Source of the DNA: Phaeosaccion multiseriatum | Lineage: Eukaryota > Protista > Ochrophyta, other classes | NCBI GenBank assembly: GCA_965112735.1 | Contig: OZ218965.1 | Location: 2,294,001 to 2,358,000, forward strand | Direction of reading: 5' to 3' | Length of the DNA: 64,000 bases | Notes under the pieces: model-generated | Databases searched by the model: none | The model's input: the letters and a program-made list of their open reading frames with translations, nothing else | Told to the model about the DNA's origin: nothing | In this document: piece by piece, positions 1-64,000 of the stretch | Layout: every line of letters begins with the position of its first letter | How positions within the stretch are numbered: position 1 is the stretch's first letter | Made by a program: the position numbers and the translations under genes

Positions 1-1007
1 AAGCAGCGTGATGAGAGGCCTCGCCACGTCCGGGCAGGGCTCGTGCGGACGAGCAGTATCAAGACACTAGTGCGCTGTGCACTCACTTTCTCTCGGGCTC
101 TAAAGCCAGATCCGTGGGTACAAAGAGGTGTACATTGGCGCCCTGCCGCTCGAACTCATCCAAGAAGTCCTCCACTCTCCTGTCCCCTCCCGTAAGCCAT
201 TGGTCGTGATCTAACTGCAGAATCCAGTCATAGTGGGGAAGGTACTTTCGCAGCGCCACAACTTTGTTGAAGTGGGGAGGGAGTGGGTCTTAGAGTGTAC
301 AGAGAGCAAGAAGGGGAGGATAGATCCGTGGGGGGGAGAAAGAAGGGGCAATACGGAGAGAGAGAGAAAGCAGGACAGAGATGCGGACAGAGGAAGGGAG
401 AAGAGAGACACAGAGAGAGAGGTGGTTTGAGAGAGAGAGCAGGGACAGAGGCATACGAAGAGAGGGAGGAAGAAAGAAAGACGCACACACACACAGAGGT
501 AGTTAGAGAGAGAGAGACGGGGGAGGGGTTGAGAGAAGAAAGAAACACGCTGAATTTCCTTCCCCTTTCTCCTTCTCCTCCTTGTTCCTCACCTCTTGTT
601 CCATACTCGTCTAACGGCCACGTCAAGTCCCGGTTGTACTGATTCGTATCGATGATCACGTCGTACCCATGCTGCGATGCATAGCAGTGACGAGTGATAA
701 TGAGTGCCTCAAAGGCAGCCTGGGCTTCATAGCGGGAGCCCATTCGGACGGACACGCCTCCCAGGCCGTCCACACTGAGAAGCAAGATTCGGGGCCTGGG
801 AGAAGCCGCTGGGTGCGCCACACTGTAGGCGTCGTAGTAGCTGGCGAAGAGGACATTCGGGTCTGATGCGACCACGTCTCCGGCGCCGTGCCGGTGGCCG
901 TAGGTGTAGGGATAATCCGTGCTATTCCACGCTGGAAGGCCCACACACACCCGCAAGTGCTTGTAGCAGGCCAGAAAGAGCAGAATCCAGGCAAGGTGGG
1001 TGTGCAT
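1..1007 (-). CDS. Glycosyltransferase, GT34 (GMA12/MNN10 galactosyl/xylosyl-transferase)-like; 3' end runs off the window
   Basis: Exon 1007(or 1127)-593 has an N-terminal hydrophobic anchor and 'RHCYASQHGYDVII'. A GT..AG intron follows, then an exon from 288 reads 'PHFNKVVALRKYLPHYDWILQLDHD' (K + DxD motif typical of GT34). Confidence 0.65.
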
Positions 1008-1155
1008 CTCTTCCGCCGAGTGGCAGAAGCTTTTACATGAGCGCAAAGAGGAGGGATGAAGCGAGAAAGGGTCGGAAATGAAAGCGAGGTCGCGAGAGGA
1101 TGTAACGGGCAGATCTTTCGTTGACATAATTCTCCCTGCTAATCCTTATCATCCT

Positions 1156-1260
1156 TTCAGCCCTGGACAAGATACCGGCCTGATTACTGATTATGACCGG
1201 CGCCAGCTGGCCTGATTTCTTATTATGGCCGGCGCCCACCGTAATCTTGTCTGGGGCCGA
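1156..1260. mobile_element. Short MITE-like element, copy 1 (imperfect ~17-bp TIRs, internal ~29-bp repeats)
   Basis: Left end tcagccctggacaagat and right end atcttgtctggggccga are inverted repeats. The interior ccggcctgattactgattatgaccggcgccag is shared with 11603-11825. Confidence 0.65.
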
Positions 1261-1339
1261 TTACGCAAATCGAGTGTTATAAAGACTAAAGAGGGGGGGG
1301 TTTGCCCCCCCAAGCGCCTCCCCCTCTATTACTCACAGC

Positions 1340-1430
1340 AAGTACTATACACTCACTCTGTCCATAAACCAAGTACTATGAGAAGTACTATACACTCACT
1401 CTGTACATAAACCAAGTATGACAAGTACTA
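1340..1430. repeat. ~43-bp tandem duplication (aagtactatacactcactctgt-cataaaccaagta)
   Basis: Two near-identical copies directly 3' of the stop of the minus-strand gene. Confidence 0.8.
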
Positions 1431-3185
1431 AATGCGCGGGACAGAGAAGTCTGGCGAGTAAAAGGTGGTGGAGTCGGGGCTGCTCTGGTCGCACTCGAAG
1501 ATGCACATCATATAGTAGGGGGAGGCCATGTCCACATCCAGGCAGTCGACATCTGAGGAGCACTGTGTGGCCTGGCAGCCGCGACTGGTCTGGCAGCCCC
1601 CTGGCCCCTGCCCCTGCCCCTGCCCATCTCCTGCCTCGTCCCCGGTCACGCCGGCCATGCCCTTGCACGAGGCAAGCGCACAGGTGGGCATGTCGGCACC
1701 CAAGAAATCGGGCCCGAGCGAGTCGAAGCGCGAGAGCTGCCCCCACCCCTCCAGAACGGGCCCGTCGAGGGGTAGCAGGTTGTCCCAGGTGCGCATGGCC
1801 ACGGCCCCAGCCCGTTCATAGTCCTTCGCCGTTGCCTCTGCCACTTCAACGCCCTCCTGCAGAGGCGGGCGGTGGGGGTCGAGCCAGTAACAGCACTCGC
1901 TCCCCGACGGGAAGAGGGGGGGTGTGTCGCAGGTTGCCCCGCCTGAGCCTGAGGCCGAGCCGGAGGGCGTGTGAAAGGTTCCCCCCGAATACCTCGACAC
2001 GAAGGCGAGAGGGTGCTCCTTGCTGCCGTCCGCCTGCTTGCCCGCCCGAGTGTAACCGTCGATTCCTTCCCCTCCCCTCGCGTAACGGGTGTAGTGGCCA
2101 CCGTCCGTCCCCTCCTGGTGGAAGGTCACGCCGGTGAGCCGCCGCCGCTTGATGTACACAGTCTGCGGTAGTGTATGATGACGGTGTCAGGTCTGGAACT
2201 CGTACAGAACGAATTAAATCTCATATCAAAGGGGCAGGAAGATGGACACAAGTAACTAACGTCATCAGACAAGCCTCAGCATGGACTTGTTCCTCGGTGA
2301 GAGAATTGGAGTGAGCTGCAAGGGGCTGAGCAAGTACAGCTGTACCACCAACTTACCACCCGTGTCCACGCTGGCCTCTCCCACTCATCTTCCTCGCAAA
2401 TCGTTGCCCTGGACTCGAGGAGCACCCAGTACGTCACGCGGAGCTGGTGGCCGCACGTCGCGTGAGTAAAGAAGGTTGGGACCTTTCCTTCCGTCACTGC
2501 CGCTGCTGCCTCTGCAGGTACAGATTCAGCGCCTCCCTCGCTCAGGTACACCTCATTCGGGGGTCTGTTTGGGGTCGGGAAACGAAACGAGGAGGGCAGG
2601 ATAAGGACTTGGCTTGTTGGTTGTACGGTATTCTGTTGGCTCCACTCCACCCCCAACGCCTTGTCCATGCCTCCTCCCTCCCTGGGAGGGAAAGATGTAG
2701 TGAGCTCCTTCTGGCAGCCTGCTGCCCCGCTCCACCACCCCCTCGTCCTCCCTCGTTCTTCCTCATGGCGGACACTGCGCATACGTGAGCACAGATTCCC
2801 TCCCTTCCTCCTTCCGCCAGGGATACACTGTGCTGCACTGTGCTGCCCGCCCTCACCTGGGGTACTTGAGCGCGCACTCATCGAAGAGCAGCAGCGGGGC
2901 GCACGCTTGCGCCAGCTCCAACACCTCCTCGGAGCTGAAGAACTCTGCGGCAGGCACCGGGTCAGGCACAGCAGGCTCTGTGGCAGGAGGAACGAGGGGA
3001 GTTGTAGGCTCTAAGGTCACGCTGCCGTCGTCAATGAGGCTATCGTCAGTGGTGCTGTTGCCGAAGAACAGCTCAGCTGCGGGCTCGTCCTGCTGCCCTA
3101 CGAAGCCCTTCATACGGAAAACTAGCCCCAAGCACCAGATCGATAGAGCGAGACACCAGCACTGTGAGGGGTGCAGCGCGTACAT
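1428..3185 (-). CDS. Secreted or membrane-anchored Cys-rich NPP1/NLP-Vps62-fold-like protein, 3 exons
   Basis: Exons 3185-2857, 2564-2357 and 2162-1428 join in frame at GT-AG sites. Ordered motifs: APLLLFD..YP, VPTFF..CG.LRVTYW....C, VTFHQ..GGHYTR, HPLAFV, CCYWLD, TWDNLL. Confidence 0.5.
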
Positions 3186-3468
3186 GGCTCCTGCCCCTGC
3201 TCCTGCCCCTGCTCCTCCTCCTCCCCCTCCTCCTCCTCCTCCTATTTTACTCTCGTTCTGTCCTTCTTCTCATGTGTGCAGCTTTGTCGAGCTGTTGTCG
3301 AGACGACAAGACCCCAAGCCGGCCCGCCCACAATTCGTTGACATAAATATTCGCCCCTCGACGCTTCCTCTTCCCTCTCTCAATAAAACGAGCTGCATAC
3401 AAAAGGGAAGGGGCTAAGAGCTCCCTAATACCTGAGCAACCATTGATCTCATCCATCAAGGCGGCATT

Positions 3469-6339
3469 ATGCTCGAAAGAGCAGAGGCCGCGGGGGAGGA
3501 GGTGATCGAGTTCCTAAAAGACTTGACCAGAGAGGATATATTGAAGTGGTGCTCCAGCGACGAAGTGTGGGCGCGCTCAGGGGCCATGGACAGCATCAGA
3601 ACTCTCACGAGCCAGGGTGAGCGCTTCGTGCCCTGCTGTTCCAAAGAGACCTTTGACCAAGGACGGACTAGGCTAAACAGGTCCTAAAACCCTTCTGGTT
3701 CTGTCCTTATCTCTCTCACCCTTGCCTCCACCTCTCAGGCACATTGGACAGCCAAGCCACGAGGGCACTTTGCTGGCGACTCCTGCTACGGGTCCTGCCG
3801 GAGGTGAGAAGAAATGCCTGGTGCTGCTGCGTGAATGGGTATCTCTCTCCCTCTCTGCTCTCCATTCTGCCCTCCCACCCCCCCCCCTTTACCCCCACTT
3901 CCCACTCCCGCATACTACAGGGCTTCCCTCCCTCTCAGTGGGCGGAGGTGATGCGGCTGAAGCGCGACCAGTACGATGCGCTAAAGGCCCGCCACGTGCC
4001 CGACATCTCCAAGCTGGCCGACGTGTCCTCCTGCGCCGACCCTCTCGGGGCCATGGCCGAGCCCCCCAGAGCGGAGGGCGGCTCGAACCCCTGGGACAAG
4101 TACTACGAGGCAAGTCAGTCAGTGAGGCCTTCCGTCCGTCTTGGGTGTCTGTCTGTCGTCTCGGTTTGTGTGTCCCCCCCCTCCGAGCTGTTGGTGGTCG
4201 CCCTGGGCGTATGGTCCACCCGTTGACCCCCCCCCCCTTGTACTGCTGCTGCTGCTGCTGCCGCTTCTTGGCTCTCTTGTGTGCCCCTCAGCTGCAAGAG
4301 AGGATGGAGCTGATCCAAGTGGACCTGAAGCGCCTGTTCCCTGCCGACTGCGGCAATCACTTCATGCAGCCCCGCCTGCAGACCACCCTGCAGAATGTGC
4401 TCTTTGTGTGGTCATCCCTCCATCCAGACACCAACTATAGACAGGTACGCCAAGTGGTGGTCTGGCAGGTACGCCAAGTGGTGATCTGGCCACAAGACAC
4501 CTTCCACAAGTGAAAGGTCCCCCTCCCCCTGTTGAGGCGTTACGTCTTACGTCTTCCCCTCTCCCCTCCCCGTCGAGCCCTCGCACCTGTCTACCAACGC
4601 CATATCACTCCTCTCCCCCCCCCCCTTGCTCTGCCCCGAAATACAGGGCATGCACGAGCTGCTCGCCCCCCTCATCCTTGTGCTGGAGGAGGAGGGCAAG
4701 CAGCTTGGAGCGGCAGGCAACCACCCGCCCATGCTCACAGGGGTGGTGCTTGCTTCCCCAGACAGCCCCAGGCTGGAGGCAGACGCGTTCTGGCTTTTCA
4801 GCGCCATTATGGACGACATCGAGGGCCTTTACGCCCACAAGCAAGACGAGGTGGGGATGGCAGGGGATGGCAGGGGATGGCAAGGGATGGTAGGGGATGG
4901 CAGGGGATGGCAGGGGATGGCAGGGGATGGTAGGGGATGGCAGGGGATGGCAGGGGATGGCAGGGGATGGCTGGGGTTGGTAGGGGGCGTGTGGCTTGGA
5001 TGGCTCGGTGGGGCTCTTCCACAGTCGTCCTCACGATCTTGTGCTTCTTGCTCCCAGCCGTCCTCACTACCTTGTGCTTCGTGCTCACAGTCGTCCTAAC
5101 TACCTTTCGCTTCTTTGCTTCAGCGTCAGCGCAGCCCCCGCACCACTCTCACGCCCTCTTCCCCTGCCCACCTTTGCCCCCCGTGGCCTCTCCGCAGGTC
5201 CCGTCGCCACCTGCAGAGGGGGGCGTTGTTGCCGGTGAGGAAGGCGACGAGAGCGCCGCCCCTAAGCCCACAACTTTGCTACAGCGCGTCTGCAGCACGG
5301 TGCAGGATAAGCTCCTCCCGCACGCGGACCCGGTGCTGCATGAACACCTCGAGGCCATGGTGAGGGGTGAGGAGGGAGGGGGGAGGGGGAGAGAGAGACC
5401 AGAGCATGTATGCATCCATCCAAGTGTGAAGCCTGTGTCTCAGTCTCTCTGTGTCACTCCCATCTCCCCGACCCCCCCCCCCCTGCCTGCAGGGCATCTC
5501 CCCTCAGCTGTACGTGCTGCGCTGGAGCCGCCTGCTCTTCGTGCGAGAAGTACCCTTCACCGATCTTTTGTGTCTGTGGGATGGACTCTTCGCGGCAGCT
5601 TCACCGCAGGTGCGCTACCCAATCAGGCCCAATTTCTCGTGCAGTGTGATTACAGATGGCGCAGAGGCGAACTAACTGCCCACCAAGCGCTGCTCTCCTT
5701 CTGACCCTATGCCTCCTCCCTCTGCTGCTGCGGCTCAGGTGAAGGGCCCCACCGTGGTGGAAGGAGTGGAGCTCATGTCTGCTGCCATCGTGCTCAGTCA
5801 GCGCGACATGCTCCTCGCCGGGGACGCAGACATATGTCTGGAGGTAGGCCAGTTTGGGTAGGGCGGTAGGCCAGTTTGGGAGCGTCGAGTGTCCCAACCG
5901 ATTACGGAGGAGGGCTGAAGGACAGGCAGCTCCTCTTGACTGATTTCTCGTCGTATAGCCGACCAACCTCTTCATCTGCTGCCCTCTGCTACCATCTGCT
6001 GTCGTGTACTCTCCAGTGCCTCCTCCGGAAACCCTCCATCAGTGACATGCGAGCCCTCCTGGCGTCCTCTCGGCGGCTGTGGAAGGAATGCCTGGAGGGT
6101 TCCAAAGTGAGGGCGTGGCATACCAAGAGGCCAGACCCGTCCGCAAGAGACGAGGCGCCCTTGCTGAGGCAGCAGCAGGGCATGCAGGGAGTGGAGCAGA
6201 TGGAGCCGGACTACGGCACTCGGCCGATTGGAGAGACCGCCTCGATGGCAAGTTGTGCCCCGGGGGGTCAATAATAGCTGCTTGCCGTATGTGTGTGCAT
6301 GCATGACCATCCCTCTCCTCTGTGATTACCCGCGCGCGC

Positions 6340-6382
<43 letters not shown>

Positions 6383-7240
6383 GCCGTTCCGTGACCGCCT
6401 CTGTCTGCAGGTGGCGGAGGAGATGGGCAAGTCCCTCGGCTCTCTGGCGCAGGGAGTGGCGGGGTGGATGGACGGCCTGCAGAAGAGGAGGTAACAAGAG
6501 GGGCAGGGAGGGAGGGGCGGGCTGTGTTTTGGCTCTTGTGTCTTGTGCCCGCCCGACTGAAGCAAGACGCAAACACTGCAGCGGTGCAGCGGACAGGACC
6601 TGCCTCCACCCCTCACCACAGCTCCCCTCCTGCCTCCCTCTTGCCCTCTCCTCCCTCGATATTCCCCCTCCCCCTTCGATATTCCTCCTCCATCGATATG
6701 ACTCCTCACCTCCCTGCCTCTGGTGGTCCATCGGCGGCAGCGGCTCTGCCAGCGGCTGGCGGCCTCCGCAGATCGTAGGGGGCTCCCCTGTGGGGGGGGA
6801 TCCACCCTCCCCACCGGGGCCTCCCACTGGAGAGGCAATAATAACGGCGGAGCTGGGCCGCCGCCTAAGGCGCTCAGTGGACCTCCTCGAGAGTGGAGCG
6901 GGCATGTCCAGCCAAGACCAGGTGTGTGTGTGTGTGTGTGTGTGTGTTGGCTGGGAACGTCCAGCCAAGACCAGGTGTATGTGTGTGTGCGCGTGTGTAT
7001 ATGTTGTGTGGCCGTCCCTCTCGTGCCCCTCTGATCCCCTGTCTTGCCCTGGTGCGTGACCCTTGCCTGCCCATACGCCTGCCTGCCTGTCCCCCCTCCT
7101 CTCAGGCGGAGGTGGTGCGGTCTGTGTGCAGGGAGGTGCGGGGTGTGGCGGCGGTGCTGCTCAGGGAGGCACCTGTCCCTGCCGCCCTTGCCGCTCGGGC
7201 GCAGCTCATGCAGGGGGAACAGGGTGGATATAGTTCTTAG
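3469..7240 (+). CDS. TBC-domain Rab GTPase-activating protein (TBC1D5-like), multi-exon; 3' end uncertain
   Basis: RALCWRLLL; IQVDLKRLFP (Arg finger); YRQ|GMHELLAP (Gln finger, across intron); EADAFWLF; LYVLRWSRLLFVRE; LWDGLF. Confidence 0.9.
4853..4972. repeat. Intronic 10-bp tandem repeat (gggatggcag)n, ~12 copies
   Basis: Starts right after the splice donor at ~4851. Confidence 0.9.
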
Positions 7241-7450
7241 CTCTGAGTGGGAGGGGGGCCGGGTGGAGACACACTGCTCGGCGGAAGGGATGAAGGAGGA
7301 GGCGGGATTGGATTCCGCTTCCTCTCCTTCCCCTTGCTGCCCACCAAGTGCGAAGGCTTCCCCTTTTGGGAAGCACGTCCTGGGCGATACGTAGCAGCAG
7401 TGTGATTCAATTAAAGTTAATTAATAGACATGGACTGCGAGACAGAGAGC

Positions 7451-9314
7451 TCATGGGCCCCCTCCCCCCCCGGGTCGTTTCTGTCCGTGCCCAAACTTCC
7501 TCCCCACTCCTCCGGCCGCTGCTGCTCCCCCTCCCCCGCCCTGGCCCACCTGCCCTCTCCCCCTTGGTCTGCTCGAGGTCCGAGGAGCCCTGTACACCAC
7601 CGCAGAGGATTTGACTGCATTGTACCCGGTGCGACACACAAGGATGTCTTGCAGTACGCTGGTGTGGTGCCTCTGGTCCCGCTCGGTGCCGGGCCCCCAC
7701 TGGGCGGAGTGCCATTTGTACAAGATGAATTGCTCGAACCTGCGGCCCAGACGCAACACTGCCTCTTCCGCTGGGGCCCACACGGGGGGCTGCAGAGCCC
7801 AAGCAGTGGGCGAGGGGCAAGCAAGGAGGGGCGAGGGTTAGGGTTAGGGGCAGGGGCAGGAGAGCAGGAGAGCAGGAGAGCAGGAGAGCAGGAGAGCAGG
7901 AGAGCAGGAGAGCAGGAGAGCAGGAGAGCAGGAGAGCAGGAGAGCAGGAGAGCAGGAGAGCAGGAGAGCAGGAGAGCAGGAGAGCAGGAGAGCAGGAGAG
8001 CAGGAGAGCAGGAGAGCAGGAGAGCAGGAGAGTCTGAGAGCAGGAGAGCAGGAGAGCAGGAGAGCAGGAGAGCAGGAGAGCAGGAGAGCAGGAGAGCAGG
8101 AGAGCAGGAGAGTCTGATACCCAACACATTACGTATTATGCGCATGTCATTACCTGCTTGGCCCTTGTGTGGCTGCCACTGCCTCTGCTGCTGCCGTCGC
8201 CATCGGAGTCGTGCGCGTGGGGGCTTAGCTTCTGCAGCGCCTCGAGGGAGAAGGCCAGCACGAAGCCCTCGAGGTACCAGTCATCGCCATCGCCACGCGC
8301 AGAAGCCTCACCCTCCGCCTCGTTCTTATGCTTAGCGGCGGCAGTAGCGGCCACCACGGGGTCCGCCTCCCAGTTGGCCCTGTACACATGCTGGGGTGGC
8401 GGCTGCAGCTCCGCAATGGCTGCCTCCAGCTCCTTGGTTCGCTGAACGTTCTCCTCCGCAGACAGCCGCCGGTCGCTCGGATCCCACGCGCTGAGCCCGT
8501 ACAGGACGACTCCATCGTAGAACAGGTCGGGAAGGCGCTCGTGGCCCTCCTTGCCTGCCACTTGCATGGCCTGTAAGGACACCGCCGTGCTGGTGCGGCC
8601 GCCCCACCCGCCGGATAGGGCTCTCTCGCGGTGCCCTCCCCCATGACCCTCCTCCCCGCCCAGGTACAGGGTCGTCTTACTATATATGTAGCGATCGCGC
8701 ATTTCCCCCTGCTGTGCCGCCGTCGGGATAAGTCGAGGCACGCCGTGCGGGTCCTTGACGCGAGGCCTGGACCCGAACAGAGGCCCTTCGTGCGTGCCCA
8801 GGATGACCGCACAGACCGCAGCCAGGCCCGCCACCAGGGTTGCAACCATAACTAAGACAAAGTCCGACCTCATCGTGTACAAGAGATCTTCGTAGGCGCT
8901 GCTTGTGGCACCCATACTGCTGCTCCGTCGGCCGACTCGGCCTTTTTTACTGCGCTTCCCACGACTACCGCGGCCAGCTGTTGCTCCCGTTCGGTGGAGC
9001 AGCGCAGAAGCAGTATCGTCCTCCTCATTTCCCTCCCCCTCCTCACCGTCGCCATCTATGTACACTTCCCGCTGCTGCCGCCGCTGCTGCCGCCGCAGTG
9101 CCCGCTGTGACTCCTCCGGACCTGTCTCCGTCCCTTCCGCCCACGGATCGCTCCCTCGTCTTTCCCGCGTAGCCTGCCTTGGCCTTTGCCGTCTTCGCCC
9201 CGACCCTTTAGTACCCAGCAGGGGGGCTGCCGGCCTGATGTCCTCCTCTTCCCCATCCTCCTCCTCCTCCTCTTCCTCGTCGGCTCGCACTTGTCTCTGA
9301 ACACCTCTCGCCAT
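7451..9314 (-). CDS. Membrane-anchored DUF3293-like protein, 2 exons
   Basis: Exons 9314-8154 and 7789-7451 join in frame. TM 'FVLVMVATLVAGLAAVCAVIL', then 'LSAWDP..RLSAEENVQRTKEL...WYLEGFVL...AVLRLGRRFEQFILY', which resembles the DUF3293 pattern (TAwNP..eN..L..w.Ee.f..Lg..f.Q.Aif). Confidence 0.6.
7855..8111. repeat. Intronic 8-bp tandem repeat (gcaggaga)n, ~30 copies
   Basis: Directly visible; fills most of intron 7790-8153. Confidence 0.95.
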
Positions 9315-9541
9315 TTGTCCCCGCTAGCTCTTCCTAGAGGACCTCAAGAGAGAAGTAGAGAAAGAGAGAATAGTCTTTCCTTGACTTCCTCCCGCAACAA
9401 GGGTGTTAGGGAGGAGGAAGGGAAGGAGAGGGAAGACGAACGGTTGAGTCAAGGGACCGTCGGTTGCCATCCTTCGTTGACATATTCGGGGTTGCCCTTC
9501 ATTTCCTGGTTTCCTCACACAAAGGCCTCTGCCTGGACGAT

Positions 9542-11246
9542 ATGTCGGGTCTGGTGGGCGAGTTCGGTGAAGCAGAGCTGAAAAAATTCAGGGAGAGTGC
9601 CGAGGCTGCGGCTCGGGAGGCAGGAAGGTGAGTTAATCATCTGCCCCCCCTCCTCAATTTTCCCTTCTCATTCCCAACGGAGGGTGCATTAACTCTCTCA
9701 ATCAACTCTCGTCCTACCCAGCATGATAGCAGATGCCCGCAAAAGTAGGCCAGGGGAAGGTGTGCATGTCAAGAGCGGCGTGGACCTGGTCACAGACACC
9801 GACGTGAAGGCCGAGAAGGCCATCATGGGCCGGCTCCGGAAGGAGTATCCTTCGCACAGCTTCATGGGGGAGGAGGGCACGGCAGAGGGGGGAGACGCTG
9901 AGCTGACGGTCGAGCCCACATGGGTGAGAAGGGTGCTGGCGAGGGGAAGAGCGTTCCAATCCCACGGTTGGTGTGCGTGCGACACTCAGTCATCTCTCTC
10001 CTCCCGTTGTTCTGCTGCCTCTGCCTCAGGTCATTGATCCGCTCGACGGAACGACGAACTTCGTTCACGGGTTCCCCTTTGTGTGCGTGAGCATCGCGCT
10101 GGTGGTAGACAGGTGGGGCACGCGGCAGGCGGGGGTGGGGGCGGGCTGAACGTAGCGTCGGGCTTGTGCAGTCGATGCTCTTGCCGTCGCGGCCTGACTC
10201 CTTCCTCCCCCTGGCAACTGAATGCCTCCAGGATACCCGTGGTGGGCGTTGTGTTCAACCCCTTCCTCGGCGAAATGTTTACGGCCTGTAAAGGTAAGGG
10301 AAGATGGGGCTGGGCAAGAAGTGAGAACACTTAAACAACACACGAGTCTCCCGTCGCGGAGTGAGTGGGAGTGAGTGGGTACTCGACTCGTGATCAACAG
10401 AGTGTTGCCCCACCCCCCGGCCGTCCTGCTGTCTTGCCGTGCTCTGTGCCTTCTTGGAAGGCTGTGGCGCCTTTCTGAACGGTACCCGGATAGGAGTGAG
10501 GTCCGGCGCTCGGCTGGGCGACGCCTTGATTGTCAACAACATTGGGGCAGCAAGAGATGCCCACTTCATTCGCCAAACACTGGGCCGACTGGCCCAGCTC
10601 CTCGAGGAGAATACGCAGGCGCTGCGAATGTCCGGTGAGTGCCAGGGAGGAGAGGGAGCTGCGCTGGCGTACTTGCACTATGTGACACTACCGTTTCTCC
10701 CGTGCCCTTCCCGACGCCGCTTCTCCGCTCCTTCCACCGTTGCTCTCTCGCAGGCTCTGCCGCACAGAACATGTGAGTTCCGATGTAGCGTCTGAAACGG
10801 GCTCGCGTCGCACGTCACGTTCACACTAGTAGTCCCCACTCAAACGAGAGAGATGGGATCCCTTCAACCAACCCCCCTTGATGGTGTAGTACTTACTCTG
10901 TGTAACCCCCTTTGGTTCTTTCCATATCTGCCACAGGTGCTACGTGGGTAGTGGCCAGCTGGACTGCTACTTTGAAGATGGCTACGGTGGGCCCTGGGAC
11001 GTGGCAGCCGGTGTAGTGATTGTGCAGGAGGCCGGGGGGGTGTGCACCACACTGGACGAGCGGCCCTTCCAGCTGCTGCCGGGCAAGGGGAAGATAGTGT
11101 GCGGTGAGTAGCCCTCTTTGTAACTGCATATGTATATATGGATGTACTCCCTTGCGAGCTTCGACGACAGAGAGAGAATCTTCTCCGTCCTCACCAACCC
11201 CGCCCGTCCTTCCCGTGGGTCCCCCCTTCCCTCGCTCACCACATGG

Positions 11247-11314
<68 letters not shown>

Positions 11315-11471
11315 TTCGGCCTGCCCCCCCCCTTGTGTGGTGCCCCTCCCTCCCCCCTCCCGCGCTACTCCTCTCGGCGCTACTGCTGCGGGGCTCACAG
11401 GCGGCGCTCCAATAGTTGCAGACGTGTGTGGGGCCATCGCTCGCGCAGACGCGAAGCTCGGAGAGAGCTAA
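9542..11471 (+). CDS. IMPA: Inositol monophosphatase (IMPA/SuhB family), 8 exons
   Basis: DLVTDTD, FMGEE, W|[23 protein letters not shown]|GSAAQNM|[20 protein letters not shown]; includes a 19-nt microexon at 10754-10772. Confidence 0.95.
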
Positions 11472-11602
11472 TCTCGGAGAAAGCCTGCGAGGCAGCGAGG
11501 GGGCGAGGAGGGGACAATAACCTCCCGACCTAACTTCAACTGCCTCGAAGCGGCCCCAGAGACAGCGCTCAGGGTAATTACTATGACCGCTCTAGCTACC
11601 TT

Positions 11603-11825
11603 TTCGGCCCTGGACAAGGTTATCTGATTACTGAGTACGGCCGGCGCAGCCGGCCTGATTACTGATTACAGCCGGCGCCAGCCGGCCTGATTATTGATTA
11701 TGGCGCCAGCCGGGCCTGATTACTGATTATGGCCGGCGCCAGCCGGGTCTGATTACTGATTATGACCGGCGCCAGCCGGCCTGATTATATGGCCGGCGCA
11801 CACTGTAACCTTGTCCAGGGTCGAA
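11603..11825. mobile_element. Short MITE-like element, copy 2 (20-bp TIRs with 1 mismatch, ~6 internal ~29-bp repeats)
   Basis: ttcggccctggacaaggtta ... taaccttgtccagggtcgaa; internal unit ccggcgccagccggcctgattactgattatg. Confidence 0.7.
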
Positions 11826-12284
11826 CCTTTTGTATTCTGCGGTAGCATGGCACGGGCCCGCAGGGAAGCAGTAGCTGAGTGGCTGACACCGGCGGTAGCA
11901 CAGTACTCTCGGGAGGTGTAAATAATACACAATACGACGTCATCGTCAGTCGTAGTTGCAGTCGATTGCAGCGGGGCAGGAATCCCCCGTGCTGGGAAGG
12001 GGTTGTCTGAAGTCAACAAAAGTAATCCCCCGGGGGGAAGCTTTTTTTTCTCTCATATGAATGACAGCTTCGATACAAAAAGAGAGTGAGGGACCACGAG
12101 AGCACAGACCACACAAACAATAAACACAACAGCAAGGCCCACCACCACTGCCTGCACCACACGCAGCAAGAGTCGTAGGGGCGGGAGCGGAATTAGGACT
12201 GAACATAATTTGCGGAGGAGGATCGCTGTAAAAGCAGGAACACCTGCCCACAAGGAGGGTTCCTCATTCAAGCCGTATCACACG

Positions 12285-14030
12285 ATGCCAGCGCGGTGTA
12301 GGCCTTTGCTGGGGTCGTGCCTGGCGGTAGCGGTGCTGTCCACCCCGGTCTGCAGCCGCGTATGCTCGTCATTGGCCCGGGACGCGGCTGGGCGGTTCCC
12401 TGCCCCTCTCCCCCCCAACAGGGCGGTAGCTGCTGCTTTGGAGCGAAGAGGGGGTGGTGCTGAAGGTGGTTCTCCTGGGCCTTCATCCTGGGTTCGGGGC
12501 GGCTCAACAGAGACGGCTGTGATGGGGGCGGATGAAGGAGAGGAGGATGAAGACGAGGGAGGCGTGAGGCGAGGCACGTGTCAGCAGGAGCAGCAGCAGC
12601 AGCAACAGCAGCAGGAACAGCAGCAACAGCGGCAGCAGGAGCAGGAGCAGGAGGAGGAGGGAGTCGGGGAGGAGGGGAGCTGCGACGTGGGCCTGTTCGA
12701 CGCTCTTTACCAAGGCCAGATCTACCTGCAAGAGCACGACTTTGCCATGCAGCAGCAGTGGGCGCAGGAGAACGAGGTCAGCGCGGCCCCGCTGGCGGGA
12801 GGCTTACCACTGTCGCCCCTGAGCAGCAAGCAGCTGGACGATATGCTCCGCGTGCTGCCCACTCTGGGGATTGGGCTCGCGCTAGCCCCACTCCTCGCGG
12901 CATATGTCAGCCGCGCCTTCGCGGTGTTCTGGAGGTACTTCTTGGCGGGTGGGCTGTGCTGCATGCTCAGCCACGGGGCGGCGGTGCCATTCGACGTGGT
13001 CAAGACGTCAATCCAGCTGGGCAGGTACTCCAGCATGGGGGAGGCCTTCGTGCGCCTCGTGCAGGAGCGAGGGCCGGGCTGCTTGTTTGCTGGCTTGGCG
13101 CCCACAGCGGTGGGGTACACCATCCAGGGCTTCCTCAAGTTCGGCTTCTACGAAGCCTTCAAGCCCGGCATGCGGGCGTGGCTGGTGGGCGCGGGGCTCC
13201 CCCTCGCCGTGTTCGCGTCGGTGGTGCTCTCCTCGGCTCTGGCAGATGCCATTGGGTCCACCGCACTCACACCCATGGAGACGGTGCGCATCCGGATGGT
13301 TTCCGACTCGCGATTCGCGCCGTCTCTGCGGCAGGGCTTGATGCGCTTGGTGCGCGAGGGCGATCGCGGCGTGTTGTCTCTCTTCGACGGCCTGGTGAGT
13401 TACTCAGTCACTCACTTGCTCGCTTGCTGACAGCCCTCTGGTCTCGCTCTGAGGCGACTGTTTTTGTTCATCATCGGTATTATTACATTATTACTGCTCT
13501 TTTCCTCCCCATTACCCTACTGCTTGTCCCCTTACTCTCCTCCCACTCCTCCTCCTCCTCCTGCTGGGCCACAGGGCTTGGTGCTGCTGAAACAAGTGCC
13601 GTACACCATCACCAAGCTGAGCATGTTCGAGGTGCTTAGCAAGGCTGTCAGAGGCGCCCTCCCGGCCTCTGCCTCGGCCGCCGCCAAGTTCGGCCTTACC
13701 ATGGCTTGCGCGCTGGGGGCGGGCTTCATGTCGACGATTGCTTCCCAACCTGGGGACACCCTCATGGCGCGGAGGGCGACGACGGCGGCAGGAGCAACAG
13801 CAGCAGAGAGAGAAGGAGCAGACGTAGCCGCGGCAGCAGTAGCGCATGGGAGCCAACCATGTAGCGGGACAGAGGCAAAGGCAGGGAGGGGCAGGAGTGG
13901 CACGGCGGCCCGAGTGGCAGGCTTGTTCACGGGCCTGCGAGCCCGGCTTGTGCACGTGTCGCTGCTGGTCATGATGCAGCTCGTGCTCTACGACTTGTTC
14001 AAGACGCTGCTGGGTATCGACAAGGCGTAA
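12285..14030 (+). CDS. Mitochondrial-carrier family protein (SLC25A3/phosphate-carrier-like) with a long signal-peptide-like N-terminal extension, 2 exons
   Basis: YFLAGGLCCMLSHGAAVPFDVVKT, GLAPTAVGYTIQGFLKFGFYE, LTPMETVRIR, LKQVPYT, SQPGDTL; intron 13395-13573. Confidence 0.9.
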
Positions 14031-14108
14031 CTGTCACTGGAAGGTTGCTGACAAGGCGTAACTGCCACTGAAAGCTGAAGCTGACAAGGCGTAACTGTCA
14101 CTGGAAGG
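14019..14108. repeat. Three tandem copies of gacaaggcgtaactg(t/c)cactg, the first including the stop codon
   Basis: Directly visible. Confidence 0.85.
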
Positions 14109-14962
14109 GTGCTGTGCTGGGCATGGACGAGGCGCAGGGGTGTAAGGATGTGCGCACTCTGCATTGAGCCTGCGCCGTGTGTCGGAGTGAACAGTGGTAC
14201 AATGCGTTTGACTGAAGAGGAGAGGCTGGGGCACCGCTGGAGGCTCACCAGCAGCAGTCGGAAACACAAGCACCGGAGCAAATATGCAAATTCCTTGTGT
14301 TTCCGATTCGACGTGAAGGAGCCGTGGCCAGGTCCTGCTCGCTCGTGCAGTGCCGCCGTTGGCCCCACGTTTTGCCATGTCCCGGTGTACAGTCGAAGAG
14401 ACATGAGGCACCACCTGGCAATGGCTCCTTGGTTCCGCGGGCGGGCCCTGAGCGAACGACCCAAGAGGGAGAGGAGGGGAAATTGTACTGACTTACAAGA
14501 GGGAGAGGTACACGAACCGCCCACTTGTGCAGTGCACGTGTATGTGTGTGTAGGCAGACCCAGTGCTTTGGGCGGGGGGGGGGGGGTGGGGATTTGCCGA
14601 GAGGATTTGCCGAGAGACGAGAGGTAGACAGAGCCTTGTCTCCTCGTTGTCACGAAGGGGAGATGGATTGGACCAGACTCAAAATCAATTCAACTTTCTT
14701 TCTTTTCGACGCCACTGAACAAAAGCCCTGAGGATTCATCTGTTCGAACGCGAGACCTCCGGGGGGGCCTCTCTGCTCGGTCGTGCTGTGTGCTTTCTTT
14801 CTTTCTCTCTCCCTTCTACCCCGAGGGGGTCCTCGTGAGTTGGTGCGCCCGTCGGTACTGACGTATTGCATCGGATGAAGAGTGTTGCCCAACTGGAGCG
14901 AGCCTTGGCCTTTCCGAAGCACCTACACAACCTACACACCTCCGGCAAGAGAAGCGCAGTCC

Positions 14963-16673
14963 TCAGGGGACGGAGCGACCATTGGGGTGACCAGCGGCCT
15001 CACTACTCGTGTGTTTCTCCTTCTTCGACCCGTAGTTCGACATCCTTCCCTGCTGCGGCGGCTGCGGCTGCGGCTGGCCCTGACCCTGCCCTTGACTCTG
15101 ACCCTGACCCCGACCCTGACCCTGACCCTGACCCTGACCCTGACCCTGACCCTGACCCTGACCCCGACCCTGACCCTGACCCTGACCCCGGCCCCGACCC
15201 TGGCCCCTCCCCCTCCCCCCTTGATGGTCGTCGCCCCTCCCCCTCCCCGGCGTGCCCCCCCCCCAGCTCGGAGGCCCTTTCGAATGTCCTTTGCCCCCCC
15301 ACCTCGCGGGCCCAGCCCCCTGATGCTTGAGGTGCACCCCTCCCTTGTGTTGGTGCTGCTGCTGGTGCTGCTGCTGGTGCTGCTGGTGCTGCTGGTGCTG
15401 CTGCTGCTGCTGCTGCTGCTTGGGGTGCGCCCCCCCATTGCTCTGACGCGGAGCATGCCCCTGCCGCGGACTCTCCCCAGCCGGACCCCTTTGGTACTGC
15501 TTGGCGCCATTGGCGGTGCCGTGGTTAGCCATGCCGTGCCGAGGGCTGAGAGCCCCTCCGCTCCTATGGCGAGGGCTGTCAGCAGCAGGCACGGATGACG
15601 TCATGGCCGCTCCCCCCGGACCCCTACCTCTGTCCCTGCTGCTGCCTCTGTCTCTGTCTCCGAAGCGATGGCTGTCAACAGAGCCCCTCGGAGGCCCCCC
15701 GGGGCCTGCGTCTCGTGCGTCTCGAGCTCCTGGGCTCTGTGGTATGCCTCTGCTACCCTCCTCCCTCGCTCTGCTACCCTCCTCCCTGCCGTAGGTCTTG
15801 CTCCTCTGGGGGGCGTAGTGACCGTGGCCGTTCCCTCTGCTGCCCCCCGCCCCTCCGGCCCGCCCCTCCCCCTCATACCTGCCGTCCTGCTGCCTGCCAT
15901 CCTGCTGCCTGCCGTACGCGTGCTGCTGGTGCTCCTCATGGTGTGCGTGTGGCGAGTCACCTCTCCGCTCACCTCTCCCCTCACCCCTCCGTTCGCTTCT
16001 CCCGTCCCCACGGCGCCAGTCTCCCCTCCACCCTCCAGACTCGGGCATATGCCCAGGCATATGGGCAGTGTGCGGTGGCCTCTCATGGCGCCCGTCCCTC
16101 TCTCTCTCCCGCCCTCCTCCTCTCTCTCTCTCTCCCTCGCACAGGGACATCTCAGACGCCCCTCCCCTCGGTAAACCGAAGCTGCTTCCGCTTCCAGCCC
16201 CCCTCCCCTGTCGAGCAGTGGGGCTGCTGCTACCAAGGGGTCTCCCTCGAGACTCGCTCTTCCTGCCTCCGTCTCCGTGCCCACCGTTGTCATACTGATG
16301 GGCATGGCCATATCCGGCAGCTCTCTTCCTCTCCCCTGCCTCGTCTCTCGCTCTGTAGTGATTATCCTGCGCCTCTCCGCCCCTCTTCCACGGCGCCGCA
16401 CCTCCTCCTCCCCCCTGCACCTCGTCAGCCTCTCGCCTCGCACCTCCTCTGGGCGGCATGGGCTGCATGGACTGTATGGACGGTACCACATCCCCCCCCG
16501 TAGAGGATATCTCGCCTGATTCTCGCCCACCCCCGTCCTCCATGTCCATGTCCATCTTCCTCCTTTGCGTACGGGCCACCGGACCATCCTCATTTGGTGT
16601 CATACCGTACTTGAGCCTCACATCCTCCGGCAACCCTCCCACACGGTCCAGAGCTCTCACTCGCGTTTCCCCC

Positions 16674-16737
<64 letters not shown>

Positions 16738-16760
16738 CGTTGTGATGCTGTCGTTGGTGC

Positions 16761-16791
<31 letters not shown>

Positions 16792-16879
16792 GTACATTTT
16801 GTTGCTGATGTTGTTGATGTCGCTGTCGTTGTTGTTGGTCGTGGTGTTGCCGTTGTTGTTGTTGATGATGATGATGTTG

Positions 16880-16927
<48 letters not shown>

Positions 16928-19436
16928 ATCATGATGATGATGTTGATGATGAGGATGATGATGACGCTGATGCTGATGCTGATGCTGCGGGTGTTGCTTC
17001 CCTTGGGAAACGTCGTGCACTGAGCGTGGCGAGTGTCGTTGCCTGCTGTCCCCCCCTCTTTCTCTACTGTCCCCCCCTCTTTCTCTGCTTTCCCCCCCTC
17101 TTTCTCTACTGTCCCCCCCTCTTTCTCTCCTGTCCCCCCCTCTTTCTCTCCTGCCGTCCCCTCTGTCTCTGCTGCCGTCTCCTCTTCCTCCGCCATCTTC
17201 GCCTCTGCCGCCGTCCCACTGCCGCGCGTAGCCCTCCCTCGCTCCTCTCTCTTGCACATTATCTCCACCGTTTGTTTTGCTGTGGTGCAGCCGCCCCCCC
17301 TCTCTCGTATTGCCATGCCCGCTTCCATGTCGATTCGCTTCCCCCCTGCCATCACTCCCCCACTCCCCCTCCCCCCCCTCCTCCCCTTCTCTGATATGTA
17401 CACCCTCCCTCCGTCCCTCCTGAGGGCGCTGCTGTGCGTCGCGGCTGCCTGCGGGGCTCATCATCTGCGGCGAGCATCGGTTTGCGTTTGCGCCTTCCCG
17501 GTACCCCTCGCCCCGCACCTCCCTTCCAGGCACCTCCGGCCCTTCTCGGCGTTGGCGCTTACCCCTTCCATCCTCTCCTTGTCCGCATCGCCTGTCCGCA
17601 CTCGGACTGTCTCTGCCTCTGCCTCTGTCTCTGTCTCTGTCTCTCCCCCCGCGCTGCTGCTGCCACTCAGGCAGATAGTGTAGCGCTCGCCCCCCTCCCC
17701 TGGGGAATGTGCTGTCCCCCTCCACGGCCTCGGAAAGGTCGTAGGCAGCTCCCCTCTCCCCTCGTCTGTGCTCTCTCTCCCCCTGCTGGAGCCCTTTCCA
17801 TGCCATCCCCTCGTTACCATTAGCCCTCTCCATGCCCTCCCCATCAGCGGCGAAATCTCTCCCGCGGCGCTGGTGTTCCTCCTCTCTCTCCTCACTCACT
17901 CTCCTCCTCTTTCGATGTTCGAGTGCAGCGTCCCTTTCAGTCCTTCCAGCTTCAAGCCGGGCCTCCTCCTGCTTGACAGAAGCGTCAGCCTCCTGCTTGA
18001 CACATGCGGCCTCATCTTCCTCCTTCGCCTCAGCGGCGGAGGGAGCAGCAGCGGCAGAAGCAGCAGTAGCAGCAGTCATATGGGCAGTAGCAGCCGCCTC
18101 GCTGAGATGCTCCTTCCCCGGGGGGCTTTGCATTGCCGCTTGCTGCGAGGAGCTCTCCATGACGCGGTGCTTGAACAGGCCCTTGGGTCCTCGGGGGGTG
18201 ACGCACATGCCGTTCTCGCTCACACGCTTGTGCAGGAGCTTCTTGAGCGGCATGGTGACTCGCTCCTCAGACACCTTCTCTACGCTGGGCTGTCCCTTGG
18301 CCTGCCCCTCGTGATCCCGCCCCCCCGCCCCCTCCTCCTCCTCCTCCTCCTCCCCCTCCTCCTCCTCCTCCTCCTCCTCGTCATCGTCATCATCCCCATC
18401 CTCCTCATCGTCCTCCTCGTCCTCGCCCTCGTCCTTGCCCCCCCCCCCCCGCACGTAGCCCTGGTGCGTAACCTCGCCCCCCCTGGGCACTCCCTCGAAG
18501 CGCAGGGCGCATTGTGGACATGCCCACAGCTCCTCAGTCGGCTCATCAACTGAGGGCGGCACCAAGCACTTGAGATGGTACACACAATGGCAAAAGTCGC
18601 ACATTAGCAGGTTGCCGCCCCGACAGCACACGCAGCAGCCATCGTCGTGCTCTCCTTCGAACATGTCCCCCGGGGGGTCTGCCGCTCTGTAGCCCACGCC
18701 TTCTCCCCACCAGCGAAAGGCCTTCTGCATGGCAGGGTTGGAGCCCAGCGCCTCCAGGGCCTTGTCTCTGCACAGCACACGCACACAAGTTGGTAGTATC
18801 CGTAAAGTCACATTCAAGGAAAGCAAACGGGAGGGAGAGAGAGGGAGAGAGAGAGAGAGAGAGAGAAGGATGTGAGCCGCGCAAGGGATGAACCCGAGAG
18901 AGGAGACGGCAGGATGAGAGGCCAGGGATGCCTGCACCACACCGACAACCACGCAAAAGACGTATGTAACCCTATGTAACCCATATGCTTGCCTCTGGTG
19001 TCGCTGGCGGTCCTGCTGGGCAAGCTCCTCGTAGGGCCTCTTGTCCGCCGCGGTCATATCCCGCCACTCCGCAGCAACCACGGACACCACCTGCGGGCAG
19101 AAACGAGGGAGGGAGCGAGCACCCGGGAGGAGAGGGTGCGTGGCGAGAGGAGATGATGAGGAGCGGTGCTGAGGAGTGGGGCCCTTTCTGTAATAGTGTT
19201 CCGCTGACAGACGTGCCGAGCAGCGGGCAAGCAAGCCCGCCATCCACTGCACGCACCTGTCTCCGAGAGAGATCATCGGTGTCTCCAGTGGCCTTGAGCT
19301 CCTTCACCCTCTCATCCACGAAGAAGAGGTACGCGTTGCGCACGCCCTTGACGCTGCTCTTGTTCTTCGGCTTCTTCTCTGCCTTCGTGCCCTTCCCTCC
19401 CGCAACCTTCCCACTGGCCCGTTCTGCTGCTGCTGC

Positions 19437-19482
<46 letters not shown>

Positions 19483-20045
19483 CCCTTCTCCTTCTTCGTG
19501 GCAGCTTTGCTCTGCAGACCCCGCAAGGCGCAACAGGAGGAGGAACAGAAGGACGAGGAAAGCAAGATGCGGGGGGTGAGGAGCAAAACGAGGAGGAGGG
19601 GGAGGAGAAACAAAACGTTTTATCATCGTCAACGCGACTGGGCTACCACCACAGGCACCCGCTAAGCAGCAGCACCCACAGGACACATACGAATCCGTCA
19701 GAGTCCCCATTCAGAACACCCATTGGGGAGTCAGAGGGCTGCTATAAGCAAGCCCCACCGTTGCACTCCTCTGGGGTGCTCCGCTGCTCTGCGCGCGCAC
19801 TGTGACGGCCACCAGCTCACCTTCCTCGGGCTTTTGGGCTTCCCTGGCTTGGCCTTACTCGCTGCAGCCCCTCCGCCTCCATCCCCTTGAGCACCAGCTG
19901 TGTCCTTGCTCGCACCCACTGATCCTCTCCTTTGAGTTGCCGGCTTCGCTCCCGCCGAGCTGCCTACTCCGCCGAACCGAGAGGCATCTGACCCGCTACT
20001 GAGCTCCAACAGCCTCTTCAGCTGCTGTCGCTCGGAGAGGATCAT
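14963..20045 (-). CDS. HMG-box + PHD-finger chromatin protein with a very long low-complexity (Q/H, RGG, GQ) C-terminus, 4 exons
   Basis: Exons ~20045-19821, 19511-19257, 19090-18993 (GC donor) and 18767-14963. HMG: RNAYLFFVDE..|VVSVVAAEWRDMTAADKRPYEELAQQD. PHD: CCVC..GGNLLMCDFC..VYHLKCL..WACPQC. Start codon uncertain. Confidence 0.85.
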
Positions 20046-20178
20046 CCCCACACCACTCACGAGAGCATCATTGGTATATCACGAATCTGACATCAGCTCA
20101 GGATAGCAGCAAAGGTGAGGGCCCTAGCTCAAGCAATGGAACGCGGTCTTGCCCAAGCCTATCAGAGCACAACATAAA

Positions 20179-21855
20179 ATGCCTCGCTGGATTGTGCTTG
20201 TGCAGGGACTGCTGCTGAGCTTCCTTGCTCCGGAGGGTAGCAGCAGGAGCTGCAGCGGAGGAGCAACCCTCACTGCAGTGGCGAGAGGAGCACTCGGGGG
20301 ACTGGCGAGTCCTGCGGGGGCGAGGGGAGGCGGAGGAGAAGGAGGCCAGCGGCGGCGGCGGCGGCAGCAGCAGCAGCAGGAGGAGGAGAAGGAGGAGGGT
20401 GAGGATGGGGCGGAGGAGGGGGAGGGGGAGAGGAATAGGAATAGGAGACTGTCGCCCTTACGGATGACAAAAGGGCGGCGGAGAGGCCTTGAAAGGAGCC
20501 AGATGATGATTGGGGACACACGAGGCGCCCAGGCCCTTGGCTCTCTGCGGCTGAGGGGGGGCGCGGCTATAGATGTGGCAGAGCAAGTGGACGAGGAGGA
20601 TGCATCTGCCGAGGAGGAGCCGCCAGAGCCGCTCCCGTACGACCAAGACACAGCGCTGTGGCTGGTGGACCAGCTGTGCCTGTACCAGACCAGCGTGAGC
20701 CTCATCTCGGAGAAGCTGGCCGTGAAGGTGAGCAGGATATGGCAGACGGGACGGGAAAGGGGTGGGGAAGCTCTGCTTTTAGTGCTTGGCGTGTGCTGGG
20801 TGCACTGCGACTTGTTGCGGCTGTCCTGACCTCCATCATTGAACCAATTCTTGTCTCCTTCCTCCTCTTCCATCCCGACGCACCACTCCACTCCACTCCC
20901 CCTGCTGCTCCTACGATTTCCTCCTGCAGGGCTACAAGGTGCGCGATATGATCCCCAAGCCGCCCGGCCTCATGTGCACGCAGAACTCAGAGGAGCACCC
21001 CGTGCCGTGCCGCATCTACATGGACGCAGCGCCCAAGGCCAAGCTCGTGGCGCCCTGCAAATGCAAGGGCTCGCAGCGATGGATCAGCGTGCAGGCGCTG
21101 AACGACCTCAGGAGGAGGGAGCCGGAGAAGTGGAGCAAGTGCCCCACCTGCCAGGCACGTGCTGTGGATCACCAACTGCTGCTGTTGCTGGCTGCTATTC
21201 CTGTGTGTGGCGGTCTCTAACCTCTCTCGTGTCCGGGCCTTCCCTCCCTTCCCGCTTCCTTCCATCCTTCCTTCCGTCTCTCCTCAGACCAAGATCGACT
21301 ACGCCAAGCTGGAGAGCCACATGGACAAGATGAGCCGCCTCCCCACCGTGCTGCTCAACAACAGGAAGGAGGCCCGCGCCGTGCTGGCCGCAGCTGTGGG
21401 GCTGGTGCTGTGGACCTTCAGCCACTGGATCCGAGTGGCGGTGATCCGGGTGCTGGTGAGCGGCGTGTTCTGGAGGCAGTACCACATCACACATCGCCTC
21501 ATCCACCTGCCGCTGCCCCTCAAGATCCTGCTGGGCAGGTGGATCATGAAGGTAGGCACGGAGGGGTGGGAGGCAGGTGGGAGGCAGGCACACACACCGC
21601 ATACCGCGCTGTCTGTTAGTCCATCTCTCTCATCTGTCTGCGCACCCTCCCCTGCTTTATGAACATGATGTAACTCTGACTCCCCACCCGCTTCTCTCCT
21701 CTCCCCTCACCCCCCCCTGGTAGGCCTCTCGTGCCAAGTTCCTCCGCGTGGAGGGGGACCTCCGCAGCAGGCTGGCAGCGCTGGAGAGTGAGCACCTGGA
21801 GAAGGCGCTGCCCATCACGGTGGATGCCAAGGACATTGAGCAGGAGGCCTTCTAG
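20179..21855 (+). CDS. RING-CH (RINGv/MARCH)-like membrane protein with signal peptide and degenerate RING, 4 exons
   Basis: Exons ~20179-20727, 20930-21154 (GC donor), 21288-21551 and 21724-21855. 'CRIY..LVAPCKCKGSQRWISVQAL..CPTC' is followed by a TM segment. Confidence 0.75.
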
Positions 21856-22264
21856 GCTTGTAGCGCAGCGCTCTATCTGTCGAGCAGGAGTATGCTTTCG
21901 GACTGCCTAGGGCTGCTGGGGCTGGGGCCTCAGCGCCATTTGCTTGCAAGAAACGCATACGGCCAATGAGAGGGAGGGCTTTAAAGCTGTTTAGAGAACA
22001 ATATGATATTTCTATTGCACAGTACGTACGCGTGGAGATCGATGGAGAGAAATATGATGGCACGTTGGTTCTCCAACTTTTCTTTTTTCTCACTCTGCTC
22101 ATTTTCTCTCTCTCTCTCTCTCTTTATAGCACGGAGCCACTCTGCCGACCTTCTTAGTGTAGATCCGCTCTGGGCTGTCTACCCCACAGTTGGGGGGGGG
22201 GGGGCTTAGCAGTCCAGCTGTCAGTTTTGAGAAGGGTCTATCGGAAAGGGGTTGACGACAGAGT

Positions 22265-24333
22265 ATGGGTTGGTTCAACGGTTGGCTGCCGCTGCTGTAC
22301 GTGGCCGGAGCCGGTATAGTCCTGTGTGGAGGGCTCCTCTACTTCTATCAAGACAATCTGCTCTACTTCCCTGCGATGCCCAACAAGAATCCAGAGGACA
22401 ATCCACAAGGTGAGATACGTTCTGATTCGGCTCGAGGAAGCCCTGGGTACTTGGACCTGGGCGAGAGGGGGAAATGCAGGGGGGCGGACATGATCATCCT
22501 CCTTCTACACTTTGTATTATTTCCTGCTCGGCCCGTCACCCCCAGAAACCTCACACATTTGGGTTGTTTGCTGTCGTGCAGGTTACCGGAGCCCGGCGGA
22601 GAGCGGGCTGCCCTTCGAAGACGTATTTATGACCACCTCAGACGGCGTGCGGATCCACGGCTGGCTCCTCAAGCAGCCCAAGGCCGACACCGTCCCCACC
22701 ATCGTATACTTCCACGGCAACGCGGGCAATGTGAGTGCCCAGAGCCATGTCGCAGCTCTTCTTCCCCGCCGTCCTTGTCTCTCACCACCACTACTATTGT
22801 GCCCTCTGTTCCTCTTTAGATTGGCTTTCGCTTGCCCAACGCCCGGGAGATGTACCAGCGGCTGGGTTGCAACATCTTCATGGTGGACTACAGGTAAGGA
22901 AGGGGAGGAAGAAGCGAGGCAGTAAGGAAGTAAGAGGAGGAAGGAGCCAAGGGGCGAGTGGTCGAAGCCTCTCTGCCAGACTCTCCGAGAAGTGAGCCTG
23001 GTGAGAAGGCCGAGGGGGGGGGATGCTGCTGCTGGAGGACTGTCCTTCCTTGATACATGCGTGGTCGGTGCGAAGGAGCCGGAAGTGGGGGGGGGGGGAG
23101 GAGGAGGCGGCGGGAAGGACATGAACGGTAGAGTAGAATATACCAGAGAGGAAAAGAGAGGAAAAACCGACCAGAGGAGAGCTCAGCAAACCTCCAGTAA
23201 GAGCAGAGCTGCCTGCCTGCCTGCCGGCGTGCGGCCCGGAGTCTCACCAGTCTTGACCTCGGGCAACCCTTTGCGCGACGGGGGGCAAGCCCTGGACAAG
23301 CATGCCTTTGACAAGGAGCGAGCCTTTGGCAAGGAGCCTTTGACAAGGAGCCTCTGCCGCCGTGGCACTGTGGCAGGCACACGAATAGACTCTCTACCCT
23401 TTCCCGACTGACCCCTCCTCCTGTCTGCCGCCTCCCCACCCCGGCCGGCGCAGGGGCTACGGCAAGAGTGAGGGCGTCCCCTCTGAGAAGGGCCTGCTGC
23501 TCGACGCTGAGGCGGCCCTCAAGGCGCTCAGAGACGACCCCAGCGCCGGAGTGGACGCCTCTCAAGTTGTGCTCTTCGGCCGATCGCTGGGCGGGGCGGT
23601 GGCGTTCGCAGCGGCGGACAAGTTCCCAGAGATGGTCACGGCAGTCGTTGTGGAGAATACCTTCCTGTCCATCTCAGACATGGTGGTGAGGCAGGGCAGG
23701 CAGGCATATGGACAGGGCGAGTGCCTCTCGGCTGAGAGAGTGGTAGCCTGCCCCCTCGAAGACTGAATGGCAGGCAAGCAGGTTCACCCTCCTCCCTTCC
23801 CTCGTGTGCCCCCCCCCTCCCCCCTCCCCTCCCCTCAGGACGCGGTGCTGCCTCCCCTGCGCTTCATCAAGGGCCTGGTGCTGTCCATCGACTGGCCCAA
23901 CCACCGGTATGCGGCGAGCTGCTCGCTGCCCATCCTCTTCCTGGCGGGGCAGCGGGACGAGCTCGTGCCCTCCTTCCACATGGAGAGGCTCTTCGACCTT
24001 GCCACCTCCTCCAAGCTCAGGAGGATACATAGAGTGCCCAAGGGCGGGCACAACGACACGTGGTACGTGGGGGGCGACAAGTACTACGAGGCCATCGAGG
24101 CCTTCATCAGGGATGTCGACGGGAGAGACTGGGTGCATGTGGATGAGAACTGCGCGGCGGAGGCGGCTGGGGCAGTCCTGACACCAACAGGCTCTACAAG
24201 GGGGGAGGGGGAGGCAGGCCTGGACAGCGGCGTGCACACCCCCCCACCAGAGGAGGCGGCCGGCTCCATTCCCCTCATGCCCGGGGTGGGGCGGCGCCCG
24301 GCGTACCCAGGCAGCCCCAAGAAGACGAGATGA
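22265..24333 (+). CDS. ABHD13: Alpha/beta hydrolase ABHD13/BEM46-like, 5 exons
   Basis: N-terminal TM + YFYQDNLLYFP; YFHGNAGN; DYR|GYGKSEG; GRSLGG (Ser); DELVP (Asp); GGHND (His). Confidence 0.92.
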
Positions 24334-24605
24334 AGTCTGCAAGCCTGTTTACTGTACTGTAAGCCTGTCTGCACAGGGCACCTGTTTGTATTTTACTCTC
24401 AAGATAAAGTGGACAAAAAAGTATAATTACTATGTACTTACACATCCTATCTTCCTGCAGCACCTTGCCCACCAGGCCTGGTCCATGCTCCACACACGAA
24501 TCGTGACACCGCCCCTGTCTCTATTGCCTATCGTGTGGGGGCTGTAGTACGGGCATTATCAGCCCCCCCCCGCCTAAGCTATGTATGTATCTATTTCTCA
24601 TTTCT

Positions 24606-25073
24606 CTATTGCTGGGTCATGGACTGAATGATGTCCACATCCAGGGGCTGCAAGTTGTTGGTGCTCATGAGGGGCAGCAGCAGCAGGCAGGGGATGAGCG
24701 ACAGGATGATGTACAAAATTACCCTCGCCTTCTTGGACTCGCTCACATCCCCCTCTCCCTTGGCTGCGGCTTCTTGCGGCGTCATGAAATCCACCGCTGA
24801 GCTCAGCTCGAGCTGCTCCTGCTGCTGCCCGCCCTCCTGCTCCCCCCCCTCCACCGCAAATACTCTCACGTCGGCCCTCCACCTCCTCAGTCGCTGGCCC
24901 AGCGCCGGCGACGAAAGCCCAGCCGAAGAAACTGGTGTGTGGGCGGCCTTGGCATTGACACCGCATGGGGCAGCGATTACAGACGAAGGTGCGACGAAGG
25001 CCGACACACTCAGCAAGGACAAGCACGCCACCAGACACACGAAACACCGCAGCAGACACTTTCCTTGACCCAT
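24606..25073 (-). CDS. Small plastid-targeted single-TM protein of unknown function
   Basis: Signal peptide ending LSVSA-FVAP (ASAFAP-type), an S/A/R-rich transit peptide, and a C-terminal TM 'VILYIILSLIPCLLLLPL'. Confidence 0.65.
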   Translation of the reverse strand: MGQGKCLLRCFVCLVACLSLLSVSAFVAPSSVIAAPCGVNAKAAHTPVSSAGLSSPALGQRLRRWRADVRVFAVEGGEQEGGQQQEQLELSSAVDFMTPQEAAAKGEGDVSESKKARVILYIILSLIPCLLLLPLMSTNNLQPLDVDIIQSMTQQ

Positions 25074-25971
25074 CTTGTCTATTTCCTGTCTACTGCCGCT
25101 GATTCGTGAAGCACCAGCACGCAGAGGGGCACACAGAGAGAGAGGGGGCGGGGGGAGAGGGATGAGAGGGGCAGCACTCCAAGAGAGAAAAAATACGTGG
25201 CCAAAAAATTGAAGTACTTGTGATTGCGACGGAGGGGGGAACACACAGTGCTGGATGCACAACGCTCTCACCTCTGTGGGGTATGACTCTGCTCTTGCCG
25301 GCCTTTGTTTGCGTTCTTTTTGCTAATTGGGCGAATCGTGCTGGCAGTACATCCATCTGTGAGCCCGAATCACCACCTCACCACCTCAGCCTCGTCGATC
25401 GATTCGCCACGCCACAGGGTTATGGCTGGTATCAACTTTGTTTTAATGGGGAGGAGTGACGAGTCGGAGGGAGACGACCGCTGGGGCTAGGTCCAGGGCG
25501 GGGTTGAGAGGTTACTCTTCTCTCTTCACCTCCTGCTAGAAAGGCAAACTTCAATATTTACATATTCACAGCTTTCTCATGCAACCAAGTCACCAACCAT
25601 GTCTATACTTCAATCTCGCAGACGGAAGATGTGAGAGGAGCGGGAGGAGAGAGTTCCTGTCTCCATCTGCTGGTCTGCTGGCCATGCTCCACCCCCGCGT
25701 CCCAGCTAGCCCAGTCACCCCTCCATCAGTCGATGCCGACCGACGCTTCCGTGTATCCTCCGGCCGCCGTATAGTGCTACGCCCCAGCCGGCAAGAAGCA
25801 GCAAGAAGGAGCAAATAACAGCAAGTACCACCCTCCTGCGGGAAGACTGCCCTAGACTGCCTTCCTTCCTTCCTCCGTCCCCTCAGTGCCGGGTACGCAG
25901 CGTGGTGCGCATAGGCCCAGCAAGCAGCAAAGGCAGCAATCACTCAACACCTCTCGCGGAACTCTGAAGAC

Positions 25972-26120
25972 CCGTAGGCATTCTCTCGTAGGATTACTCT
26001 CGTAGGCGTACTCTCGTAGGCTTTCGTAGACTTGTTCTCGTAGACTTGTTCTCGTAGGCTTGCTCTTGTAGGCTCTCGTAGACTTGCTGTCCTAGGCTTG
26101 CTCTCGTAGGCTGCTCTCGG
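25972..26120. repeat. Degenerate intergenic tandem array of a ctcgtag core, ~11 copies
   Basis: Directly visible, with unit lengths of ~10-14 bp. Confidence 0.85.
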
Positions 26121-26261
26121 CTCGGACGGGACCGCTTTGACAGGGGTGCTCGTGTGAGACGGACTCAGCAGGGCATGTCCCGAAGGTCGCAGGGCTCGAG
26201 AGGCGGGATAGGCCCGGGTCTTCCCCTTCGTCCCTCCCTTCTCCTCCCTTGTAGAGCTGCC

Positions 26262-27514
26262 TCATAGTGGCCCCCTGCCCCCCTTGGTGCTGCTATACGC
26301 CGCCCTCCAGCCGACCATGGCCAGCCCCAGGCCCAACAGATCATACAGCACGCCTCCCGTCTGCACCGGCTGCCGTAAGACAGCGCTACACAGCAGCACC
26401 TGGGATGCGGTAGGGGGGGGGGTATGGGAGTGGATGGGACGGGGTGGGATGGCAGTGGATGGGAGGGGGTGGGATGGGGTGGGATGGCAGTGGATGGGAG
26501 GGGGTGGGATGGGGTGGGATGGCAGTGGATGGGAGGGGATGGGATGGGGTGGGAGGGGATCGGGGGGGGTGGGATGGCACAAGTTGGACGGTGGGGAAGG
26601 GGAAGGAGAAGAAGTGAATGAGATGCCCTGAACGAAACGGCCGCGGGGCTACTCCTGATGCTTCTGTCCCCCTGACCAAAGCCTCACCCCGACAATGTAG
26701 ATGTTTGACGCCGATACCCACGACTGAATACCCGCAGGAACACCGTTCTCGAGCCCATTGCTCGCCCCCCTGGAGTAGCTCAGATTGTAAACTGAGCCCC
26801 CGATCCAGCAGAGGCACAGCGCAGAGTCTGATCAGAGGAGCGAGGGAGAGAAGGATCGAGCAAGTGGAGCGAGGGAGAGACGGATCGTGCAAGTGTGAAG
26901 AAATCAGAGGTAGAGGGGCGACGCGGTAGAACGAAAACTCACATTTTGTAATCGTGCCACCAAGTGTAGGAGGTAAGAGAGGAATCGGGGCTCCCCAGCC
27001 CGGAAAATTGGGGTCCATGACCACCGTCGCGAGTTGCTGGGAGGAGAGAGAGCAGCAGAGTACAGCAGCGTCAGAAAAGGGGGGACGGTGGGTTCCCGTC
27101 CTCCTCCTCCTTCCTTGCTTGTCACGGCACCTGAGCAATGCAGAAGATAAAGAGGACTAATGCATCCGCAAGAATCAGTTTGTCATCGTCGATGGCTGCG
27201 GCCCATCCCCTCGTGGACTGCCCCTCTTTGTCTTGTGCGCCAAACAGAAACTTTTGAAGATTCTCCACGAACGGCGAATTGTTTCTCTCGTCGTCGTCGT
27301 TACTGCCGCCCCCGCCCGGTCCCTTCACAGGAAGCCAAGTGGGAGTCCGTGAGATAGGAGGGGCCTCGCAGGCTGCTTCTGTAAAAGGTGACACTCTCTG
27401 AGGTTGTCCCTTTGCGACTAAGATTGGCCCTACATTATGCAGCGAGAAGGTAAAGGCGTCGGCGCATGACCAGGCCAACGCGCAGGCCAGCAAGAAGGAA
27501 ATGCAGAAGGACAT
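26262..27514 (-). CDS. Plastid-targeted multi-pass membrane protein, DUF3054-like, 4 exons
   Basis: Leader MSFCISFLLACALAWSCADA-F. Exons ~27514-27131, 27036-26944, ~26827-26687 and 26399-26262 join in frame. Motifs LADALVLFIF, CW..Y..SW and C-terminal MVGWR. Confidence 0.55.
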
Positions 27515-27671
27515 GAGGGGGGGGGGGGGCATATAATGATAATGACGATGTCGAGGGCGGTGTGAATCACCATGTTGGTGCTCCAATTCTTAATGCTTCA
27601 AATGGCGACTACCTCCGTCAAGAACCGCGAGCACTGCCCCGCTTGCCGCCTCCAGAGAGAGCACTAGCCCG

Positions 27672-32932
<5,261 letters not shown>

Positions 32933-33119
32933 ACGTGAATCTAGTTGCCAGAGCTGTCCTCTTGAGTCTCACGATTCGTCTCACTGTGGGAAGGATCGGA
33001 TCGCTCAAGGCCACAAAAGCCTCCTACCTGAAACTCAAAAATGGCAGCGGCCGCGCCCTGTGAACACGTTAAAGTTGCCAGGCATTTGCCAGGCATCTCC
33101 TGCCTTGTGAGCAAAGCCA

Positions 33120-34195
33120 ATGGTGGGAAGCGCGACGGCGTTCGTGGGGAGGGGGGGTCGGCGGAAGCGCACTGCCGCGGCAGCTGCGGCGGGGGTGCTG
33201 CTCTCGCTGTCATGCCTCGGCGCAGGGACTCACGACATGCACAGTACCCTGCGGAAAGTGCAGCGGCAGCGGCAGCGGCAACACTCCCCCCCTCTTTCTT
33301 GCGCCGGATGTGCATTGCTCGCACGCGGAGGAGGGGGGGGTGGCTCTTCAGGAGTGCTGAGGCTGTTCAGGGACATTTTCCTGCCGCCTCGGGGGGGGGG
33401 CGTGATGGAGGGGGGCATGGACGTGGAGAGCATGGGGCTGAGCACGCGAGTGGGCCGCTTCCTCAAGGCTGTTCTGCACGCTGTCACGGGAGGGGGCGGG
33501 GCGAAGGGGGGGGGCAAGAGCGAGGCGGGCGAAAAGGGCAAGAAGAAGAAGAAGAAGCCAGAGGCCACCAAGGACCACCTCGGGCTCTCCCTCAAGCCGG
33601 GCAGCGTCAACTACCGCATCCAGAAGGAGCTCAAGCAATTCATGGCCGCGCCACCGGACAACTGCAAGGTCAAGGTCGGCAAGAACATCAAGGTGGGTGG
33701 GCTGGGAGAGGGGGGCTTGGCACAGAGCCCCTTCCCTCCCTTGCCTCTTGTTCACCTCTTGTTCTTCTCTCATCCCGCTACTGCTGTTACTGCCCGGCGG
33801 AAATTGTCTCTTTGTGCCCTTCTCATTCTCATTCTCACTCTCAGATCTGGATCATCACCATAAAGGGCGCCGAGGGCACAGTGTTCCACGGCGAAACGTT
33901 TCGCCTGCGCGTGGCCTTCCCGGACGACTACCCCACGCGCGCACCCAGCGTATACTTCCTGCAGAAGCCCCCGCCACCGTCGCACCCGCACGTGTACACC
34001 AACGGAGACATTTGCCTGAGCTTGTTGGGCGCTGACTGGAAGCCCAACCTCACAGTGTCCTCTCTGGCGCTGAGCATCCTCAGCATGCTGTCCAGCGCGC
34101 GAGAGAAGGGCATCCCGCAGGACAACGCCAACCACGCAGGGGCCAAGCCCGGGCAGGCGCAGGACAATTGGATGTACCACGACGACAACGCATGA
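33120..34195 (+). CDS. UBE2W: Ubiquitin-conjugating enzyme E2, UBE2W-like, with a long N-terminal extension
   Basis: RIQKEL; FPDDYP; HPHVYTNGDICLSLL (HPH variant, catalytic Cys); SILSMLSS; C-terminal WMYHDD; intron 33692-33844. Start codon tentative. Confidence 0.9.
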
Positions 34196-35510
34196 GCGCT
34201 GCCGGGAGGAGCAGGAGGAGCAGCTGGTGATACGACAGCAGGAGCAGCAGTTGGCAGGAGGACAGGAGCAGGAGGAGCAGCAGGAGCAGCAGGAGGAGCA
34301 GTAGGTACAGGGTCGCGCCTTTGCTGGAGGCGTACACACGATGCACTTTCCTTCTCCTAAGGGGCTTCGCTGGTCGGCGGAAAGTTACACAGAAAGAAAG
34401 CCAAGAGTAGGGCCACGCCAGACTCTGTCTACATCTGAAAGGGCATGGATGGCCTCTACCCTTGTTTGGGGGCCTTGTCCCTTGACACCCAAAATGGGGA
34501 GGGAGCCGACAAGGCGGAAGTGGGGCTGAGTGCAGGCCACAGGCCCGGAGTGTACGTCCACTTGATCGCCAAGCGGGCGGAGGAGTGCCCTGCTTTGATG
34601 CCCTGCTTTGATGCGTGGTGCCCGTCAGAGTGCAAGACCCCCCCCCGCACCCCCCCTCTTCATGCCGATGGACACAGCCTGCAGATAGATAGACGCTGCC
34701 CTTTTCCTGCTGGCACATGAGAGCAAGACGCCGCTTTAATCTCATAAGAATTTGATCTCATAAATGGTGAAATGGTGTACTTTACCATACACCTCTCTGT
34801 CCTGACACCAATAGGCGGCGCGAGCGACAGTTTCGGTTTTCTGATGTCTTTTGGGGAGGCTGTTGGGGGAGAAAAAAAACCCAGCGCATGATGAGCACAG
34901 GGGACGCTGAACAGAGGAGCGTGCTATAGGGGGGAGGTCAGCGAAGAGAAGGAGGCCGTGCCGCTACGAGCGAGAGTGAACAAAGGAGCTGGTGGCGGTG
35001 ATTCCGAGGCAGGCGCAGGTGGGTACGAGAAGGGGGGGAGGCTCAGGTGGGCAAATAGAAGCGGAGGAGGCTCCAAGTGGGCGACAGAAGGGGGTGCCTT
35101 CTTCCGCACGTGGAGGCAACAGCAGCAGAAGAAGCAGAGAAGCACTGCAGCAGCTGCTCTTCCTGCTCTGCCCCTCTCTTGTGCCCCCATCTGATGGAAG
35201 TACCCCCATCCCGCCGCTGAGACCACAATCGTTGCCCCCCACCCCTCCGGCCAAGTAGCTTGCCACCCCACTGAACCAGAACACTTTGCTTGCGTTGGCT
35301 GGGACCGACAGGCCTTCTTTCAGAGAGAAACTGGCCCCCGGTACGGCGGTCGTCAGGTGTGGGCACCCCTCAATGTCTGGCGTCAAGACATAGGGGGGGG
35401 GCTCCGAGCCTCCAGACCGTCAGGACCCACAGGACCCACCATCAGTAGCAGTGAGAGGAGGAGCAGGAGCAGTAAGACCCAACACAATTGAAAACGGCGA
35501 GAAGGAGAGA

Positions 35511-48533
<13,023 letters not shown>

Positions 48534-49806
48534 CAACAGCCAGTAGTCAGTGAGCAATTCATTGACTTTTCGACGTAATACTTTGGCCTTCGAACACCTG
48601 GAGACCAGCGCAAGTGTGCGTTATGCGTGTATCCACTCATAGTAATACAGGAATAATAGTCCCCTCCTGCTAATAAAAGACAAATATATTGAAAAGGTGA
48701 CATAAACTGAAAACTGTGTGTTCTGTGGCTTCTGTGGAGCGTCGAAGGGGGGGGGGGGTGTCAGCGCCAGGGACGTGCAATAGGCACAGCACACAGGGGG
48801 GGCGCAGGCTTAGAGTGGCGAGACTTCACTTCACCCCCGCTTGATCTCCTTCCTTCATCTCCTTTCTTCATCCCTTCCATCTCCTTGGTCCAGGGACGGC
48901 CCTGCTCGGTCCTCACACCCGCCTCGCTGCGCAGTGACAGTGACAGTGACAGTGACAGTGACAGTGACATTTGACAGTTGACAGTGATATTTGACAGTGG
49001 GCGATGCAGCCACCTTCCCTTCTCTTCCTTTCCCACTCACGAGCTTCAGCTTCACCGCGTTGACTGCGCTCTCGCAACGAGAGCACCAAATCAACCAACC
49101 CCCAAACCTCACTTGCAAGCCCATCGCTTTCCTTCCATTCGCTCTCCTCTTGCTCGGACGTGTTGATGGCCATCCGCTGCCATCTGTCCTCGTGTCGTGT
49201 CATGAAAGGCACCGGAGGCGCGGTGGCTCTGTGCCTCCCCTGTGCTCTGCCCCCACCAGTCTACCCTCCCCCGCTGCTCCGGCGCCGCTACAACGGCACC
49301 ACCCCCCTTGGACGGCGTGTGTAGCCCTAGTTTAGAGCCCTAGTTTAGAGCCGTGGTACAGCCCTGTTACGGTACAGCGTGTCCAGTCCAGGTAGGATAG
49401 AGCGTGTACAGACCCCTTCCAGAGGCGCCTGCCGCTCGTGCGCGTCCCGCTCCCTACCCATCCTTTGTGGCAGGGGCATGAGTGGGAGCAATCAGCCCCT
49501 GCACTCCACGTCCCCCACCAGTCTTAACCCCAACCCGAAGCCCCTTATCCCCCCCCTCGGCAGACGTGTCGTGCCATTGGTGATGGCCGCCGCTGTCCCT
49601 CCTTCTCTGTACATGATGCTCCTTTCCTCCTCCTTTCGTATCAGCCCCCGCTGCCCCCCCTCAAGGCACCATCCTCCTCCCAGGTCTGATGGACCCCCTA
49701 TCCTGCCTAAGCACCCACCAAGCCCCCGTTCACTGCTCCGGCTTGCCCCGCCCCCGAGTAAGGCTCTCCCTACAGCTCTGCGCGTTGGCTCACTATCCCA
49801 GCCTGC

Positions 49807-49995
49807 CTACCACATGGGCCACCAGCTGCGCCTGGGCTCTTCGCTGTACTTCATGAGGGCCACATCGTTGTAACCGTTCTTGAACATCTCCACCTGAGAG
49901 GCAAAGCGTGAGAGCGCACCAAAGGTCAGGCGGGGCACACACACGTATGAATGATGGCACAACAAAGGCCTCTCCAAGGGAGCGTGCAGAGCCTC

Positions 49996-50028
<33 letters not shown>

Positions 50029-51987
50029 TAGACAGGCACTCTCTCTCGGCCTTCACTCTCACCTTCTGGTACGTCTTGGGGGGCAGCTTGTTGAGCAGCG
50101 CCGGATTCTCGTTGAGATGGGCCCTGAGCTTCTCCATCTCGGCGCGTGTGGTGGTGTGCATGACGCGCTCCGCCTCCCTCCTGCCCACGCGCTGGCAGCG
50201 GCTCCTCTCGCTGTGCAGCCACAAGTCCACGCGGTAGCGCCAATAGAGCACCGTGTCGAGGTACAGCAAGCCCAGCGCCAGGAGGGCGGCTGCCTGCAGG
50301 TCCGAGGCGCCGAGCAGAAGGTGGTAAACTCCAAAGGCCGTGAGGGCGCGGCGCAGGTTGGCCCTTGCGTTCGTCCACGAGCCGAACAGACCCAGCGAGT
50401 CCTGCTCCGCCACGCTAAAGGCCTGATACCAGTAAGTCAACATGATGCCCACGAAGGCCGAGGCGGCGAAGAAGGCCTTGCCCAGCCAGTCGTAACCCAT
50501 GGCCCCGTTGGACCAAAAGTAAAATGAGCCCCACAGGAGCATCTCCATGAAGGCCGCACCCTTGAGCGGTGTGAAGAATACGATGAGGAAGGAGAAGCCC
50601 GGGATGAAGGAGCCCCCGGGGAAGGCGCTGAGAAACTTGGCCTGCAGCTCCGAGTACGACAGGTAGGCCACGAGCAATGTACAGATGGTGGTGCCCGCCG
50701 CCGCCGAGAGGGCGTAGTGGAACAGGCGGGACGTGCTCAGGCTTGGCGTGAGGCAGATCACCAACAGGCCCATGGCCAGGTGCAGCACGTACACGGGCAG
50801 GTTTCCGGGCACCCATGCTGCCACGGACGGGGGCAGCGCCATGAAAGCGGCGTCCTTGAGAGCAGAGCTCTTGGGGCTGCTGATGGTCGGAGGAGAGGCC
50901 TCTGGCTGCAGCCACCTCGCCGCGCTGTCTGTGTCGACTGCCAAGCAGCCTCCGCGGAAAGGGCTCGTCCGCACCTGCACCCTGTCCCCCACACTCACAC
51001 ATCTGCCGCCCACTCCAAACCACCCCGAGCTGCTCCTGCTACTGTCCGATGTTCCGAGTGCACATGGGTATGACCACCGCCGGCCCAGGGGGGCGTCTTT
51101 GTAAGCGCACAGAGGCCCAGCGGCGGCCAACAGCCACGGAGGAAGGAGCTCGCATATCACGTCCTGAAGAGGGTAGGGCTCCTGCGAAAGCACCAGATGG
51201 CCCTGCTGGTCGATAGGCACGCGATCGACCTCCAATACGGCGTCGCTCCAGAGGAGGGACCACTTCGGCAAGAGGGGGAAGTGGAAGAGAGTTTCGGTTA
51301 GCGAGGAGGAGGAGGGGGAGGAGGAGGGAGGAGGGAGGAGGGAGGAGGAGGGAGGAGGAGGAGGAGGAGGAGGAGGAGGAGGAGGAGGAGGAGGAGGAGG
51401 AGGAGGAGGAGGAGGAGGAGGAGGAGGAGGAGAGATGACATTTGCTACACTGACCTCGCTCACACAGGACACCAGCCCCCGCCGCAACATGCCAGCGCCG
51501 CTGCCCGCACCGCTGGCCAACCACTGAGCCCACGGGGGAAGCCCCTCCATCGTGCTCTCGTTGCTGCCACTTGCCCCCTGCCGAGAGCACGGGAAGGTTT
51601 CAGGATTGGGAGGAATGCACGTGTGAGTCGCGGAGAGAAAAGAGAAAACGGGAGAGAGGAGCTGACCTCGTTGGCGTCGCCCGGCAGAGAGTTCACCCCG
51701 GAAGCCAGTCTCTTGGAAATGTGGTCTGCCACACCATTCAGCGAGCCGAGGACCTGCTCAGTCTCTGCTGCAGCGGCCCCCGCTAGCCCCCCCCCTTCCC
51801 CCGCACATGTCAGTACGCGGAAGCGCTCGCTGGAGAGCAGATCTTTGGGGATATTTCCCCCCAGGCCTTGGATACGGTGATGCTCTGCCCCGCCTCCCAT
51901 GGAAGCATCTTCCGCAACTGCAATGCACTGTCTTCCGAGAGAGATGATGCCCAGCAGCCCCACCGCCCCCGCGCCAGAAAGCCTCAT
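49807..51987 (-). CDS. NEMP (TMEM194) family nuclear-envelope membrane protein, 4 exons
   Basis: Signal peptide; multi-TM core starting LSTSRLFHYALSAAAG; C-terminal TTRAEMEKLRAHL..NP. Exons 51987-51667, 51577-51455, 51262-50063 and 49893-49807. Confidence 0.7.
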
Positions 51988-52122
51988 GGCCCAGAGCACC
52001 CGGCCAACACCCTTGAGGAAGAAGGCTTGTCTGTGTGGAGAGAAAGCAGAGAAAGACGGAACGGGGATAGAGTAAAGCGAGAGAGAGAGAGGAGAGACGC
52101 AAAAAAAATCCCTGACTTATCA

Positions 52123-52161
<39 letters not shown>

Positions 52162-52444
52162 GAGGATGAGCAGAGTGAGACGCAGATAGTTCGTTCCTTG
52201 TGCCTTACTACGGAGCTTGAAGGGAGCTTGCATCGATACCGTTGCCGTCGGGCAAAGAAGCCGTTCTTACTCTTCAGGGGGAGGTGAAGGCCAGGGACCG
52301 AGTTTGTTCAGAAGAGTTCACATGGGCGAACGGAAGAGGGCGAGCCTGTCGAGACGGTAAGGCAGGCTCGCTCTGGCAAGAGGGGAGACGCTTGGACAGC
52401 TGCCCGCTGAAGCTGCTGTCGCAAACAGTGGGTGAGCTGTAAAC

Positions 52445-55040
52445 ATGGAGTTCGAGAGAGGTGAGGTGGGGGGGAAAACGTAGGCAAGGCCTCCCAGGGA
52501 GACTGTGTGTTGGAGGGGCAAGACTGTGTGCTGTGGGGTGTCGCTGAGACGCGTGTGAGGATGGCAGGAGCTCCTGTTTGACTTGATGAGCTCCGGTGAC
52601 GCAAGGGAGACGAGGAATACATAATTAGCCAGCCCGCTTGAGCCGGTACTCTCTCCACTTCCTTCCCTGACGCATGATTGTCCCTCCCTCGCCCGCGAGC
52701 AGCGCTGTTCCGCGTCTACGACCGAAGCCTGGAGAGCTGTCGAGATGCCAAGGGCATGTGTCGCCTGCTTCAGGGGCTGGCGCTAGGCATGGGCCTGGCC
52801 ATCGTGGCGGCCATGGCCTGGCTGCACATGTCCTTCGTGAGCCAGGAGGGCTGCCTGGCCTCGGTGCTGGAGACGGAGGCCTCGCGACTCGGGATACTCA
52901 TAGCGCCGCTCAATGACTCTGTGCCTTCGCTGCAGCCACCGGCAGAGGGGGGGGGGCACGCTCACATCAACACGACGGCGGCTGTTGACGGTATCGACGG
53001 AGCCAACTGCACCAGTCGGGGCCAGGAGGAGGAGGAAGACGAGGCAGAGGAGCAGACCACTGTGGTGCTCAAGTCAGGCTATTCGCTGCCGACAGACATT
53101 ATCATAGACATTCGGTTGACACCGAGAGAGGAGGAGAAGGCGAGGGAGCGGCGGGATACTGAGGCTGGCGGTAGAGGTAGGGAGGCAGGAAGGGGCCTCA
53201 AGCGAGGGGCAAAGAGGCATGAGGGCGCAGACCGCGAGGGAGGGGTGGGGAAGGCCGAGGCCAACCGGACTAGCAACCCCGTGCAGGGGGGGGGGGGGGA
53301 CACGAACAGCACCGGCACCAGCGGCAGCTGCGACAGGGACGGAGACACGGCGAAGGACGACTTCGGGGCGGATTACACCTTCGCGTTCCAGGGGGGCGCC
53401 CTTCTGCTGCCGCCAATGACCAGGGTCAGGTGAGGAAGGGCGCCGGAAGGGCCTGTCTCTCTCGAGCTCTGTCCGAAGAAGGGGAGGGGGAAAGGAGGCG
53501 GCCGTCTGCTTGCGCGTTTCGTTTCCTGCGGCGAGAAAGGACATTGATGACGTGGCGCTCTCTCTCCCGTCCCCCTCTTCTCCAGACACGGCTTCACCAC
53601 GTTGAACCTGACGCTGGATAGCGGCGAGTGCTTCGGAGGACCCTTCACTCGCACGCTGCTCTCCGCCGCGGGGTACGACGTGCCGCTACTCAACTCCGCC
53701 ATGCTCTCCTTCCGCAGGGAGGGCATGCTCGTCAACCGCCGCTCCAAGGAGGAGTGGTGGTGGTCCGACGGAAGCATGCCCCCCCGGGAGGGCTACGGCC
53801 TGCTCACCCGCCTGGGCCTGAAGCTTCTCGCACTGGTGCGGGGCGTCGTGTCCTTCATCATGCTCACCACGGTGACCTCACTCATCGTGCGCGTGTTGCT
53901 GAGCAGCGGGGTAGTGATCATGTTTCCTCTGTTCCTGCTGTTGGAGCGGCTCAGCGTCGAGGGGGTGGACTTCCACATGCTTGCTCAGTCGTACCCGTGG
54001 CTGGGCATGCCCCTGGCGCTGCTGCGGAGGGACAACAAACCCGTGGGGCCGTTCATCATGGGGCACCTCTCGCAGGTTACGACTTGTTGGCTTATTCTTA
54101 TTCTTATTCTTATTCCTTGTGCCTTGTGACGCGCTTTTCGTTTACTTAACGTCCCTCCTGCACTCTGACCCCCCCGTCTCCTTCATCCCTCCCGCGTTGT
54201 GCTGTCCTGACCTTCCTTGCCCATATGCCCGTGTATCCCCCCCCCCTCTGTCCTTAGGTGCTCGTGTTCTACGGCATGTACAATGCGTGCCAGCTGGCAT
54301 GGAGCGTGTGGCTCTACGACCGGGCCATGTCTCAGGCGGTGGAGGTGCTGCTCTTCGGAGGCGTGATGATCTGGGAGTACTTCTCCCTCATCTTCGTGCG
54401 CAGCCGCCAGGGCATCCTCTTCTTCCCGCGCCTGACCTTCCTCTACTTCCTCCTCTTCCACCTCTACTTCTACTCCTTCTCGCACTCCTTCGCCGGCCTC
54501 GCACTGATGGCGTGCGCGTTCTTCTTCGCCCACGCCTGTCTCTTCACTGTGGAGCGCCTCGAGCTGCCCGCCCTGGCCAGCGGGGAGGTCACCTTCGAGC
54601 ACCCTCGGGCGCTGTTTGTGGAACTGCCGTGGCCGCAGCCCCCCTGGGCGGAGTCTCTGGTGCCGCCCATGTGGTCCCTCTTTGTGCCGCCCAATGCTCA
54701 GGTCACGGGCGTGTACAGCCAGGTAGTGCCAGAGCGGCCGGGCGGGGGAGGAGGAGGAGGAGGGGGAGGGGGAGGAGAAGCAGCAACGTTAGCAGCGGCA
54801 GCAGGAGGGGCAGGAGCCGCGGCAGGACAAGAGGAGGGCAGCCGGGAGGGGCCAAACGATAGAGACGGAGACGAGGTAGACGAGGACGACGTCGCGGAGG
54901 AGGAGGAGGGGGAGGAGGAGGAGGAGCGGCGGCCGCTGCGGAGGGGGCGGCAGAGCGGCCGGGGAGGGAGAGGAGGGGCGTTACCGCAAGCTTCCCCGCG
55001 GCGCCGCAGGCGAGGAGGGGGGGACATAGAGATGGGCTGA
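52445..55040 (+). CDS. Membralin (TMEM259)-like ER membrane protein, 4 exons
   Basis: MEFER|ALFRVYDR; WLHMSFV...CL; CFGG..GYD..LLNS; TTVTSLIVRVL; WEYFSLIFVRS..IlFFPR..LYFLLFHLYF..F; ELPAL. Confidence 0.85.
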
Positions 55041-55917
55041 GCGCTGATAGAAAGGCGATAGAAAGGCCGCTGGCGTGTCGAGAGGGACTAATCCACTCTC
55101 TGTCCATTGAATAAAGCCTGGCTCCATGTACTACTGTCTTGCTTTACTCCTTCTTCCTTGTGCATGCTGTCGCTCGACCAGCGCTTAGACAATGGGGGGA
55201 GGGGGCTTCTGCCTCATGCCTCTGTTTACATAGAGCTCAGCTGGAGAGGCCTCCTGCCTCCGCCCACTTCCACCCACTCGACGCGACTTCCCGGCTCGAC
55301 TCCCCTAATGCCCTCACTGTCCTCACTGAGCGTCTCCGCTTCCACGTAGAGGTTCGAGGCGAAACACCAAAGGTCCTTTGCGCAGTTGGGCATCCAAGGG
55401 TTGTGGGAGGCCCAGTGGTCAACTCCTCCTGAGCCCTCCTCACCTCTCCAAGTCCCGACCGAGTCACGCCCATACTGCTGCTGGTGTATCACCAACTGCT
55501 ACTGCTGCTCTCCAGAGGCATCCGCGCGACAGCCACCCCTAGAGGGGGAGGCATGGTCGACAGGGCGACGGGAGGCATCCACACAGACGCCGCTTCTCCG
55601 CATCGCGTGGCCGGGGCTGGTGTGGGGCTCCTCTCGGGTCGGGTGAGCACTGCTCCGAGGGCCGCTGTAAAGGAGGCGGCGAGGGACCTCATCCCCAATA
55701 AGCTCTCTCTCCTGCTCTTCCGCGGCTCGATCAACAACTGGCGGTGTCGGTTGTTGCACCATGCCCCCCCCTGTCATTTCGGGCTGGCTGAGAGGTGATG
55801 ATCATTCATCACCAAGAGGGGCGGAGAGAGGTCCCTCCGTATCGCCTTAACAGGCAAGGCAAGCCAAGCCATGCTGAGTCAAGTCAAGGCCAGCCAAGCC
55901 CAGTAAGTCGAGTGGAG

Positions 55918-56856
55918 TTAACCCCCCCCCCTGTCCTCCTTGTCCTCCTTGTCCAGCCTCGGCCTGTGGGAGGCGCTGAGCCGTTTCGGCCGGAGGGCGA
56001 AGTAGACCCACCCGTCGCCGCCCGACAAGCCCCACTCGGGCGGGGCGGGGGTGAGGCCATGGGCACGAGGGACATCCCCACTGCGCGCCCACGTGTTCAT
56101 GTAGGCTGACAAGGGTGGGGAGAGGAGGAGGAGGAGGAGGAGGAGGAGGAGGAGGAGGAGGAGGAGGAGGAGTAGGCGTGGTATGGCGTGAGTGGGTCGA
56201 AGGTGCTGCGCTGCCTCACAGCGTGGCTGGGGCCTACCTTTGAGGGCCCTTTTGCTGTCCACGGAGCGTTCCTCGAACTTGACCACGATCATGTCTGCTC
56301 GAGTCACCAACACGGAGAAGTCGCAGTCGTCCCTGCCGGGACACACATCGGACAGGGCCGGGGATAGAGGGCCGAAGGAGAGGGAGAAAGGAACAGTCAG
56401 AGCCAGCTGGAGTAGCCTCTGGTGGCCCTGCTGTGCTCGCCGACCCACACTCACCAGTCTGCCCCCAGCTTGGCGAAGATCTCCTTAACGATGTCTCTGA
56501 GCCTCCCCCGCCCCTTCTCGTGCAGCTTGGCCACGCCTGGGGGTCGGAAAGCCCCTGCCCCTGTGGTTCCGTCCCTCTTGCCCCGGCCTGGTACCCTCTT
56601 GGCCTCGTTCTTGATATACGGGTCCCCCACATTGTTGGTGGGGAAGTCGCTGACCTCGTCCCCCCAGATGAGCATGGGCTCGAACTTCTCTCTGCGAGAC
56701 GACACACTGGCCACAAAAGCACTCGGCGACACCCGCTTTGCCAGAGATTGCCTGATAGAGGGAGGAGAACAGGAGGGGAGGTAGTGAGGAGGTGGCCTGT
56801 TGCCTGTTTCTTCGCTCTATCTCTCTCTTACAATGCACGTGAAAAGAGAGGCAGAG

Positions 56857-56922
<66 letters not shown>

Positions 56923-57459
56923 ACACATACACACACATACACACACCTCCTCGCCTCCTTCCTGAGGTCCTCCGGAATGCTGTAAGGTGAGTGGAAGTAC
57001 TCAAACTCCTTGAACAGCCCGTGCGGCTTGATGGTGCGGTGCCCGGCATTCCCCGCCCCGGCAGGCGTGAAGGAGTCGCTGGGCGCGGCCATGAGGTTGT
57101 CGTGTGTGAGGCGAGTCACGCTGCGGCGGATGGCGTCCGGCTTGACGTGCCAGGGAAGGCCTGCCAGAGACGTGAAAGACGTCGGGCGAAAGGCCTCTCT
57201 GATGCGTTGGCCCTCGAGCTGGATTGGGAAGGAGCAAGGGATTGGAGGTGAGAACCATACTATCCATCGACAAGTGCCTCGCAAGCCTCCACACGCTCAC
57301 CTGGAGATCTCCCTTGAGCAAAGTCGTGACATTTGACTTGATGTAGCGAGGCACGTCTTCGCTCCCCTGCGGCTGCTGCTCCTTCTGCTGCTGCAGCTCC
57401 TGCTGCTGGACCTGCTGTGACCCTCCTGAGGCGGGGGCTCCCCAGCCACCGCTGGCCAT
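55918..57459 (-). CDS. Uncharacterised protein, ~5 exons; 3' end uncertain
   Basis: Consecutive ORF segments join at GT-AG sites with non-repetitive, protein-like sequence (PRYIKSN.., GLFKEFEYFHSPY, DW|PG, AYMN). No family recognised. Confidence 0.65.
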
Positions 57460-57617
57460 ACTCTTGCTTCTCCCGCCCTCTGCCTCTTAGAAGGTGGAAG
57501 GTGCGAAAAGAAATTGAAACGCTCACAAACGGAAACTGAAACTGGATGGGCTCTTGATAAGGCGGGAAGCGGATCATGATTATTACCACATAACCACGAT
57601 CACACGCTGCTCCAGAT

Positions 57618-60570
57618 ATGCTCCGTGCTTCTCCACTTCATGATGAGCGCGATGAGGAAAGGAGCTGGCGTAAGATGGAGCAAGTGCTGACGTCCATCTT
57701 TGTGCAAGTGGCCGAAAGGAAACTAGCCTGCCCCTTCCGCCACTTTCCGCACCCTCCTGCTGCTGGCGCGACTGGTGCGACTGGCGCTGCTGACAGGGCT
57801 GAGAGGGCTTGTGCCGCTGGCGACGAAGGGCAAGAGGAGTGTGTTTCTGCTGCTGCCGCCGCCGCATTCACTTCCTCGCTGACGAGTAGGGCTCCAGTTG
57901 TTGCTGGTGCTGCCGCGCGAGAGGAAGCTGTGTGGCATGGTGGGGGGTGGAAAGGGAAGTCCATGCGAGTGGTGTCGAAGAAACAAGCGCTAGATACTGC
58001 GACAGGAGCGGAGGCACTTGCGGCCTTGGGCCGCCTCACCTCCTTCGCGATCGGTAAGATGGACTGGCTGGAACGGGAGCCAAAGCGTGTCGTAGGTTCG
58101 CATGTCCAGCCACGGCAGGCAGGCGGGCAGCAGAATGATCGAGCAGACAGTGGCGATGGCTATCAAGACGTTGGCACTTTGCTTTCTTAACCCGTTTCCT
58201 TCTTGTTTCTCGTTGGTTTGCTCTAATGTGCTTCTTCCTCCTCGCAGTGCTGGAGTCAGCGTTCTCTCGGCTCGGCGGGGGAGGAGGCAAGCCCGGGTCC
58301 ACGACCTTCGTGAGCCAGCGGCAGGTCTACTACTCCCAGAAGAACCACTTCGAGAGCCAGACGAGGTGCAATCGTGCCATCCAACAGGCTGCGGGGTGGC
58401 TGGCAGAGCCGAGGCACCTGCTTGGCATCACGGCAACCAGCAGAGGTGAGGAGCGAGCGAGGAGCGAGTGGCAGGCACCCAGGCAGAGGGGGGCGAAAGG
58501 GCCGCGGCGTCCACGAAAGGCAGAGAGATAGACAGCGAGTGCCTCACAGCTACACACAGACTTTCGCGCGTGATACTATGATACTTCCTTTCACCTCGCC
58601 CTCGAACCCTCTCCTCACTGCCTCCGAGCTTCTCCCTCGCTCTGTTTCTACACGCCGCTTCCCCGATTCGCTACCTGATCCTCGGCGGCTCCTGCTCAGC
58701 CTCACTCTCGTTCCCGCTCCGCTGCCCCCTCCTACAGGCTTTTACGCAGGCAGGGTGCGCGTGAGGAGGCACGGCTCAGACGACGCGGACTGGCGGGACG
58801 GACGCATTGCCGCACTGCCCATAGAGGTGTGTGCGTGTGTGTGCGTGTTTGTGACTTTCTGCATGGGTGCGTGCATGCGTTCCTCGACTCGCGCCTGCCT
58901 CGACTCTGGTCCTACCATCGCCCACTCACCGCCAGGCCAGGCTAAAACGTTTGAATGGTGCCGCTCGGCCCGTACCCATAGGCCGCCCCCCTTCCCTTCC
59001 CTTCCCTTCCCTTCCCTTCCCTTCCCTTCCCTTCCCTTCCCTTCCCTTCCCTTCCCTTCCCTTCCCTTCCCGTCCCTTCCCGGCCGCTGCCCCCTCCAGA
59101 GCGACTTCATCCTGCACCGCATGGACGTGGTGAGCGATGCCAGGCTGCTGCTCGTGGTGGAGAAGGAGAGTGTGTTCAAGTACCTCTGCGAGGAGGGCTT
59201 CTTCGACACCATCCCCTGCATCCTCGTCACGGGGATGGGCTTCCCGTCCGTTGCGGTAGGCAGCCGTAGGCCCAAGCTAGGGGGGCTTGGCTTGGCTCTG
59301 CCCTCCCCCGCCTGACCGCCGGCCTACCGTTGCCTCGCCCCTCCCTCCCCCCCCCAGGCCCGCGCCCTTGTGCATGGGCTCAGCACCGCCCTCTCCCTCC
59401 CTGTGCTGGGCCTTGCGGACTGCAACCCCTCGGGTGCGAGCCTGCTCAACGTGTACAAGCATGGCGCGCGCTCCACACCAAGGGCAAGGCTCGTGTACGC
59501 CAAGAAGGTATGCGAAGGGATGGCGGCGAAAAGCAGCGGGTTAGCTCAGCGACGGCTGCCTGCCTCATCACACGTCGTGTGCCAGTTTGCTCTTCTGCCT
59601 CCTCCTCGCTTTGTCCTGCCGCCTTACCCACTGCCTCGCTTTGTTCAGTACGCCGTGCCTCACCTCAAGTGGCTGGGCCTCCGCCCCTCCCAGCTCCGAG
59701 CGTTGCACATCGGTGAGTCTTGTGCAGGAGGAGTCGCGCTTCTCTCCCCCCCCCTCATGTCCCAATCTCTGCGTGGCCCTGGCTCCCCTCCCCTCCCCTC
59801 CCCTCCCCTCCCCTCCCCTCCCCTCCCCTCCCCTCCCCTCCCCTCCCCTCCCTTCCCCTCCTCTCCTCTCCTCTCCTCTCCTTTCCCCTCCTCTCCCCTC
59901 CGCAGCCGATACGCACTTCCAGACGCTGAGCACGCGGGACATCGCCATCACGCGAGGCATGCTGTGCGCGGCCAGAGATGCCATGGACGCTCGCGCTGCG
60001 GCTGAGGAGAAAAGGCGTCAGCAATGGCTGCGGCGGGGGGAGGAGGAGAAGGAGGAGGGGGAGGAGAGCGGTGGCGACTACTACGGCGTAAGCGCTGCTG
60101 CGTCTTTCCGGGCGCCGGCGCCAGGAGAAACGCACAATGAGCAGGACGAATCGACGGCAATGGAGGAGGACCCGCCGGCAGTGGAGGCGCATCGGCTGCC
60201 ATCCCAGTGTCGGCACGTGCAAAGCCAGACGCCGCAGCAGGACCAGACGCCGCAGCAGGACCAGGGGCAGCGCCGACAAGGCCAGCTCGGCGAGGAGCAG
60301 ACGCAGGAGGCGGGCGGGGCGGAGTCCTCCGCTCCTGGTGCCGTGGCGGCGGCGGTGGGGAGGCTGAGGACAACCCCCATGGAGGAACAGGAGGGAAACC
60401 CCCTATGGCTCGACGAGCTAGAGTTCTTCGCAGAGGGAGAAGAGCGCGGCGCGTGGAGGGACATGGACGGGGCCGAGGTGGGCTGCAAGCTCGAGATTGA
60501 GGCCCTGCACGACGGAGGCCTCTTCCTGAGGTATCTGCAGCGGGCCATCCTCAGAGAAGATTTCATCTGA
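57618..60570 (+). CDS. SPO11: SPO11 / topoisomerase VI subunit A (SPO11-2-like), ~7 exons
   Basis: SQRQVYY (catalytic Tyr); RHLLGITATSR|G; LVVEKESVF (Toprim Glu); ILVTGMGFP; LADCNPSG; KWLGL; KLEIEAL. Start at 57618 or 57673. Confidence 0.92.
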
Positions 60571-61784
60571 CTGACGACGGATGATGTATACCGAGCCTCT
60601 CAGGGACTGGTCCGAGCGTGTGGGACACGCGGTACCCAACACTGCTCCTTGGCCTTGGCCTTGGGGCGCTAGAATCGCGAGCTGCCAGCGCACCATTGAA
60701 TAGAAGAGGGGAGGTGCGGTTTGCTCCATTGTTAACACGTACAGCGGCTTGCTTCATTGTGTGGCGGCCTGCCCGGCGCATGCCACAACTCTGCACCGTG
60801 CTCCTCATGCAGCACAAAATACAGGCTTTCCTCACTACTCCTGGAAACCCTAACCGGCAATTACTCTGCCCCAGGCCTGAGCTCTTCGCTCATCGGCTCA
60901 TGCGCCAGCCTTGGTAGGATTCGTCGCAAGCATGTCCTCCAGCAACAACCCACCCACCTGCTTCACCTCCCCACAAGCGTCACTGTTTCAACTCCCCAGA
61001 GGCGTCACACTAACCCTAAGAGCCATGTACGTTCACCCCCGGCCATCGCATAGACAGGCTCTTGGCCGTTACACTCGCCTACAAGAGACTTCTTAGCGCA
61101 CATGCAGCCTTGTCGTGCTCGCATCACACGGCCTTGTCGGGCGGCCCCTCCGTTCACGGTCCTCTTGAACCCCCCCTCTCCATCTCCGCTCTCTTCCATC
61201 TCTTTTTTTTTTGAACCAATGTACCCTTCCCAAAAGAGACAATCAAACGTTGTGCGCCTCGCTAAAGGGCACCATTCTACTGGGTCCCCCGAGCCTTCGT
61301 CTTTCCATGCGAACTTCTCCTCCGTCCACTGCAGAAGACTCAGCCCGTGCCTCGCATTTCTCGGCTGCAAAAAAGGGCTGCACAACCATAACCAAGCCGT
61401 CATGCTCCTCCAACTCCTTCTTCGCGTCACCAGTATAGACCATAATCCTCCTAGTCATCACATCCTGAGACAGCAGTCCCCCAACCTGGTTATTATTCGA
61501 TGGTGGGGAGAGACCCGAAAGAGAGCGATTGGAAAAAAAAGATGTGAGAGGGTTGGCTGTCCAATTGACGCCAGCTGTGAAACAATACGCAGGCCCAGCC
61601 CCGTTGCTTTGACTTTGTCTTCTTCACAAGAGGACTGCCTGTAGTCGCTACAGCTTGTGGTAGACACAGTCGCGAACTGTCACACCTGTGCTTCTACCTA
61701 GAAGGCGCCCCATAATTGATTCCCGAGCCGCCAATTGCTAAGACCTTCTCTCGGAGAACACGAAACACGAAGATACGCGGTTCC

Positions 61785-63541
61785 ATGGACAGTAGCGAGG
61801 ATGAAGACCCGAACAAGCCCAGCTGGGCCCGCGTGCCGACGGAAGGCTCGGCACTATCCTCTGGCAGATCCTTCAGGCGAGGGGGGGGGGGGGGAGCCGG
61901 CGGGGGTGGAGGCAACTATGCTTCGCTCAGCAGCAGGAGAGACGACGGCGATGACGAGGAGGTGAGGAGCGGCCTGTCCTGAGGGGGGCTCTGCTGCCGG
62001 TGGACTAACTGAGGCTGCTGATCCTCTGCAGAACTTGGATAAAAGTCGTCTTATGCGCGAATGTGTGCTCTATTTCCCGTGGGTGTTGTGTGCATGTTCT
62101 CTGGCGCAGGGAGAGTACCTAAGCGACAGCAGCGATGGGAGCGGTGTAGAGACTCGCCGTGGCGTCGTCCCGGTGAGTACAGGAGAGGACGAGGCAGGCA
62201 AAAGCGCTGGGGCTACTCGGAGCAGGAAAGGGGACTCTGCTGTTCAGGCAGGCAGGGGACATGAGACGGAACAGAATGATTCGATGTCTCTGCATTGGGA
62301 GGGCCCCCACCACGGCCCCCGACCTCGCCTGATACAACGCCTAAACGACCCCTCCACTTTCTCCCGCTACGCCTCTCCCCACCCCCCTCCAGAGGGGCCC
62401 CCTGCTGAACCTGTTTCTGACGGTGAGCGCGTGCACCGTGACGGTGGCTCTCGGCGTGGCTGTGGCGCAAGTGCTCATCGTCGTGTATCTGCGCAACGTC
62501 CTCAGTGGTGCGTGCGTGCGTGTGTACGTGCATCGAACAGATTACCTGTGGATGGCACTGGAGGGAGGGGGGATATCCGCTACTGCTGCTTCTGCTGCTG
62601 AAAATTGAATGCACCCCCCGCCCCTCCCCCTCTTTCACCTGCCCCTGCCTGCCCCTGGCTGATAGTGTTCTCCATGGCCCTGCGCGTGTACAACGTGCTC
62701 TTCTGCTTCATCATCATCTTCACGGAGCTGGGCTGGACCAAGCTGAGCAAGAACCTCGGGCTGCTCCAGAACTGGCTCATGCGCGGGATCGCGTACGCCT
62801 TGTGAGTGGCCCACTTTGGAAAGGAGGGGGGGTGGAGGGAGCTCCGAAGACGGACAAAGGACTTCAAAGGTGCATGCGTTTTCTGCCTTCGTGGAATCGA
62901 ATCTGCACCTCCTGGGCTAGAGGGGGTCTCTCTCACTCACTCACTCACTCACTCACTCACTCACTCACTCACTCACTCACTCACTCACTCACTCACTCCC
63001 TCACCCCCCTGTCGTGCCCTGCCCCCCCGCTGCCCTTCAGCGTGGCGCTCCTGACTCTCGAGGAGGCCAAGGAGAGAGACTTGCCCGAGGGGGCGGCGAC
63101 GCTCTACGTGGAGGCTATCGCATACGCCCTGCTGGGGGTAGGCGGGCTCTACGCCCTCATGGGGTGAGCAGCGCGGGGGGATGGCAGTGGATGGGGGGGG
63201 GGGGGGGGGGGTCAGTGAGCAAGTGATTGGGGGGGTGAGGGCGCTTAGTATCTCGCTGGTGCTATGAATAGTCTTTCCCCAGGCACTCTGCTGCGATCTA
63301 AGACTCTGTGGGGTGGTCTCGCTTTCCTCTCTCTGTGTCTGTCTGTCTCTCTCTCCCCGTGCGTGTGCCTGTTACGTTCCTGTTACGTACCTCCCTCCCG
63401 TATGCCCCCAGGCTGTGCTGCCTGCACGCCCTTCGCGAGCGTGAGGAGGAGAGCTACATGAAGCTGGTGGAGCATCAAAGGAGGGTCCAGGCCCTCGAGG
63501 CCCACGACGACACAGGAGACGACGACAGCACGTTCCAATGA
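61785..63541 (+). CDS. COPI-associated (TVP15-like) Golgi membrane protein, multi-exon
   Basis: LRVYNVLFCFIIIFTEL..LLQNWLMRGIAYAF|V..GVGGLYALMG|LCC; about four TM segments. Confidence 0.7.
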
Positions 63542-63662
63542 GGCAGGTCCTTCAAGGAGATGACGCCAGCACCTCCCCAGCGGGGAAGGAGGGATGTAGG
63601 GTTTCCGCTTCCACAAGGCGCGACAGTTTGAAGGGAGGCCCCTCGCCTCACACGCCGGCGGG

Positions 63663-63717
63663 GCTTAGGGTTAGCTCCATTAGGGTTAGGCTTAGGCTTA
63701 GGCTTAGGGTTAGCTCC
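63663..63717 (+). repeat. Short interstitial telomere-like array (TTAGGG/TTAGGC)
   Basis: ttagggttagctccattagggttaggcttaggcttaggcttagggttagctcc. Confidence 0.7.
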
Positions 63718-64000
63718 CGGCCGGGAGGGGCGTGTGTGCCTGGTGTTGCGGAGGGACACAGAGCTTGAAGGCTGCCCACCTGGGTAAGCGGAGGCTCTGC
63801 TGTCCCCCTGGGTTAAGTCAAGGCCTGGCCCGGTTGAACACGCCCATGCCCATATGCCCGGCGTGTGGCGTGTGGCAGCCGCTATGGCACTACAAGCCCT
63901 CCGGGGCGCTTCGTTCGCAGAGAGAAGCGAGGAGCTGGCGCGCCTCGTCGCCAAGCACCGCGAGCCCCGAGGGTGCCCTCTCGCAGGCCCCTCCAGGGTC

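Follow-up and report, generated by a model that had tools for sequence, protein, structure and literature searches.

Background

Periplastid bipartite targeting sequences of diatoms and cryptophytes were reportedly treated by Gould in 2006. In publications, periplastid leaders are defined by the residue that follows the signal-peptide cut, which should be neither aromatic nor Leu, and the rest of the leader has been called poorly characterised (PMC3101018). Published predictors use the residues around the signal-peptide cut only. For the diatom stroma, a cleavage motif has been described in which the peptides end in S/T-L-x, often before Met (Huesgen 2013, PMC3774753). In Toxoplasma, the periplastid-space protein PUBL carries an RGG before its UBL in an N-terminal extension; the authors took it for a site where a deubiquitinase might act, reported no processing, and found it dispensable (PMC5487736). 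In the searchable literature, with subscription journals outside its scope, no account of an RGG motif at the C-terminal end of periplastid leaders turned up, and only the PUBL paper came near it.

Here we describe a gene for a RING-CH-like membrane protein whose leader ends in LRLRGG. When compared to the periplastid bipartite leaders of diatoms and cryptophytes (Moog 2011, PMC3101018; ASAFind 2.0, PMC12136025), it is alike in the signal-peptide-like start, in the variable extension before the conserved domain, and in the same RGG ending that reference sequences present; it differs in being unusually long and of low complexity. A further likeness lies in cytosolic-type proteins (E2) that need the ubiquitin system. 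With PUBL it shares an RGG within the N-terminal extension of a periplastid-space protein, but there the RGG was discussed for one protein and not for leaders generally.

Ubiquitin fusion precursors (polyubiquitin and ubiquitin-ribosomal protein fusions) contain the identical hexapeptide and release the downstream protein by a cut after Gly-Gly. They differ from our case, since the beta-grasp fold is absent upstream of the RING-CH-like LRLRGG, and a leader would be discarded where ubiquitin is a reusable modifier. Known deubiquitinases depend strongly on the beta-grasp fold. Gly-Gly motifs with hydrophobic residues upstream are cut without any ubiquitin fold in C39 double-glycine leaders (bacteriocins) and at the LXGG sites of viral papain-like proteases, but these occur in bacteria and viruses.

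Results

The window analysed here is a stretch of 64,000 nucleotides from Phaeosaccion multiseriatum. The start codon and introns of its RING-CH-like gene (Table 1) are predictions based on homology: all the junctions of the spliced product were colinear with the Chrysoparadoxa, Tribonema, Ectocarpus, Fibrocapsa, and pelagophyte homologues. The exon 1 donor is AAG/gtgagc, and that of exon 2 is probably of the GC type (CAG/gcacgt). In the four public runs covering this stretch, all DNA from one sample, the contigs were unspliced. A 13-codon upstream ORF stops one base 5' of ATG 20179.

Table 1. Positions, within the window, of the RING-CH-like gene and its parts and of the neighbouring E2 and carrier genes
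Feature	Position	Strand	Observation
RING-CH-like gene, four exons	20179-21855	+	389 aa spliced product, single terminal stop
N-terminus MPRWIVLVQGLLLSFLA, signal-peptide-like	20179-20229	+	First in-frame ATG (20179) after a stop
Leader, low-complexity, transit-peptide-like, G/R/Q/E-rich	20230-20544	+	In frame with the signal-peptide-like part and the conserved domain
LRLRGG, residues 123-128, putative processing site (cut after second Gly)	20545-20562	+	
Acidic linker AAIDVAEQVDEEDASAEEEPPEP, proposed mature N-terminus	20563-20631	+	
Conserved helical domain, start (ALWLVDQLCLYQTS...) to end of exon 1	20632-20727	+	Colinear with seven ochrophyte homologues
Exon 2, degenerate RING-CH-like domain	20930-21154	+	Junction spacing matches homologues
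Exon 3, hydrophobic, membrane-spanning-like	21288-21551	+	Colinear with homologues; hydrophobic sequence
Exon 4, conserved C-terminal helix and stop codon	21724-21855	+	Colinear with homologues
SLC25-type carrier, first exon	12285-13427	+	Hydrophobic N-terminus, motifs, acidic and poly-Q stretch, carrier repeats
ERRGG of the carrier	12441-12455	+	
WVRGG of the carrier	12489-12503	+	
UBE2W-like E2, exon 1	33120-33692	+	Signal-peptide-like segment 33174-33227, leader, LLARGG
LLARGG of the E2	33315-33332	+	Aligns with LVRGG, GVRGG, VIRGG of homologues
PPRGG of the E2	33384-33398	+	Not conserved
E2 exon 2: UBC core, catalytic Cys (NGDICLSLL), stop codon	33845-34195	+	Pfam UQ_con E=4.9e-25

At the N-terminus of the protein, a heuristic found a hydrophobic core, and a hydrophobic N-terminal segment was present in 48 full-length homologues of the family (nearly all its full-length members). 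Two signal-peptide cuts are possible, A/PEG or S/FLAP (ASAFAP-like); if cut as S/FLAP, the protein would have Phe at +1, which marks proteins imported deeper than the periplastid compartment. The hydrophobic segment is separated by about 110 residues from the first column that could be aligned to homologues. This leader was unalignable in the multiple alignment, and Pfam gave no domain match for it in exon 1, ubiquitin domain included. It contains a second RGG (ARGGGG, 20320-20337) that is not conserved. We predict that the gene encodes a membrane protein whose leader is bipartite, its signal-peptide-like segment being followed by a low-complexity part.

Regarding the domain itself, exon 2 keeps C1, C3, C4, C7, and C8 of the eight zinc ligands of RING-CH (C4HC3), while C2 is replaced by Tyr, His by Ser, and C6 by Ala, with the same losses across the family. 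Pfam RINGv (PF12906) scored 20.6 bits, under its gathering cut-off of 21.6. It was only through a phmmer search with exon 2 that the family emerged, as 94 relatives with the same degenerate RING pattern; a word search with the conserved last part of RING exon 1 gave no match, self included. The Tribonema homologue is named RING-CH-type in UniRef. The protein resembles RING-CH ligases (RINGv, MARCH/Doa10 type) in the spacing of the domain and in the membrane segment after it, but differs from them in the three replaced ligands and the sub-threshold Pfam score. An active RING-CH ligase role is unlikely for this ochrophyte family with its degenerate domain.

Most diatom members of the family present a signal peptide and then, almost directly, the mature domain, without RGG. 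The Ectocarpus gene model has no signal peptide and begins within the acidic region. In the SELMA-associated ligase ptE3P of Thalassiosira, the N-terminus follows the signal peptide immediately and has no RGG in its vicinity. We dropped, as unsupported, the idea that the RING-CH-like gene is its orthologue, since ptE3P was not among the phmmer hits and has no RGG leader at its N-terminus.

An earlier note on this DNA had reported LRLRGG in frame after a signal-peptide-like start and before an acidic region, and all of this was as described. The hexapeptide is identical to ubiquitin residues 71-76 and is located directly before the acidic region. Shuffling the leader produced RGG in 53% of the cases, hydrophobic-x-hydrophobic-RGG in 2.8%, and LRLRGG in 0.1%; over the six frames of the window, RGG had a density of 0.27 per 100 residues, and a second LRLRGG was found in a non-coding frame, at 7111(-). 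Considering these figures and the second copy, the window alone gives no proof that the motif goes beyond chance. The comparative data below do.

Among the RING relatives, a GG was aligned at the end of the leader in all seven sequences having one. The forms were LRLRGG here, LRVRGG in Chrysoparadoxa, and LRQRGG in a pelagophyte, plus FALKGG, VKLGG, and VMIGG; two close Tribonema relatives had VKLGG, not RGG. The aligned GG is followed by acidic residues, behind which the conserved domain begins. LRVRGG stood at the aligned place in the closest relative, which is 61% identical in the RING exon. Across the full-length members of the family, RGG occurred in 4/48 against 0.79 expected (p=0.008).

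Two neighbouring genes were also said to have hydrophobic leaders with RGG, and they do: the carrier (ERRGG and WVRGG) and the UBE2W-like E2 (LARGG and PRGG). Homologues of the E2 bear the name E2 W at JGI and NCBI. Using a homologue set from diatoms, brown algae and relatives, we found RGG in the leader of 111 of the 115 long or full-length UBE2W-like E2 homologues, when 4.8 were expected from shuffles. It is one hydrophobic-x-RGG kept in a leader otherwise without conservation, at a median position of residue 66; its distance to the UBC core, 131 residues, hardly varies. Hydrophobic residues or Pro occupy positions -4 to -1, with S, E, A, G, or D at +1; Pro is the commonest residue at P4, P5/P6 are hydrophobic, and strand-like hydrophobic residues stand on both sides of the motif. 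Diatom leaders favour Pro at P4, where ubiquitin has Leu. An acidic stretch 3' of the GG was also present in the E2 family consensus and in Thalassiosira sCdc48-2. After the signal peptide, 32/114 E2 leaders had F-x-P.

For the carrier, exon 1 matched Pfam Mito_carr (PF00153, E=4.4e-25), and a further repeat lies in the next ORF. A metagenome scan with it returned 27 loci, all carriers 31-40% identical and without leaders, that is, paralogues.

As an independent set we used the curated periplastid proteins of ASAFind 2.0 (Appendix S3, PMC12136025), part of which was chosen by homology and not by localisation. RGG stood at the leader end in 8/17 Guillardia entries (Ubi, Cdc48, starch synthase, EF-1alpha, 14-3-3, RRM1, CyP, and Ubc8) and in about 7/22 of those from Thalassiosira (sCdc48, sCdc48-2, Der1-1, sSec14, TrxH, sPUB, and ptDUP). 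A rough binomial p for this set lay between 1e-9 and 2e-3, according to the composition assumed. Five of the eight Guillardia motifs were RLRGG, five residues identical with ubiquitin. In Guillardia EF-1alpha, MLRLRGG abuts GKEK, where the mature protein starts, and in the Guillardia periplastid ubiquitin precursor LRVRGG comes immediately before the ubiquitin Met. Ubiquitin repeats end in lhlvlrlrgg. Guillardia leaders have 25-45 residues between signal peptide and RGG. We rejected the idea that the leader could be a decayed ubiquitin domain, given these short Guillardia leaders and the lack of a Pfam match.

The stromal transit-peptide motif likewise closes the second part of bipartite leaders, but it differs in sequence: RGG was present in 0/63 experimentally mapped stromal transit peptides (Fisher p=7e-8).

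In the published TAILS table (PMC3774753), JGI 21460 (ptDUP) has an acetylated peptide, SDSDSFTQQR, that starts at residue 233. This in-vivo N-terminus of the Thalassiosira protein follows immediately after ...IPRGG, so that one published N-terminus supports cleavage after GG. For sCdc48, sCdc48-2, TrxH, sSec14, Der1-1, sPUB, and others, the N-terminomics tables had no entry, by ID or by expected peptide. The post-RGG tryptic peptides expected for those periplastid proteins are mostly too long or too short for detection.

Discussion

At the level of the motif, we lean, with some reserve, towards reading LRLRGG in the RING leader as one case of a leader-end motif of ER-to-periplastid proteins in red-derived complex plastids, cut after Gly-Gly. 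From the sequences compared, the general motif may be written as hydrophobic-x-[R/K]-G-G, with small or acidic residues after it. The protein would enter the ER co-translationally and lose its signal peptide, and it would then cross the second membrane in a SELMA-dependent way. There, the remainder of the leader would be removed by a cut directly after Gly-Gly. Such a cut would expose an acidic N-terminus and leave no transit peptide for further import. The RING-CH-like protein itself may be cut after LRLRGG and reside in or at the periplastid compartment. The idea of ER-to-periplastid routing with maturation after GG, first suggested for this locus, gained partial support from the leader-end RGG of the E2 family, the RING relatives, and the curated periplastid set, from its absence in the mapped stromal transit peptides, and from the single ptDUP N-terminus.

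A deubiquitinase-like specificity of the leader protease is a plausible idea, although we would stop a little short of expecting it. More tentatively still, periplastid leaders of cryptophytes, diatoms, brown algae and relatives might end in a copy of the ubiquitin tail that a periplastid deubiquitinase removes. The ubiquitin machinery of SELMA would then be a presequence peptidase too, the cut would fix the residents, and the UBE2W-type E2 could share the cycle. The alternative, which we regard as doubtful but of real weight, is a genuine processing or sorting signal at the leader end that is read by another kind of enzyme, with the likeness to ubiquitin coincidental or only historical. Candidates would be an M16-type protease (MPP/SPP-like, Arg at -3), a double-glycine-leader protease (C39-like), or a trypsin-like periplastid protease plus trimming. 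The core shared across lineages is indeed only R-G-G, and where ubiquitin has L-R-L the E2 family has mostly Pro at P4 and hydrophobic residues at P5/P6; moreover, Pfam detected no ubiquitin fold upstream of the motif. Guillardia, with the best mimicry, is without ptDUP (PMC12412216), periplastid leaders have been described on trypsin-like proteases (PMC3101018), and the RGG of Toxoplasma PUBL is reportedly not cut (PMC5487736). However, it is in Guillardia that most motifs are RLRGG and that the ubiquitin precursor carries LRVRGG before the ubiquitin Met, the one mapped N-terminus follows GG and not Arg, and ubiquitin, E1, E2, and a deubiquitinase are all known residents of the periplastid compartment (PMC12412216, PMC3101018).

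LRLRGG in the RING gene could be a functionless product of a G/R-rich, GC-rich leader, whatever the motif does elsewhere. The shuffle rate of RGG, the other RGG in the same leader, the LRLRGG in a non-coding frame together with the six-frame density, and the missing RGG of most family members all agree with this. We still consider it unlikely, because the motif falls precisely where the leader meets the acidic linker, the LRVRGG of the closest relative and the pelagophyte LRQRGG align with it even though the leader is unalignable, and the longer patterns are rare by chance (P=0.028 per leader for hydrophobic-x-hydrophobic-RGG and 0.001 for LRLRGG). An uncut binding element, for instance one recognised by SELMA components or serving periplastid retention, would suit both the unprocessed PUBL and the strand-like hydrophobic flanks in the E2 family; the acetylated N-terminus of ptDUP directly after RGG in vivo and the Guillardia EF-1alpha motif that abuts the mature protein make it quite improbable. 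Finally, translation could begin at a downstream Met (e.g. MMIGD, residues 109-110), or part of exon 1 could be spliced out, and then there would be no signal peptide. The upstream ORF that ends one base before the ATG and the Ectocarpus model point in that direction, but a single open frame links the hydrophobic N-terminus to the conserved domain, nearly all full-length homologues have a hydrophobic beginning, and LRLRGG would be translated even from the downstream Met. Thus, this last explanation seems highly improbable to us.

The leader-end motif bears on sorting, that is, on what separates periplastid residents from proteins travelling on into the plastid, and on which enzyme trims the leaders. 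Since cryptophytes, kelps, and the lineages between them share it, stromal transit peptides do not have it, and one mapped N-terminus backs it, we expect it to allow a better prediction of the periplastid proteome. Changing GG to AA offers a simple mutational handle on it. The enzyme search narrows to proteases that cut after Arg-Gly-Gly, and the resident deubiquitinase would be the one to try first. Should a deubiquitinase prove responsible, presequences would here be processed through ubiquitin mimicry, as the earlier note had imagined, and we know of no counterpart in mitochondria or primary plastids. UBE2W-type E2 enzymes are known to ubiquitinate N-termini, and a UBE2W-type E2 with a signal-peptide-like start is conserved across ochrophytes.

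Conservation of the leader RGG in UBE2W-type E2 enzymes

The E2 of the window, reported in the earlier note as UBE2W type with a hydrophobic leader and RGG motifs, presented these features as described. A word search with its first exon returned 11 proteins, and a profile made from those 11 returned 364, which were UBE2W-type E2 forms of 300-450 residues; the named sources were ochrophytes only (brown algae, Phaeothamnion, and diatoms). The leader RGG was found in 111 of the 115 full-leader homologues, nearly always once, when shuffles predict 4.8. It lies at a median residue of 66 and keeps a nearly fixed distance to the UBC core (median 131), and the leader ahead of it is unconserved. In the family consensus, positions -4 to -2 are hydrophobic, followed by P/V/L/I/F, R-G-G, S/E/A/G/D, I/L, x, L/V/I, and acidic residues. 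As for the two motifs of the window's E2, LLARGG is strongly conserved at the leader/mature boundary, in register with the family RGG column, whereas PPRGG is out of register.

F-x-P occurs soon after the signal peptide in 32/114 E2 leaders, a median of 37 residues ahead of RGG. These ASAFAP-like leaders, noted among diatom homologues, end in RGG, not in the stromal S/T-L-x. Across ochrophytes, this long E2 presents a signal-peptide-like start and a conserved pre-core region of 130 residues (amphipathic helix, Lys-rich stretch), and it is not the same protein as s_Ubc (PMC12412216).

Features of the window, with positions within it
Feature	Position	Strand	Details
RING-like gene exon 1	20179-20727	+
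RING-like gene exon 2	20930-21154	+
RING-like gene exon 3	21288-21551	+
RING-like gene exon 4	21724-21855	+
RING-like gene intron 2	21155-21287	+	probable GC donor, CAG|gcacgt
LRLRGG of RING-like protein	20545-20562	+	residues 123-128
Upstream ORF	20136-20177	+	13 codons, MERGLAQAYQSTT
UBE2W-like E2, two exons	33120-33692, 33845-34195	+	hydrophobic segment, then LLARGG and PPRGG
Very long ORF	14963-19276	-	1437 codons
ORF, signal-peptide-like start	25073	-
ORF, signal-peptide-like start	27532	-

RGG leader ends in curated periplastid proteins

We examined the training sequences of the periplastid-compartment predictor ASAFind 2.0 (PMC12136025, Appendix S3). In this set, part of which was chosen by homology and not by localisation, a leader-end RGG stands directly before the recognisable mature protein in 8 of the 17 signal-peptide-bearing Guillardia theta entries, and it ends the leader in 7 of the ~22 Thalassiosira pseudonana entries with one. 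The excess gave binomial tails from 1e-9 to 2e-3, using rough residue frequencies. As a control, we checked 63 stromal transit peptides whose ends have been mapped experimentally (PMC3774753, Table S7): none contained RGG or a terminal GG (Fisher p=7e-8 for RGG), and their ends read S/T-L-x.

Leader ends of periplastid reference proteins and of the RING-like family
Source	Protein	Leader end
Guillardia	Ubi	MCLRVRGG, then ubiquitin Met
Guillardia	Cdc48	CMRLRGG
Guillardia	starch synthase	MSLRGG
Guillardia	EF-1alpha	MLRLRGG, then GKEK
Guillardia	14-3-3	ALRLRGG
Guillardia	RRM1	PLRLRGG
Guillardia	CyP	ALRLRGG
Guillardia	Ubc8	IPLRGG
Thalassiosira	sCdc48	LSARGG
Thalassiosira	sCdc48-2	DIGRGG, then acidic
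Thalassiosira	Der1-1	FDLRGG
Thalassiosira	sSec14	FQIRGG
Thalassiosira	TrxH	LSLRGG
Thalassiosira	sPUB	LSRGGGGG
Thalassiosira	ptDUP	SIPRGG
This window	RING-like	LRLRGG
Chrysoparadoxa (61% identity in RING exon)	RING-like	LRVRGG
Pelagophyceae sp. CCMP2097	RING-like	LRQRGG
MMETSP transcript	RING-like	FALKGG
Tribonema	RING-like	VKLGG
Ectocarpus model	RING-like	VMIGG

A mature N-terminus directly after GG, as the earlier note anticipated, was found in published N-terminomics in one case, Thalassiosira ptDUP, the periplastid deubiquitinase (JGI 21460; PMC3774753). Its peptide SDSDSFTQQR starts at residue 233 and was detected in N-acetylated form only, and is therefore an in-vivo N-terminus. Counting by hand along the ASAFind sequence puts R-G-G at residues 230-232 and the first Ser of this peptide at 233. 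This one clean experimental case of a post-RGG cut favours hydrolysis after Gly-Gly over hydrolysis after Arg. Among the ASAFind-set members, only ptDUP and the membrane ligase ptE3P were detected in these tables; the mature ptE3P starts directly behind the signal peptide, as in those RING-like family members that have a signal peptide but no RGG.

The RING-like gene and its family

We read the RING-like sequence as one gene of four exons, encoding 389 residues with a single terminal stop; the only public runs covering it are DNA contigs from one sample. The product is colinear and gapless at every junction with homologues of Chrysoparadoxa australica, Tribonema, Ectocarpus, Fibrocapsa, and a pelagophyte. 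The GC donor of intron 2 is probable because it is the sole choice giving the homologues' two-residue CPTCQ-to-IDY spacing. The upstream ORF ends one base ahead of the main ATG.

Behind the hydrophobic N-terminus (MPRWIVLVQGLLLSFLA) come ~105 low-complexity, G/R/Q/E-rich residues that lead up to LRLRGG. Next are acidic residues and a helical region that is conserved; the RING-CH-like domain comes after these, and the C-terminal part consists of a hydrophobic region and a helix, the latter also conserved. Since the domain scores 20.6 bits against Pfam RINGv, just under the 21.6 cut-off, and it and its relatives lack three of eight zinc ligands, we do not class the protein as an active RING-CH ligase. 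The family pattern is more in keeping with a structural pseudo-RING than with a ligase. Around 90 ochrophyte proteins present this half-degenerate RING-CH, with site-2 cysteines retained and three of four site-1 ligands gone; a pelagophyte member lost nearly all zinc ligands.

A word search with exon 1 returned no matches. When 1.84 billion representative sequences were searched with exon 2 by phmmer, 94 proteins came up, all from a single family and sharing the degenerate ligand pattern; the N-terminus is hydrophobic in most of them. In many diatom-like members the signal peptide almost directly adjoins the mature domain, without RGG. The members closest to the window's gene align a GG at the same leader/mature boundary, followed by acidic residues. 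Of the 48 full-length family members, 4 carry RGG, where 0.79 would be expected (p=0.008). This alignment and count offer moderate direct support for the motif of the RING-like gene.

When the RING leader is shuffled, RGG turns up in 53% of trials, LRLRGG in 0.1%, and hydrophobic-x-hydrophobic-RGG in 2.8%. The window alone does not show the motif to be more than chance: the genome has 61.6% G+C, RGG density over six frames is 0.27 per 100 residues, and a non-coding frame at 7111 (-) holds another LRLRGG. The very long ORF is poly-Q/His-rich, with a PHD-like Cys pattern and RG/RGG-type repeats (RERGGD repeated); its many RGG indicate that the tripeptide is common among low-complexity proteins of this genome.

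Proposed processing and candidate enzyme

Overall, we lean slightly towards LRLRGG being a processing site at the end of a periplastid-type leader, the reading with the best support. Cleavage after Gly-Gly would take the leader off when the protein has passed the second plastid membrane, and loss of the transit-peptide-like part would also account for why these proteins go no further. A possible cut of the RING-like protein's signal peptide, S|FLAP, is ASAFAP-like and would put Phe at +1; given this option and the F-x-P of E2 leaders, the final compartment could be the periplastid space, its membrane, or deeper.

A deubiquitinase-type enzyme is the first candidate for the cut because the compartment contains ubiquitin, E1, E2, and ptDUP (PMC3101018, PMC12412216), Guillardia leader ends copy five residues of the ubiquitin tail, and the Guillardia periplastid ubiquitin precursor itself requires a cut after LRVRGG. 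Against it, no ubiquitin fold was found ahead of the RING-like LRLRGG, Pro occupies P4 most often in the E2 family, Guillardia lacks ptDUP (PMC12412216), and in Toxoplasma PUBL an RGG ahead of the ubiquitin-like domain was reported as unprocessed and dispensable (PMC5487736). Weighing both sides, we regard a deubiquitinase as a tentative answer, at somewhat below even chances.

UBE2W-type enzymes ubiquitinate free N-termini; therefore, a periplastid copy would be a candidate tagger of incoming leaders.

Searching bioRxiv and 8.1 million open-access papers for RGG, LRGG, or RLRGG with periplastid, cryptophyte, or diatom returned the PUBL paper only; subscription journals were outside this scope, so an earlier description of the motif is possible.

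The Guillardia ubiquitin precursor gt_155024 (PMC12136025, Appendix S3) consists of a signal peptide, a degenerated ubiquitin-like stretch with LRVRGG at its end, and ubiquitin. Leaders that end in RGG may have evolved from this precursor.

Finally, the window's SLC25-type carrier has ERRGG and WVRGG behind a hydrophobic start, as previously described, and WVRGG, followed by S/T and an acidic run, matches the E2-family consensus. The ORFs at 25073 and 27532 have ASAFAP-like cuts (SVSA|FVAP and CADA|FTF) with no downstream RGG, and are likely ordinary plastid-targeted proteins.
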